A stretch of 64,000 nucleotides of DNA from Octopus sinensis (taxonomy: Eukaryota): NCBI RefSeq assembly GCF_006345805.1, contig NC_043003.1, positions 53,940,001-54,004,000 on the forward strand, read 5' to 3'. The notes beneath the pieces are model-generated. The model did not search any database and was not told where the DNA came from. It saw nothing but the letters and a program-made list of their open reading frames with translations. The translations under genes were made by a program, and so were the position numbers. Numbering within the stretch: position 1 is the stretch's first letter; the number at the start of each line of letters is the position of its first letter. Positions 1 through 64,000 of the stretch are shown here, piece by piece.

Positions 1-1699
1 CGAGTTTGCTGACCTTGTGACAAAATTTGAAACCAATATTATGTCGCATATATACTGAAGTGTAGGTCAGACAATTTAGATAGATATTATGCAGAAGTTA
101 CATTTGAAGCTTACATTTTTGTTTTCTTATTTGAAATGCGGACATGAAAAGAAATGAAAGTGTTATATAAAACATTCTGTAACAGAAAATGAAACAAAAT
201 AGACACTACATGAGGAGATTTTAGAAAACACCCAATTTTTTTTTATATAGAAAAACACATTTAAGCCTGTATGTTCTTTGAATAAATAAACCGTATTAAA
301 TATAGGAAAAAATATAATCTAGTCTAGCTAGTGTTCTAGTATTCAATGCCGAAAAGCTGAACTTAGAAAAAAAAATCCAATATATACTAGATAATGGGAG
401 ATAATGAAAACAAACAACCGGCCATACAACTTAGGATAAATCAAATTAATCCTAAAAAAGAAAAAAGTACAAACAGTTACTTAATTTGTTTTACGGTATA
501 TCATAAATACATCATATATATCAAATAATTACAGATCGAAAGAGATGTCATTATGCATCGAAATATATTCGCTCTACGTGACATTAGTTAATCAGTTAGA
601 TATACAGACGTCAGTTCAAAACAATTTAATTTTCCATCAATCAAGTCACACTAGAATAACCTATACATTACAATCTCAGTATATAAGAAACAGATAATTA
701 ATTACTGTTAAATACCAATTAATACTGACAATAACAAACCTTATTTAATAAAGCTACGAATCAACTTCGTTAGAAAATTTCTCGCTGTCTTTCCATATTA
801 TTATGTTAACTTGTCGTTGGTACTTTTATTGTTTTCATTATTCCATAGTAAATAGTGAGTGCATTGTTAGTGCACTAAACTGATTTGATTTCCGAGGTAA
901 AAACGGCAAATAAGTCCTAATAATAGTATTCTTAGAACATCAAAATAAATTCATCATTAATCTATCTTTAATTATTTGTATATGTAACTCACATTCCACA
1001 CAAACTTGTCTGATAAATATTTTATATTACCGAAAAATAATAGTTAATGATTTATATTCAAATACCATTAGTTATTATTAATTTCATTCAACTGAAGAAG
1101 TAAACTACTAATCAGTAAGTAAATAGTAAGTTTTATGAATAGAACAAATACGCATTCTTTTAGAAAAAATACGACGTGATTAAGAGCGTTGTAGTTCGCT
1201 TGAAGCATTGCAGTACAGAAGTAGAAAACGAAAGCAAATGGAAATAAAGAGAGCTTCAAATTTCAGGCGCAAAGCATATCTTCTATTCCTTTATTTTCTA
1301 CTACGTGATTACTTGGCTAGTTGTTTAGCTGACGGCACTAATATCTATTATGATTTAGAATAGATCATACTGGATAAGGAAAAAATCTTACACCAGAAAT
1401 AAAGCTATACTATATCTGTATTGTTATAGTAATGGATTCTCTACTTTATAAGAATACAGGGAAAATTGTTTCATGAAAGAATAGAATATATAATATATGA
1501 TATATATATATATATATATATGTATATCTGTATTGTCATCCACTCCTGGATCCTGGTAGTAAATACTCTTTTTTTCTATTGAATATTACATGTTTCAATT
1601 TGTAATTAATCGTGTATATTATAAAAAGAAGTTCTTTTTTAGCGTTCTAACGATATGAACTTACACCTACATAGTTGATTTCACGGTTGATTTTATTTG

Positions 1700-2250
1700 G
1701 TACTAGTTTAAAAGCCGTACTCTGTGCAAACTTTTAAACTAGCTCCTGTGGGGGATAATTGAGCTTGCAGCTCAAAATTAAAGAGAGCTAAATAGCATGA
1801 CTATAACACGTGGATAAAGATTATATGCCCCAGTGGTGTTTAATCAGGGGTTAAGGACGGTTGAGAATTAATTCTGTAATGCAATCATTCTATTGTTCCA
1901 GTCCTAAGTTGAATCTCAGCTGTTGGCCAATTTGTCCCAAAGTTCTTATCTCGATGTAAAATGTTATTTATCTATTTATGTAAAATGTTATTGATCTCTG
2001 ACGTCATCTGACAAACGCCAACCAGGATGGGTTCAATCAACCAAGCTTTGCCTGCTAGAAAAAGAACCCCGAATACTTCTAAATCAGATCCCAATACTGG
2101 ATGTTCAAGAACAAAAATGAAGGGCAGGTTTTCAATCCCGGGATCATCCAGATTCCAGAATGGTATAACATGACTATGTAGAACAAAGGCAGACTGAGAC
2201 ACAGGGATGTCGGACGGACAGACAGAATTTCGTGTTTATTATTATAGACA
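1700..2250 (-). mobile_element. Possible non-autonomous Helitron-like element (degenerate)
   Basis: ACTAG near the left end (1701 or 1738). The right end GGACGGACAGACAGAATTTCGTGTTTATTATTATAGA resembles the layout of the clear Helitron at 50442-50826. Boundaries are uncertain. Confidence 0.35.
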
Positions 2251-3605
2251 ATAGAACACCTGTAGAATCTTCATCAGTAACATATATTAGATATTTCGCT
2301 ACCATTGTGGAGGCGAAGTCACAGCTTACATCTTGTTACACAAAGGTATACTGCTTTGATTAGATTTAAAATTGGTTGTCAGTTGTATTTCGCGATACAG
2401 ATTTGAGCCTGCATCTAGATACATTATTTCTCTATAGGAGATATTAACTTATTCACTCGTGAGATGGAGTCATCCAAAACTGGGCTGTTCCAATATTATA
2501 AAAGAAAGATATCTTATTGCATTTTTTTTTCTATAGATATCTTTTATATACCGCTGCATATTGATGTAAAGTCGTTCAAGTTTACAATATAGATCTTAAT
2601 GTAGCATTACCTTTTCCTGTTGGTCTTTGTTGTAAAAATATATGGTAGTATTTTTTTTATAGCACCCCAACGAACACATATGAACATTTCCATTCCGTAT
2701 ATTGATGGCATTTAAACGAACTCTATATATTTGCAATTTATATCTTTAGCAATGTATTCTTTGAAAATTTTTTTCTGCACTTGCAAATATTCCGTTGCAG
2801 CGTAACATGTGTCAGTTTTATAGAACACGTGACCAACTGTATGTATCTCCTATGAACTATTAGTGTATAACTTGTGTGTAATTTATATGAACCATTTTTA
2901 TATAGCACAGAACCTGATGTCTGTATTTCATATGAACCATTTTCCATATAATTCGTGAACTGTGTATATTGCTTTGAACTGCTCTGTTTATATTGGAATT
3001 ATAGTTTTTATATAGCCTTCAGCTATTGTTTAATGTTACATTCAATAACATTAATCGTACTGTATAGACCTAGCGGGCTATAAATTACAGGTGGTGAAAA
3101 TGTAGAAACAGACATTTCAGCATATAGATAGAATGGAATTACACTAGTTGTCTTGTCTGTGCAATCAAAATGTTTTATTCTCTACGCATTAAAATACCTC
3201 CTCCACCCAATAACTACGTCACATGAACTATAATTGAACCGGATATACCTTACACGCCCATAACAATTTGAACTTTTTATTGTATTTCTTCTATATATTA
3301 TTCCGCATGCTTTTATTTTGTTCATATTTTTGCCTGTCAGTATATATGTGTCTACACCATATAACCATTATTACTATATTTTATATTACTACAGGTTATT
3401 AAAATATAGTTAAGACTAGAACATTTGAATTTAGATGTGAAATAGTGCTTGCTGTTATGTTATGTTTATTTTCATTCTGTAATGGATGAAAGTTTTATAT
3501 TGGATTTTATAAGATGTTTATTTCTATGAGAATGTATCAATTAGCTATAATTTTCTGTATTAATAATTTCTAAAAATTACGTGAACAGTGAGCTGTATTT
3601 AATAA

Positions 3606-3820
3606 TGGTTTCAAAATTTGGCACGAGGTCAGTGATTTCGGTGAAGGAGGTAAGTCGATTAGAGCGATCCCAGTGCGAAACTGGCACTTATTTTATTGAC
3701 CCCGAAAGGATGAAAGATAAAGTCGACCTCGGCGGAATTTCAACTCAGAACGTAGCAGCAGACGAAATGCCGCTAAGCATTTGGCCCGGCGTGCGAACGA
3801 CTCTGCCAGCTCGCCGCTTA
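3606..3820 (-). mobile_element. tRNA-derived SINE, family A
   Basis: Reverse complement of GGCGGCGAGCTGGCAGA...GTT(C)AAATTCCGCCGAGGTCGACTTT..CTTTCATCCTTTCGGGGTC, seen in >10 copies in the window. The central block resembles the Deu/Nin SINE domain (recalled). Confidence 0.85.
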
Positions 3821-5424
3821 AGCTGTGTTTAATAATAATTAAACTAATGGCTAAGTGAGCATATTTACTAATGTGATTTTCTGGATGTAATACTAACAAC
3901 TGGCAGCTGATTTCTCGATCGAGTCAAGGAAAGTAGACTACATTATTTCGGTTGCAGTAGGCGGTTTTGAACTCTGAACAGAGACTACAAAGTATTTCCT
4001 CCGTTTCTCTAATAATTTCACTAATCCACAATCTTGGGGAAGTACTTTATTTATCGATCCCAAAATGCTGAAAGAGGATCACTGTAGGGAGCTGGAATAA
4101 ATACCACGCACCATTCTAAGTGATGTTCAAACGACTCTGCATCTTCACCTCATTTTTATATAATTACATATAATTGCAAATAATAAAGTACTGATAAATT
4201 TATTTTGATTCTATATTATAAATAATATTTATAGAATATTTATTTACTAATTAATACTTTACTTCCAAAGCTGAATTCTTGTAATAACAAGAAGTATTTA
4301 TTTCATTTTTTAATATTACAAATCTATTAGATTCTATAAGAATATCAAATAGTTTAATAAATTTCATTTAGATTGTATTAAAAAATCGTATTTATTTACC
4401 AAGGTATTTTAGCTAGTAAATTAAATCAATTTCATGTATTAATAATGCACACACTAATTATTATGCAACATTTTCTTGCAAGAGATTCAATAATGAAAAC
4501 TGTCTATCGACTCTATGTTGACAAAGTAATATAGAAAGACAGCGAGAAATGTTCTAATGGAGTTTGATTTACAGTATTATTAAAGTATGTTTTGTTATTT
4601 TCAGAAATAATCGGCATTTAAGTTTTTAATTACCTATTTCTTGTACATTGAGGTTGTAATGTGTACGGGTGTACTTTAAATTGATGTAATCAATGTAAAT
4701 TGAATTATTTGCGGTCGACATTTGTATGTCATTTAGAGCAAATATATTTTTGTGTATTTATGTATAATCATTTCTCTTTTAATCTATAATTGCAATATAT
4801 ATATATATATGTATGTATAATCTATTTTTTGATATATCATTTTTTTCCTTTATTGTTTTACTTAGGACTGATCCGATTTATCTTTAATTAAATTGTACGG
4901 CCGGATGTTTGTTTTCCGATATCTCTAATTGAATAACTATCTAGAAATATATTGAATATTTTCAGTTATTGAATATTAAATATTCTTGATTATTTCTATA
5001 TCCGTTTATTTAACACAGTTTATTTATTCAACGTACGTGCATACATCTGGTTGTAAACAAAGACATACAGTATATAGTTGCAGAAATAATTTTCGAACTA
5101 ATCTCACTTCATATAGCATTTATATTGTTTAATTTTCTGCTAATGTGCGTCTTAGTTATACTCATAGATTGCGTTTCACAGACAAATTTGAAATGAAGGT
5201 TTCTGTCCAAACTGTCTGCTAAATTTCCTTACAACACGTTTAATTCCTAACTGATATAATGATTGCCTGACAAGGATTACCCAAAATTTAGTTTTGATTG
5301 GAACTCTATATTAGTGTTTATATTCTGGAAGACTTATTTTTCTTGCTGGAATTAAATAAGACAACAAAAATAAATGATAATAATTATACATCTACGCTAC
5401 GTTTTCTTAGCGAATTATTGTCAA

Positions 5425-6005
5425 GGCGGCGAGCTGGCAGAAATGCTAGCACGCCGGGCGAAATGCGCAGCCGTATTTCGTCTGCCGTTACGTTCTGAGT
5501 TCAAATTCCGCCGAGGTCGACTTTGCTTTTCATCCTTTCGGGGTCGATTAAGTAAGTACCAGTTACGCACTGGGGTCGATATAATCGACTTAATCCGTTT
5601 GTCTGTCCTTGTTTGTTCCCTCTGTATGTAGCCCCTTGTGGTCAGTAAAGAAATAGGTATTTCGTCTGCCGCTACGTCCTGAGTTCAAATTTCGCCGAGG
5701 TCGACTTTGGCTTTCATCCTTTCGGGGTCGATTAAATAAGTACCAGTTACGCACTGGGGTCGATGTAATCGACTTAATCCGTTTGTCTGTCCTTGTTTGT
5801 TCCCTCTATGTTTATCCCCTTGTGGATAGTAAAGAAATAGGTATTTCGTCTGCCGTTACGTTCTAAGTTCAAATTCCGCCGAGGTCGACTTTGTCATTCA
5901 TCCTTTCGGGGTCGATAAATTAAGTACCAGTTACGCACTGGGGTCGATGTAATCGACTGGCCTATCCCTAAAAATTTCGGGCCTTGTGCCTAGAGTAGAA
6001 ATATT
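5425..6005 (+). mobile_element. SINE family A with three internal ~184-bp tandem units
   Basis: Head GGCGGCGAGCTGGCAGAAATGCTAGC. GTATTTCGTCTGCCG recurs at 5473, 5657 and 5841. Confidence 0.9.
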
Positions 6006-6749
6006 CTCTTATGACCTATTGAAGAATTTGAAACCCAAGAATCAAGTGAAGAAACCATATTGCAACACAAGTAAATACACACACACACATACACCCCCCA
6101 CACACACATGAAGGAAATATAGATGCTATTTCTGGGAAGTAAAGCAATAACGTAGACACAGATTGTTGACAAGTTATAGCTGTTTTAGCTCCAGGTCAAC
6201 TATGATCAGACCTAATTAAAACCAGTTAACCTACGCCGCTAACTCTCTCTGTAATAGCCAGGAGCGTTGTAACTTCTCATTTCCTCTAACCATTAAATAC
6301 ATTGGTCTTGTCAGTTAAAGGATATCAATATTATATGATCCAACGATGGGGAGAAATAGCAACCAAATATCACTCAAGCAGCATAAGATCATCTTAAAAT
6401 ACTTATTGTTTTATGTAGTTTCAGCTACACTACGTGTAAATGGTAAGGTCACGACTGGGATACTTTTGGTCATAAGTTTGTGGGCAGTAAAGAAATATAT
6501 ATAGAGGAAAACGTGTTTGTTCTTTTTAACTTAAACGAACTTCGAAACACTTAGATATTCACACCATTAACGGGAATAGAAGAAAAGTATGTCTTTAAAC
6601 ATTAAGAATGTTTTACATTATTGAAATGTCTAAGAAATTTGAAATTTAATCGTTGCAAGATGTTTGCTTCAGAAGTAACAGAATAAGGTGGTAACACTAA
6701 ATTGTTTATGAGATACATACATAGTAAAAAACACGAAAGTATTGAAAGT

Positions 6750-7350
6750 ACAGTGGAACTGAAGGAAAAGAAAACACATTTGTTAGCGCTGTGGAAAAAA
6801 TGGGGCGACTTGATTTGAACCAGTACAAAGCAAAATTAGAGAGTTCGTAAGGTGTATCCAACGAAACTATCCAGGAAGAGCAAGAGGTAGGTGAATTAAA
6901 TTCTAATGGATGTATTGCAGAACCTACGCCCCATTGTATGGGGGAAATGAATATATGAAGCAATTGCTAGTTTTTAAAACCAAAGACGAGACATGGTGGC
7001 GAATAAAGTTGGTGTTCCACATTCTTTCTCGATAGACTGTTACTACAGTGCATAGGATTCAGAATTATTAAGATCATGTTAACTAGAAATATTGGTAAGC
7101 TTCGACCTTTGTCACTTTTAGGGAACATGACGGGCACGTGGTAAAAGAAGTGATTCAGAATAGTATATGGACAAGTGGGGTCTCAGTGGACATGAAAATG
7201 TTATGATCCTGAATACCCCAAGACCATGGTGATGCTGTACTACATTCGGGGGACAAAGAGGAGCTCACTCGTGGTTGTGGTTCGGTTCTAAAAGCCCAGT
7301 TGCTGGATGTGTGGTAGTAAGAACCACTTAAGAAAAAGACATTTGTTAAA
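6750..7350 (+). pseudogene. Decayed gag/ORF1-like retroelement fragment with zinc knuckle
   Basis: ~7292-7340 translates to KPSCWMCGSKNHLRKD (CX2CX4H knuckle-like). The surrounding frame is disrupted. Confidence 0.35.
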
Positions 7351-7810
7351 TGGAAGCGAATGCAAAAACAACAATAATCAAAAGAGGTGAGCTACTTCGT
7401 TGCTGCTGCCGCTGATTCTGGAGTACCTTACACCTCAACTCTAGTAACTTTTAGTGCCAAAGTAAAGAAACCCGCCCAGAATCCGATGTTGATCAATGCT
7501 ACTAATTACGCTACATTAGGTTTTAGATTGTCCTAAAGTGTTCATTCAATTCTTCCCATAAAGTGTTTTACAGAGCCATATCGCAAGCTCACCAAAAGTT
7601 TTAATCTTGCTCTCGCTAAGGGTATCTGTCTCAGTCAATAGAAACACGCCGAAATGTGTTCAGACTCCAAGAAAAAGATTTCTATGCCAATATGCTGAGA
7701 ATAGACTTTAAATCGTCAATCACCACATTACAATATACATTCACTATGAATACACGTCGAAGTGAAATCGAGGAAGGGAAGAGAATTTTTAAAAATTCGT
7801 TATCTCTATA

Positions 7811-7858
7811 CTAAATCAATTTCGGGATTAATCCCACGGATTTTTCCTTCTTCAGTAG
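7811..7858 (-). ncRNA. Degenerate type-I hammerhead ribozyme motif
   Basis: Minus strand: CUA-CUGAAGA-AGGAAAAAUCCGUGGGAUUAAUCCC-GAAA-UUGA-UU-UAG. Stem I is 3 bp and the stem III loop is one change away from the palindrome AAUCGAUU. Confidence 0.45.
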
Positions 7859-8235
7859 GTAATACGATAAGAAATAAATGAAAAACTTACAAGCACCCAT
7901 GGGAAAAAGCAGAAGCAAGTGTACACATAAGTACCCCAGCTATATCTAAATGTAAAATCCTTTAGCAGGCCTCAGCACACGTGCGACTGGTCACGAACCA
8001 CAACTTTGAGTGGTTACCAGTCCCGAAGTGAACGGTAATAAATTTACTTCTAATATTAGAAGCATATATATATATATATATATAACCGAAGTTATTCTTG
8101 TTGCTTATTTTTTATTATAATCACCCCATGGATTTATATGGATAACACCATAGAAAATTCTGGTGCATCTAACTTAAGTACCATATTCATTTGAATCTAA
8201 ATTTTGCTGAACTTATATATATATATATATATATA

Positions 8236-8538
8236 TTGTTGTTTGTTCCTTCTCGAGCCATGCCTGGCTCTTAGGGCCGGTTTCCCGGTTTCCTTGGCGT
8301 ATAGGTTCCCCACCTGGACGGGTCGCCGGTCCGTCGCAGGTGAGCTGCAAGTTGCAGGAGGAAAGAGTGAGAGAAAGTTGTGGCGAAAGAGTCAGCAGAA
8401 ATTCGCCATTACCTTCTGCCGGAGCCGCGTGGAGCTTAGGTGTTTCGCTGATAAACACACACATCGCCCGGTCTGAGATTCGAACCCGCGATCTCTCGAC
8501 CGCGAGTCCGCTGCTCTAACAACTAGGCCATATGCCTC

Positions 8539-8540
<2 letters not shown>
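8236..8540 (-). mobile_element. tRNA-derived SINE, family C
   Basis: Minus head GGAGGCATATGGCCTAGTTGTTAGAGCAGCGGACTCGCGG..GGTTCGAAT (A/B boxes). Body homologous to 17577-17911 and 59613-59912. Confidence 0.85.
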
Positions 8541-8575
<35 letters not shown>

Positions 8576-8754
8576 GCACAATCGTACAACCAATAATAAT
8601 CGGAAACCTCTATACGTTTATATATATAAGTATGTGCCCATACATGTCTATACATATGTATGCATATTTACGTGTAATAGCTCTGTAAGTATGTTTGAAT
8701 ACATGTATGTATAATGTGTGTGTATATGCCGAATTTCGCAATCTCTAATTAAAG

Positions 8755-8842
8755 CCGGGTACAAAGTTGACCTCGGCAGAATTCGAACTCATTGCTAAGC
8801 ATTTTGTCCGGCGTACTAACGATTGTACCAGCTCGCCATCTT
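8755..8842 (-). mobile_element. SINE family A, partial
   Basis: GTTGACCTCGGCAGAATTCGAACTC...CCAGCTCGCC matches the family A head. Confidence 0.7.
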
Positions 8843-8927
8843 AAATTGATATAATAGAATAATACTATACAACTTGTATTGAGTGCTTTCGCCTTCTTTC
8901 TTTGACAAGGTAGAATATTCGTGCATA

Positions 8928-8929
<2 letters not shown>

Positions 8930-8973
<44 letters not shown>

Positions 8974-8998
8974 ATATATATACAGCCATATACATACA

Positions 8999-9050
<52 letters not shown>

Positions 9051-9491
9051 CGCACAAACACAGAATGTCACACGCAAACTCGCGCAAGCATACATACTCA
9101 CACACATACACATTTCCAAAAGTGACACACGTATTCAAACATACCTGTACACACATACACAACCAGCGTATAATCGCAACGATTAATCTTGTCTCGCGCT
9201 GAGTCAAGATAAGAATATATTTAAATATCGAAAACTATTTTGGCGCAGGGGCAAAAATATAGTCATTGTATTTGGGGGTGGAAAGGTACCGATAGAAGAG
9301 GTAAGCTATCCGAAGCGGTGTCTCTGTAATGTGTGTGCGGGTGGCGGAGTCGTAATAACGTTATTTACTTTATTTTTTTTTATTAGATACTTTTAAAGTA
9401 GATATTTGTTCGCTTTGTCTTAGTGATTTTTGTATGTTTTTTGCTTTAGGTGGGTGCAGTCTTTTAGTGGCTGATTATTGTTTTAAAACAC

Positions 9492-9540
<49 letters not shown>

Positions 9541-9825
9541 GTTATTGTTGTTATTATTGTTATTGTTGTTGCTTTATTACTATATCTGTTGATTTTCTTG
9601 TTCTGCTATTTACGTATGGAGGGGATTTAGGCTTTCTTTGTTTGCGTGCATTTGTGTTTATGTGCGTGTATGTATGAATACATATGCAAACATACCTGTG
9701 TGTATATATATGTGTATGTGTGTGGGTTTGTGTGTGTGTAAGTATGTAATACATAGCGCTTATCTACGTATATATTTATATTATATATATGCTTACACAC
9801 GCACACACATATATAAATACACACA

Positions 9826-9877
<52 letters not shown>

Positions 9878-9901
9878 CGTTTATATAATTGTACACCATG
9901 A

Positions 9902-9938
<37 letters not shown>

Positions 9939-9960
9939 ATATACACCTACATACGTACAT
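8930..9960. repeat. Microsatellite cluster: (TA)n, (TACA)n, (ATT)n, (TG)n
   Basis: Directly visible; (ATT)n at ~9493-9570. Confidence 0.95.
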
Positions 9961-11163
9961 ACACAAACACATACATAGACACGTGCGCGAACTTATTTAT
10001 ACACGCACACATAAAACATGATTGTTCTGATTAATATTCTTGCGTTAAAAGGAAGTAGATTAGAAAAAAAAACCTATAGGACAGAAGAAAACAACATCAA
10101 CAACAATAACATAAATTACACATTTTTCTCTTTTAGTCTGAAAAAGTTTTATCGAACTTTCTAGATTTCTAGAATTAACTTATTCTTATTTGTCGTTTGC
10201 TGACTTAGATGTGATTGACCAACTTATTGCTAAAATTGATTTCTTTTGATTATCGACAAAGTCTAATATTTATTATTTGTTTTAAAGAGAAAGAAATATT
10301 GTGGAATGAAACCTCGGCAGTATATTAAGGGTAGTTATTTTCAGCCATCAGAGAGGGAAGGCTTTATGTGGCTGTTCGGTTTTCTAGAAATAACACCGAA
10401 AATTTCCCCTGAAGTCAACGTCTTAATGATGAATTAGACTCTATTGGACAAAGCAGTATTTGATACACAAAGCCTGTAGTAAATAGATATACAAGAGCGG
10501 AATGTTTTTCAAGAACGCTCATGATCAGCAGACTTCTTGAGTGATGCTGAGTGATGCTGAGGCGGGGTTAAACGAAATAATATAAAGAACAGATTCTACT
10601 TTCGTCATTTCAAAAACGTAGACCTCAACAAGATCCAAGCTCAACATAATGATGTACAAAACAAACTAGATACCGTAATCTATCTCGCCTTGCATCTTAT
10701 GTTGTTTAGCCTCAACTCTGTCTCAGTTCAGTAGATCTATGGTCAAACGCATTCCAGTTGTGGCCATCCTGTCTGTTCAATGATACGTATGAATGCATTA
10801 TCTAATGTATCCTTATATTAAAAATGAATAACAACAACTGTAGTGTGTAAATTGAGAAAGATTTGTCAGATCGAGAAAACACATAGATGATCCTTCTGTT
10901 GCTGTCAATTCCGGTTTACGTTGGAAGGTGTTACGCCATGGCGAAGACAGTCTTTTGGCACCTCAGGGACTAAACTCTTTAATGTACTTTTCTATGTTTA
11001 ATATAGTAGGGTGTTGAGGTAAACTTAATTACTATATACAATCACTCGAACGACGACGGCATAGAGGCTGTCTTCGTTTGTCTTGTTCATATTACTGTTC
11101 ATTACTGACAAGTTGTCTTGTTCATTTTACATACATACACACATACATACATACATACATACA

Positions 11164-11195
<32 letters not shown>

Positions 11196-13209
11196 CACAC
11201 ATGTACAATCTGAGTGTAATGCAATTGGTGTTCTTTACTTTGGGTTAGCTTTAATCGTGTAAATTTACGATCCAAAGGCGTTTCAGTAGTCAATAACCCG
11301 TCGTTTGTTTCTAGATATAGTGTAGGTCTTAGGTCAGGTTATCCAACGTGTAAATGTATCCACGTCTATTTTCAAAGACGACCTGGATCACATAAGACAT
11401 AAGAGAAATTTGGATGTTTTCAGACTGACACACCACGTAGGGACATCTTCCGTCAGGTATTCCTTACTCTCTCGTTTTTCTTCTTCTTTTCGCATATGTC
11501 GTGTCCACTTACCCCTTCCAGGTAACACACCAATAACTTCTCTCAGGGCCTTCTTCTCTGTCCGTCAATCTTCTGGAATATATTTCTTGTCCATGCCTTT
11601 CATGCAATTGTCCAAGTAAAGCTGCTCAGAAGAGAGAAATATTAACTGTATCAGATGACCTACAAAGACCAAGGGCAATGCTCCTCCAACTCACCTAAAA
11701 TATTACACCAACTCGCGTTTCACACATCCATGTATCCTTCAGATAATAAATCCTTATTTGTTTAACTGACAAATGCCTTATATTTTAACATTTTTATATA
11801 AATCGAGAATGTTTTCGCTTTGACACACTGGGTACGATTTTATTGAAAATTCCTTCACAGTTGTTCTGTATGCCAATCACGAAAATCAAAATAATTTTTT
11901 TCTTTGAGAAAAAGGTTATAACAAATTTATGAAACTTCAAAAATACTGAAAATTCTTTGTATAATTTTAACCTGTCAGATCCATCTATTCTCGACATTAC
12001 TGAAGTTCATAATTTGTTATTTGAATATGTTCCCACAACAACTAACTGAAAAAGCCGTAAGATTAGGATTTGGGTCAGGATTATTGTTTAGGTGTAGGTT
12101 TAAGGTTAGAGTTTAAATTTAAACTTTATGGTTAGGAATTGTAATGCATTCAAAGTTCCTTTGTAAATGTTAATTTGTTGTTTCCTTTAATTTTCTTTCA
12201 TTAGGTATTTTCAACTTTAAATAATTTTATTACATTTTTATTAATAATTTCTCAAAAATCAAGTTGCATTGTTTCTTTGGAATGTTGCATCTCGAAAACA
12301 AAAATACCCCTTCACTCCAAAAGCAAAAAAAGAAGATACTTTCTATAGTGTCAGCAATGCATGTAGATTAGTTGGAATTTAAAAAAAATCAGTCTGTAAA
12401 TGTTCACAAAATTTTATTATTTATTTGTCCAAAAAAATGGGTTGTGCGTTTAATAATCAGCATAAAAATCTACACATGTGTAGAAATTTTGTATAAAATC
12501 GGATCAATTGAGTCAAACCAAAAAGATAAAAAATTGAATCACGTAAGACATAGGAAAATACGTGGACTACTCAAACGGGTTGTTAATACAAGAGAGATAA
12601 TTATTTCTTCATATTATTTGGCGGGTTTAGAAGCTTGAATTTAAAATTAAAGTATAAGAAAAAAGATGCATAGAATATACAACCTAATTTTTTTGCTTAC
12701 TTATAATGAAGTTCTTAAAATTTTTTAATTAGTGATAATCAAGCACTACTTCATTCTTTTTAGAAATCATCAGTATGTCCAGATATGTAAATTAAGCATT
12801 TTATAAACCGTAACCTTTTTTATTGATAGAAAATAATTACAGTCGGGAAGAAATTCTTGGAATGTATGGTTTTCTTTGCTTTTATTCTTCATAGATCGTT
12901 TGTAGCTCAGCAATCGAAAAAGTTCTTGGTGTCTACATGCAGGGTAACTGTTTCCAAAGAGTTCTACCTTTGTACGTTGGTCTTATATTAGCTAATGTTT
13001 TAGTTTTAACAACAAAAATTACTCAAACCGGTTTCGATAAATTCTTTCAGGTGTAAATGTCGGCTTGGAGCTGCTAATTCATAGTAAGAATCCTTCTTCA
13101 CGGAGTGAGAGAGACATATCTTTGTAAACATAACACCTCTACTTTTCGTCAACAGTCTGGATGAATCTTTCTGAATTCACAAACCGAGAAAAAATATTTA
13201 TAAATAATT

Positions 13210-13737
13210 CTTTTATTCTTTTATTGTTTTACTCGTTTCAGTCATATGACTGCGGTTATGCTGGAGCACCGCCTTTAGTCGTGCAGGACTTATTCATTGT
13301 AAGCCTAGTACTTATTCTATCGGTTTCTTTTGCTGAAGCGCTAGTTTACGGGGACGTAAACACACCAGCATCGGTTGTCAAGAGATATTGGGAGGGGACA
13401 AACACAGACATATACACACACATACATATATATACACATATATTCGACAGGCTTCTTTGAGTTTCCGTCTACCAAATCCACTCACAAGGCTTTGGTCGAT
13501 CCGAGGCTATAGTAGAAGGCACTTGCCCAAGGTGCCACACCGTGGGACTGAACCCGGATCCATGTGGTTGGTAAGCAAGTTACTTTATTTTATCAAATTT
13601 GCCATAGAGGCAGTACATAGATGGGTAGCTTTGTGAGATGGACAAGACATTGATGAGGCGAATGATAATAATAAAGTTGATAAAATGGGAGAAGACAGAA
13701 AGCGCCTGCTACTTACCACATAGCTACTCCTGCGCCT
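13210..13737 (-). mobile_element. tRNA-derived SINE, family B, interrupted by a ~120-bp insert
   Basis: Minus head GGCGCAGGAGTAGCTATGTGGTAAGTAGC, then GGTTCAGTCCCAC..ACCTTGGGCAAGTG, an internal CA/TA tract and a GAGTAAAA-type tail. Homologous to 19046-19498. Confidence 0.85.
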
Positions 13738-14810
13738 AAAATAAATAATTCAATACAATAAATAATTCAATAAAAGAGTATATCAAGTTCACAAAGGGAA
13801 ATAAATTAGTTTACCGTTTAAGACCGATTTTCGAGAAAGTTACATGAAATGTTAAACTCCTCTTCTTTCTAACTCTCAGTTTAGTTATCCAACAGAATCA
13901 ATGAACATTCGTCCCTCGTCTTTAAAGGGTTATGTTCATAACGTTATTCTTTTCTCACCACAAGGCTCAATAATTTATTCTATTTCCTCAACTCTCTATA
14001 GTTATTATTGATTGAAAAGGTGTCTATATCCGCTCATGACAACTTAGGCTCCTAAAACAAATGGTAAAAGCATAGAGCGTGTTACACGCTTGTCAGTGAT
14101 AATAATTGTATAACTCGATGATTTCTTCCTGATATTTACTGGTATATGATTTAAACAGTCTGAGAAAGCATTCGTAGTCCTAATTTCCCAAAAGATGAAC
14201 AGGAACCAAATAAGTTATAATTTCATTTTCTCCGAGCTCTCAGGCACAGAGAAAATGAAATTTTAACCTAATTTCTCACTAGAAGTTATAAAATCCAAGT
14301 GAGTTTGAGTGGTAGATCTAATTTACTTCCCTGCATACATAGTCTCATCTGTATATTTTTCCATTCACTAACATGCAATAATCTAAATTTAATATTAATT
14401 GCAATAGACTCATCGAATCACTTCTGTCCCACAGTTTAACGGGAGCCTCAAAGGTTATAGACAGCTCCACTTCTTTTCTATACTCGTTAATAAAGATAGG
14501 GGTCGCTGATTTATGATTAGTTACTCTGGCCTGAGGTTAGTCGATAATCAAGTTGATAAACAAGTAGTGGTTGTTTAATCCCAGACAAACCTCACTTGAG
14601 CAGAGTTATGAAAAAAGGGATTCTAGCCAGAACTATACTTTCTTTTTATAAAGTGCCTCATTTAATAATGATATTTTAGGGAAATTTACTGCTATTAATA
14701 AAATGTCAAGAGACTAAATAGGAGTCTTTCCTTTGATGACGTTTGTTTATAAAAAAGTTAGTTTTTGTTTTTGCAAGTGTTGTTGGTGTTATTATTTCAC
14801 CTTAGATAAA

Positions 14811-15228
14811 GGTAGCAAGCTGGCAGAATCGTTGGCCCACCTGGTAAAACGTTTAGCAGTATTTCGTCTGCCGTTACGTTTTGAGTTCAAATTCCGCCGA
14901 GGTCGACTTTGCCTTTCATCCTTTCGGGGTCGATAAATTAAGTACCAGTTACGCACTGGTGTCGATGTAATCGGCTTAATCCCTTTGTCTGTCCTTGTTT
15001 GTCCCCTCTATGTTAAAACCTCTTGTGGGCAATAAAGAAATAAGAATCGTTGGCACGACTGGTAAAATGTTTTGTGGCATTTCGTTCGTTTTTACGTTCC
15101 TCGGAGGCCGACTTTACCTTTCATCCTTTTGGGGTCGATAAAATAAGTAACAGTTGAACACAGGTGATGTAATCGACTTACTTCCTATTCCGAAATTGCA
15201 GGTCTTATGCCAAGATTTGAAGCCATTA
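14811..15228 (+). mobile_element. SINE family A (dimeric)
   Basis: GCAAGCTGGCAGAATCGTTGG..GTTCAAATTCCGCCGAGGTCGACTTTGCCTTTCATCC, followed by a second degenerate unit. Confidence 0.85.
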
Positions 15229-15609
15229 TTTAACCATAGAACAGGTTTGATCAAATAAACGCAAAATGAAAACCGTCCTAGCCATGACTATCACGCTTTT
15301 TTCAGCCATATTTATAGTATATTATTCAATGCCTCCACCATTTACAAATAACGATGATTATAAAGTGTAATTTGACGGAGATTTGGTTGCTATTGTTTCT
15401 AGCAGGTCGACTGACCACCTAGAACCCCTCTTTTTGGCATATTTATCAGAACATTTGCCTATCATGAGGCAGTTTAATTCGATTAGCGAACAAAACATTT
15501 TTCTTTATTGTGTCTTTGTGAAATGCCTGGAAATCACTACTCTCTACATTTTATCCCTTAAAAATTCAGGTTTCTTAAGTAAATAAATAATGTATTTTCT
15601 TCTTTTATA

Positions 15610-15656
<47 letters not shown>

Positions 15657-15749
15657 TTTTAAAAAGGACCTACTGTTTACGTCCAGTGTAATTTCCGATA
15701 ATCTCCCTGTGTCACACTTCGTTCCTTTTCACACAAGAAAACACACACA

Positions 15750-15810
<61 letters not shown>

Positions 15811-16114
15811 CACATCACACTCTCTCTCTCACACATACTCAACTGCAAAAGTAAACAATCAAAAGTGCAGATACACGCACATACACATATTTCTCCTGAC
15901 ATATTTTATTGATCGCGGGTTTTTTCATTTTATTTCTTCTTCCTCAACACCAAAGTTCTATAACATACTAAACCAAACTATTCATGTTGCTTCTATGTGG
16001 GCTTCATATCTTCCTTAAAGGTGATAGAACAGGAGAAAGAAGTAGAAACAGCATAGTCAGTGAATACAAGACTGAATCTGAAAGAAACACTGACGTATGT
16101 AAAGATATACATAC

Positions 16115-16169
<55 letters not shown>

Positions 16170-17000
16170 ATATCCATACACACACACACGCACACATACA
16201 CACAAGGAATAAAGGAGAGAGAGAGTGAGAGAGAGAAGAGAGAGAATAAAAAGAAATATAAAAGACAATGGAAAGACGGAAACAAAATGTACATTTGGAA
16301 AATTTCTCTTTGATGTCGATGAAGATATTCGCGATCTTTTCGAAAAGACGTAATAAATACAATTGCTCATACTAAACGCTTTATTTCCTTTGGCCAAACA
16401 CAATAATTCTTTTAACACTAATTTCCACTCTATTGAATCTTCATGTCTGTTAAGGAGTAGAAGTCTTGAAAAAAAAAGCTCCCCTCCCCTCCCCACTCCA
16501 AACAATAACAACAACAACAATAACAACAACAACAGCAACATCAAAATCACCCGACAGAATAAAAGAAAAAAAAAAATTAAACAAAAGATAGCGAGAGAGA
16601 AAAAAAAAAAATGAAACGAAACAAAAATACATTAAACAATATTTATTTTTGTGTTCTTTGGAAATCATTCGATCTTTTGTTCCTCTATACTCCTCTTTCT
16701 TCAAACATAAGATAGCATTTTTTTTTATTGATTGATAACCACGCAGTTCCTCATTGAAAACCATTTCTTCTGCTAACCACACCCCACCCCCTTTACACAC
16801 ATTTTTCACGACAATTCTAAAACGAAAGAAAAAAGGTATTGATTGGAATTATCATCATTACTATAACAGTAATTTTTATTATAACAGTAATTATTATTAT
16901 TATTGTTGTTGTTGTTGTTGTTGCTGCTGTGGCGGTGGCTGTTGTTGTTGTTGTTGTTGTGTTGTGGTTGTTGGTGTTGCTACTGTTGTTCTTGTTATTT
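15610..17000. repeat. Low-complexity cluster: (GT)n, (CA)n, (TA)n, (GA)n, (AAC)n, (TGT)n
   Basis: Directly visible; source of the spurious poly-N/C/V ORFs. Confidence 0.9.
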
Positions 17001-17576
17001 AAAGACTACAGACATGATGCTTCGAGCTCCACGCATTTTGGCATGCTAGTTAGGATAAAGCAATGGAGAGTGAAAAATGTTTCTGCATTTGCGGTTTTAT
17101 TTATTTATTTTTTTTTTTACCTTGTTCATATGGTTGTTGTTTTGTTTTGTTTCGGAAATTAAAGTACCAAAGAACTGTAACAGTAGATTAGATTATTAAC
17201 AGGGTTTGCTCTGGTGAATGCCTTGCTATTTTCTTTTGTCGCCTAGCTGACTGACATTGCTGGTGAGTTAGAGTGAGAGAAAAAAAAAACAAAAAAAAAA
17301 AAACAGAAGAAAAAGAAACATACTGTGATAGTTACTCCAGTTTATTGTCGAAAGATGAAATCACTTTTGACACGCCAGGTTATTGGAAAGAGCCAAGTAG
17401 CTTGGTTGTAATTCTAATGCGAACGCCTTGTTACACAGCCACAATGCTAGTTGATGTCAATAACAACACATACAACAGCACAACACAAGATGCCCAATGT
17501 GACCGTATGCGGAAGTGAAACTTTCTAGAAATAGCAATCAAGGTCCTCTCAAAGCATAGTTAATTGGGAGAAATTT

Positions 17577-17911
17577 ATTCTTTATTTATGCGCCCTTTTC
17601 AAGCGTAGCCAAGCTCATGGGCCCGGTTTCTCGGTTTCTCGGTTTCTATGACGTATGTGTCCCCCCACCACCAGCTAGATGAGACGCCAGTCCAACGCAG
17701 CGTTACTCAAGAAACAGGAAGAAAGAGTGAGAGAAAGTTGGGGCGAAAGAGTACAACAGAGGTCGCCACCACCCCCTGCCGGAGACTCGTGGAGCTATAT
17801 GTGTTTTCGCTCAATAAACACACACACACACAACGCCCGGTCAGGGAATCGAAACCGCGATCCTCCGACCGCGAGTCCGCTGCCCTAACCACTGGGCCAT
17901 TGCGCCTCCAC
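17577..17911 (-). mobile_element. SINE family C, full length with TSD
   Basis: Head GGAGGCGCAATGGCCCAGTGGTTAGGGCAGCGG and an (AAAT) tail. AATTGGGAGAAA is duplicated on both sides. The central GCTGCG..GGACTGGCGTC..ATCTAG..AGAAACCG block resembles the Meta-SINE domain (recalled). Confidence 0.9.
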
Positions 17912-18084
17912 AAATTGGGAGAAAGCATATTCAATAACACCAGTCTAGATGCATACTGTTTGAAAATGAATTAGAAGAAAGGTCAATCAAGACTTGAATG
18001 CTTTTGATCATAAGTTTACTCATCGAAAGCTCTCTTCCACCAGGAACGCTACGGTTAAATGTGAAAAATAATCCATCAATACTG

Positions 18085-18400
18085 ACCAGATCATGCTGGT
18101 ATCAAGTTCACAAGTCATCCAAAGTTTGGTCCCAGAACCATGGGTCTCCTACAAAATCGAACTCACATCATTTAACATTGTGACATAACATTCTATCTCA
18201 ACTGGTCCTGTATTATTCAAATTTATTCTGGAAGAAATCAAAGAGAAAATGACTCCTAAAATATTCAAACAGTACCTGGACAAATTTCTCCTAGAAATAT
18301 ACAGAAAAAAGAAGTCACAGTTCCAACATCCAGATATATCTTGGCAAAGAACTATCTCCTCGAGTGAGCTATAATGTTCAGAAACATGAAATGTGGTGTA
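18085..18400 (+). mobile_element. CR1/L2-group LINE 3' fragment (decayed)
   Basis: Translates to GPVLFKFILEEIKEKMTPKIFKQYLDKFLLEI, like the CR1 ORF2 C-terminus (GP.LFN.LP..I....FK..LDKFL). Confidence 0.6.
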
Positions 18401-18754
18401 AGCTAATATTGGCAAAATCCTGTGTCTGATCGATTGGAGGTAGTGCAGATTTTCTCAATCAAAGCTCTCCGGAACTACTGGGTCGCGGTTTACCTGAGTC
18501 TGTTTATTCAGAGTGGTAGTAATAAACGCACTTCTAGTGCAAACAACATTTTGCCGAGACATTTTTTCCTACGTCTCTTCGGAAAGAGTGTATAAGCACT
18601 AACAATTACTGAAGTCGATACGAGATACCATGCGTTCGCTCAACCTTATAGAAATAGCGGTCTAGTCTTTCTCATGATGGTGTTGGATAATTATCAAAAC
18701 ACCTCAGAAACATACACAATAAAACTTTGAACAATGCTGTTCTAGATATAAAAA

Positions 18755-18971
18755 ATAAATGCACCGTTTTAAAGGCCTAGCCAAGCTCATGGGCCCGGTT
18801 TCCCAGTTTCCCAGTTTCAATGGTGTATGTGTTCCCAAGCTGAGTGGACAGGAGCAACGTGAAATAAAGTGTTTTGCTCAAGAACACAACGCGTCGCCCG
18901 GTCCAGGAATCGAAACCACAATCTTACGATCATTATGCTGACACCCTAACCACTAAGCCACGCGCCTCCAC
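18755..18971 (-). mobile_element. SINE related to family C, with TSD
   Basis: Minus head GGAGGCGCGTGGCTTAGTGGTTAGGGTG and a tail shared with family C. CTGTTCTAGATATA is duplicated at 18737 and 18971. Confidence 0.85.
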
Positions 18972-19045
18972 TGTTCTAGATATACTTAATCTAAACAAAA
19001 TACCATAGTAACAGCTGAACCATGTTAATCATAGATCTATTAGAC

Positions 19046-19498
19046 TTACTCTTTTACTCTTTTTACTCTTTTACTTGTTTCAGTCATTTGACTGCGGCCA
19101 TGCTGGAGCACCACCTTTAGTCGAGCAAATCGACCCCGGGACTTATTCTTTTTAAGCCCAGTACTTATTCTATCGGTCTCTTTTGCCGAACCGCTAAGTG
19201 ACGGGGACGTAAACACACCAGCATCGGTTGCCACACACACATACACATATATACATATATATACACATATATACACATATATACACATATATACATATAT
19301 ATACACATATATACATATATATACGCATATATACGACAGGCTTCTTCCAGTTTTCGTCTACCAAATCCACACACAAGGCATTGGTCGGCCCGGGGCTATA
19401 GCAGAAGATACTTGCCCAAGATGCCACGCAGTGGGACTGAACCCGGAACCATGTGGTTGGTTAGCAAGCTACTTACCACACAGCCACTCCTGCGCCTA
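19046..19498 (-). mobile_element. SINE family B, full length
   Basis: tRNA-like head on the minus strand, internal (TACA/TA) tract and an (AGTAAAAG)n tail. Confidence 0.9.
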
Positions 19499-19687
19499 TG
19501 AGGTTTTTAGTCTTGACTGTATTATATGTTACAACTTCCCAATAACGAAAGGGTGGATATGAACTCAGAACGTACAGGAAGGTAACTAAAAACTATGAGA
19601 TTATTAGTGCTTAGCTCCCTGTCAACATTGATCAACAGACGTATGATCAAAAGCATTCCAGTAGTGATGCTGAGGTTTAATATTCCT

Positions 19688-20062
19688 TTCTACTATAGAG
19701 ACACAAAGCCTGAAATTATTGGGGGAGGGAAAATCGATTGAATTAACTCTAGCACTCGACTGGTACTTATTTTATCTAACCCCAAAGGATGAAATGCAAA
19801 GTGGGCCTCGACAGAATTTGAACTCAGAACATAAAGACGAAAGAAATGCAGCTAAGCCTCTTACACGGCTTGCTAATGGTTCTGCCAACTCGCCGCCTAA
19901 ATCTTTTCTACCAAGCCTGAGCTTTTGGGTAGGTACAGTAGTCGATTACATCAGGTCCGTGTTCAACTGATAGTGGTTCCACTTCGGTGGAACTTGAACT
20001 CAGAAGCAGAAGGCGGATTAAATGCCGCTAAGCATTTTTGTTCGGCCAGCTAGCCATTCTGT
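19688..20062 (-). mobile_element. SINE family A, degenerate copies
   Basis: TGGTACTTATTTTATC..CCCAAAGGATGAAA..GAATTTGAACTCAGAAC..CTGCCAACTCGCCGCC. Confidence 0.75.
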
Positions 20063-22212
20063 CATATAATTGGAACTAGTCGAAAAGGAAATTATTATTA
20101 AATTATACATCAAGATGTGAGTTGTTGATCAAATCTAATTTCATCCCTTTGATCATAGGTGGGCCATCTATGACTCCTGCACCTATACGTGATCTGTTAA
20201 GTATGGACGAGAATGTGAAACCTGGACAGTGAACTAGAACAAAAAACACACCGCAATTCTGGGCCAGAGCTCATAGTGTTGAATGAATTACCTGATAATA
20301 TTTTCAATACTATGTCTTACTCTAGAGTATAACTACAGGTTTTCTTAGCCGCCAGTGCATTCGCAAATGCAGTGGCCGGCTAAATATTTTCCTGTTGTAT
20401 CAGTTGAGCGCTAGGGTCAATGTAATCGAATTTCTCATCCCTTCAAAACTGCTGGCCTCGAGCCATAATTAGAAAAGAATTCTCAACATGATTTCATTGC
20501 GTCGAAGCAATACTGAAGTCAATGGAAGCCATTTGATGTGTCGGTGGTTATTGACAGCTGAAAGATATATTTCATATTTTTTAAAACCCTTGTCATATTT
20601 CTGATATCTCCTACATACAGAATCTCCGACACTGCTACCTTCATGACGAATCTTATCCGAGAAAAGCTTCTTAAAGGACTTTGGCCTAATTTAAAGTGAA
20701 AGCAAAATATCACTGATCGGCTTTAAATAAAATTTAACCAAAACAAAACAAAAAAAAAAAAGAAAAACGTAATCAACAAATTCCTTCTATTGACTTCCTC
20801 AGTTTTCTAAGGAAGAAAAAATATCCCAGAAAGACAGAAGTAATGGAGAAAGAAACAAAGAAACAAAGCAATGTGTGAGTGAGTGTGTGTCTGTGCGCGC
20901 GCATGTGTGTATGAATATGAGTATGTGTATGTGTGTGTATGTGTGTGTACATATGACGCTAACAATGTGATTGCTAATACTAGCTGTAAATATTGATTAA
21001 TTTTAGCGGGAATATAACATAGAGATAAGCTCCTAGTGACACAAGACCGAGGCTGAGACTTAAGTTCGATCTGCAGTTTCATGAATTATGCCAACGCGCA
21101 TAAATGATCATGGACCCCCTACTCCAACAACTCAACACATTATTGGGTCAATATTTTTGTACCCAACCATTAAGGCCATCGAGTATTTTCCTTTTCTCTT
21201 GGAATTCTTCAGCGTCAGTCCTTCAGTTTTTTTTTGTAATTAACTCTAAGCATTGAAGGTGTTTGCTTTTCATATGATGGCCAAGTTTTAAAGTGAGATG
21301 CTCTTAGTCGTGAGCGAATGGACTGAATCTGAAAAAGTTATCTGATGATGGCCTGGTGGTTCAACAACATTGTGTGTGTGGTGTGTGTGTGTGTGTGTGC
21401 AAGGCCAACACAATGGGTTGGTACTGAAGAGAAAACAACAGAGAAAGACGGGCAAGTACACCCATAACACTTTCTATGCCCTCCAAGACAGATGGAACTA
21501 AGAGTAGAAGATATTTTCAGATAGGAAACCTTATTCAAAAGCACTAGCTAAAGGTATCTAGTCGTGGTGTAACACCGGGCTGCAGATTAAGTTTACAAAG
21601 ATGGCTCCTCCAACGGGTTCCCATCACATTTTCCGACAAGCAAATTTTACTCATAAGGATTTGGTTGACATGTATAGTAAAAGACAAATAATCAAAATAT
21701 GGTGCACTAGCATAAAAATGCAGTTCATCTTTTCTTTGCATTTTTGTGATTCTTCTTTCCTCCCCAAAACTTAAATGCCTTTTATGCTGAATGTTCGGCG
21801 GTGGTTTGTATGCAGACGATATGGAAACGAACATTTGCTACTGAATACACAGAAAAGAATTTAAAAAAAAAAAATCGTTTTTAGTATTAAGGCTTTTGAG
21901 TATGAGGTTTCTCTCAACTATACAGAAACAGCAATTTTTGCCATATTTCTGTTTGGTCTGCATCTCTCGAGGTTATTTCCTTTCAGGTTGGTATCAATTC
22001 TTTCAAGCTCCTTATAGAATTGGATAGCTTTATATTAATCTACTTTGATATATTTCAGAAGGATAAAGTATGGTTGAAGTATCGTTGAGCGAATTTTAAT
22101 TCAGCCATAGTTGCAGACGATTTTATGCAGTATGAGGAGGTTTGTTGTGGTGGGAAGAGTAGTCTCAGCTTCATATAAAATCGATTCAGCGTAACGTAAC
22201 AGGACACGCAAG

Positions 22213-22319
<107 letters not shown>

Positions 22320-22477
22320 ACTGGCCATAAATTCAACCGCATATATTAGCCAAACATATCTAGGCACCTCGGCACACAAACGAAGGCTTTACACTAATTA
22401 CAAAATCCTATACACGCTACCATATATGAAAAGTTACTCGAAAATTTTGCGCACAGAAACGCGTATGCAGACCCATG

Positions 22478-22891
22478 TTCTTTTATTCTTTTACTCTTTT
22501 ACTTGTTTCAGTCAATTGACTGCGGCCATGCTAGAGCACCACTTTTAGTCAAACAGATCACTTATTCTTTGTAAGCCTAGTGCTTATTCTATCGGTTCCG
22601 TTTTGCCGGACCGCTAAGTTACGGGGATATAAGCACACCAGCAGCGCTTGTTAAGCGATGGTGGTGGTGGTGGTGGGGGGCAAAGACACACACACACACA
22701 AATACATATATACATATATACATATATATACGACAGGCTTCTTTCAGTTTCCGTCTACCAAATAATCCACTCACAAGGCTTTAGTCGCCCCGAAGCTATA
22801 GTAGAAGACACTTGCTTAAGGCTCCACGCAGTGGGACTGAACCCAGAACAACGTGGCTGGGAAGAAAGCTTCTCACCACACACCCACGCCT
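22478..22891 (-). mobile_element. SINE family B
   Basis: Homologous over its length to 19046-19498. Confidence 0.85.
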
Positions 22892-23311
22892 ATATTATAC
22901 ATATATCTTACATATATACCCAAACACGCATGGAAATTGGCCCGTTCAGACTAGCACCATAACGCTACAACAAATACACAAACGAACATACACTAAATCC
23001 AGTGGCATATTTTAAACAAAAGACCCCACACCTAGAAACATGCACAATAAAAATATCAATGGATATATTCATTCTAAAATTAACCTTATACATATATTCA
23101 CGCTTGGACCTACACTAGTTATAATTATGGGGCCAGCGAGTTCACGTTAGCTGGTGGATATCGGACATGTGCGCATGGATATGCACAACGCATATGAATT
23201 ACATGCCCTTGATGACATAAGCCTGCTAGTTATTATTGATGACGTAAGCCTGCCGTAACGGACTGAGCTCTATAAATGGCTGTTTGAACATAAAATATTG
23301 TAGAGGAGGAA

Positions 23312-24015
23312 GGCAGCGAGCTTGCAGAAACGGGTGAAATGCTTAGCGGTATTTCGTCTGTCGTTACGTTGTGAGTTCAAATTCCGCCGAGGTCGACTTT
23401 GCCTTTCATCCTTTCGGGGTCGATAAATTAAGTACCAGCTACGCACTGGGGTCGATGTAATCAACTTAATACCTATGTCTGTCGTTGTTTGTCCCCTCTA
23501 TGTTTAGCCTCTTGTGGGTAATAAAGAAATAGGTATTTCGTCTGCTGCTACGTTCTGAATTCCGCCGAGGTCGACTTTGCTTTCATCCTTCCGGGGTCGA
23601 TTAAATAAGTACCAGTTACGCACTGGGGTCGATATAATCGACTTAATCCTTTTGTCTGTCCTTGTTTGTCCTCTCTGTGTTTAGCCCCTTGTGGGTAGTA
23701 AAGAAATAGGTATTTCGTCTGCCGTTACGTTCTGAATTCCGCCGAGGTCGACTTTGCATTTCATCCTTCGGGGGTCGATAAATTAAGTACCAATTATGCA
23801 CTGATGTCGATATAATCGACTTAATCCGTCTGTCTGTCCTTGTTTGTCTCCTCTGTGTTTAGCCCCTTGTGGGTAGTAAAGAAATAGGTATTTCGTCTCT
23901 CTTTAACGTCCATTCTTTCAGGGTCAGTAAATTAAGTACCTGTTGCGTACTGGGGTCGATCTAATCCACTGGCTTCCCGCCCCAAACTTCGTGCCTTGTG
24001 CCTAGAGTAGAGAAG
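23312..24015 (+). mobile_element. SINE family A with four internal ~180-bp units and an 18-bp TSD
   Basis: GTATTTCGTCT recurs four times. AATATTGTAGAGGAGGAA lies at 23294-23311 and 24016-24033. Confidence 0.92.
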
Positions 24016-24268
24016 AATATTGTAGAGGAGGAATTTCCGACAGGGGTGCCCAAATTCTCCGTGAGTGCGTGATAGCATGTCAGGGGTTGCAACAGAAAGG
24101 GAAAATATGAACTATATTAAAATCGCTTTTCAAAGTAAAATGTTTAACTGTCTTAAAACTTGCTTACATTAAGCACACCGCTCACATTATTTCCTTTACA
24201 CAACACCGTTTGTGATTCAGTTAAAAAGAAAAAAAAGAGTTACTGGAAACTCTTTTACCTGTTCGTTC

Positions 24269-24269
<1 letters not shown>

Positions 24270-24301
<32 letters not shown>

Positions 24302-24325
24302 TACTACTACTACTACTGCTGCTAT

Positions 24326-24365
<40 letters not shown>

Positions 24366-24378
24366 GATGCTGCTACTG

Positions 24379-24418
<40 letters not shown>

Positions 24419-24651
24419 ATAAACATATGAAAATTCTAAGGTGTGCGCAGCTGTCTCTCTATACTATGTTACACTCACATAGATACACATACACAGACAC
24501 ATACACTCACACAGGTATGTATGTGTATATATGTTTAGGAATACATATTATTCTATATCTGTCTGTCTATCTGTCTGCTTGACTATGTATGTATGCATGC
24601 ATGTATGTATGTATGTATGTATGTATGTATGTATGTATGTATGTATGTATG

Positions 24652-24692
<41 letters not shown>

Positions 24693-24700
24693 GTGTGTGT
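24270..24700. repeat. (CTA)n/(CTG)n, (TATG)n and (TATC)n microsatellites
   Basis: Directly visible. Confidence 0.95.
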
Positions 24701-24988
24701 GTCTATGTATATATTTATTTGTGTGTGTCTATAATATGTATAAATGTATATGTGCGTATGTATTATATTATTCTTTAATTAGTTTCAGCCAATGAACAGT
24801 GGTCGTGATCTGTTAGTACCTATAAAGGTATAGTTGTTTATATCGATTGCAGTATTTCTTTTGTCAATCTCGGACGAAATGAAAGCAAATTACCCCTACA
24901 CACACACACACACACACACCACACACACACACACGGGTGTTATTTGTATGAATGTATGTTTCTCTCTCTCTCTATACATATGTATATA

Positions 24989-25045
<57 letters not shown>

Positions 25046-25523
25046 ACACACACATGCATATATACACACACACGCACATATACATACACAGAATGAGTGA
25101 GAGAGAGAGAATCTCTATTTGCACCGCCTAACATTCATACACATATATGTGTGTGTGTGTCTCTGTATATAAACATACATATATATATATATATAGATGT
25201 ATGCATATATCTCAGTATGTGTGTGTGTGTGTGTCCGTATTTACTTAGATACGTCATTTGCCTGGGGCATTAGAAATAACACAGGAATTCTATTATTTTT
25301 CTCTTAATTCTTAAGTTAAAGTCAAGGAAGTTCTTCCAATTCATTGAGATAATTAGATACAAATGATTTTTATGGTCTATTAATAAATTTCTTTTACAGA
25401 TTTTTCACTATCTTTATTTTTGTGTTTTGTCGAACGTTCTCGGTTTAAATAGACTCTATTTAAATATCTCATCTCGTTAAAGAATTAATGAATAATTTTC
25501 ACTGCATACACACATACATGAAT

Positions 25524-25574
<51 letters not shown>

Positions 25575-25824
25575 CATGTTCGTGTGTGTGTGAGTGTGTA
25601 AGTGTGTGTGTTTTATGCGTATTCTTTTATTTTTATTCTTTTACTTGGACAGCGGCCATCACTCTTACACAAAGGACAGAAGACGGTGTCAAAAGACGAA
25701 AATAAACAATATTTATAAATGAAATGGTTCGTGACAATCGGTCGGATATTTCATTTAGCTATTGTAAGAGAAAATTCCGGTTGATTTTCATGTATAATTT
25801 CTTTACAACTACTACTACTGGGTT

Positions 25825-26483
25825 TTAAACCTTGACATAGGCCAGCAGTTTCTGAGGAAAGGGAGTGAAATCGACTGCATCGACACCAGTACTTTACTGG
25901 TACTTATTCTTTTTGACCCCGGAAAGATGAAAGGCAAAGGGGATCTCGGCAGGTTTTGCAGCAGTCAGAATGTTAAGACGAACGAAATGCCGCTAAGTGT
26001 CTTGTCCGGCATGCTAGTGGTTTTGTCAGCTTGTTGTCCAAATCTTTTCCAATATAGGCACAAGGCCTGAAATATTAGGGAAGTGGAGTAATCGATTACA
26101 TCAATTAAGTGCTCAACTGGTACTTATTTTATCGACCCCGAAAAGATCAAAGGTAAAGTCGATTTCGGTGGAACTTTGAAATCAGAAGGTAAAGGCGGAC
26201 AAAATGCTGCTAAGCATTTTAACCGGCTTGCTAACGATTCTGCCAGCTCCCCGCCTCAATGAAAACAACAACAATAATAATAGCTTCAAACTTTGGCACA
26301 AGGCCAGCAATTTTGGGGGAGGAGGATAGCTGATTACATCAACCCCAATGCTCAATCGGTACTTATTTTTTCGATCCCGAAAAGGATGAAAGGTAAATCG
26401 ACCTTGGCGGAATTTGAACTCAGGGCATAAGGATGGACGAGATGCTGCTAAGCATTTTTCTCGGCGTGTTAATGATTCTGCCA
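25825..26483 (-). mobile_element. Three adjacent degenerate SINE family A copies
   Basis: Three GGTACTTATT..GACCCCGAAA..GATGAAAGG..AAGTCGA blocks. Confidence 0.8.
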
Positions 26484-27417
26484 CAAAATGTTTAAAAAAA
26501 AAAAATTACCCTGTAGGTGGATACCTCTGAGGGCAACTCGTGAAGATCTCATAAAAACCACTGAAACAAATTTCTTATCACAGGCCTGTTCACTCCGAAC
26601 ATGCTCACCGCTCTCATCCACCTTTCAATAGATTTAATGCTTTTATTATTGTCGTTGTTGATGTTACTGTTGCTGGTTATGTCACATGTGGGGTTCTCTA
26701 TAGCTGTGGTTTACTGTTACGTAGTCTTATTCAGGCTACATCGATATGCTTATCTACATTAGTAATACATTAGCTTATTCTCATTAATCAAGTTGGTAAT
26801 TTATGTCGCATTCTTGAGAATAATGTTGCTGCAGATTTGCAATGAAGATTCTTCTCCCACATGGTGTTAGAAAGTTGCTTTGTATCGATTATGATGTGCT
26901 GGGTATATTGGCTATGAAGATTCAATTGTGTCGACGAATAAATCTTCACCAAAGAAAATATTCTTTGGTCATATCTACTGACATCGCCAGCTGTTTCAGG
27001 ATATGAAACTTCTCAGTCAATCATAGACTACAGCTTCTTGTACCATTCGTATATGGAGTGGAATTGGCCACGTTATTACAAGTTATGGGTGTCTAGAAAA
27101 CAAATCTGTCCCAACAAATTATAATTGTATTGTTGGTATTTAAACGTTTGTGATAGTTGAGCGTAGTTAGAAAATGGAATATTATTAGAGATAAAAGTTT
27201 TTGAATGTATTGGGTTATATATTTATTTATTTAATACTTATTTAAGCAAGCTCTACACGCGTCAGCAAAACGTACCGTTTACTGTTTTACTACAAAACCG
27301 AACATATCCTTTCGGATCCCGTGAAAGGCAAGTTTAGTGTTCGTGGGCGACAACGCCAAAAAACACAGAAATGCATGCGTCGTACAATCCAGTACATCAT
27401 GAGTGTTTATAACATTC

Positions 27418-27452
<35 letters not shown>

Positions 27453-27484
27453 CACACACACACACACATACACACACACACATG

Positions 27485-27520
<36 letters not shown>

Positions 27521-28089
27521 AACACACACACACACAAGATCACAGAGTGAGAGGGAGTGAGAGAGACAGAGGGAGTCGCTTAAACTACTTAAATATTTAA
27601 CGAGTAGTAGTTACTGCTTTTACTTATCTACATATGAGCTCACACGCTGGAAGCGTTTGTTACTTGACTAACGTACCGAGACAGTGTTTGTGTGAATAAA
27701 CTGTAAATAATTTAACATATATCATAATTTAGTTTAATTAACTTATTTGCAACACACACAGACACTCATACATATATACAAATTTATATGCATGAATATA
27801 TATTATATTTATATATTTATATACTTATATTAATATATATCTACGTACAAAAACATACGTAATTCTCTGTGGGCAACATAAATAGTTATTCCGTGACTAC
27901 ATAATAGTAGTACTGTAAAGCAATTTTGTTGACAAAGCATAAATCAAAGAGTCAAAGAAAATGTTTGAAAATTGGAAATATTTTGAGCATCGCTACTTAT
28001 TATATATGAATACATACATACATTCGTACATATCATTGTATCTGTCTGTCTGTATGTATGTATGCATGTATGTCTACATATGTATGTAT

Positions 28090-28410
28090 GTATGTATATA
28101 TATTTCATATATATTTACACACATATATACATATATATATATGTCTCTCCTCTCTCTCTTTCTATGTGTGTGTGTATATATATTTATATATATATATATA
28201 TCATATATATTTACACATATATACATATATATATGTCTCTCCTCTCTCTCTCCCACTCTCTTTCTATGTGTGTGCATATATATATATATTATATATATAT
28301 ATATGTGTGTATATATATTTATATAAATTCATATATCTTTACACATATATACATATATATAGATGTCTCTCCTCTCTCTCTCCCACACTCTCTCTCTCTT
28401 TCTATATGTA
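28090..28410. repeat. Three ~110-bp tandem copies of a compound microsatellite unit
   Basis: TCATATAT..TTTACACATATATACATATATAT..ATGTCTCTCCTCTCTCTCT..TTCTAT repeated three times. Confidence 0.7.
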
Positions 28411-28413
28411 TAT

Positions 28414-28463
<50 letters not shown>

Positions 28464-28466
<3 letters not shown>

Positions 28467-28840
28467 GGCACGATGGGTGAATTGTCGCCATTTTATATTT
28501 CTACTTTCACGCATGCGAATGATCTGTTTTTGATTTTGTCGACTACACAGTATAGTAGGGTCAGTTGGGCACCGTCTGTGAGAAAAACAGCACTATGACG
28601 CATTCACTCAGCCAGAAATTTGGAAACAACATGCTGTAATACTTGGCATTCGCACCGGAAGATTCAATACGAATATTTAAGAGTAACAGGGTTTCAATCT
28701 GAAGACAGTGCATGTAATGAGAGTGATAAAAATCAAACATCGAGTCAACATCATGGTGTTCGGAGTGATCACTAGTGATGGCAACGTAATGCCTCCATTC
28801 ATCTTTCCACACGGCATCAAACTCAACACGGAAGCCTTCA
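28464..28840 (+). mobile_element. Tc1/mariner-superfamily transposon fragment (left end plus partial transposase)
   Basis: TA|CAGGG end after (TA)n. KHRVNIMVFGVITSDGNVMPPFIFPHGIKLNTEAF resembles the Tc1/maT DDE/D domain segment. Confidence 0.75.
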
Positions 28841-28844
28841 TCAA

Positions 28845-29416
28845 CCGAGAAGGGAACTTCATGGAAAAAAGGTTCTTCTGTCTATCTGGTGGGATTGCAA
28901 AGGAGTAATTCACTTTGAATTGTTATCACCTAATGCAACAATTAATGCTCAAGTCTACTGTCAGCAATTAGAGCATTTGGACCAAGCTTTGGAGGAAAAA
29001 AGACCCACTTTAGTGAATCGAAAAGGAGTGATGTTTGATCGGGACAATGCGCGACCCCACACTGCAAAGATCACATCATAGAAGATCGAAGTGCTTGATT
29101 GGGAAAAAAATTCCTCATCCACCTTATTCTCCTGACCTTGTTCCTTCAGACTACCATATGTTTCGTAGTTTACAGAATCATTTGGAGGACATAACTTTCG
29201 CAAGCCAGGAGGAGGTCGAAACTGACATTCACAGTTCTTCGCTTTGAAACCGAAAGAGTTTTACATTGACGGGATTAAAAAGCTTGTAAATAGATGGAAG
29301 GAAGTCATAGATAATCAGAGAAAGTACATTGATGATTGAATTTTAATTAAATATAACATTTGATCACTTGTTTTCTTTATTCAAAATTCGGACAGAACTT
29401 ATGAGATGATCTAATA
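28845..29416 (+). mobile_element. Mariner (DD34D) transposase 3' half and right TIR, frameshifted
   Basis: KKVLLSIWWDCKGVIHFELL..DNARPHTA..PHPPYSPDLVPSDYHMFRSLQNHL..GIKKLVNRWKEVIDNQRKYIDD*. Ends GAACTTATGAGATGATCTAA|TA. Confidence 0.92.
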
Positions 29417-29484
29417 TTTGGGCAAAAATGAAGAATGTAAATGATAATTTGCCAATTTGTTCAGACAATACAAATTAAAATGTT

Positions 29485-29835
29485 TGCTTCCGTTTCACGT
29501 GGTATCTTAGGTAAGAGTCTTCTATTGCTTTCGGGCCAACCAATGCCTTGTGAGTGAACTACGCAGAGGGAAACTATGTGGAAGCGCATCCTTGTATATG
29601 TGTGTGTGTTTGTGTTCGCGTGTGTGTGTGTGTCTGTGTTTATGTATATCCCCTTTACAGGAGGACTAACGTGTTGGCTTGTTAATCCCCAATCTCTTGT
29701 AACTTAGCTGTTCGATAAAGGGGCGAAGAAATAAGTAGATTTAAAACAAGTACTGGGGTCGATTTGTTCAATTAACTCTATAAGACGGTGCTACAGCATG
29801 GTCGCAGCCCAGTGATCGAAACAAGTAAAAGAGTA
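29485..29835 (+). mobile_element. Degenerate SINE family B
   Basis: TCGGGCCAACCAATGCCTTGTGAGTG..(TG)n..CAGCATGGTCGCAG..GAAACAAGTAAAAGAGTA. Confidence 0.7.
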
Positions 29836-29937
29836 CAATGATATACGATAGATTTACGTGCTCAATGCAAAAATGAAAAAAAAATCGTGATGGTCACTTT
29901 GTTGGAATGCCCTTTAACTGTGGGTGTGCTTGATGAG

Positions 29938-30465
29938 AGGAAAACATGGGCTTAACAAGCAGGAGGAGGAGGAGAAGAGGAAGAAGGAAGGGAAAGAAGT
30001 GGAGGAGCAGGAGGGGAGAAGAAGAAAAAAGAAAAAGAAGAAAACATGGATTTAACAAAGAAGAGGAGGAGAACAGGAAAAAAGAGGAGGAGGAGAAGGA
30101 GGGAGAAGAAGAAGAACAAAACGAAGAAAAACATGGGTTTAACAAGGAGGAGGAGAAGAGGAGGAAGAGGGGATAAGAAGAAAAAGAAGAAAACATTGCT
30201 TTAACAAGGAGGAGGAGGAGGACAAGATGAAGAAAAAAGAGGAGGGGAGAAGAAGAAGCAGAGAAAGAAGAAACAGAAAAAACATGGGTTTAACAAAGAA
30301 GAGGAGGACAAGAGGAAGAAAGAAGAGGAGGGAAGAAGAAGAAGAAGAAGAAGAAGAAGAAGAAGAAGAAGAAGAAGAAAAAGGAGAAAACATGGGTTTA
30401 ACAAGGAGGAGAAGGAGGATGAGAAGAAGCAGAAAAAGAAGAAACAGAGGGAAAAAAAGAAGGCA
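29938..30465 (+). repeat. Purine-rich minisatellite with six AAAACATGGGTTTAACAAG anchors
   Basis: Anchors at ~29941, 30041, 30128, 30190, 30279 and 30387, separated by GAA/GAG tracts. Confidence 0.9.
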
Positions 30466-30896
30466 ACGATATTTTACACTCAGTGCACTTTCATAGGTAA
30501 ATCGTACAGCAGGTAGAAAAAATTTAATCATATGGCTCACAGCAGCTCATCTATGGTTTAGATTTTTCTGCCTGAGCAAGAAGTTCATATAAGCCTCAGC
30601 ATAATGCTAAAATATATTCTGTTGGTCCAGCCATCCTCCATGAACCCCTTAGACCGAAGGGGGTTATTTCAGAATTATATTTTCGAGGTATTATTTTGAA
30701 TCTAAGACTGAATGAAACTTTAGAAAGAAAACCAAAAGCAAAGATTTTTCCAGCGCCTTGAATCTCCGATTCCAATGACGTTATGCTTTGGTAAGTTGTA
30801 ATATTAGAACCTAAGATGGAGGCAGATTCTTTTTAAATGCAAGAGTAATTCAGTAGACGCGTACATACGAATATATCTGTACACGTATACTCATGA

Positions 30897-31110
30897 AGCG
30901 TTAGCACGCCGGGCGAAATGCGTAGACGTATTTCGTCTGTCGTTACGTTCCGAGTTCAAATTCCGCTGAGGTCGACTTTACCTTTCATCCTTTCGGGGTC
31001 GATAAATTAAGTACCAGTTACGCACTGGGGTCGATGTAATCGACATAATCCCTTTGTCTGTCCTTGTTTGTCCCCTCTGTGTTTAGCCCCTTGTGGGTAG
31101 TAAAGAAATA
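30897..31110 (+). mobile_element. SINE family A (5'-clipped)
   Basis: GTTAGCACGCCGGGCGAAATGCG..GTTCAAATTCCGCTGAGGTCGAC. Confidence 0.88.
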
Positions 31111-31118
31111 TATACTCA

Positions 31119-31187
<69 letters not shown>

Positions 31188-31281
31188 GTCTGCCTGTCTG
31201 CTTGTCAGTCTGTCTGCCTGTCTGCTTGTCAGTATGCCTGCCTGCCTGTCTGTCTCCTTCCTTGTCTGTTTTTCTGCCTGT

Positions 31282-31335
<54 letters not shown>

Positions 31336-31905
31336 CATCGGTCTGTCTATCTCTCTGTCTGTATGTCTGTCTGTCTGTTACACACACAAGTATATATAAA
31401 TATACTTTCATATAAAGGTGCGTATAAAGAGGCATATCCACTAACACGCGAGCGCATGTTTCGTGACAAAACCGCATATATCCAAACACACACACACACA
31501 CACACATTTATATATACAAACATATATACACTTCTGCATGTGTGCGCACTTGCTTTCATTTGAATATATCGTATACACACAAATATGCACGTTAATACAC
31601 TCATGCACAGTACACACGTGCGTGCGTGTGTGTGTAGATATATGTATGTATGATATATACATATATATATAAATAATATTAGGGTAATAAGAATTATAGA
31701 AATTTTTGCTACCAGTGGTCTAGCGCCAAAAAATTTAGTCAATAGACTATATATTATTCATATAAAATATCGTATACATTAAAACACATTAAGAGGCTTC
31801 CATCATAGCCTTGCGCTAGAAAGAACAGTTAATGTTCAAACCACTAATTAGGGATAAATTCTCGAATGGAATGAAAAATAAAAATATTTACCATCTAATT
31901 TAATT

Positions 31906-31972
31906 CCCGGACCATGGTTTCTGACTTATTCCATTAAAATAAAAATTTACTGAGGATGTCTTCCTCAGCGGG
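31906..31972 (-). ncRNA. Type-I hammerhead ribozyme
   Basis: Minus strand: CCCG-CUGAGGA-A-GAC(..~38 nt..)GUC-A-GAAAC-CAUG-GUC^CGGG. Stem I CCCG/CGGG, intact core, palindromic stem III ACCAUGGU. Confidence 0.8.
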
Positions 31973-32031
31973 TAGCCTTAGATTTAAGTATACACACATC
32001 GAGAACGATTCAGCATGTAAACTATTTGTTT

Positions 32032-32075
<44 letters not shown>

Positions 32076-32077
<2 letters not shown>

Positions 32078-32307
32078 TTCTTTACTACCCACAAGGGGCT
32101 AAACACAGAGGGGACAAACAAGGACAGACAAAGGGATTAAGTCGACTACATCGACCCCAGTGCGTAACTGGTACTTAATTTATCGACCCCGAAAGGATGA
32201 AAGGCAAAGTCGACCTCGGCGGAATTTGAACTCGGAACGTAACGACAGACGAAATACGGCTACGAATCTCGCCCGGCGTGCTAACGTTTCTACCAGCTCG
32301 CCGCCTT
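32076..32307 (-). mobile_element. SINE family A, near-consensus
   Basis: Full head-to-tail match on the minus strand. Confidence 0.9.
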
Positions 32308-32685
32308 ATGTGTATACATATACACACCTATGTATATAGTATATATATATATACATATACTTATTTATACGTATATATGCATGTATATATGTATATACAT
32401 ACATACATACATGCATACATATATACATACATATAAAGTTTTGCCATTTCAACAAGGCTGTTCTATAAAAACTATGTTACTACCATTTTTTTAATTCCTA
32501 GGAGAACAGCTGGTTAACGACACGACCTATGTCCAAAATATTACGAGCAAGGGAGCGAACCCTACCATCTAGCGGTGACAAGACCAGTAGACCGGTCTAG
32601 TTTCAGGGTATTTGCTTCCGTCAGTACTGGATACAACAAATATTACTTTTCAATATTGTTACTACTTGCATCTCTTATAGAACTA

Positions 32686-32833
32686 GCTGGCTTTGTGGTA
32701 AGAAGCTTGCTTACCAGTCACATGCTTCTAGGTTCAGTCCCACTGCGTGGCACTCTGGGCAAGTGTATTTTACTACAGCCTCGGGTCGACTAATGCTTTG
32801 TGAGTGTATTTGGTAGACGGAAACTGAAAGAAT
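32686..32833 (+). mobile_element. SINE family B head, truncated at a PLE fragment
   Basis: TGGCTTTGTGGTAAGAAGCTTGCTTACC..GGTTCAGTCCCACTGCGTGGCAC..GGTAGACGGAAACTGAAAGAA. Confidence 0.8.
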
Positions 32834-32834
32834 C

Positions 32835-33800
32835 CCTAGAGGCGAACTGGCGTACCGCTTTAGAATGGCACTAGACAAGCTTAAGCTAAGAATTAAGGTT
32901 GTAGAAAGGCTAGGTAACCCTTTCAAATCAATAATCGGTAGGACCTACCCTTTTAATAGAACCCCCTGTACTGATAGGAACTGTATTGTATGTAGAGTTA
33001 GCCCACAGACAAGTTGTAAAACTAGGAATGTAGTCAATAGAATAAGATGTACAGAGGGACGGTGCAGAAACAAGACAGTGACGTGCGTAGGGGAGATAGC
33101 ACGTAGCATAGGAGTGCGGTTTAATAGCATTTGAGGGAACTCAAGGAAGAGAAGAGCTCATCAGTTTTATATCAGCATGCCAGGCAGGAACACGGGGGCT
33201 CACTCAACAACATAGAAATAAAAATTTTGTCAACACATAGAAGGGACGCAACGCTTAGACAAATTACGGAAGCTACACACAAAATAGAAAATAAACCTAG
33301 TCTAAATAGAAAGCTAGAATGGAGCACTAGCACCCATTCACCACAACCCGATGACAATAAGATCTCCATAAATTAATAATAATATGAAACTAATACAATA
33401 GATAGATAGGTCAATGGAATTAAGTAATAAAATACATAGAATATAATAAATTAATACAAATAAAGAAAATAAGTAAAAATAAATAAATACAATAAAATGA
33501 ACGTGAATAAATCTGATAATGCTGGTACGAAACAGTTACCAAACATAGACACACACAGGGATTTACACATGCGCAAACAAAGGCACATGCAACAGGAACA
33601 CAAAGTGGCAGACCGTTCGGAAGGAGAGACACAAAAAAGAAAGAAGAAAGCAAGAAACCACTGATGAGGTCATAGAAGTGTGACGAAAGAACTCTGGCCG
33701 AAATATAATTAATATGAAATAAAGCTGAAGCAAGTGAACACCGAATATAGAGTGTGTGTGTTTTCATTAGCTAAATTGGCAGCATGACCATCTCTATATA
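32835..33800 (+). mobile_element. Penelope-like retroelement 3' fragment: linker, GIY-YIG endonuclease and pLTR
   Basis: CTDRNCIVC..CKTRNVVNRIRCTEGRC..CVGEIARSIGVRF / SVLYQHARQEH..LRQITEA..KPSLNRKLEW is a degraded GIY-YIG with CCHH. One frameshift at ~33127. An HHR motif lies downstream. Confidence 0.88.
33658..33697 (+). ncRNA. Minimal hammerhead motif in the PLE pLTR (imperfect)
   Basis: CCA-CUGAUGA-G-GUCA UAGAAGUG UGAC-GAAA-GAAC-UC^UGG. Confidence 0.6.
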
Positions 33801-35053
33801 CAACAATATTTCTTTCAACACGAGTTCACTTCACGAATTGTAAAACTTACTGATAGTATAACACAATATTATATTTATATTTATAATCACACTTTATGTT
33901 CCATAAACTTTATAAATTTATATATATGTGATATTTTAATACTTTCTTATATCCTTCCATAATTTTTCCATAGTGCTTGTAATTTATGAATAAATATTTT
34001 CAAGATCTTTTATATGTTTACCCGATTTAGAAATACCTATTTTATTGTTTATCTTTTAATCATGCATTTTTCCATGAATAGCTACCTGCCCATATCGGTT
34101 TAGCTATTACCTTTGCATGTACTCTATTATACATTTTGTGTACCTCTAATCTAATTACCCCTCACAAAGGATTCCATATGTTAGATATCTTTTACTTGTC
34201 CACCTGTAACTGAGGAGAATAATCCTTGTTTTGATTTAATATATACTATGCACTCCTACATAGATGGTAATTTCATTCATTAATAAATTCATTGTGGGAT
34301 GCCTTTATCATGACCACCTTAACAACATGCTTAGGAAAGGCCTTATGTACTTTCTCTTAGATATGAAAGTACCTCATTATTAGGTTCTAAGTTTAATTTC
34401 TAACCTTTTTCCTTTTTATTGATCTAAAATTCTTTTCTAAATTTAATATGATAAATTTGCTAAGTTATGATGCATCCTGTATAACCCCAGTTCTAATTCC
34501 CACCATTAGAGCTTACTTTTACTTCTTTTATTTTTCATTTATTCCTCTTTTATGTGATAATCTAAGTAAGTGATAGCCACTCCTACCCTTCCTTCTTCTA
34601 GTTATTACCTCTTCTCCATCAGTCATTCTCTCACTAGCATCTCTCAGACATATCCTTTTATGTAAATAAAGCTAGATATCTGGTCCTAGTAATATAAGGG
34701 TCTGGGAGATTGTATGACATTAATTAATTTATCGCTAGCAGCTGGAACATTATTAGATAACCCCCAATGGATTTAATTCTACATAGTTGTAGACTATATT
34801 CTGCATAAAATAAATAAAATAGAAAAAAAATATATATAAATAACTATTCCACCACTCCTATATCTTGGCCCCCACAATTTTCCTCTGCTACTCTCTAAAT
34901 TATAGTAGGCTTAGGATGCTATATATTTTTCTCTAAATTCATTCTGCTACAAGTATAACAAAAGGAAACAATGTATTATTTTGGTTTCTAGTATTGATAT
35001 AATGTGTTTCTAAAAATGGTTTATTTGTGATGTTGGAAACTTATATAGTCATC

Positions 35054-35142
35054 TGCGTCTGATGAGAGAGCGGTTTTTTTCAAGCTGATGTGGTGTTTTC
35101 ATTGATCGATTAAATGGAGCCGCTTGAAACGGCCGGAATGCA
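35054..35142 (+). ncRNA. Degenerate hammerhead with extended stem II
   Basis: UGCGU-CUGAUGA-GA-GAGCGGUU...AGCCGCUU-GAAAC-GGCC-GGA-AUGCA. The cleavage triplet reads GGA instead of GUH. Confidence 0.55.
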
Positions 35143-35236
35143 CTGATGCCTGGATATCTTTGTTACTTATTTGCTTTTTGTTCATCTAACTTTGAGCTGC
35201 ACGGACTATACCTAATTAACTGAATCTTAATGATAT

Positions 35237-35270
<34 letters not shown>

Positions 35271-35284
35271 ATATATATATATAT

Positions 35285-35803
35285 AATGTGAAATAGAAAG
35301 ATGAGTAATCTTGTAGCAGATTAATCAAAAGTTTAACCGATACCTTGGTAGCAAAAATCACAGCAGAAGACAGCACGGTTGGAGGTACAACCATATGGTG
35401 TTGCAACCGTGCGTTGGTGCGGATAATTGAAATTAAAATATTATTGGTGAATTGAAGAAATGGAGCTGAACGAAGATTGAACAGAAATCGTTTTATTTCA
35501 TTCTACACGTGTTTCGAAAGGCACAATTTACCAAAATCCGATTGAATAATGAGACCATATTGTGTCTTTCTCTTGCCATGGGCTCTTAGGAGCTTAGTTC
35601 GATTTGTTTTGCTCCGCCTCTGTTCTGTTTTTGTTTTTTCCAACGGATTTCCTATTTCTTCCTGAAGAGAAAGACACAATATGGTCTCATTATTCAATCG
35701 GATTTTGGTAAATTGTGCCTTTCGAAACACGTGTAGAATGAAATAAAACGATTTCTGTTCAATCTTCGTTCAGCTCCATTTCTTCAATTCACCAATAATA
35801 TTT
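35285..35803. mobile_element. Fold-back non-coding element in (TA)n with 139-bp inverted arms, carrying an HHR
   Basis: 35436-35574 is the reverse complement of 35665-35803, with a 90-bp spacer. Confidence 0.85.
35654..35744 (+). ncRNA. Type-I hammerhead ribozyme with long stem II
   Basis: AUUUCUUC-CUGAAGA-GAAAGACACAAU(..31 nt..)AUUGUGCCUUUC-GAAAC-ACGU-GUA^GAAUGAAAU. Intact core and palindrome ACACGUGU. Confidence 0.85.
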
Positions 35804-36004
35804 ATATATATATATATATATACTAAGCAATAAGGGTTTAGCAACGAGTTGCCTTACCACATACCGAATTTAGAAATAGCAGTCAAAGGGTTATAGCTAT
35901 TTCTTCTACTAAAAAGGGAGATCTCAGTAAAAACAGCATTTGGAAGGCACAAACAGGTAAGAGAGAATGAATTGACTGCAATCTATCATACATTTTTTTA
36001 GTTA

Positions 36005-36117
36005 TCCACGGACGTACGTTTCGAAATCAAGTTTTAAGGAAAACATACGAATTAAATATTAATATTAAATAATAAATAATTCTATCTTACCGAAACTTCT
36101 TTTCTCTTCAGCGTAGA
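36005..36117 (-). ncRNA. Hammerhead ribozyme, array unit 1
   Basis: Minus strand: UCUACG-CUGAAGA-GAAA AG AAGUUU...AAACUU GA UUUC-GAAAC-GUAC-GUC^CGUGGA. 6-bp stem I and ~80-nt stem II hairpin. Confidence 0.88.
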
Positions 36118-36606
36118 ATACTATAATCATAAATGATTATATATTGAATTTTGAGATACCAGAAGGCAACAACTCCACTCAGTATCAGAGCGAGCTAGAA
36201 CCCGCAACTGGTATCACCGAATTCAATTTGTGAATGAAACGATTGTGTCAACAGCCCCTTCCCACCCGCGTGTAGCCAAAACAAGATGCTGTGGTCATCT
36301 ACTGAGATAAAATATGGTTATCCGTAATAATGAAGGGTGAAATTAATTAATTTGGAAAAATTATCAATTACACCAAGTAGTCTTCGGCATGTAAAAGCCT
36401 CATTCGAGGAAAATTTAAGTAATACTAAGCAATAAGGGTTTAGCAACGAGTTGCCTTACCACATACCGAATTTAGAAATAGCAGTCAAAGGGTTATAGCT
36501 ATTTCTTCTACTAAAAAGGGAGATCTCAGTAAAAACAGCATTTGGAAGGCACAAACAGGTAAGAGAGAATGAATTGACTGCAATCTATCATACATTTTTT
36601 TAGTTA

Positions 36607-36718
36607 TCCACGGACGTACGTTTCGAAATCAAGTTTTAAGGAAAGCATACGAATTAAATATTAAATTTAATAATAAATAATTCTATCTTACCGAAACTTC
36701 TTTTCTCTTCAGCGTAGA
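36607..36718 (-). ncRNA. Hammerhead ribozyme, array unit 2
   Basis: Same motif as unit 1. Confidence 0.88.
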
Positions 36719-37206
36719 ATACTATAATCATAAATGATTATATATTGAATTTTGAGATACCAGAAGGCACCAACTCCACTCAGTATCAGAGCGAGCTAGA
36801 ACCCGCAACTGGTATCACCGAATTCAATTTGTGAATGAAACGATTGTGTCAACAGCCCCTTCCCACCCGCGTGTAGCAAAACAAGATGCTGTGGTCATCT
36901 ACTGAGATAAAATATGGTTATCCGTAATAATGAAGGGTGAAATTAATTAATTTGGAAAAATTATCAATTACACCAAGTAGTCTTCGGCATGTAAAAGCCT
37001 CATTCGAGGAAAATTTAAGTAATACTAAGCAATAAGGGTTTAGCAACGAGTTGCCTTACCACATACCGAATTTAGAAATAGCAGTCAAAGGGTTATAGCT
37101 ATTTCTTCTACTAAAAAGGGAGATCTCAGTAAAAACAGCATTTGGAAGGCACAAACAGGTAAGAGAGAATGAATTGACTGCAATCTATCATACATTTTTT
37201 TAGTTA

Positions 37207-37320
37207 TCCACGGACGTACGTTTCGAAATCAAGTTTTAAGGAAAGCATACGAATTAAATATTAAATATTAAATAATAAATAATTCTATCTTACCGAAACT
37301 TCTTTTCTCTTCAGCGTAGA
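37207..37320 (-). ncRNA. Hammerhead ribozyme, array unit 3
   Basis: Same motif as unit 1. Confidence 0.88.
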
Positions 37321-37845
37321 ATACTATAATCATAAATGATATATATTGAATTTTGAGATACCAGAAGGCACCAACTCCACTCAGTATCAGAGCGAGCTAG
37401 AACCCGCAACTGGTATCACCGAATTCAATTTGTGAATGAAACGATTGTGTCAACAGCCCCTTCCCACCCGCGGTGTAGCCAAAACAAGATGCTGTGGTCA
37501 TCTACTGAGATAAAATATGGTTATCCGTAATAATGAAGGGTGAAATTAATTAATTTGGAAAAATTATCAATTACACCAAGTAGTCTTCGGCATGTAAAAG
37601 CCTCATTCGAGGAAAATTTAAGTAATACTAAGCAATAAGGGTTTAGCAACGAGTTGCCTTACCACATACCGAATTTAGAAATAGCAGTCAAAGGGTTATA
37701 GCTATTTCTTCTACTAAAAAGGGAGTTCTCAGTAAAAACAGCATTTGGAAGGCACAAACAGGTAAGAGAGAATGAATTGACTGCAATATATATATATATA
37801 TATAATATATATATATTATATATATATATATATTATATATATATA

Positions 37846-38037
37846 TAGTAAAGATTGTTTGCCAGCATAACATAGCAGTCCTGGTTTAGACGAATGTTGC
37901 TGTAATTTAACCCAGGAAACATCGTCTCCAGCTGGCTATACGATACGAGCTGGAGATGATGCTTCATGGGACTAAATTACTGCAACATTCGTCCTAAACC
38001 AGGACTGCCATATTATGTTGGCAAACAATCTTTACTA
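37846..38037. repeat. ~190-bp imperfect palindrome (fold-back/MITE-like)
   Basis: TAGTAAAGATTGTTTGCCA..GCAGTCCTGGTTTAG..CTCCAGCT is mirrored by AGCTGGAG..CTAAACCAGGACTGC..TGGCAAACAATCTTTACTA. Confidence 0.85.
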
Positions 38038-38504
38038 CGAAGTACAGTTGTTGAATATCTCTTGTTGTGAAATTTGAAAATAGTAATTTTCTAATATATA
38101 TATATGTATGCATGTATGCATGTATATTTTTGGCATTTTTGTATAATTATTATTATTTTTCTCCTGTTGTATATAGCCGTAAGGTTTCGCGTTGTTATAT
38201 ATGCATAATTCTTCGTCTGTTATATTTATATATTGTCTTATGTGTTTCTGACACAGTATACATTCGCTAGCTTTTTCCCAGTCGCTTAATAACTGCACTG
38301 GCACCACCAAGATTGAATGGTCTCAACGATAATGGTGCAAAACCACGATGATATTTTGGTTCATTGACTCAACTGCGAATACTTCGTGTATGGTGTCGTT
38401 GTCTATATTCCCCGTCCATTAAGTTTTCGTCTAGTTACCCGTTTGCTCTGCATTCATCTAACTTTATCTCCTCGTTGTGTTTTGCATATTTATATATGGT
38501 CATT

Positions 38505-38745
38505 TGGAGGCGCATGGTTTAATGTTATGGTATTTCACTTGTGATCGTAAGATTGTGGTTTCGATTCCTAAACCGGACGATGCTTTATGTTGTTAAAACA
38601 CTTCATTTCCAATTTCTTCAGTGGCAAAAATGAGTAATCCTTCGACGGACCGGCGTTCCCTCCATCGAGGGGAATACAGACTTCACATAATCCGGGAAAC
38701 CTGCCTAATGAGCATATGGGCCGGGAAGGAATTCTGATCTTATTT
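38505..38745 (+). mobile_element. Degenerate SINE (family C-related)
   Basis: TGGAGGCGCATGG..GGTTTCGATTCC..CGACGGACCGGCGTTCC..CCGGGAAACC. Confidence 0.65.
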
Positions 38746-39106
38746 GATATCAGGTCATGTGCAAATATAATTTGGCATAGCACTAGGCTTCCTGATATTT
38801 TTCTTAGTACACAAACACACACAAACACAAATACTCGTAGACGTACCTATGTAAGCGTGTTCTCACAAAAATGCACGCTCATTAGCGTTTACATTTACTT
38901 ATTCAGACTTATTTAATATTCAAATACACACGTATGTTTCGAAAGTGAAAATGTACAAACTTAAATAGTTGCATCCGAGCAAATATGTATTGTGTATGTG
39001 AGCGTGTGTTCGTGTGTGTTCGTGTGTGTATGTGTGCGTGAGTGCCTTTCTTCCCATCTATCTATCTATGCATTATATACATATATATATACATACACAT
39101 ATATAC

Positions 39107-39161
<55 letters not shown>

Positions 39162-39649
39162 TTTCAAAGGACTATGACTATGCTGGGGACCGACCTCAGT
39201 TGTTACTTTTGTGCTTGATACTTATGATACCGGGTCCTTTTCTCGAACCTCTACCTATCTATATCGCTTTTCATATATTTCGTAATATTCTACTATACAC
39301 ACAAGCGCGTGTACGCGAACGCTCACACATACGCACACATTTACACGCACGCAACACACACACACACACACTCGCGCGCGTGTGTATTTGCATATGTATA
39401 TTTGTGTGTGTGTGTGTGTGTGTGTGTGTAAGTATGTACATATATGAGAGCTGTTGTGCCTTCGTGTGTGTTGCATCCTTGACATACGATGTCAGATGTT
39501 CAGCATTAAGGTAAGAAAACGTAAAAGAAAACGAAAACCTCCATTTCCAATTAATGTCTCTGACGTGGTTGCCCAATTCTGTTTAGTTTGTTTTTCGCCG
39601 ACTTTCTTTCATAATCATATCCTCCTCCTCCTTTACTCTTTTTCCTTCT

Positions 39650-39975
39650 TCTCCACCCCCTCCTCGTCGTTGTCATCGTCGACGTCGTCGTCGGGGGTCA
39701 TTATTATCATCAACGTTACGGTAAACATAATTGCCAAGAAAATTACCATCGTCATCATCATCATCATCATCCATCATCATCTGTCATCATCATCACGATC
39801 AATCATCATCATCATCATCATCATTATCATCATTATCATCATCATCATCAACATCATCGACGTCATCGTCATCATCATCATCATCATCATCATCAATTTC
39901 TAGCCCCACCAGCGCCACTACCAGCACCATCACCACCAACATCACCACCACCACCACCACCACCATCATCATTAC
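39650..39975. repeat. (CGT)/(CAT)n/(CAC)n trinucleotide tract
   Basis: Directly visible. Confidence 0.9.
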
Positions 39976-40556
39976 TATTTTTTCTTCATCTGACTTTTCT
40001 CCAATTTCTTCCAAGATCTTCTCTCATACATATGCACTCACATATACGCGTTTGTGTGTAGCATACCTATGTAATTATACTATAACAAACGTATTTGGTT
40101 GCATGTTTATACACACACACACACACACCACACACACAGTCACACAGATGTAAATACGTGTGTGAGCGTGTGAATAGGTGTGTGTGTGTGTTTTTGTTTG
40201 TGTATTTTTCATACAGGCGTGTGTTCATACTTACATGCATTCATACAAAATACATCCCCAAACATACCTAGATAGGTAGATGCAGTGAACCAAATACAAA
40301 TTCATGATAATAGGATAATAGAAAGGAACAACACTAAATCTTGGTTTTCATAACCTCTGTAGACTTAGCATAGAGATGAACACCACATGGGGTCCGGTAA
40401 TTAAAAACCGAAAGAACATTAAACCAACGACCATAAAGAGTAATGTTAAAAGCTTCTTATTTTCCACTATGTAATTCTCCCTATACGACAATGAGAAAGT
40501 TAATACAAGGGATAGAAGTGCTGATTACGCATTAGATATACGTGTTTAGTTATGAA

Positions 40557-40865
40557 GGAGCATAGCTCAATGGTTAGAGCGTCGGGCTCATGATAATGAG
40601 GCAGTGAGTATAATTTTCGGGCCGAGCTGCGTGTTGCTCCAGTTCACGCAGCTGTAGAAATGAGTTTCAACGTCACTGGTGCCAAGCTGTATCGGCCTTT
40701 GCCGTTCCCTTGGATAACAGCAGTAGCATAGAGAAGGAACACTGCTATGTATAAGCGACTGCTGGTCTTCCATAAACAACATTGCCTGGACTTGTGCCTC
40801 GGAGGGTAACTTTCTAGGTACAATCCCATTGTCATTCATGACCGAGTGGGGTTTTACCCCCTTTG
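40557..40865 (+). mobile_element. tRNA-headed SINE (fourth family)
   Basis: GGAGCATAGCTCAATGGTTAGAGCGTCGGGCTCATG A-box head followed by a SINE-like body. Confidence 0.6.
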
Positions 40866-40995
40866 TTTATAAATGTCTAACTTGTGGAAGCGATTTCAAT
40901 TTCTACGTCAGTCAAGCTATATATATTTTGCCTCATGCATAATAGACTAAACGTATCTCAAGTAGTATAATGATAATAATAAGGATCGCAAGACC

Positions 40996-41210
40996 GTGAG
41001 CTAGCAGAATCGTTAGCACACAGAGCAAAACACTTAACAACATTTCGTCCGTCCATACGTTCCGAGTTCAAATTCCGCTGGGGTCGACTTTGCCTTTCAT
41101 CCTTTGGAGGTCGATTAAATAAGTACCAGTTGAGCACTTGGGTTGATGCAATCGATTTAGTCCCTCTCTCGAAATTGCTGGCCTTCTGCCAAAATGTGAA
41201 ACCAATAATA
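40996..41210 (+). mobile_element. SINE family A
   Basis: GAGCTAGCAGAATCGTTAGCAC..GTTCAAATTCCGCTGGGGTCGACTTTGCCTTTCATCC. Confidence 0.85.
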
Positions 41211-41480
41211 AGGACAGTATTCTTAGTATGGACAAAAGAAGGAGAAGAAACTATCGATGTGGATGTAATAGAGGATTGGGATTTCAATTCAGTAAGCATT
41301 ATAGACTATGGCAGACGCTTGGTAAGGGGTGGAAGGTACAGCAACCGAACGATTGTGATATCCTGAACCAAGATAAGAGTACTGTGTGTATAATAATGAA
41401 AATTCCTCATCTTAGCAATTCGGGAAAAAACGACGCTAAATACATAACTTGAGACATACACAATCACATAAACAAATGCA

Positions 41481-41552
<72 letters not shown>

Positions 41553-42014
41553 GTGTGTGTGTGTATGTATATATATATATATATGTAAAACTAAATTTTT
41601 TCCCGAATTTATGTAAATGTGCATAGAATGATATATCAGTTGAATAAAGTTAAAACATGGTCTGGTTTTCACTTTTTACTTGTGGCATTTAAAAAAAATA
41701 TATAATTTTTTTACAATGTTGAAATGCGTTAAACATTAAAAAAATATTTTGTAATGTTTGACATCGACGTCATCATCGTTATCATCATCATCATCTCTAG
41801 CACCACCAGCGCCACCACCACCACAATCACCACCGGCATCACCACCATATATATAAATATATATATATGTAAAATTATAGTTTAGGATATGTAAGAGATA
41901 CCACCACGCTGGAGATAGCAGCCAAAATTTGACTCTAAAACCGCATTAAATGTTCATACAGCACTCGGAAAGAAGACAAAAAGACAAAATAAACTAGCAA
42001 AAAATTACTGGATA

Positions 42015-42072
42015 ATTCCAGACCCCGGATTTCTGATTCTGCATAAGAAATGCTTTGCCTCATCAGTGGAAT
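42015..42072 (-). ncRNA. Hammerhead motif in a short element (41895-42080)
   Basis: Minus strand: AUUCCA-CUGAUGA-GGCAAAGCAUUUCUUAUGCAGAAUCA-GAAA-UCCGGGG-UC^UGGAAU. 6-bp stem I; stem II is degenerate. Confidence 0.65.
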
Positions 42073-42263
42073 ATACACAGATAGTAACATAAATACACAC
42101 ACATGCACATATATATACATACAACCTACGAATACTTACATATACGAACGTTTACATACACGTATGCACACGACCAGTTTATATTTATGCACATAAATAT
42201 ATATATGTATATATATATAAATATATAATATATATATATATATAATACATACATACATACTAC

Positions 42264-42337
<74 letters not shown>

Positions 42338-42517
42338 AAAGGGCTTAGTAAAATAAATTACTTTGCCGCATACTGAACTCATTAGAAATAGTAGCTAAAA
42401 AACTTTTTTAAAACTATTTCTAATACTTAAAGAAAACTCTCTCTCATATAGTGTTTGCTCAATTCAACTCACGAAAGTATGGGGGTAAAGACATTAAAAA
42501 ATCAAATGCAAAGGTTA

Positions 42518-42573
42518 TTTGAGAACGTACGTTTCAAGATTAGTCAACTCGACATTTCTATCATCAGCTCAGA
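42518..42573 (-). ncRNA. Hammerhead ribozyme in the 559-bp unit
   Basis: Minus strand: UGAG-CUGAUGA-U-AGAAAUGUC GAGUU GACUAAUCU-U-GAAAC-GUAC-GUU^CUCA. Confidence 0.8.
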
Positions 42574-43141
42574 ACTCCTTGGTTTGGATTTGAAAACACT
42601 GAAAGTGGGAGCATACCCTTTCGACTTCTTATCGCTTCTGAAGATCTGCTCGAAACTAACAGTGCCAGCAAACTCAAATATGCAAGCGAAGAATTTCTTC
42701 TGCTCCCCCTTTCCACCAGCGTGGGTTAAAATCAGTAAACACTATGCTTTTTCGGTAAAATCCGAGGCATTAAATAGAGAGAGATGATTATAATTTCAAC
42801 AATTGAGGGTAAAAGTAATTAATTATTAATCAATTTCACCAAGTATTCAGTATGCAAAGGACCATTTAAGGCGAATTCAAATTAATACATTATATAAAAG
42901 GGCTTAGTAAAATAATTACTTTGCCGCATACTGAACTCATTAGAAATAGTAGCTAAAAAAAACTTTTTTAAAACTATTTCTAATACTTAAAGACCACGCT
43001 GGTGGAAAGGGGAGAGCAGAAATTCTTCGCTTGCATATTTGAGTTTGCTGGCACTGTTAGTTTCGAGCAGATCTTCAGAAGCGATAAGAAGCCGAAAGGG
43101 TATGCTCCCACCTTCAGTGTTTTCAAATCCAACCAAGGAGT

Positions 43142-43196
43142 TCTGAGCTGATGATAGAAATGTCGAGTGACTAATCTTGAAACGTACGTTCTCAAA
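43142..43196 (+). ncRNA. Hammerhead ribozyme in the inverted copy
   Basis: TGAG CTGATGA TAGAAATGTCGAGTGACTAATCTT GAAAC GTAC GTT CTCA. Confidence 0.8.
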
Positions 43197-43577
43197 TAAC
43201 CTTTGCATTTGATTTTTTAATGTCTTTACCCCCATACTTTCGTGAGTTGAATTGAGCAAACACTATATGAGAGAGGTTTTCTTTAAGTATTAGAAATAGT
43301 TTTAAAAAAGTTTTTTTAGCTACTATTTCTAATGAGTTCAGTATGCGGCAAAGTAATTTATTTTACTAAGCCCTTTTATATAATGTAATAATTTGAATTC
43401 GCCTTAAATGGTCCCTTTGCATACTGAATACTTGGTGAAATTGATTAATAATTAATTAATTTTACCCTCAATTGTTGAAATTATATATATATATATATAT
43501 ACATACACACATGCAGGCAAATACGTTTGTTATAGTATAATTACGTATGTGTGCAAATTATGAGAGAAGTTCTTGGA

Positions 43578-44725
43578 CGCAAAAGAGATACCTATAGAAC
43601 AACTTGTCGCAACAAGAAAAAGATGAAGCAATCAACAGAACAAAATACCATTTCTAGTAACACAATCCGCATCACCAAAACATTTTTAACATCATCAAAA
43701 CAAATTTGCCAATCATGAAACAAAAGGAAAAATTAAAAGAAAACACAATAACTAATCAAACACTTATCTTAAGCACATAACCTAAAGAAACTATTAACAA
43801 AAGCAAAATTCAACAGGAACAAACAGGATAAAAAATTTACAGTATCCAAGTGTAATGATAATAGATGTAGAGCGTGTCAATACATGCATACTGGTAAGTT
43901 CTTAAGAACATAAAATAGACAGATTTTCGCAAATGCAGATATGAACTGCAAAAACAGAAATTTTATCAACTGCAATAAATACCCGAATTTAGAGGAACTA
44001 TACATTGGCGAGACAGGGAATGCATTATCGGAACGCTCACGAGTCCACAGACAACAAATCCGGAATACTAATCTTCGCCAAATTCCACTGAGCGAACATG
44101 TGGCCAGAAAAGGTTTCTAATTTTTCCTTTCCACAAACTACATGACACAAATGAGGTGGGAAGAAAGATAAAAGTAAAACGGTTTATTAAAATGTTCAAA
44201 CCTGTCCTGAATGGAAATAGCAACAATAATATTGTTAAGGATATGGATTAAAAATATCTTTAACATAGGAATATAAAAAAATTACAGAAGGCTCCCACCA
44301 ACTGATATAAAACGATCGAAACCAATGAATCTTGCTCACTCGTAAAACCATTGCATGGAAACCGCAAGCTAATTGGTTAAAATAAAGACGGGATCTATGC
44401 CAGTAATATCGGTGTACCCGGTAGACCGCGACGTTTAAGTTTCATGCGGATTTGTTAAAGCCATATTCCAAAAATTCGGCTTGTTAGAGGTACAACAAGG
44501 AAGAAGTTAGTCATTTTACAACAATTATCAAGAACTCAACTGCCAGTTAAATACATTTTGAAATCTGATGATTACTACGAACGTATGAAAGCGCTAATTG
44601 AACTTTATGAACATTACAAAATATTTTTTTGAATTTTTGACACACTTCAACATTGTAAAAAAAAAATAATATCCTTTTAAAATACCATAATAAAAAACGT
44701 GAAAAACAGACCATGTTTTAACTTT
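43578..44725 (+). mobile_element. Penelope-like element 3' part (Zn-finger linker, GIY-YIG, pLTR), decayed
   Basis: NLKKLLTKAKF..KCNDNRCRACQYM..MNCKNRNFINC..LYIGETGNALSERSRVHRQQIR..IPLSEH..FIKMFKPVLN. The CX4CX2C linker is as in Neptune-type PLEs. Confidence 0.9.
44562..44599 (+). ncRNA. Minimal hammerhead in the PLE pLTR
   Basis: AAU-CUGAUGA-U-UAC UACGAAC GUA-U-GAAA-GCGC-UA^AUU, with palindrome AGCGCU. Confidence 0.75.
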
Positions 44726-44799
44726 AAATATATATATAATTGACAGAATGAGATGACAAAGCCAAGACTGGGAGGAGTTTTCAGGACATTAAGGAAATA

Positions 44800-44847
44800 G
44801 TCTTACAGCTGTTTCTGGAATATTATGGATATCCCTTCATCAGAGAC
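44800..44847 (-). ncRNA. Hammerhead ribozyme in a short non-coding element (44735-45090)
   Basis: Minus strand: GUCU-CUGAUGA-A-GGGAUA UCCAUAA UAUUCC-A-GAAAC-AGCU-GUA^AGAC. Confidence 0.82.
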
Positions 44848-45222
44848 GGTGTGAGAAGATTAAATAGAGGAAGTATTTGAGTTCGAATTATTATGGAAAA
44901 GGATGAGGTAGGGAATATAGAGGGAAATAAGAGAATGAAAGTAGAAATAAGATATATAACGATATTGTAGTTGCAGTTTCATTAACCGAGGACAATGGTG
45001 GATACAAGTGGTAAAAGGTTTCCTGTAAATGGTATGTAAGTTCCAATAGCAGCTGATGTTTAGTCTTTTCATAGTATTAAATATCATTATGATATATATT
45101 ATATAGAGTTATAGTACAGTTTTTATACTATGAGTCTTCCATAGTAGCTTTCTCTAAATAACTCGCAAAGCCTTTCGGGTTTGGTTATAAAAATATTATT
45201 TAAGTAGTTTTATATATATATA

Positions 45223-45434
45223 TAACAAATGATAAATGGAATATACGAGAAAATTCATTGCTCACAATGGTCATTTCGACGCACGGATGGGATACTGTAC
45301 AACTAGTTGCAGTGCGTTCACCGAGGGTTGTACAGTATCTCATCGGCGTTGAATCGATGCAAGATGGGTCGAAACGATCGTTGTGAGCAATAAAGTTTCT
45401 CGTATATTCCATTTTCAGTCTCTATCATTTGCTA
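45223..45434. repeat. Imperfect fold-back element carrying the 3' half of an HHR
   Basis: AAATGGAATATACGAGAAA..TTGCTCACAA is mirrored by TTGTGAGCAA..TTTCTCGTATATTCCATTT. The right arm has CGAAACGATCGTT. Confidence 0.7.
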
Positions 45435-46835
45435 TGTACTCCACGAACACTGAAGATCTAGCAATAATTATGCAAATACCGTGGATGACGTCAGGTAACT
45501 ATAGGCAGTGAACGTGATTCACCAGCTAACTACTTGGCACATATCCAATGTTTAAATAATTAAATATATTTATATCTATATCTATATATATATATATATG
45601 CGTGTGTGTGTTTGTGCGTTTGTATGTGTGCATGTATGTCTGTGTATATATATATGTGTGTGTGCATGCGTATGTAGTAAAATGTTAGAATTCCACGAAA
45701 ATCACATCAAAGATGAAAGAAGTTCAAAATGAATTAATATCATATATATTTAGCTATTTTCAAAGAGTACGATGCATAAAAAAAAAATATATATAATCAA
45801 AACTCTTTTCCTACCAGTTTCAACGCTAATTAGGTATCTTGAAGGTTACTAAATGTTTTTTCTATCTGTTTCAAAGTACAATGTCATTAAATGCTTTTAC
45901 TCAATTTCAAATACAACATAAACGGCAATAACACACGAATAGTCACTGATCTTCCTCATATCGTGAATGGAGACATTGCTGAGAATGCAAATATCTTAAT
46001 AATGTCAGGCGTAATAAAGTTATTTCAAGGGACATTATTAAGTCAGCTAAACAGCCTAATAATGTTATGTCAATTAAAATACAATGCATGTGATTTTGGC
46101 TGGTATTTTGTTTAGAAATTGCTCTGCTTTGCTTATTCGTTGCAGTTTCTTTGTTGAATCACTTCACTGACAATAAAATTCAGCAAGAGTGGTCACTCTT
46201 CAACAGAGTGTCAGGTCAGTTTAACCAATATAATATTCTCAGCAACCTTTGCAGGTTAAAATATATATTAAAGTTTCGGAAGAACACAAACTAGAAATAA
46301 TGTGAAGTTATTTCTAGTTTTGAAAACTAGGCCTTTTTAAAAATTCAGTATCTAATAAATAGCCCCATACTTCACAATTGAGGCGGCTATATTTACTAAC
46401 TTTTGTATTCACTTTTGCATTCGTCACTGCCTATTTTTAAAGATTTTTCCTGTCTTTCACGTTCAATGATACAATCTTTTTCTATGAGCTTTATCATCAT
46501 TTGGGTTCGAAATATATAACTAGATTTTCACGAATGTTAGCAAAAACTTCGCCGAATTTTGGATTAAGAGTTGTACATAACATTTCTTTCATGTTTGTAT
46601 ATTGAAGTTACTAATTGTGAATTTGTTTCCCACTTTAAATTCCATCATTGATTAAACTCAGAGAATACATTATTCTAGTAAGTTCTTTCTTCATACCCTG
46701 TTACATGATATTTTATTGAAGGTTTCAAGACTTGTATACATTCATTTCACTAAGCTTTATGCCAACACTGGGATCCATGTTTGAGTCTCTACTTCTGAAC
46801 TTGGTGAAAAAATGAATACTAGTATGGTTTCTCTT

Positions 46836-47058
46836 CCTTACTCTTTTACTATTTTACTTGTTTCAGTTATTTGGCTGCGGCCATGCTGGAGCACCGCCTT
46901 TAGTCGAGCAAATCGTCCCCAGGACTTATTCTTTGTAAGACTAGTACTTATTCTATCGGTCTCTTTTGCCGAACCGCTAAATTACGGGGACATAAACACA
47001 CCACCATCGATTGTCAAAAGATGTTGGGTGGAGGGTGGGGGACAAACACAGACACAAG
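46836..47058 (-). mobile_element. SINE family B, 3' half
   Basis: CTGCGGCCATGCTGGAGCACCGCCTTTAGTCGAGCAAATCG. Confidence 0.85.
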
Positions 47059-47917
47059 AAATTAGAATTACATTCATTAAATGTACTAATCTAATCTAAG
47101 GTAATGCTTCCTATTCACATCATGCCATTCGGGAAATGTTCGAGTTACCATTCCAAATAAATCAGCGAAACGAATTTGCACAATAGACTTGAATCAGTCA
47201 AAAAGATATTATAGAGTGATGGATGGAGTTGAGGTCTTTAGTTGCAGTGAAGGTAGCTTGTAAATCAGAGGATCACTTTGAATAAAGTTGTTGTAGCACA
47301 AGTATATACACTTTGATCAACAGCCATTTGTAATACCCAATGGTTTTAGTTTTTGCTTCCTTTTAGTCAACTTTAAATATAGCCAAATAAGGCATGTATG
47401 AATCTTAATTTCTAATTATAACGGATAACCGAGGAAATAGTCTTTCATCGTCATAGCTTTACTAGCCACTGCTGCTAAATGTGCTTCCACATTTACGGGT
47501 TTTGCAAATATGCTGAAATTATATTTGCGAAAATAGCGCCATTGTAGGCCTGGCTTAAATGTATTAATGTTGGACGAGCGATTCTAATCTCACTACATTC
47601 GCTGATGTGGATGTAGCCGGGTCGCAGGGCTCCACGCGTATGACCTTGTTGTTTGCATTATAGAGTTAGCAGTGCAATGTGTCAGAACTACGTCGTGGTT
47701 TGTACAGCGTAACGCGTGTCCACTGCTAGTGCCTCTCCAGTCTATAGGTCCCGCAAGATGTATTTATTACTTAATATTCAAACAATCAGTCAATCTACAC
47801 ACATCCTCAGAGTGCGTTCATTACCGAGGGGCGCAGGTAACTGACAGCATGAATTTTAAGTAGCTGTCCATGCTATATCTATGTATGCATACAACAGTTT
47901 GTGTGTGTATATATATA

Positions 47918-48332
<415 letters not shown>

Positions 48333-49775
48333 TATATATACATACATACATACATACATACTACATACATACATACATACATACATACACACATACATAC
48401 ATACATACATATAAAAGGTCTGTAAAATGTTGTATACATAAACACACAAACGCACGCATACACGCACACTCACTCACTCTCTCTCTCACACACACACAAA
48501 ACAAAACAACATTTTATTCATTCTCCTGTGTGATCTACGTATATATTAAAAAGCAAGAAGACATGTATGTTTATGTTTTGATATATAAAATGAAAGATGA
48601 TATTTCATAAAATGACGAAAAGGGATGTATCGATATATTCTTATGTATTGAGTTAATTCATTTTCCCTGTAAACTGTCAGACAGACACTTTGAAACTTTT
48701 TTTCTAGCAATGCAACATTGTATGAAATTACTTCGCATAAAATAGCAACCAAACTTTGATGTTTTGATATGAGCATTAGGTGGAGTGAAATTATATTTAA
48801 TTATTTGTGCGTAAAAAGTAAATCCTAAATGATTTTTATACTAGTAAGCATTAATTAGTAATAAATAGATATTTAATAACACTATAGATTCTATGTTAAT
48901 AGTATAAACACGGTTATGGGAGATATCAAGCATGAGAAACATGTACGTGTACGTGTGCATACATACATATGTATATATACTAACACACACACACACACCA
49001 CACACACACACACAAACACACGCACACACACACACATACACATGCACACACAACTTTTTCTATCATATAATTATACATATATAAAATAATTTTAATATAA
49101 CAGTTGTACTTAGATGAAATCATAAACAGCATTTCTATAATTAAATTTAATCACTTTACCACAGCCTACAAACAAAAGTTAGCTATCATTTTTCATTAAT
49201 ATGCTGTTTTTGATGTAGATTAATATTATAAAATTGATAATCATTCATCAAAAATTTTTGAATTTATTTCGATTTTCGAATATAGTTTCAATTTTACTGT
49301 TGTTGGTTATATCATGTAACTAGCTATTTTTTTCCCCTTATATAAATCAATACTCAACGAAAAATGCTCATCACTATGGCGACGGTTTTTGTTGCACAAA
49401 TGTGCTGTTTTTCCTCACTGTATTTATATAACTATGGTGTAATATTTAATTATGTTTACATGCATTTGAAACAAAACTGGAGAGTACACAAACGTGTTTA
49501 GTATCGTAGGATCCGAGGCTCTCCTCCTCTTCGAAGTAGTACCCCAGCATGGGCGCAGTCTTATGACTGAAACAAGTAAAAGATAAAAGAGTATATACAT
49601 ACCTACGCATTCCGGTTTAGTACTCAATACCATTGTAGACATTAATAATATCTCAATTTTAGCAGAGTCGTCTCTTACAAGTCATAACTGATAACCTAGT
49701 GAACACGTAGGTGAAACTCTGTTGTTACATGATGCTAACTCGCTCACCAAAGCCGTTTATATATATATATGTATG

Positions 49776-49809
<34 letters not shown>

Positions 49810-49884
49810 ATATAATATATATATATGTATATATATGTATATATATATATATATTATATATATATATATATGTATATATATATG

Positions 49885-49944
<60 letters not shown>

Positions 49945-50395
49945 CAAGAGAGAGGGAGAAAGAGAAAGAGAGAGAGAAAAAGAGGTGGGATACTGAAGCA
50001 GAGCTGAAAAAGCAGGGGTTCCAACAGAAGAGATACAAGGAAAGACACCCCAGAATCAAGAAAATTAGAGAAAAGTCGTTGATGGCCTATGCTTTATGGG
50101 GTGGGGTGGGGTGGGGGCGAAGTGCTTCAATAATTATGTGAAGTAATATATAAATGGTTTGCTGGAACAAAATTTCTGACAGGGTTAAACAATAATCACA
50201 GCAATAAGGACAATAACAATTTCACTGCAGCAGTTTAATTTTGTCCAGCTTTAATATTTTATCTGTCTTTATCACTAATATATTAAGTTGGTTACAAATT
50301 ATTTATTAATGAAAGCGGATTAGTGATTGAAGCTGCCATTTAAAACGTGTAAATAATCTCTTGTATTAGTAGACATCCTGTTACTAACATTGTGT

Positions 50396-51390
50396 ATATA
50401 AACGGATGTGAAATGTTAAATCGGTAGATTGTAGTCTATTACTAGCAGTATCGCCCGGCGTTGCTCGGGTTTGTAAGGGAAATAACTATAAAGCATTTTT
50501 AGAGAGTTATAGCCAAAAAATAGCAAAAAAATGGAAAAAATATTATGGTAAATTTTTTTTTGAGAGTTAAAACGGTCGAGTTGCGTCCCCTAGACAGTCT
50601 GTGGTTTGTGTTTCTGATTCTCGACCCCATGTCGAATTTATCAATTTTTTTTAGAACTGGGGGAACTTTTCAAAATTTTCTCTGCGTTAGTTTTGAATTA
50701 TGACATTGGGCTATGTGTGTGTCAAGTTTCATCAGAATCGGTTGAAAGCCGTGGTCAGGGTGAGGGTACAACCTAACAGACACACAGAAACACACACAGA
50801 CAAACTGCCGTTTATATAGAGAGAGATGTCTTGGGGTAACTGGTCACTAATAAACTACACCGAGGAAATCTGAGATCGGTAACTGGTTGGAATTGCGACC
50901 GTATTGCCAAGAATAGACTTAAGACTTAATACTGACTGCATTGCTCACATTATATTTCAAACCAATTTTCGTTTACTAAAACTGTGGGTACATAAAGCAA
51001 TTACTGACCACTTATGTTTTCTGTGCTTGTGAGTAAGTCAACAATATTTGCTCGAGTGTAATGACCCGCTGTACTTTACATTTAAATATAAACGGATGTG
51101 AAATGTTAAATCGGTAGATTGTAGTCTATTATGTCTTGGGGTAACTGGTCACTAATAAACTACACCGAGGAAATCTGAGATCGGTAACTGGTTGGAATTG
51201 CGACCGTATTGCCAAGAATAGACTTAAGACTTAATACTGACTGCATTGCTCACATTATATTTCAAACCAATTTTCGTTTACTAAAACTGTGGGTACATAA
51301 AGCAATTACTGACCACTTATGTTTTCTGTGCTTGTGAGTATGTCAACAATATTTGCTCGAGTGTAATGACCCGCTGTACTTTACATTTAA
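50396..51390 (+). repeat. 305-bp tandem duplication (copy 1 at 50396-51085 interrupted by a Helitron; copy 2 at 51086-51390)
   Basis: The copies are nearly identical apart from the 385-bp insert. Confidence 0.95.
50442..50826 (-). mobile_element. Non-autonomous Helitron, 385 bp
   Basis: The minus strand starts TC and ends CTAG, preceded by hairpin CCCG AGCAACGC CGGG. It is inserted between A and T with no TSD; the empty site TCTATTA|TGTCTTGG is at 51125-51139. Confidence 0.93.
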
Positions 51391-52639
51391 CATTGGAATG
51401 CTCGTAGCTAATAGAGTCCAATCCATCTAGTAAAAATTGTTGAAGACAAAAACTTCTACGCTACGTTAAGTAATGTAAATTATGATAATGTTACGTTGGC
51501 TTCCTTAACTGAGACATAGCAAACCTACGATGAAATCGACGTTACACTGCTGCAGCAGAGATGGCCAAATCATGGTGTATGAACCAATAAAAGCAGTGCA
51601 CTGGATAACAAGAAATGATGCATTGCACAGTCGTCCAGACTTGTTCAATGGACATTCGATAACTATTTGACCCTGAAGCGCCAGTTCACCCTAGATGTTT
51701 GTTGCTTAGTTTACAGTTAATACTTTTACATTACAGAGTTGCGCATTGTTCGTTCTTTGTGAACATTTTCAGATTTGTACATTTACAAAAATAAGTCTTT
51801 TTTTTCTATACCCGTTACAATGCAAAATGAAATAAAAGAAAAAAAAAACAGGTTGTGCGAGTAAATGAGAATTTAAGAACATAAGAATAAAGAACTTTAT
51901 TCGCAGTGAGATCTTCAGGAAAACTGTTGTATATTATTTGTGAAATAGCGAAAATATTTTCTTACATAATAAAAGACATGATGTTAATAGACAATACAAA
52001 ACACAATATAAGCTTAAAATAGAAAGAAAACAGAAGATAGCTACGGAAAGCAAGCAATTGAGAAAAAAAATAGAGAAGAAATGAAAAGAAGACAAAAGAT
52101 ATTTGTTGAAAGAAGTTGAAAGAAGACAAAACATATTTGTTGAAAGAACTTGTGTAAGTTTGATGATAAAAAAAGCGTTGGCAAAAAACCCTCCCCAAAA
52201 CGGAAGTCCTTCCCCGAAGAAGTAATTGTTAGGTCTCGTCTCCCAATACTTGCAAGATGTCTTGATGATGAAAATAGCGAAAGAAAGGTAAAATGTAATT
52301 GGTTTGTCCAGGCAAATAGTTACGATACTAGTCTAAAAACTTAATCATAATGTATCGTGATGTAAGTTTCTAGAAGAGAAAACAATGTGTTAACCAGAGA
52401 AGGATCCCTTTATGTTACTTGATTTAGCATTTTTACTTGTAAAAAGCCATCTCAATGGGTTAATTACTAAAATGATATCAATGTATTCAATATGAAATTA
52501 TAATTATTCGACTCTTAATCAGAAAATGAGTATTCTAATTAGTTTCTGCACTTAAAAACGCATCGCAAATGTGCTGACTATCAATATTAATACGCTAACT
52601 TTTTGCTTTTGTACGTACCCGTTGTGAGCGTCACACTTC

Positions 52640-53040
52640 TTTGAGGTGGCAAAGCGAGAGAGAGGAGGAGAGAGAGGAAGTAAGAGAGAAAGAGAGATGG
52701 AGTGAGAGAGTGTGAGAGAGAAAGTGAGAGAGTGAGAGAGAGAGAGAGAGAGAGTGGAAGAGATCAGTGGTGACGGCGTTCATTTTGTGCTTTTAAATGA
52801 TTCAGAGGAAGTAAAAGAGACAGAAAGAGAGTAATAGAGTAAGTGAGAGAGTGAGAGAGAATGAGAGAAAGAATGAAAGAAACAGTGAGTAGTGACGGCG
52901 TTCGTTTTGTGTTTATAAATGTTTCATAGAGGACGTATGAGAGAAAGAGAGTGAGAAAAAGTGAAAGAGAAAGAGAGAGAGAGAATGAAAGAGACAGTGA
53001 GTGGTGACGGCGTTCGTTTTGTGTTTTTAAATGTTTATCA
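52640..53040 (+). repeat. (GA)-rich tract with three AGTGGTGACGGCGTTCRTTTTGTG.TTWTAAATG anchors
   Basis: Anchors at ~52766, 52888 and 52999. Confidence 0.8.
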
Positions 53041-53289
53041 CATCGCAAGAGAAGTAGATACATAGATACATATATACATTGTTTAATCAAAAGCAGGAGA
53101 GAATAGGGACACAAAGGAAATGAAAGAGAAAGAGAGAAAATGAGAGAGATAATACATATATAGATACATAGACACAGCAAATATTGGGTGTTAGTTTCAC
53201 TTTTCATTACCACACGAGAATGAAATTAAACTAAATATCTAACTAAATGTCTATGTATCAATATATGTATTATATATATATATATAAAA

Positions 53290-53925
53290 GACCGGTTTAA
53301 CTTTTCTAGGCGTCCCCCAGCCGAACTCTCGGCCCTTCGATGTCTCCGACACCTTACTGACATCATCATAAAACTGACCGACAAGGGTGTAGCCGTGGTG
53401 GTGTGGCGCGCAGACCTCTGCAAGGCCGAAGCTCTCCGCCAGCTTCAAGACACTCCTTCTACTGCCCTATGCCCTCTGACTCCACACCCAGCTACCAACA
53501 GACTGTGTCCTCCACTATTCATGACCTCATTTCCTCCTCCAGTCTCCCCACCGCCTCCAACCTCGTTGTTCACACCCCTCGCACCTCCACGATTTGTTTC
53601 CTCATCAAAATCCACAAACCTAACAACCCTGGCCGCCCCATCGTCTACGCCTGCAACTGCCAAAAAAAAAAAATGGGTATGACCCTTCTGTCCGGCATTC
53701 GTCATGATAGATCGCTAGCCACTACACATTCTTTATTTTCTCTCCTTGTTTCTTTATTTTCTCTCTTTATGTTCTCTTCTTGTTTCTTTCTGTGTTCCTT
53801 TCTGTGGAAAAGCTTAGGTTCGAAACGTTAAAGACTTTTTCTCTTCTCGAGCATTATGCTAATACATCTGTTTGTTGTCTACACTACCTGTCTTCGTCTT
53901 TAGTTTTTTTTGTGAATTCTCCCTA
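53290..53925 (+). mobile_element. Penelope-like element fragment (RT N-terminal part joined to pLTR)
   Basis: DIIIKLTDKGVAVVVWRADL..EALRQL..PRTSTICFLIKIHKPNNPGRPIV corresponds to the PLE RT motifs (ADKG..V; LPKIHK...PGRPIVS). Flanked by TA tracts. Confidence 0.88.
53798..53833 (+). ncRNA. Minimal hammerhead-like motif, variant core
   Basis: CUUU-CUGUGGA-AAAGC UUAG GUUC-GAAAC-GUU^AAAG. The core deviates from CUGANGA. Confidence 0.45.
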
Positions 53926-53999
53926 TATATATATGAATATATTTGCGTGTATGTATAAGTATACGTTAATTAAAACATGTTTACAATAATAAGTGTCGC

Positions 54000-54655
54000 A
54001 TGGTGGAAATAAACGCCATTACCAAACTTTCATCGTAAATCCATTTATTAATTCGTTCTTTTGCACTTCAATTTGTACATTTCTACCCAAAAGTTTCAAC
54101 AACTGCACGCCAGAAAAAAATGGGGAAAAAAATTCCCAGAATTAAACTTAGCTCAAGTTTCCACTTCGACATGCATATTCAATGACAATTAATAAGGCTA
54201 AAGGGCAGACATCTGAAAAAGTTGGAATACATTTGCTTCAACCGGTATTTTTTCATGGCCAATTATGTCGCATTTTCAAGAGCCACATCTACGAACAATA
54301 TCAATGTAAGAGTTATGACACTCAATTGAGATAACAGACAAGACGAAAATCGTGGGGCAACATACACACAAAGTATAAGAACGATATATATATATATTTT
54401 TTAATAATATACTTTTCTAGGCCTGAAACTTTTGTGGGAAAGGGGTCAGTTGATTAGATCGACACCAGTACACAACTGGTATTTAATTTATCGACCCCGA
54501 AAGGACGAAAGGTAAAGCCGACCTCGGAAGAATTTGAACTCAGAACATAAACACAGACGGTCATAGTATGCAAATATTTCTCATGGCACCAGTACACTTT
54601 CTATAGATGCTTACATTTTTTATGTTTTCCCTGAATTTTTCACGGGTTCAGCTAG
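54000..54655 (+). mobile_element. Helitron 3' remnant: PIF1-family helicase C-terminus and CTAG end
   Basis: [49 protein letters not shown] matches helicase motifs V-VI. Ends CACGGGTTCAG CTAG|T at 54652-54656. Confidence 0.85.
54415..54560 (-). mobile_element. SINE family A, partial, nested in the Helitron remnant
   Basis: CTGGTATTTAATTTATCGACCCCGAAAGGACGAAAGG..GAATTTGAACTCAGAAC. Confidence 0.8.
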
Positions 54656-54774
54656 TAATCATAATTCTACGAAATATGTTATTGCAAGAAACCTATGAAA
54701 GCAATGATTATGGTTATACTTATAAAATACGGTTTATAAATGAATATTAACTTTTAGAAACCCATTTCTACTGA

Positions 54775-54813
<39 letters not shown>

Positions 54814-55731
54814 ATACGCACACGCCGTCACACACAGGGCGCACCACACGATTATACCTAGTAGCGTACAAATGAAACTTGTTGACTTGAAAAACAAAGT
54901 CATTAGTGAAAGCTATTTTGCCCTCTGAACATTTTTCAAAGAGAAGAAAATTTGCCCAAAGTTACACCTGTTGTTTCCGAGCGACGAACAGATATGAACA
55001 AACATTTTCATCAATGAAGCGGATTAGATGAAAAGCAAAAACAAAACAAAATATAGAAAAAAATTAAAACAAAAGCAGTAAATCGAGATAATGATTGACT
55101 GATTCCAATTTCAAGAATTCCCTGCTGGTCTCAGTAACTAATTTGATTCCTAACACTAATGCTAGGCGAAAGCAAAATTAACTCAAAAGTCTCATTAAAA
55201 TGGAGATTTTCTTTAGACTAAGTCATTATACTGTGTAAAAATGCTAAATATACGTAGCTATTATAACATATTTTATACAATAACTGAATGGAGTTGCAAG
55301 ACTGTATAGATCATCTGAACTCGTGCACGGAATATATACTAGTAAAGGAATGCACAGTAGGTACAAGTGTAAAACAAATCCAAATTGACGGCGTATGGCA
55401 AATGTCTGATAATTGGTATGTGTGTGTCTGTGTAGGTATGTGTGGCTGTATGCGTGTGTGTAGGTGTTTGTATACAACTAAGGTTTTCTAATACACATTG
55501 TGTTATGGATAAATTATTTAGTAAATATTCAATCACGCTGGCAACAAACGCACGATTAGCAAATTCACTGAGCCATTGCGGCTAGGTTCTTGGTTGTGAT
55601 TGAAATATTAGAGCAAAGAGTGGAGACTTGTCTTCTGCTGAGTGGGAACATGTCGAGGCAAACGCATTTACCTTTCTGTGTGTGTGCATAAGAAAGTATC
55701 AAGATGTTATCCACATTTATAATCCCATTAA

Positions 55732-55952
55732 TACGACGGGGTGCTTAAATGTTCCTGGCTTTAAGGGTAATGCGAAAGGCCTGGCTGGACGCCCAAATTT
55801 CTGAGTTCTTTTACAGGGCTTAGAAAAACTGAAGGACCGCTGCAATAAATGTGTGAATCTGTGAGGGAAATATATTGAATAAAATCATAATCAACTAACC
55901 CTCCTGTATTTTCTTTTACCCAAAGCTCGGAACTTTTCAGTATCCCCGCGTG
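55732..55952 (+). mobile_element. Mariner-derived internally deleted element (MITE)
   Basis: TIR-like ends ACGACGGGGTGCTTAAATGTTCCTGGCTTT and AAAGCTCGGAACTTTTCAGTATCCCCGCGT. The internal GLEKLKDRCNKCVNL*GKYIE* is a mariner C-terminus. Confidence 0.8.
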
Positions 55953-56077
55953 AAAGCTACAAAATAACTGAAATTTATAAATTTAACTTAGGTTTTCAAA
56001 TATACGTTGTGTTGTGCATAATATATACTCACAAGACACATACGTACATACATACGTACGTACATACATGTACGGGT

Positions 56078-58145
56078 GCATAGAAAGAACCTCATTTTCA
56101 ATGTGGCTGGACTACAAGGAGGCCTTTGTCTCTGTCCCCCACTCTTGGATGCTAAAAGACTTTTGACTTGCTAAGTTCCAGTGAGCATAATCAATGCTAT
56201 AGCTGACCTGATATCATCGTTGGCCACCATCTTGAAGTTAAATACAACGAGTGATTGTATTATCACTAATAGAATACAGTATCGCAGAGGTATATTTCAA
56301 GGGGATAGCCCCTCTATGATGTTTATACTCTCTGTAAACCCTTTGTCATTCATTTTAAGGAAGTGTGAATGATATCTCACTAGTTTACAAGGAAACAGAA
56401 ATACCAAAATTACACAGTGCTCCTTTGTGAATACTTGAAACTATATTAAAAGAATATGCATGGGATATAAAAGAGCCTTGACTTGGTTAAAACATTCTCA
56501 AAGGATATATATTTGGAGTTTGGTCAAGGTAAATGTTGCTATATGATCGCGAAAAGAGGGAAAGCGGTAAAAAAACAAAACAAACAACATCTCCATCAAT
56601 GACCTGACTGTTTCTCCTATATCTGTTACATATATATTGGGGCGGATGGAAACATATCATACGATGGTACCTGTAACGAGACACGTGTCACTAAAGAATA
56701 TTACAACCGAATAAAGAAAATATGGATCTCGAAACTCTCTGCATTCAATAAAACTGTGGCCCATAATGTGCTCGCAGTGCCAGTATTAATTTGGCTACTT
56801 GGTTGAACGTTTGATGAGATCTGAGCCATTGATGTGACAACTCGGAAGATACTAACCAACACGCATAATTTCCACATCAACAATGACGTAGACCGCCTCT
56901 ACTTTAAACGAGAACAAAAGAGCAAAGGCTTAAAATCAGTCCAAACTGCCTTTGGATGTCCTATCATAGCCCTTCGAGAGCATCTTCAACCACCAAGTGT
57001 CTAAGTGCATTCTTTGACCAAGTTTGCATACAAGAGGCTGATAATATCACGAGACTTGTCTGTTAACCTTAGACATATGCCCAAAGAAGTCGCACGACTC
57101 TACCGCAACGTATCATCAGATAAAAGGATGAGCGTATATGAGCAGAAGATCATGCATGCATATATCAGTAGAAACCTCCGAGGTGATAGCAACATTGATC
57201 ATCAAAACAGTCTATCATCGACCAACAACTGGATTACTAACTCCCACTTTGAAGGTTATGCGTTTGCAATTCAGGAACAAGAAATATTAACCAAATACAT
57301 GATGCACAAAAGGGACAGAAACACAGGAAAAGTAGCAAAATGTGATAACCGATGCAGACTTTGTGGAGTTACCGCCGAAGATATCACCCACATCATAAGC
57401 AGTTGTCCGAAAAAGTCATCACGGTATTATCTATCGATGAGAGATGATGTTGTAGCTAGGACACTCTATAATGAAATCAGTCGAAAGATAACACCGAGAC
57501 CAAAGAATATGCAATAGGATAGAATATGCAATATGATAGAAGCCACAGCCATTCATAATAAAAAGGGGTACTGAATATCCCAGTGAAAACCTCAATAAAA
57601 TGTAAGCATAATATACAAGATATAGTAATTTGGGATAAAGAAGAGAAACTGTACAGTTGTGGAAATCAGCTATCCAGCGGATATTAACATAAAGCTAAAA
57701 ATCAGTGAAAAAGAATACGCTAAACTATTGAGGAATCTACAGCTACTCTATCCAGATTACAAGTTCAGGTTTATACTTGTAATTATCGGGGCATTGGAAT
57801 ATGTCACACACAACCTAAATACCAATCTTGAGAAATTAGGCTTCTCAAAACCAGAATGGAGAAAGCTGATTCCAAGACTACAAATCCAAGTCATCACAGG
57901 AACTGTAAAAATCTGTAAAACTTTCCAGAAATTTATCATTTAAGTATATATGGGCATGTGTAGATATGCAAGTATATGCATAAGAATACACACATAAAAT
58001 AAAAATACAAATCTTCACATAGACATATATATATAAAACTCCCCTGTCGATGTTGTCGAAATTCCAATGGAGGAATCTTGGATCTAGGTTAGAAACCGGC
58101 TCTTTCTCTACTGGCTAGAAATCTTGAAATAAAACTAAATAATAA
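56078..58145 (+). mobile_element. RLE-type non-LTR retrotransposon (R4/Dong-like), 5'-truncated and decayed
   Basis: WLDYKEAFVSVPHSW; RRGIFQGDS; FEGYAFAIQEQEILTK; CRLCG..EDITHIISSC; R.D.VA; DIVIWDK..VVEISYP (PD-(D/E)xK endonuclease). Confidence 0.9.
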
Positions 58146-58699
58146 CATACATACATATCTGGTGGTTGTCTACAGGTCAGACGAGAATAACCGCAGCTGA
58201 CCGAGTGTCAGCAATGCCGGTGCAAGGACTTTAAGTCACGTGCGGGTTGCAGAACACGATAAACGACACACATTAGGAATACCAAGAAACCCAAGGATAA
58301 GCAAATACTTGAAAGCTCGTATATAGTATCAGAGGTGTGAAAGGACAAAGAAGTTGAATACCTAAGTTTTACATAAGAAAGTAAAATGTCGAATGTCTGT
58401 TGAGAAAATATCATGTTTCCAAAAATGTTTGGTAAGAGAGTTATATAATTTTAGCGACACCCAACAATAGCAATCGACAAAAGATGCTAATTTTTTTTTT
58501 TGTGCAAGCAAAATTGTTGAATCTTAATGGTTCCTCTTCCTCGCCTGCTGGAACAAAATGTACAATTGCAAATACAACCAATAACTTCTAGTAAAGCCAT
58601 TTCTGTTGAAGTAGTTTCTGCATCGTTGTTTCAGTCAACATTAGCACAACCAGCCAAAGGAACCGGCCTCAGGTTTACTTCTATTACTTAACGTAATCA

Positions 58700-59500
58700 T
58701 CCGATGAATTTTAATTTTCTCAAGCGAACATTAAGGTAATAGAAATGTTCTTTTCAATCAATTTGGTCCACTGCTTTTATTTCGTTCATTATACCCAAAC
58801 CTACGATCATGCCAATTTTTTCTTCTGTACCGGGTATAATGAAAATTCAAAATCACTGCATGCCAGAGGTAAAGAAAATGCATTGTTTACAGAAAGATTT
58901 GCAATTGGGGAAAATGCTTTGAAGAACACCGAGTCTCTGAATGTCATTGCTCTTCTATTGAACTGGAAGTGGTGATTCATAAATATAATAACGTCAGAGA
59001 GTTGTTGGATGAAACTGCAATAAAACATGCGCAAACAAATCGTAAATGCATAATAAAAAATATTGAGTGTTTGCATTTCCTTTGCCGACAAGGAATAGCC
59101 ATGCAAGGAAATGTTGAAGAATCATCAAAATTGTATAACCTAATACGACTTTTTCATGAGAGATTTACTTGGTAAAGTACGTACAAACAGTTTTTCAATT
59201 ATTGCTGGCGAAAATATCGAAATATCCAACAAAGCACAACTTACATTATGTGTTCGTTGGATTGATAAATGCTGGATGGCAAATGAAGAATTTTTGTGTT
59301 CTTTTTATTGCTTACTTGACATAATATCTTCAGCTATATTTTCTGTGTTATCATAGATGTGTGCACAAGTCTGCAACTACATTTACGTAACTGCAGAAGA
59401 GTATACTTTGACGGAGTAAGTAGATGCTAGGGAGTACTCAAGCGCTTGCATGAACTTCAGTCAAAGGCGTTCGTAACACAGTGTCAAGAAAAATATTTAA
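58700..59500 (+). mobile_element. hAT transposase remnant (ZMYM1-like/DUF4371 type)
   Basis: FVHYTQTYDHANFFFC (TTF zinc finger-like); IECLHFLCRQGIAMQG; FSIIAGE..ISNKAQLTLCVRWID..EEFL. Confidence 0.8.
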
Positions 59501-59612
59501 TGTCTGGTGGAACTAGAAAATACTATGTAAAACACTGCCTCACGTGATGACCAACAGTAAGATTCTCTCTACAGCTGTCTCCACACTAATGGTACCATAT
59601 CTCACACTGGTA

Positions 59613-59912
59613 TGGAGGCGCAATGGCCCAGTGGTTAGGGTAGCCAACTCGCGGTTGCGATTCCTAGACCGGGCGTTGTGCATGTTTATTGAGCAAAAAC
59701 ACCTAAAGTTCCACGAGGCTCCGGCAAGGGGTGGTGGCGACCTCTGTTGTACTCCTTCGCCCCAACTTTCTCTTACTCTTTCTTCTTGTTTCTTGAGTAA
59801 CGCTGCGATGGACTGGCGTCCCGTCCGGCTGGGGAGAACTCATACGCCATAGAAACCGGGAAACCGGGCCCATGAGCCTAGCTAGGCTCGGAAAAGGCGC
59901 ATAAATAAATAA
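59613..59912 (+). mobile_element. SINE family C, full length with TSD
   Basis: Head GGAGGCGCAATGGCCCAGTGGTTAGGG and (TAAA)n tail. ATCTYACACTGGT flanks both sides. Confidence 0.9.
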
Positions 59913-60685
59913 AATCTTACACTGGTTGGTTCATAATTTTGTTTATATCCTATACAATAATACAATTGAAATTCTTTTCTATTTCACAGAAGCTCTTTCT
60001 TGTTTCATAATAAAAAATATTTAATTCGGTATGTATTGTAAAGAATTCGTAAAGTGCAGTTGTAATTATTAAAAAAATATTTTTACTTAAAAAAAAAATC
60101 ACCGAGGAATGAAATTATCGGGAAAAAATAAGTATTCACTCAGTTGTTGATGAAAGCCAAGATGAAAACCAAGAATCTCGTGTGCCGCCTCACAATGTTT
60201 ATTTTCTTCTTTGTGATACATTTAGACAGACCAGTACTCGTACTCGCATGCAAACGATTTATCAAAGTCACAGCAAGTTGCTGGAATGTACAGAAGATGG
60301 TTGAAATTTCTATGGAAGTTTTGAATGACATAAAGAATTAATACTCATTTGATTGATCCCGAGAAAAATTGAATTGGGAATCGGGAAAGGTATTTCGCTT
60401 CACAAATGAAAGTCATGACAAATAATAGTCACTTTCTTCAGGTGAGCTTCAAGGTATATTCAAAGCAGGTGTCATTACTTCTTGTCATCTTATATTTGAT
60501 GTTCTTCTTTATCATACATTACAAAGATAAATCAATGGCTTTCAAACTTCATAGTCGAAGCGTAGCTACGTAATGCGTCGTGCATGAGGTTAGAAAATCA
60601 GTTGAATTTTTAGTGTTAATTACTTTTAAAAGCTTAAACCTGGAAATGCTTAATCATAGACGTTAGCAAAGGTTTGGATCATCTT

Positions 60686-60727
<42 letters not shown>

Positions 60728-60729
<2 letters not shown>

Positions 60730-60845
60730 AAATAAGGGTTTAGCAACAAGCTGCTTCACCACCTACCGAAAATTTAGAAATAGCAGCCAAAAGACAGCTA
60801 ATTCTTTTCACTACAATTTTAGGACTCCACAGACAATAATATTTG
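60728..60845 (-). mobile_element. Truncated end of a relative of the 600-bp HHR unit, in (TA)n
   Basis: AATAAGGGTTTAGCAACAAGCTGCTTCACCACCTACCGAAAATTTAGAAATAGCAGCCAAA aligns with 35829-35887. Confidence 0.8.
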
Positions 60846-60877
60846 TATATATATATATATATATACACGACAAACGT

Positions 60878-61122
60878 CACCCTTTTCAAGCCTAGCCAGG
60901 CTCATGGGCCCGGTTTCCCGGTTTCTGTGGCGTATGTGTTCCCCCCAGCTGGACGGGACGCCAGTCCATCGCAACGTTACTCAAGAGACAGGAAGAAAGA
61001 GTGAGGGAAACTTGGGGCGAAAGAGTACAACAGGGGTTGCCACCACCCCCTGCCGGAGCCTCGTGGACCTTTTAGGTGTTTTTGCTCAATAAACACCCAC
61101 AACACCCAGTCTGGGAATCGCA
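60878..61122 (-). mobile_element. SINE family C (head clipped)
   Basis: Homologous to 17577-17911. Confidence 0.85.
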
Positions 61123-61144
61123 ACGTTTGTGTATGTGTGTGTGT

Positions 61145-62860
61145 GAGGTCGCTCATGAGTTCTACTGGTAACATGTAATCCAGTACAACCTCTTGCATTG
61201 TCGGGTCGTCGGCGACTAAATTGGCAACCCTACCAGGCTTGTTTGGTGAAGGGGGTGTTTGTTGGAGACACTGCGGGACAAAAAATAAGATCCGTCAAAG
61301 GCGGAGGAACTCATAAACAGTCAACGGCCATTCAACAAATATTCGATACTGTTAATCGAAATGCTCTGTGGCTAATTCTAAGGAAAATAGGTTGCCCAAA
61401 ACAATTTGAAAACATGATCAGGGCTTTGCATCAAGAAGGCTAGAGTTAATCTTCGTGATAGGCTCTCTGAATCATTTGCCGTGAGAAATGGAGTACTCTC
61501 TTTGCAATATATTTTACTGTTGTGCTGTCACGCGCTTTTCTAAACTCCGACTAGGGTATTTACATAAAATATCGAACAACAGGGAATGTTTTTAATCTGA
61601 CCAGATTGAAATTCAAAACAAAGGTTTTTACTTCGCTCATTAGGGAACTCTTATACGCTGACCATTGCTATCTAGTCAGTCACTCTAAAACGGGTCTGCA
61701 ATCTCTTGTATCTGCATTTAACACAGCTTGTGATGATTTTGGCTTGACCATCAACATGAAAAAAATAGTTGTAATGTATCAACCTGCACGTGGTTCTCTT
61801 TGCAACCCCACCAAATAGTTTCGTTAAGGGTAAGTTACTCGAGGTTGTTGACTCTTTCATCTATCTTAGGACCTCTGTACAAAATGATTGAAATCTGGAC
61901 ACAGAAATACACCTGTGTATTCAAAAGGTGTACAAACATTTGGTGGTTTGGAATCGCGCATTTGGCGCCAACGACGTATAAATAACAACACAAAATTGGC
62001 TCTTTACAAATCATTTGTCTTACTATCCTTGTTGTATTCTTCTGAACCATGGACGTGTTATGAAAGACATTTCGGATTGTTAGAACGATTCCACTAAAAA
62101 TGCCTTCACCGCATTTTAAACATTAAATGGGGCTTTTTTACTCCAAACACAGATGTCTTTGCATCTGCAGGCATCACTTAAGTTAAATGAATGATTCTGA
62201 AAAACAAAATGAGATGGTTTGGCCATATTGCTCGAATGGCGGATAAATGCACACCCAAAAAGCTGTTGTATGGTGAGCTTGCAGAAGGGAAACGCAAGCG
62301 GTGTAAACCTAAAAAAGAGGTGTAAAGACGGCATAAGTACTACCATGAATGGATTTGAATGGATCCAAAGGCCATAGAAACTTTTGCTTCTGATTGAGCT
62401 GGGTGGCAAACAAAAATGTAGAGTAGAGTGAAAGTGTTTGAGGAGGCTTGGATAACACATGCAAGACTCAAGAGAGATTTAAAGAAGATTGATGCGACTA
62501 ACGAAAAGGGGCATCTCAGTGACCTTTTCATGTGCCCAGTTTGTGACAGACCATGCTTTTCTTTTACTGGGCTCAAATCTCACGAAAATCGATCCTCCAC
62601 CAACTATTCTGCTTATACATATAAGCTGTGCACACCTTTCAATGCCATGTATGTCGTAAGGGAGGCTTCAAAAGACATTTTAAGATCCATAAAGATCTGA
62701 ACTTAACTGCAGCTCGGATATGTCCAAATCGGATATGCAATCTATGTGGATGTCTTTTCAATTCATTGTCTGGTTTTAAAAGCCCCATCAGACGCCATGA
62801 TGGATCTAAGGTGTAAGTACAAGATGTGGTAAGATTCTGCATGAGGAGCAGACAACCAAC
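61145..62860 (+). mobile_element. RTE/BovB-clade LINE, internally deleted and decayed
   Basis: FDTVNRNALWLILRKIGCP; IRELLYADHC; TKLALYKSFVLLSLLYSSEPW; WFGHIARM..PKKLLYGEL; C-terminal C2H2-like fingers. Confidence 0.9.
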
Positions 62861-62861
62861 A

Positions 62862-62915
<54 letters not shown>

Positions 62916-62916
<1 letters not shown>

Positions 62917-63145
62917 TTTTGCTCTTTACTCTTTACTCTTTTACTTGTTTCAGTCATTTGACTGTGGTCATGCCACCTTTAGTCGAGCAAATCGACCCCA
63001 GGACTTATTCTTTGTAAGCCTAGTTCTTATACTATCGGTCTCTTTGGCCGAACCGCTACGTTATAGGGACATGAACACACCAGCATCGGTTGTCAAGCGA
63101 TGTTGGGGGGACAAACACAGACACACAAACAGATACACGCACACA

Positions 63146-63197
<52 letters not shown>

Positions 63198-63360
63198 CGA
63201 CGGGATTCTTTCTGTTTCCGTCTACCAAATCCACTCACAAAGCTTTGGTCGGCCCGAGGCCATAGTAGAAGGCACTTGCCCAGGGTGCCACGCAGTGGAC
63301 TGAACCCGGAATCATGTAGTTCGTAAGCAAGCTGCTTACCACACAACCACTCCTACGCCT
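62916..63360 (-). mobile_element. SINE family B
   Basis: Homologous to 19046-19498. Confidence 0.88.
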
Positions 63361-63382
63361 ATATATATAATATAAATATAAA

Positions 63383-63440
<58 letters not shown>

Positions 63441-63511
63441 ATATATATTAATAAAAGGAATTCCAACTTTGTCTGATTTTCACGTTTTATTTACAATATT
63501 ATAATGATACA

Positions 63512-63700
63512 CGTGTACACCGACAACAGATTAGAGACCCAGAGGGCCGTCAGATACCTTTGAGTAACCACCTAGTAACATGTGGTCGGAAAATATATAT
63601 AATATTTCCATTCTACAAATTACACAGCCGAAGTGAAATCGAGAGGAAAATCAGAGAAAAGAATTTTATTGATAAATTCGAACCCAAGCTAAATAAGTAA
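63512..63700 (+). mobile_element. Penelope-like GIY-YIG C-terminal fragment
   Basis: RVHRQQIRDPEGRQIPLSNHLVTCG..IFPFYKL..ERKIREKNFIDKFEPKLNK*, homologous to the 44040-44215 translation. Confidence 0.85.
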
Positions 63701-64000
63701 TAATAATAATACTTAGATAGCAGGAAAATTATCTTATTTAGGGTTAAAAGTTCTATTGCCACCACCATCATCATCACTAGCAACAATAATTAAGGTGCTG
63801 ACAATGATGATGATGACAATTGAAATATAAAAATATAAAAATCTCTGACAAAGGCTATTTACAACATTTCTAAAAATAGCCCAACAATTGCTGCCTCGGC
63901 CAGGGTTAAGATACAGGACTCTTGACATGTCCAACAAAGCGTGACGCCTAAACAAATCAGCTCAATCAACCAATCAGCTTAAGTAATTGAGTGATACTAC

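Follow-up and report, generated by a model that had tools for sequence, protein, structure and literature searches.

The window analyzed here is a 64,000-nucleotide stretch of the Octopus sinensis genome, and it contains a tandem array of 3.27 units set between two (TA)n microsatellites (Table 1). The first-pass annotation had described about 3.3 nearly identical head-to-tail units without an ORF, and our measurements agree with it. The units start at 35821, 36423, 37023 and 37626 and are 99.0-99.2% identical, with nine variable alignment columns. The array has no ORF, and its longest stop-free frame is 57 aa. Positions within a unit are numbered in the ribozyme sense, with q1 as the first base 3′ of the predicted cleavage site.

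Table 1. Features of the tandem array and its surroundings, in window coordinates.
Feature	Position	Strand	Remarks
Tandem array, 3.27 units	35821..37787	minus	single-armed insertion; 602+600+603+162 bp
Array ends in ribozyme sense	3′ = site A (q190/191), 5′ = q29	minus	
(TA)n target microsatellite	35803..35820	.	at array 3′ (site A) end
(TA)n target microsatellite	37786..37847	.	at array 5′ end
Type I hammerhead 1	36005..36117	minus	predicted cleavage between 36011 and 36010
Type I hammerhead 2	36607..36718	minus	predicted cleavage 36613/36612
Type I hammerhead 3	37207..37320	minus	predicted cleavage 37213/37212
Site-to-site monomer, 602 nt	36011..36612	minus	predicted linear or circular RNA
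Structured module q97-q295	36318..36516	minus	once per unit; common to at least five cousin families
End sites in module	A q191 = 36422; B q286-301 = 36327-36312	minus	each just 3′ of a hairpin

All three whole units encode a complete type I hammerhead ribozyme, and the partial fourth unit is without one. The full core and 6-bp stem I reported at first pass were recovered with a strict descriptor, which matches exactly three sites in the window and none of 2,000 shuffled units. On the minus strand, the CUGAAGA part of the core lies at 36111-36105, 36712-36706 and 37314-37308, and GAAAC-GUAC-GUC lies at 36022-36011, 36624-36613 and 37224-37213. Stem I includes one G-U pair, the base of stem II has 4 bp, and the GUAC loop is palindromic. 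Stem II is extended to about 82 nt. An Rfam scan of positions 33,000-41,000 (E<=1) returned no hammerhead, and its 28 matches resembled microsatellite noise; the array hammerheads are probably missed because stem II is so long, which suggests that families of this kind are undercounted. Across a set of 38 loci, in which 164 pieces span the core, the core and stem I deviate in 18 instances, five of them at the variable N7. A variant at position 36609, found in contigs of runs X2, X3 and X10, changes the stem I G-U pair to A-U and keeps the helix. All sequence-level features of a non-LTR retrozyme are present, with cleavage and a circular RNA predicted.

More hammerheads occur near the PLE loci L074, L088, L089, L091 and L093, several with a stem II of about 30-50 nt and a palindromic loop 3. 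Hammerheads with a long stem II seem common in the Octopus sinensis genome. Directly left of the array is a two-armed element in (TA)n (35286-35803) with a 139-nt perfect inverted repeat and one arm about 150 nt longer. By eye, it contains a hammerhead with a short stem I (CUGAAGA ... GAAAC-ACGU-GUA) at about 35658-35738, and it is likely an unrelated PLE-type remnant. A MITE-like element (37846-38037) with 44-nt terminal inverted repeats lies directly right of the (TA)n tract of the array. Elsewhere, at 50826-51390, there are 1.9 copies of a 305-bp tandem at 99% identity.

The array belongs to a young, dispersed family of several hundred scattered copies. The unit has at least 220 matches throughout the 2.72-Gb genome (best 40 of 566 candidates scored), and a family 36-mer has 1,079 exact matches genome-wide, with none for the control. 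We analyzed two sets of copies. The top-hit set comprises 38 independent loci (40 were fetched and L043 and L044, duplicates of L031, were dropped) and is biased toward long arrays; its hazard table omits L051, the contig-end arm of L052, and four C1 loci. The C1 census covers all 46 loci with the family 36-mer on contig C1, which hold 48 insertions. By the 36-mer search and the census, copies are mobile and dispersed and range from monomer to multimer. Dispersed multimeric copies with permuted ends had been predicted, and the dispersal is confirmed by the 36-mer and unit searches, but permutation is limited to the 5′ end, as the 3′ end falls at one of two fixed sites.

Contigs of four sequencing runs from three organisms cover the unit at 90-99% identity, a comparison in which circle and tandem, or RNA and DNA, look the same. 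These contigs also contain the head-to-tail join and (TA)n-joined ends at or near sites A and B. One locus was assembled three times, with an arm of 3.4 units in L031 and 2.4 in L043 and L044, and copy number may therefore change at the DNA level or by misassembly. The units also have noise of the kind seen in long reads (144 insertions and 255 deleted bases in 108 units).

The 3′ ends of the copies fall at two sites about 100 nt apart, A (q188-201, mostly q191) and B (q286-306), and meet the target at TA-like microhomology. All 26 two-armed insertions in the C1 census are head-to-head; 22 combine an A and a B end, none has A+A or B+B, and four have one unclassed end. The 22 single-armed insertions end at A in 20 cases and at B in two, and for this reason we regard A as a true start. 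The top-hit set gives a similar picture, with A+B in 21 of 25 two-armed insertions (the others are one A+A, two A with another end, and one cut by a contig end) and A in 13 of 13 single-armed ones. Arm junctions mostly overlap by 1-5 nt. By our own reading of the census, 93 of 96 C1 ends adjoin a TA-type microsatellite, and the other three adjoin an N gap, a cousin family, and one other sequence. Flanks and junctions differ between loci. No target-site duplication is discernible, since the insertions sit inside (TA)n, where duplications are hidden.

Fixed 3′ ends at two sites, 5′ truncation, and an inverted 5′ arm are the signature of PLE "tails" and inversions, a pattern described in PMC8557442. 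A PLE protein is reported to nick and extend both strands in vitro starting at two internal RNA positions that correspond to the genomic "tail" (PMC11167929). In a young ORF-bearing PLE of the octopus genome, the two ends likewise lie in (TA)n, separated by about 70 nt (seven short and four long ends in 14 loci).

Both end sites lie in the module at q97-295, which we infer to be the binding and start signal for a PLE protein. It recurs at about 70-75% identity in at least five cousin families, whose tandem units are 558-589 bp long. The CUGANGA core occurs in four of five representative cousin units and is absent from the L201 unit. The cousins, where examined, are (TA)n insertions that pair an A end with a B end. 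A search with a degenerate A-hairpin pattern, which captures the module more broadly, gave 14,023 exact matches and none for the control. Over 13 distinct sequences, 94.6% of pair cells in the module structure are kept, compared with 35-48% in slid controls; pairs changed on both sides number 6 of 32, and a manual count gave 37 G-U cells and 8 A-C cells. This conservation is supportive only, because the structure comes from these sequences themselves, which are related to one another.

Folded as a circle, the 602-nt monomer has a predicted energy of -160 kcal/mol (z -6.2) with 65% of bases paired, and none of 40 shuffles folds as well. The ribozyme strands of six families, also folded as circles, have z of -4.8 to -8.5 (12 shuffles each). 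The antisense strand folds well too (z -1.5 to -4.9), and the fold does not require a circle, which counts against our preferred reading (below).

Several cousins were seen along the way. In the window, a two-armed insertion at 42332-43480 has a unit of about 560 bp and its own hammerhead with a GUAC loop, with the A end at left and the B end at right. Its family is very young, with 100% identical copies elsewhere and 742 candidates, and appears to dominate the first-listed matches to the A-hairpin pattern. Another cousin, at 60729-60845, is short and single-armed and ends at site A between (TA)n tracts. At L349:2633-8300 (C1, about 18.22 Mb), a copy with nine crossings is fused at q85 with a two-armed cousin-family piece. 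This single example suggests template switching between families on one enzyme.

We searched for a PLE that could act as helper. No ORF with RT and GIY-YIG was found in the unit or continuous with any of the 48 C1 insertions. A Pfam search for GIY-YIG gave at least 147 matches (best 150 of 5,029 candidates scored). The unit had no blastn match in 31 GIY-YIG loci, and a profile search had one match, L097, which is a cousin-family copy. By blastn and profile, the module is absent from three young ORF-bearing PLE families, two Neptune-like and one Hydra-like. These insert in (TA)n, and the two Neptune-like families have RT and GIY-YIG matches; the second Neptune-like family has 30 loci and the Hydra-like family 44. 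We take these clade labels from motifs and from the account in PMC8557442, and not from a tree. PLE ORF fragments occur in 8 of 150 cousin-family loci. Two of the three best-placed fragments are parted from the module by a TA microsatellite, and the third, according to the match table, points the other way from the nearer copy of the module. The helper may recognize RNA structure, or it may be among the unscored candidates.

Two of the young PLE groups are described by locus. L282-L295 have 727-aa ORFs with RT and a C-terminal endonuclease, carry a hammerhead, insert in (TA)n with two ends separated by about 70 nt, and are Hydra-like by description. L086-L100 are a Neptune-like PLE with a 781-aa ORF after an overlapping open frame of 479 aa, a (TA)n end, and a tail of about 35-40 nt.

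Variants within arrays are largely shared. Variants covered by at least two units of a locus comprise 47 fixed in every unit (22 of them in both arms), 12 mosaic, and 141 single ones. Fixed variants private to one locus number 16, and the 38 loci contain 19 fixed haplotypes. Divergence within arms (0.0039) is close to that across arms (0.0038), and between loci it is 0.0075 (about 0.0074 in label shuffles). These values fit arrays that are clones of one monomer, and new variants fixed in all units need repeated steps from monomer to multimer. The 12 mosaic variants, such as 506G in 5 of 11 units of L033 and 561G in 6 of 9 units of L060, argue against a single monomer unless polishing or template switching produced them. 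Passage through the site leaves an exact junction in 159 of 166 cases (background 0.90), and one of the seven imperfect junctions duplicates 4 nt there. A linear monomer on which the enzyme jumps template repeatedly was considered and is disfavored, with 7 of 166 junctions imperfect.

The 5′ ends suggest three templates. In the C1 census, stops concentrate in two zones that were chosen after inspecting the data, q84-113 (23 stops compared with 3.0 expected) and q1-30 (13 compared with 2.3 expected). On the first lap, 10 of 41 C1 passages stop in q1-30. Counted per insertion passing q61 on the first lap, 7 of 29 stop in q1-30 and 0 of 29 in q31-60 (p 0.01). Both arms of L377 end exactly at q1 with four extra bases between them, and L376 has an end at the cleavage site inside a 2-nt microhomology. 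The first-lap stops and these two loci fit run-off from ribozyme-cut RNA. On later laps 5 of 130 passages stop in q1-30, against a background of about 2.3% per 30 nt, and the array in the window falls in this class, which is not clearly enriched: it crossed the cleavage site three times and then ended at q29. The 28-nt offset between its 5′ end and the site, pointed out in the first-pass annotation, is real and is a weak argument for a cleaved template at this array. Our first reading of the offset, from the top-hit set, was chance, as 5′ ends in that set are not clustered at the site (5 of 63 compared with 3.1 expected, one of the five being a filter artefact in L049); we gave it up when the C1 census showed the first-lap enrichment.

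Stops in q84-113 also belong mainly to the first lap (22 of 68 passages compared with 1 of 32 later-lap passages on C1, p 7e-4), and the C1 and top-hit sets pooled give 5 of 138 on later laps. They are specific to position, being the same for A and B starts, and may mark a transcription start, a block to decay at bound protein, or the base of a long rod helix. Abortive early synthesis was rejected as their cause because arms started at A and at B share positions, not distance.

Arms that have crossed the site stop at random, as expected of an endless template, with a mean later-lap run of about 1.3 kb. The final stops of 78 crossing arms are enriched in neither zone (5 compared with 6.7 and 5 compared with 3.9 expected). 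The two arms of an insertion belong to one class in 22 of 22 informative cases and 23 of 26 overall, a concordance reached in 0 of 100,000 shuffles, although folding back of a single cDNA would produce it too.

We consider it very probable that the array is a retrozyme moved by a PLE enzyme. Our preferred reading, which we judge likely with less assurance, is a PLE-mobilized non-LTR retrozyme whose multimers come from rolling-circle reverse transcription of the predicted circle. The proposal made at first pass, a recent multimeric cDNA copy of a self-cleaved or circular RNA moved by PLE enzymes, gains support, as dispersed multimers, PLE-type ends, the stops, and shared variants fit a circular monomer as template. 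Movement of animal retrozymes by PLEs from circular RNA has been proposed (PMC7229834, PMC4209133), and the mechanism is said to remain to be elucidated (10.64898/2026.07.22.740005).

From the anatomy of the copies, their dispersal, the positions of their ends, and the sharing of variants, we infer the following cycle. Tandem arrays would be transcribed, and the hammerheads would cut the RNA to 602-nt monomers, probably as dimers formed through the self-complementary ACGUACGU stem III; a palindromic loop 3 is reported to permit dimeric cleavage in the metazoan type I hammerhead (PMC4209133). Some monomers would circularize. A PLE protein acting in trans would bind the q97-295 module and nick (TA)n, and reverse transcription would be primed internally, nearly always at A and, in about half of events, also at B, which lies about 100 nt 3′ of A and would be used on the opposite DNA strand. 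On linear RNA the enzyme would run off near q1, at the end of a cleaved monomer, or at q62-113, at a second RNA 5′ end or a block. On a circle it would lap and drop off at random. Two cDNAs would then join head-to-head by a few nucleotides of microhomology, or one cDNA would join (TA)n. The array at 35821..37787 would be a single-arm event with three crossings of the cleavage site.

The alternative that survives best, although we think it unlikely, retains PLE-driven insertion and has multimers copied from uncleaved linear tandem transcripts, with circles absent or a by-product. The PAc protein inserts unprocessed RNA in vitro and its ribozyme is reported as dispensable there (PMC11167929), the mosaic arrays L033 and L060 fit a heterogeneous multimer, and exact junctions are expected under this alternative as well. 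On a linear multimer the enzyme would still meet a 5′ end or the same folded units, but stops at q84-113 and q1-30 largely vanish after the first crossing. The 19 array-fixed haplotypes require repeated monomer-to-multimer steps, and no daughter has the arm junction of a parent, since none of the 26 C1 arm junctions recurs in any other fetched locus.

Less probable again is that the inverted second arm is the fold-back of one cDNA started at B, with no second priming. This would explain the agreement of the arms in class, and the arm junctions of short insertions are near-symmetric (for example q101/q95 and q1/q1). The junctions of multimers are mostly strongly asymmetric, however, and single-armed insertions end predominantly at A, a true start, from which a first-lap cDNA lacks q192-294. 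PAc, moreover, primes on both strands (PMC11167929).

We find it somewhat more improbable still that short PLE-type insertions were later expanded in DNA by unequal crossing-over, in the manner of a satellite, a scenario discussed in 10.64898/2026.07.22.740005. Unequal crossing-over would homogenize the units of a locus too, and the assemblies L031 and L043/L044 differ by one unit. It does not predict that inverted arms share haplotypes, with divergence across arms half that between loci. Nor does length follow divergence (rho 0.25, p 0.16, n=33): arrays of 8.4 and 8.5 units have no substitutions outside q543-575. Arm lengths decay as drop-off predicts (no crossing in 43 arms, one in 21, two in 4, and three or more in 6). 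We place very little weight on the unit being a mere pseudo-LTR of an autonomous PLE, or on the array being an assembly artefact: the unit does behave like a PLE end, and the helper search scored only the best 150 candidates, but nearly all C1 ends adjoin TA-type microsatellite and none runs into a PLE ORF, while each locus has distinct flanks and junctions and the head-to-tail join recurs in the contigs of four other runs.

Taken together with the preferred rolling-circle reading, the evidence allows a broader joint reading, which we offer tentatively and hold at somewhat below even. In it, a superfamily of at least six retrozyme families of 560-600 nt would record the full PLE cycle on circular RNA. 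The conserved module of two hairpins would set, on a single template, one start for each DNA strand; the ribozyme would cut in vivo, multimers would be rolling-circle cDNA, recognition would be by structure with no sequence-related helper, and L349 would reflect template switching between families. Several results count against the preferred rolling-circle reading: the PAc PLE used uncleaved RNA in vitro, where the ribozyme was dispensable (PMC11167929), 8 of 9 predicted Xenopus retrozymes are reported not to have cleaved (10.64898/2026.07.22.740005), and neither the three young ORF-bearing families nor the surroundings of 150 cousin-family loci yielded a helper PLE with the module.

In several hundred young copies, start sites, run-off points, and laps can be counted, which makes the proposed retrozyme mechanism testable from copy ends. 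The predictions are specific: RNA with 5′ ends at q1 and close to q62-113, a circle of 602 nt, and starts at q191 and q286-301. How PLEs come to form tails, inversions, and tandems is a question on which the family has a bearing, and a 200-nt structured module that directs (TA)n insertion would be a compact substrate for PLE biochemistry. A search of titles, with subscription journals largely beyond its coverage, found no paper that treats a retrozyme in cephalopods. The long stem II, the tail of about 100 nt, and two-armed (TA)n insertions are not described in the portions of the retrozyme literature that we compared.

The array hammerheads resemble the canonical metazoan type I hammerhead as presented in PMC4209133, with a helix I of 6 bp, a helix II of 4 bp, and a helix III of 2 bp with a palindromic loop; they differ in having an internal loop and a long AT-rich extension in place of loop II. 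Animal non-LTR retrozymes, as described in PMC7229834 and 10.64898/2026.07.22.740005, share the non-coding tandem units with one type I hammerhead each, low GC, a strongly self-paired predicted circle, and coexisting PLEs. The unit had seemed unusually large at first pass; at 602 bp it is not exceptional, falling within the 51-972 bp reported for animal retrozyme families (10.64898/2026.07.22.740005). Expression and cleavage have been demonstrated for animal retrozymes in these sources and are predicted for the octopus family. It is set apart from them, as they are described there, by a stem II of about 82 nt, a (TA)n target without discernible duplication, head-to-head two-armed insertions, and two fixed ends.

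The non-autonomous Chlamys elements, for example MRC1 (PMC8557442), are likewise non-autonomous PLE derivatives with multicopy head-to-tail insertions. In that account they generally resemble their helper at the 3′ end, whereas we found no matching helper here, and most are without a canonical hammerhead, whereas one is present here. EN+ PLEs, such as Poseidon PAc (PMC11167929) and the Neptune and Hydra clades (PMC8557442), have in common with the octopus family two internal reverse transcription starts 3′ of the ribozyme, a "tail" at one end, 5′ truncation, an inverted 5′ arm, and a bias to (TA)n. Compared with EN+ PLEs as reported in these sources, the octopus family has no ORF, its tail is about 95-110 nt and theirs 30-40, and its arms have up to nine crossings where they have partial tandems.

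Follow-up and report, generated by a model that had tools for sequence, protein, structure and literature searches.

A Shared Block with a Predicted RNA Fold at the Insertion Junction of Two Retrozyme Families in Octopus sinensis

Two tandem families of non-coding repeats, with units of 600 bp and 559 bp, were found in the 64,000-nt stretch of Octopus sinensis DNA analyzed here (hereafter the window), and each unit carries a type I hammerhead motif on the minus strand. Outside a block of approximately 185 nt, the two units show almost no resemblance. Within this block they are predicted to form the same RNA helices on the hammerhead strand, and the insertions of both families end at the same place inside it. 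Judged from the sequences of these two families, the block is a structured, strand-specific RNA module at a fixed 3' junction. It is, on balance, probably the part of the RNA that the reverse transcriptase (RT)/GIY-YIG protein of a Penelope-like element (PLE) must recognize, in which case the units would be PLE-dependent and non-autonomous.

Results

Two Hammerhead Repeat Families

The window is AT-rich and contains microsatellites and SINE-like repeats throughout, the latter of which presumably resemble octopus SINEs. Hammerheads were called by a motif scan with a core pattern and are predicted ribozymes. The 600-bp family forms a minus-strand tandem array of 3.3 units (35820..37791), which is flanked on both sides by (TA)n and contains three hammerheads. 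One of these (36613..36712, minus strand) has a CUGAAGA core, a long stem II, a palindromic loop III, a GUC triplet, and a 6-bp stem I; further copies are located at 36011-36111 and 37213-37314 on the same strand. The left end of the array (35820-35823) corresponds to the 3' end of the minus-strand RNA and would be the RT start. At the right end (37791), 5' truncation stops the array about 33 nt before a fourth ribozyme cut.

The 559-bp family is present as an insertion with two arms and one hammerhead per arm. The left arm (42330..42993, minus strand) is a partial tandem of 1.2 units that begins at (TA)n, at the putative start site 1 described below, and it is followed by an inverted, 5'-truncated arm (42994..43485, plus strand). 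The hammerhead of the unit (42524..42567, minus strand) has a CUGAUGA core, a U-U mismatch at the base of stem II, and a GUU triplet; the copy in the inverted arm is located at 43148-43190 (plus strand). The palindromic loop III is common to the 600 and 559 hammerheads, and hammerheads with a palindromic helix III have been described (PMC4209133). In addition, a sub-family related to the 600 units (81% over 89 nt) is represented by a 5'-truncated copy between (TA)n runs at 60728..60845 (minus strand).

The 600 array contains no ORF of at least 90 aa (stop to stop), and the 559 unit has a single 111-aa stop-to-stop frame, which is antisense to the hammerhead. Animal non-LTR retrozymes also consist of non-coding units in tandem, from dimers to multimers, with a type I hammerhead in every unit and a low GC content, and 600 and 559 bp lie inside the reported unit range of 51–972 bp (PMC7229834; 10.64898/2026.07.22.740005). 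The insertions bear PLE-type marks as well, namely a partial tandem, an inverted 5'-truncated arm, a tail, and a (TA)n target. EN+ PLEs such as Neptune, Hydra, and Naiad (PMC8557442; PMC3846280) likewise insert as partial tandems flanked by (TA)n, with an inverted arm that is 5'-truncated, sometimes a tail, and no visible duplication of the target; unlike the units described here, they have an ORF. By the sequence-level definition, both units are non-LTR retrozymes with PLE insertion marks.

We detected the 600-bp unit in 20 of the 24 public runs listed, none of them on record as RNA; these represent 10 organisms and 12 studies, with 1367–5865 matching contig pieces per large run, indicating a widespread multicopy family. 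Summed contig depth, which does not measure copy number, was raised over about 36320-36530 in two runs and uneven in a third.

A Block Common to Both Units

The block is located at 36330..36512 (minus strand) in the 600 family, with further copies at 36930-37112 and 37533-37715 and a half copy from 35820, and at 42802..42987 (minus strand) in the 559 family. It is 68–73% identical between families. BLAST of the 559 unit against the 600 units gave 68.5% over 165 nt (E-value = 4.5e-7), and the local alignment of whole units scored 170 compared with 72 ± 10 (maximum 112) for 300 dinucleotide shuffles. The common block of about 150 nt that had been proposed is therefore present, and it is longer than proposed. 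Conservation is highest around the junction, and 128 of 176 ungapped columns are identical.

The original prediction had described the units as otherwise different. This holds for the remainder of the units, in which no significant alignment was found (score 64, shuffle maximum 76), but other features are shared. The distance from the hammerhead cut to the junction is 191 nt in one family and 193 nt in the other, and a second motif, G-rich on the RNA strand (36256..36273, minus strand), is identical at 16 of 18 positions with about 42706-42723, a value reached by 1 of 500 shuffles. Considering this motif together with the type I hammerhead and its same palindromic loop III, the families are distant relatives rather than unrelated. 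The 5' end of the inverted 559 arm (42994-43012) starts almost exactly at this G-rich motif.

Pattern scans for the block gave eight matches within the window, none in metagenome contigs, and none in viral contigs. Profile and covariance-model searches of the window returned the known copies only (best other match, E-value = 0.17). No Rfam family matched the window at its gathering score (best E-values within the units, 0.21–0.85), and a SECIS or other curated Rfam cis-element was rejected on this basis.

Predicted Fold on the Hammerhead Strand

Folded independently, the blocks of both families are predicted to adopt an identical helix order on the hammerhead strand: hairpin H1, then stem P, which closes a junction containing hairpin H2, a U/A-rich single strand of about 27 nt, and hairpin H3, and finally hairpin H4. 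In the 600 family (all coordinates on the minus strand), H1 (36474..36506) has 9 bp and one double change between families. The 5' and 3' arms of stem P on the RNA are located at 36461..36470 and 36383..36392, respectively. H2 (36437..36460) is stacked on P and consists of 3 bp, a 2x2 internal loop, and 5 bp; it shows two double and two one-sided changes. The single strand (36410..36436) includes the main insertion junction at 36422-36425, the putative RT start site 1. H3 (36398..36409) is small, weakly conserved, and alignment-dependent, and H4 occupies 36336..36374. The fragment at 60728 contains H1, the 5' arm of P, and H2, and terminates at site 1.

Stem P was the element on which the original prediction was centered. 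Its arms were located in both units, TTCGGCATGT (36383-36392) and ACATACCGAA (36461-36470) in the 600 family and TTCAGTATGC (42846-42855) and GCATACTGAA (42926-42935) in the 559 family, and the 10-bp stem carries two compensatory double changes between families, as claimed. We also verified that the single mismatch, C36388/A36465, pairs as G-U solely on the minus (hammerhead) strand. What had been called the loop of this stem does enclose 68 nt; it is a branched junction rather than a simple loop, and the block has four further helices. A pseudoknot involving the H3 loop, assessed by eye, was discarded: in the 600 family this loop has only 4 nt. The 600 monomer as a whole also gives an extensive predicted fold.

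Covariation between the Families

In a 38-pair consensus structure (H3 excluded), five pairs are changed on both sides (one in H1, two in P, and two in H2), a further four are changed on a single side, and of the 148 cells one is unpaired. This count leans in favor of the structure because the structure was derived from the same rows. In a cross-family test, the structure of one family was scored on the other, using two permutation nulls and two alignments. When the 559 structure was scored on the 600 family in the first alignment, 6 of 53 pairs showed double changes (1.6–2.0 expected; P-value = 0.0007 and 0.009) and 7 were broken (14–15 expected; P-value = 0.0002 and 0.001). The reverse test gave 3 double changes in 35 pairs (P-value = 0.31 under the looser null and 0.013 under the other) and 3 broken pairs (6–9 expected; P-value = 0.007 and 0.003). 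The second alignment yielded five double changes from 559 to 600 (P-value = 0.046 and 0.013) and three from 600 to 559 (P-value = 0.25 under the looser null and 0.012).

Compensatory changes thus exceed the permutation nulls in most settings, the excess of double changes from 600 to 559 being nonsignificant under the looser null, and broken pairs fall below the nulls in all four hammerhead-strand tests (P-value = 0.0001–0.007). All five double changes of the consensus are transitions and one of them involves CpG sites, so such changes are cheap to reach. The comparison is based on two independent families plus one sub-family fragment, which is below R-scape grade.

Strand Preference

Folding z-scores were -3.9 and -7.2 on the hammerhead strand versus -2.1 and -4.1 on the opposite strand, and the consensus energy was -32.9 versus -23.0. 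The Watson-Crick double changes are also found on the opposite strand, as Watson-Crick stems must give, and the block folds as single-stranded DNA on both strands as well (z = -2.8 and -3.5).

Sequence variants were collected from contigs of four public runs at 80% likeness. The test was defined on the 12 of 36 substitution sites that lie within the block, leaving out the other 24 sites and 7 indel rows. On the hammerhead strand, 1 of the 12 variants breaks a pair (a loop-closing one) compared with 4.0 expected (P-value = 0.02); on the opposite strand the number is 3 of 12 (P-value = 0.24). On the hammerhead strand, three stem variants exchange an A-U pair for a G-U pair or the reverse. Being few and mixing sub-families, these variants are supporting rather than decisive evidence for the strand.

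Compensatory changes and pair-keeping variants support that part of the original prediction which proposed a conserved RNA structure, and the G-U wobbles and the variants point to the hammerhead strand. Its other part, that the element serves recognition or priming by the RT, is plausible but unproven, as internal initiation in a stem-loop has been shown for one PLE (PMC11167929).

Insertion Ends

The left ends of the 600 array (35820-35823), the 559 array (42330-42332), and the fragment (60728) all abut (TA)n. Relative to the C of TAATAC, which lies in the single strand, they map at about -3 to +3 nt. All three fall within the 68-nt loop of stem P, as had been predicted. One contig of another organism joins (TA)8 at 36422, in the same column as the window ends; in the 20 of 281 loose-end rows listed, none of those for the three large runs showed this (TA)n junction. 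The chance of one cross-family coincidence within 7 of about 580 positions is approximately 1%, a value that the 2–3 nt of TA microhomology at the junction would raise. Because any retroelement should have a fixed 3' end, the end position alone does not show that the structure causes it.

A fourth 3' end in the window (43485, in the inverted 559 arm) also lies at (TA)n, about 100 nt beyond site 1 and just past H4. From this one example, it is a candidate start site 2 or "tail" end.

PLE-Related and Other Elements

A decayed PLE 3' end with a GIY-YIG domain and an upstream C-x4-C-x2-C motif (Neptune/Nematis-like), together with a 3' region ending at (TA)n, was found at 43500-44726 and 41572-41758; the decayed PLE end adjoins the 559 insertion. 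Its GIY-YIG match (E-value = 0.007) is below the curated cut-off, and the protein has two relatives at 63–67% identity. A related fragment (85%) on the minus strand ends about 73 nt further.

The block is absent from the 3' region of this PLE and from the other PLE-type elements in the window. A GIY-YIG-based search with the window PLE protein gave three metagenome loci, none of the three with the block. On a metagenome contig (L003), a compact type I hammerhead motif was observed at 1313-1346, about 340 nt downstream of the end of a PLE-like ORF. The file of Naiad, Chlamys, and Hydra consensus sequences published by Craig et al. (2021, PMC8557442), among them Naiad and Hydra elements of octopus that prefer (TA)n, gave scattered single 8–10-mer matches only in a keyword search for block motifs. 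Across these three sources, that is, the window PLE 3' region, the three metagenome loci, and the one consensus file, no autonomous PLE with the block was found.

A third hammerhead family (35287-35805; hammerhead motif at 35662-35735, plus strand) is inserted as two inverted arms, head to head and bounded by (TA)n runs. One of its arms is about 150 nt longer, corresponding to a long tail, and it has no block match. An inverted-repeat insertion between (TA)n runs at 37846-38092 has arms that are 86% identical, with an extension of about 55 nt on one of them; scans detected no hammerhead core in it. The end extensions of the window elements thus give tails of 55–150 nt, longer than the 30–40 nt in the literature. 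Further hammerhead-like cores were observed in other short elements on the minus strand (44804-44843 and 41872-42090). Decayed retroelement ORF fragments are located at 32817-33134, 53230-53700, and 57005-57950, two of them PLE-like and one LINE-like by eye; Pfam gave no match for the first two.

Discussion

Retrozymes have been proposed to be mobilized by PLEs (Cervera and de la Pena 2020, PMC7229834; Li, Clavereau, and Pollet 2026, 10.64898/2026.07.22.740005), and pLTR sequences suffice for mobilization in trans (Arkhipova et al. 2013, PMC3846280). A reference for such a process is PAc, a Poseidon PLE of Anolis, which nicks both strands of AT-rich DNA (Frangieh et al. 2024, PMC11167929). Its RT starts internally in a stem-loop, 85–92 nt downstream of the hammerhead cut; two start sites bound the tail, and uncut RNA is used as template (PMC11167929). 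The octopus insertions fit these steps: the targets are (TA)n, the 3' end is fixed and lies in a loop downstream of a hammerhead, an array runs through three hammerheads, and an inverted arm has a second 3' end that would bound a tail. On the other hand, PAc is autonomous and the units here are non-coding. The PAc loop, located within the ORF, has an AC-rich sequence, whereas the one described here is U/A-rich, non-coding, and about 190 nt from the cut. The PAc tail of 30–40 nt compares with about 100 nt here (one example), and no covariation is reported for PAc in the main text (PMC11167929).

From these features we infer transcription, ribozyme cleavage, protein binding, the mechanism of starting, and the kind of helper involved. 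A multimeric or circular hammerhead-strand transcript would fold as H1-P[H2, single strand, H3]-H4. A PLE protein would bind the block fold and nick a (TA)n target, and cDNA would begin internally in the single strand, aided by 2–3 nt of UA pairing. Continuing upstream past H2, P, H1, and hammerheads that remain uncut, copying may then give arrays of more than one unit, and a second start just past H4 might produce the inverted arm with its tail of about 100 nt.

Other explanations differ from recognition by a PLE protein in what they take the structure to be for. If the block were a relic of common descent or of a recent module swap, its structure would be unselected. The units do have other relics in common, such as the hammerhead spacing and the 16-of-18 motif, and every double change is a transition; however, pairs are broken less often than under the nulls in each of the four hammerhead-strand tests, and the variants avoid pair breakage, so we regard a mere relic as highly improbable. 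Selection might instead act on the helices as DNA, either as cDNA hairpins or as a GIY-YIG endonuclease site in integration or self-targeting. Both strands of the block fold as DNA, Watson-Crick covariation is strand-neutral, and the endonuclease of D. virilis Penelope requires tail sequence for recognition (cited in PMC11167929). The one-sided changes (36362, 36365, 36464, and the fixed 36388/36465) argue against such a role, which we consider quite improbable, since they give A-U and G-U pairs on the hammerhead strand but A-C mismatches on the cDNA strand.

It is also conceivable, though unlikely, that the RNA fold is real and serves stability, circularization, ribozyme control, or host-protein binding, and that the RT simply begins wherever a U/A-rich strand is most accessible. 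The RNAs of non-LTR retrozymes form abundant, structured circles (PMC7229834), and the extensive predicted folding of the whole 600 monomer and the TA microhomology at the junction are consistent with this. Nevertheless, sequence plus structure are kept only around the start site, and other A/U-rich unpaired stretches of the units are not used as 3' ends among the four ends seen. Recognition of the block by the PLE protein therefore remains the explanation that we favor.

A broader and distinctly improbable extension is that PLE RTs choose their RNA through a telomerase-RNA-like core, with a closing helix, a 5' hairpin as protein site, an enclosed start strand, and a distal hairpin, and that retrozymes keep a minimal, covarying example of this ancestral fold as a portable PLE insertion signal. 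The layout of the block resembles the template core of telomerase RNA, in which a long-range helix closes a loop that contains a single strand, next to a hairpin on the 5' side and together with a stem-loop further away (Podlevsky and Chen 2016, PMC4993307). Among RTs, those of PLEs are most closely related to TERT. The block shows no sequence likeness to telomerase RNA (Rfam negative) and no evidence of a pseudoknot, and copying passes H2 instead of stopping. An identity as telomerase RNA was rejected: there is no Rfam match, the single strand contains no telomeric repeat, and copies run through H2. The resemblance is a speculative, topological analogy, with no sequence support for homology. 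If the layout were more than analogy, it would bear on the origin of telomerase RNA.

Retrozymes as a class, and internal initiation in principle, are already known; the conserved start-site fold appears to be undescribed. The available text on described animal retrozymes reports no conserved start-site structure or fixed integration junction, whereas here these are common to two families. No account of a conserved start-site fold in retrozymes was found in literature titles and abstracts; subscription papers, Repbase/Dfam, and supplements could contain one. The main text of an octopus repeat annotation (PMC13282606) does not mention ribozymes. A recent study (10.64898/2026.07.22.740005) raises at its close the question of what guides PLEs to their RNA and start site and of how retrozymes come to be mobilized, and only one PLE has been reconstituted so far. 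Agreement between two non-coding families in little other than this block marks out about 185 nt as a candidate cis-signal, and the natural compensatory variants are suited to mutational tests of it.

Follow-up and report, generated by a model that had tools for sequence, protein, structure and literature searches.

How does an RNA that encodes no protein come to lie in a (TA)n microsatellite as a direct repeat joined to an inverted copy of itself? The question is raised by positions 42193-43501 of a 64-kb stretch of Octopus sinensis DNA, the whole of which we analysed and refer to as the window. The window is eukaryotic in character, with about 35% GC, and is rich in microsatellites and dispersed repeats; its commonest short repeat resembles what we take to be an octopus SINE. 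Here, we argue that the insertion is probably a non-coding, non-autonomous Penelope-like element (PLE), an animal non-LTR retrozyme that was mobilised by a TA-targeting PLE via twin priming. Its parts, in window positions, are as follows.

42193-42330, no strand: left target tract, an imperfect (TA)n with no TT doublets and six AA doublets.
42331-42993, minus strand: direct copy of 663 nt, a 559-nt unit plus about 105 nt; the RNA 3' end (site A) is at 42331.
42520-42571, minus strand: type I hammerhead of the direct copy, core from 42567, cleavage after 42524.
42789-42990, minus strand: full copy of a structured domain at the unit junction.
42993/42994, no strand: head-to-head (5'-5') junction, non-palindromic and without clear microhomology.
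42994-43485, plus strand: inverted, 5'-truncated copy of 492 nt that crosses the unit junction; its 3' end (site B) is at 43485.
43144-43194, plus strand: hammerhead of the inverted copy, core at 43148, cleavage after 43190.
43384-43485, plus strand: one-sided extension (tail) of about 100 nt, from site A to site B.
43484-43501, no strand: right target tract, (TA)9.

A first-pass annotation had described a 559-nt direct repeat with an inverted copy that reads through the unit junction, and BLAST of the region against the window confirmed this geometry. Positions 42885-42993 repeat 42326-42433; the unit period is thus 559 nt, and the direct part, 42331-42993, amounts to 1.19 units. The inverted copy matches the reverse complement of 42724-42327 (at 42994-43387, 97.5% over 399 columns) and then that of 42993-42789 (at 43280-43485, 97.6%). 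Against a permuted direct copy it shows five substitutions and eight one-base indels over 496 columns, and the two are set apart by a polymorphic one-base indel at 42858 and by a patch at 42699-42705. They are joined 5' to 5', so that each 3' end points outward into (TA)n with TATA words at each abutment, as the annotation had also proposed. A target-site duplication cannot be read inside (TA)n.

The hammerhead, said earlier to be kept in both copies, was indeed recovered in each. A type I scan of the window found seven motifs, every one with a palindromic helix III, compared with 0.7 motifs of any kind and 0.07 with a palindromic helix III in controls of 30 random sequences with the same dinucleotide make-up. 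Since the two motifs of the insertion lie on opposite strands, the RNA sense is minus in the direct copy and plus in the inverted copy. Stem I of the ribozyme is 4 bp long, helix II has a U.U at its base and the triplet is GUU; the active fold is predicted at +2.9 kcal/mol for the monomer versus -7.6 kcal/mol for the best fold. The self-complementary 8-nt helix III word is predicted to form a duplex of -9.8 kcal/mol, and these energetics fit a molecule that would probably cleave as a dimer through its palindromic helix III, a mode described for metazoan type I hammerheads (PMC4209133). Both sides of the stem I pair 42520/42571 change at equal depth, 14, in contigs of sequencing run X7. When linear permutations were folded, the cleavage site did not stand out. 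Rfam gave no match at gathering scores anywhere in the window, so that the hammerhead went undetected; with the 559-nt element searched up to E 10, it returned seven matches (best E 0.36), none of them a ribozyme. A further hammerhead-like motif in the window, at 31906-31972 on the minus strand, has a palindromic helix III and a non-standard core letter.

The unusual core letters could be read as decay, a reading that we rejected: U.U and GUU are common among the motifs of Hydra-clade PLEs, 14 of 25 families having U.U at the helix II base and 10 of 25 having a U at the cleavage base (PMC8557442 supplement). The axolotl retrozyme hammerhead HHR_Amex2 also has the U.U.

Both copies continue past the cleavage site, which lies 193 nt from the 3' end of the direct copy and 295 nt from that of the inverted copy, and the inverted copy is not readable off the present direct copy in one pass. 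Their template was therefore multimeric or circular, which bears out the tandem or circular template suggested by the annotation; the DNA sequence fits a circle and an uncleaved multimer alike. A route with no second priming event can also be drawn, in which the first cDNA turned at 42724, copied back, switched via the 105-nt repeat and was resolved by an endonuclease at site B. The direct copy could have served as template for the first 394 nt of the inverted one, and the haplotype is common to both; moreover, self-priming has been proposed for the inverted ends and palindromic junctions of PLEs (PMC3846280), and endonuclease resolution for their tails (PMC8557442). However, the 42993/42994 junction is not palindromic and its 3' end is unpaired, an extra template switch would be required to reach 42889-42789, and site B lies on the most unpaired of three TATA stretches, as expected of a priming site. 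We regard such a fold-back as unlikely.

Is the arrangement a property of the element or of this locus? We compared 42434-43040 with contigs from four sequencing runs, which carry three organism labels (24 runs were listed). The numbers of matching contigs were 8094, 2588, 26 and 201, and all 29 bins of the query had contig depth in each run; the 559-nt family is very abundant. The head-to-tail joint 42993->42437/42439 occurs in all four runs, so the unit closes on itself. Opposite-strand joints were found elsewhere in the unit, at 42545/42641 in two runs (X1 and X4, from independent short-read contigs) and at 42580/42860 in one (X4), which makes inversions a property of the family. The same letter stands in both copies at 24 of the 26 variant rows tested (from 40 listed); at the other two, the direct copy alone departs from approximately 100% of the family. 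Eight further variant rows fall in the shared range, six of which agree while two lie within the patch 42699-42705. This agreement indicates that both halves came from one source haplotype. Mapping of contig ends, from incomplete records, showed no pile-ups of starts or ends, and (TA)n in none of the 24 loose-end rows listed of 205. Contigs of run X16 also cover 29 of 29 bins and the tandem joint; we did not use this run as evidence of RNA, its kind being guessed and its contigs carrying neither strand nor level.

The contigs bear on whether the locus could instead be a later DNA-level rearrangement of a longer direct array, by inversion and deletion, or a long-read or assembly artefact. Most differences between the two copies are one-base indels, of the kind seen in long-read consensus sequences, and the window's own 42993/42994 junction is absent among the contigs listed, which are a minority of all pieces. 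Nevertheless, opposite-strand joints do exist in short-read contigs, and a folded-back read would mirror the junction, whereas the observed junction is not mirrored. Besides a breakpoint on a TATA word beside (TA)n, a plain inversion would require an additional deletion of about 350 nt, and there is no residual array to the right. Furthermore, the same layout recurs in a second hammerhead element of the window, and we consider this explanation improbable.

That second element, at 35286-35803, is unrelated in sequence, so the head-to-head layout recurs within 64 kb. Both its 3' ends reach (TA)n, and its arms, 35436-35574 and 35665-35803, are 100% complementary. Its inverted arm is about 150 nt longer and contains a strong hairpin, its junction has a 6-bp palindrome, and it has one TA tract in common with a neighbouring 600-nt array that is described below.

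The RNA strand of the 559-nt unit has no protein-coding frame. The longest ATG frame on the RNA strand is 19 codons, and the reverse transcriptase and GIY-YIG endonuclease frame of an autonomous PLE is absent. An antisense 102-codon frame of the direct copy is not retained in the inverted copy; likewise, a stop-free frame of 111 codons (42452-42787, plus strand), also antisense to the RNA, is broken there, and we take it as chance.

Judged by the features examined, the element appears to belong to the animal non-LTR retrozymes (Cervera & de la Pena 2020, PMC7229834; review, PMC7761336; Li et al. 2026, 10.64898/2026.07.22.740005), with cleavage and circles as predictions. These retrozymes are non-coding, head-to-tail tandem units of up to about 1 kb with one type I hammerhead per unit, here a weak variant; the octopus element is like them in low GC and, by prediction, in a strongly self-paired monomer. 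The unit length falls within their reported range of 51-972 bp, but exceeds that of the invertebrate retrozyme RNAs studied (170-400 nt). Li et al. (2026) recognise an active element by two consecutive complete hammerheads, whereas here there is one per orientation. In the literature compared, as far as its available text goes, (TA)n insertion, an inverted 5' copy and a tail are unreported for retrozymes. A 2020 review sees no conserved motif in animal retrozyme repeats that points to a helper; in the 559-nt element, by contrast, a conserved domain with a predicted structure lies where copying appears to start.

A circular monomer is predicted to fold with a z-score of -4.2 (30 shuffles), and the related 600-nt unit with -7.1. 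Variation within the family lends this fold no support outside the domain: over the whole monomer, variants keep pairing at 8 and compensate at 3 of 21 sites, where 8.3 are expected (38 of 40 rows mapped).

The same stretch could in principle be the truncated pseudo-LTR ends of a long coding PLE rather than a self-contained unit. The commonest trace of a PLE is its 5'-truncated ends (PMC8557442, PMC4209133), a copy at 60728 is such a stump, and a few loose contig ends enter other sequence, for instance behind 42749 in X4 (among 24 of 205 rows). This possibility seems improbable given the head-to-tail closure in four of four runs with depth in 29 of 29 bins in each, the lack of a sense ORF, and a sister 600-nt family that forms 3.3 clean units. 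We thus retain the retrozyme reading.

Where on the unit does copying begin? The annotation had expected the ends to be freely permuted, and this was not supported. Two related insertions in the window can be compared with the 559-nt element.

35822-37786, minus strand: related 600-nt family, 3.3 units, with a canonical GUC hammerhead and the same domain; its 3' end is at site A in (TA)n.
60728-60835, minus strand: third related family, a 5'-truncated copy (P0, P1 5' strand and P2); its 3' end is at site A in (TA)n.

The 600-nt array has three hammerheads in a row, with a G-C pair instead of U.U, and GUC. Four 3' ends of this group face TA in the window, and three of them, each from a different and divergent family, are found 9-15 nt behind one hairpin, P2. 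These are the left end of the 559-nt insertion and the 3' ends of the 600-nt array and of the 60728-60835 stump. The fourth, site B, is about 100 nt beyond site A, in the manner of a PLE tail; site A is therefore used three times and site B once. The interval was picked after the ends were seen, on the evidence of one insertion and four ends, and contains 4 of 98 and 3 of 119 of the TA/AT words of the two monomers. The 600-nt family passes over better TATA matches elsewhere in its unit. In the predicted fold, site B lies on the most unpaired of the three TATA stretches of the 559-nt unit.

The place that the ends have in common falls in the block shared between families. The annotation had called the internal sequence unrelated to the 600-nt unit except for one block, which nearly holds; two short words outside the block, however, are also common to both units, a purine-rich motif of 18 nt (2 of 300 shuffles as good) and the helix III word of 11 nt (4 of 300). 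The segment after the cleavage site shows no similarity between the 559-nt and 600-nt units (254 of 300 shuffles as good). The purine-rich motif, at 42706-42724 and 36255-36273, pairs in both predicted folds with a pyrimidine run soon after the cleavage site. Over the shared block itself, two of the three families are 68% alike, and the block is best modelled as a covarying four-helix RNA domain, P0-P1-P2-P4, that encloses start site A. On the inverted copy, its predicted elements are as follows.

43288-43334, plus strand: helix P0, a hairpin; 9 pairs, one two-sided change, one broken cell.
43336-43429, plus strand: helix P1, long-range; 10 pairs, two two-sided changes; it closes P2 and the AU-rich loop.
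up to 43372, plus strand: hairpin P2; 8 pairs, two two-sided changes.
43373-43418, plus strand: AU-rich loop of 46 nt that contains start site A (about 43384).
43434-43466, plus strand: helix P4, a hairpin; 12 pairs, no two-sided changes, one broken cell.

In the alignment of the three families (two for P1 and P4), from which the structure was itself derived, 93 of 95 cells are paired with five two-sided changes, a result that 6 of 500 shuffles reached; P3 was left out of the pair count, being out of register between families. Slid controls were 33-50% paired and had no two-sided changes. The same shape, with an AU-rich loop of 44-46 nt, was obtained when each family was folded alone (z-scores of -3.0 and -3.3). 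Variation within the 559-nt family provides independent support. Both sides of the P1 top pair, 42855/42926, vary (45/35% in X1, 34/35% in X4, and equal depth of 8.32 in X7), and a change at 42845 converts G.U to G-C; across the domain, variants at paired sites keep pairing in five of seven cases and break it in two. A search of the window with a model of the domain, which had the third family in its training set, found no families beyond that set and two weak antisense self-matches. Of two pattern searches of metagenomes, one gave no matches and the second gave 40, one of which scored E 0.054 with the domain model over the P0-like hairpin only and was treated as chance. Site A would lie within the P1-closed loop and site B just behind P4. 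The domain appears to set where copying starts.

These observations can be assembled into a reaction path, the transcription, cleavage, helper and twin priming of which we infer. Tandem genomic copies would be transcribed into multimers, which could be cut by the hammerhead, probably as a dimer via the palindromic helix III, and the monomers possibly circularised. The reverse transcriptase/endonuclease of a TA-targeting PLE would bind the folded P0-P1-P2-P4 domain, and the same protein would cut both strands of a (TA)n tract. One DNA 3' end would prime at site A, in the P1-closed loop 9-15 nt behind P2, and the other at site B, immediately past P4; each would pair with the template over a few TA bases. 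Copying would then proceed past the ribozyme site, on a circle or an uncut multimer, to yield cDNAs of 663 and 492 nt, and joining of their growing ends would leave a head-to-head insert that has a 100-nt tail at one of its sides. The annotation had likewise proposed that both ends of a break primed reverse transcription. This part agrees with in vitro work on a PLE protein, which cut AT-rich DNA and extended both strands (PMC11167929). In the same work, uncut RNA served as a template, and the tail corresponded to the sequence between two internal sites at which reverse transcription began.

Neither the insertion arrangement nor the circular-template model is new; both are already published for PLEs, and the inverted arrangement on its own is ordinary. 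In endonuclease-bearing PLEs (Arkhipova 2013, PMC3846280; Craig 2021, PMC8557442; Frangieh 2024, PMC11167929), a partial tandem with an adjacent inverted 5'-truncated copy, a one-sided tail, internal start sites and a microsatellite bias are found as they appear to be here, and opposite-strand hammerheads 100-700 bp apart have been described together with a circular-template model (PMC4209133). Nevertheless, there are distinct differences: the 559-nt element has no reverse transcriptase/endonuclease frame, its junction is non-palindromic, and its tail is about 100 nt rather than 30-40 nt. Mobilisation of animal retrozymes by PLEs has been proposed from co-occurrence and from similarity of end sequences.

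The Hydra clade is a candidate helper, with Neptune and Naiad as alternatives. Hydra-clade PLEs have (TA)n targets, a full hammerhead and frequent U.U and U at the cleavage base, as here; a member from Octopus is listed, and Penelope-13_HM has an inverted 5'-truncated copy (Craig 2021). Their helix III word, in contrast, differs from that of the 559-nt element, and Hydra-1_Obim lacks the U.U and, by eye, the domain. Neither motif search nor inspection by eye found a match to the domain in six novel Hydra consensi of the PMC8557442 supplement, a set that excludes Repbase members, and the domain was absent by eye from an octopus Hydra consensus and from Naiad end segments in their published portions. 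The word 'ribozyme' occurs nowhere in an O. vulgaris repeat annotation. In a largely open-access literature, two retrozyme supplements aside, we found no cephalopod retrozyme, nor any retrozyme for which TA targeting, an inverted copy or a conserved domain at the start site is described.

The window contains other relics. Positions 28779-29260 are presumably a mariner-type transposase relic, 57005-57943 hold a LINE 3' relic that matches zf-RVT weakly, and 50826-51390 contains a 305-nt direct repeat of 99% identity. Broken frames with a DKG motif at 53230-53831, without a Pfam match, resemble what we assume to be the N-terminal part of a Poseidon-type PLE reverse transcriptase. For the PLE relics nearby, Pfam gave no family for three of four frames. 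At 32817-33350 is a broken end of a PLE GIY-YIG endonuclease, in which a CX4CxxC linker and CCHH-like residues are spread across two frames; it has no Pfam match, is Neptune-like by the motifs of Craig (2021) and is followed by a hammerhead core at 33661. On the minus strand, 44740-45215 holds about 470 nt between TA runs, with a type I hammerhead (core at 44843) about 60 nt from the 3' end, as in Hydra-type PLE ends; it also has a 13-nt word, possibly by chance, in common with the 3' part of published octopus Naiad consensi.

The reverse transcriptases of PLEs are sisters of TERT, and the predicted domain invites comparison with telomerase RNA. The ciliate telomerase RNA core (PMC5224487) has the same order of elements: a long-range stem that closes a hairpin, a single-stranded region where copying starts, a short third stem and a distal stem-loop. 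In the predicted fold of the 559-nt domain, too, a long-range stem surrounds the copy region, which is immediately preceded by a hairpin. In telomerase RNA, however, copying stops at the hairpin, whereas in the 559-nt element it runs on through it. The best pseudoknot in the enclosed loop has nine pairs, with 166 and 158 of 200 shuffles as good; TT doublets, expected from recopying of site A, number zero in the left tract; and Rfam gave no match of the element to telomerase RNA up to E 10. Without a pseudoknot above chance, a recopied template or an Rfam match, the likeness is an analogy only. A stronger version would make the domain a telomerase-RNA-like module that binds the PLE reverse transcriptase and places the (TA)n primer on the P1-closed template loop, retrozymes being minimal RNA partners of telomerase's closest relatives and A and B the start sites of a protein dimer at one break; we offer it as a speculation that is unlikely to hold.

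The novelty of the locus rests on the domain and the fixed start site, not on the inversion. A protein-free 559-nt unit here appears to carry the full insertion signature of a PLE together with a covarying domain, as modelled, at the site where copying would start, and this domain is common to three families; the shared block, set aside in the first-pass annotation, is the most informative part. A defined RNA of 200 nt and a (TA)n target provide a basis for testing RNA recognition by a PLE protein. The same pair of RNA and target would allow us to ask how tails and inverted halves form, and whether or not the likeness to telomerase RNA goes beyond topology. The conserved domain is a clue to how protein-free elements get mobilised.
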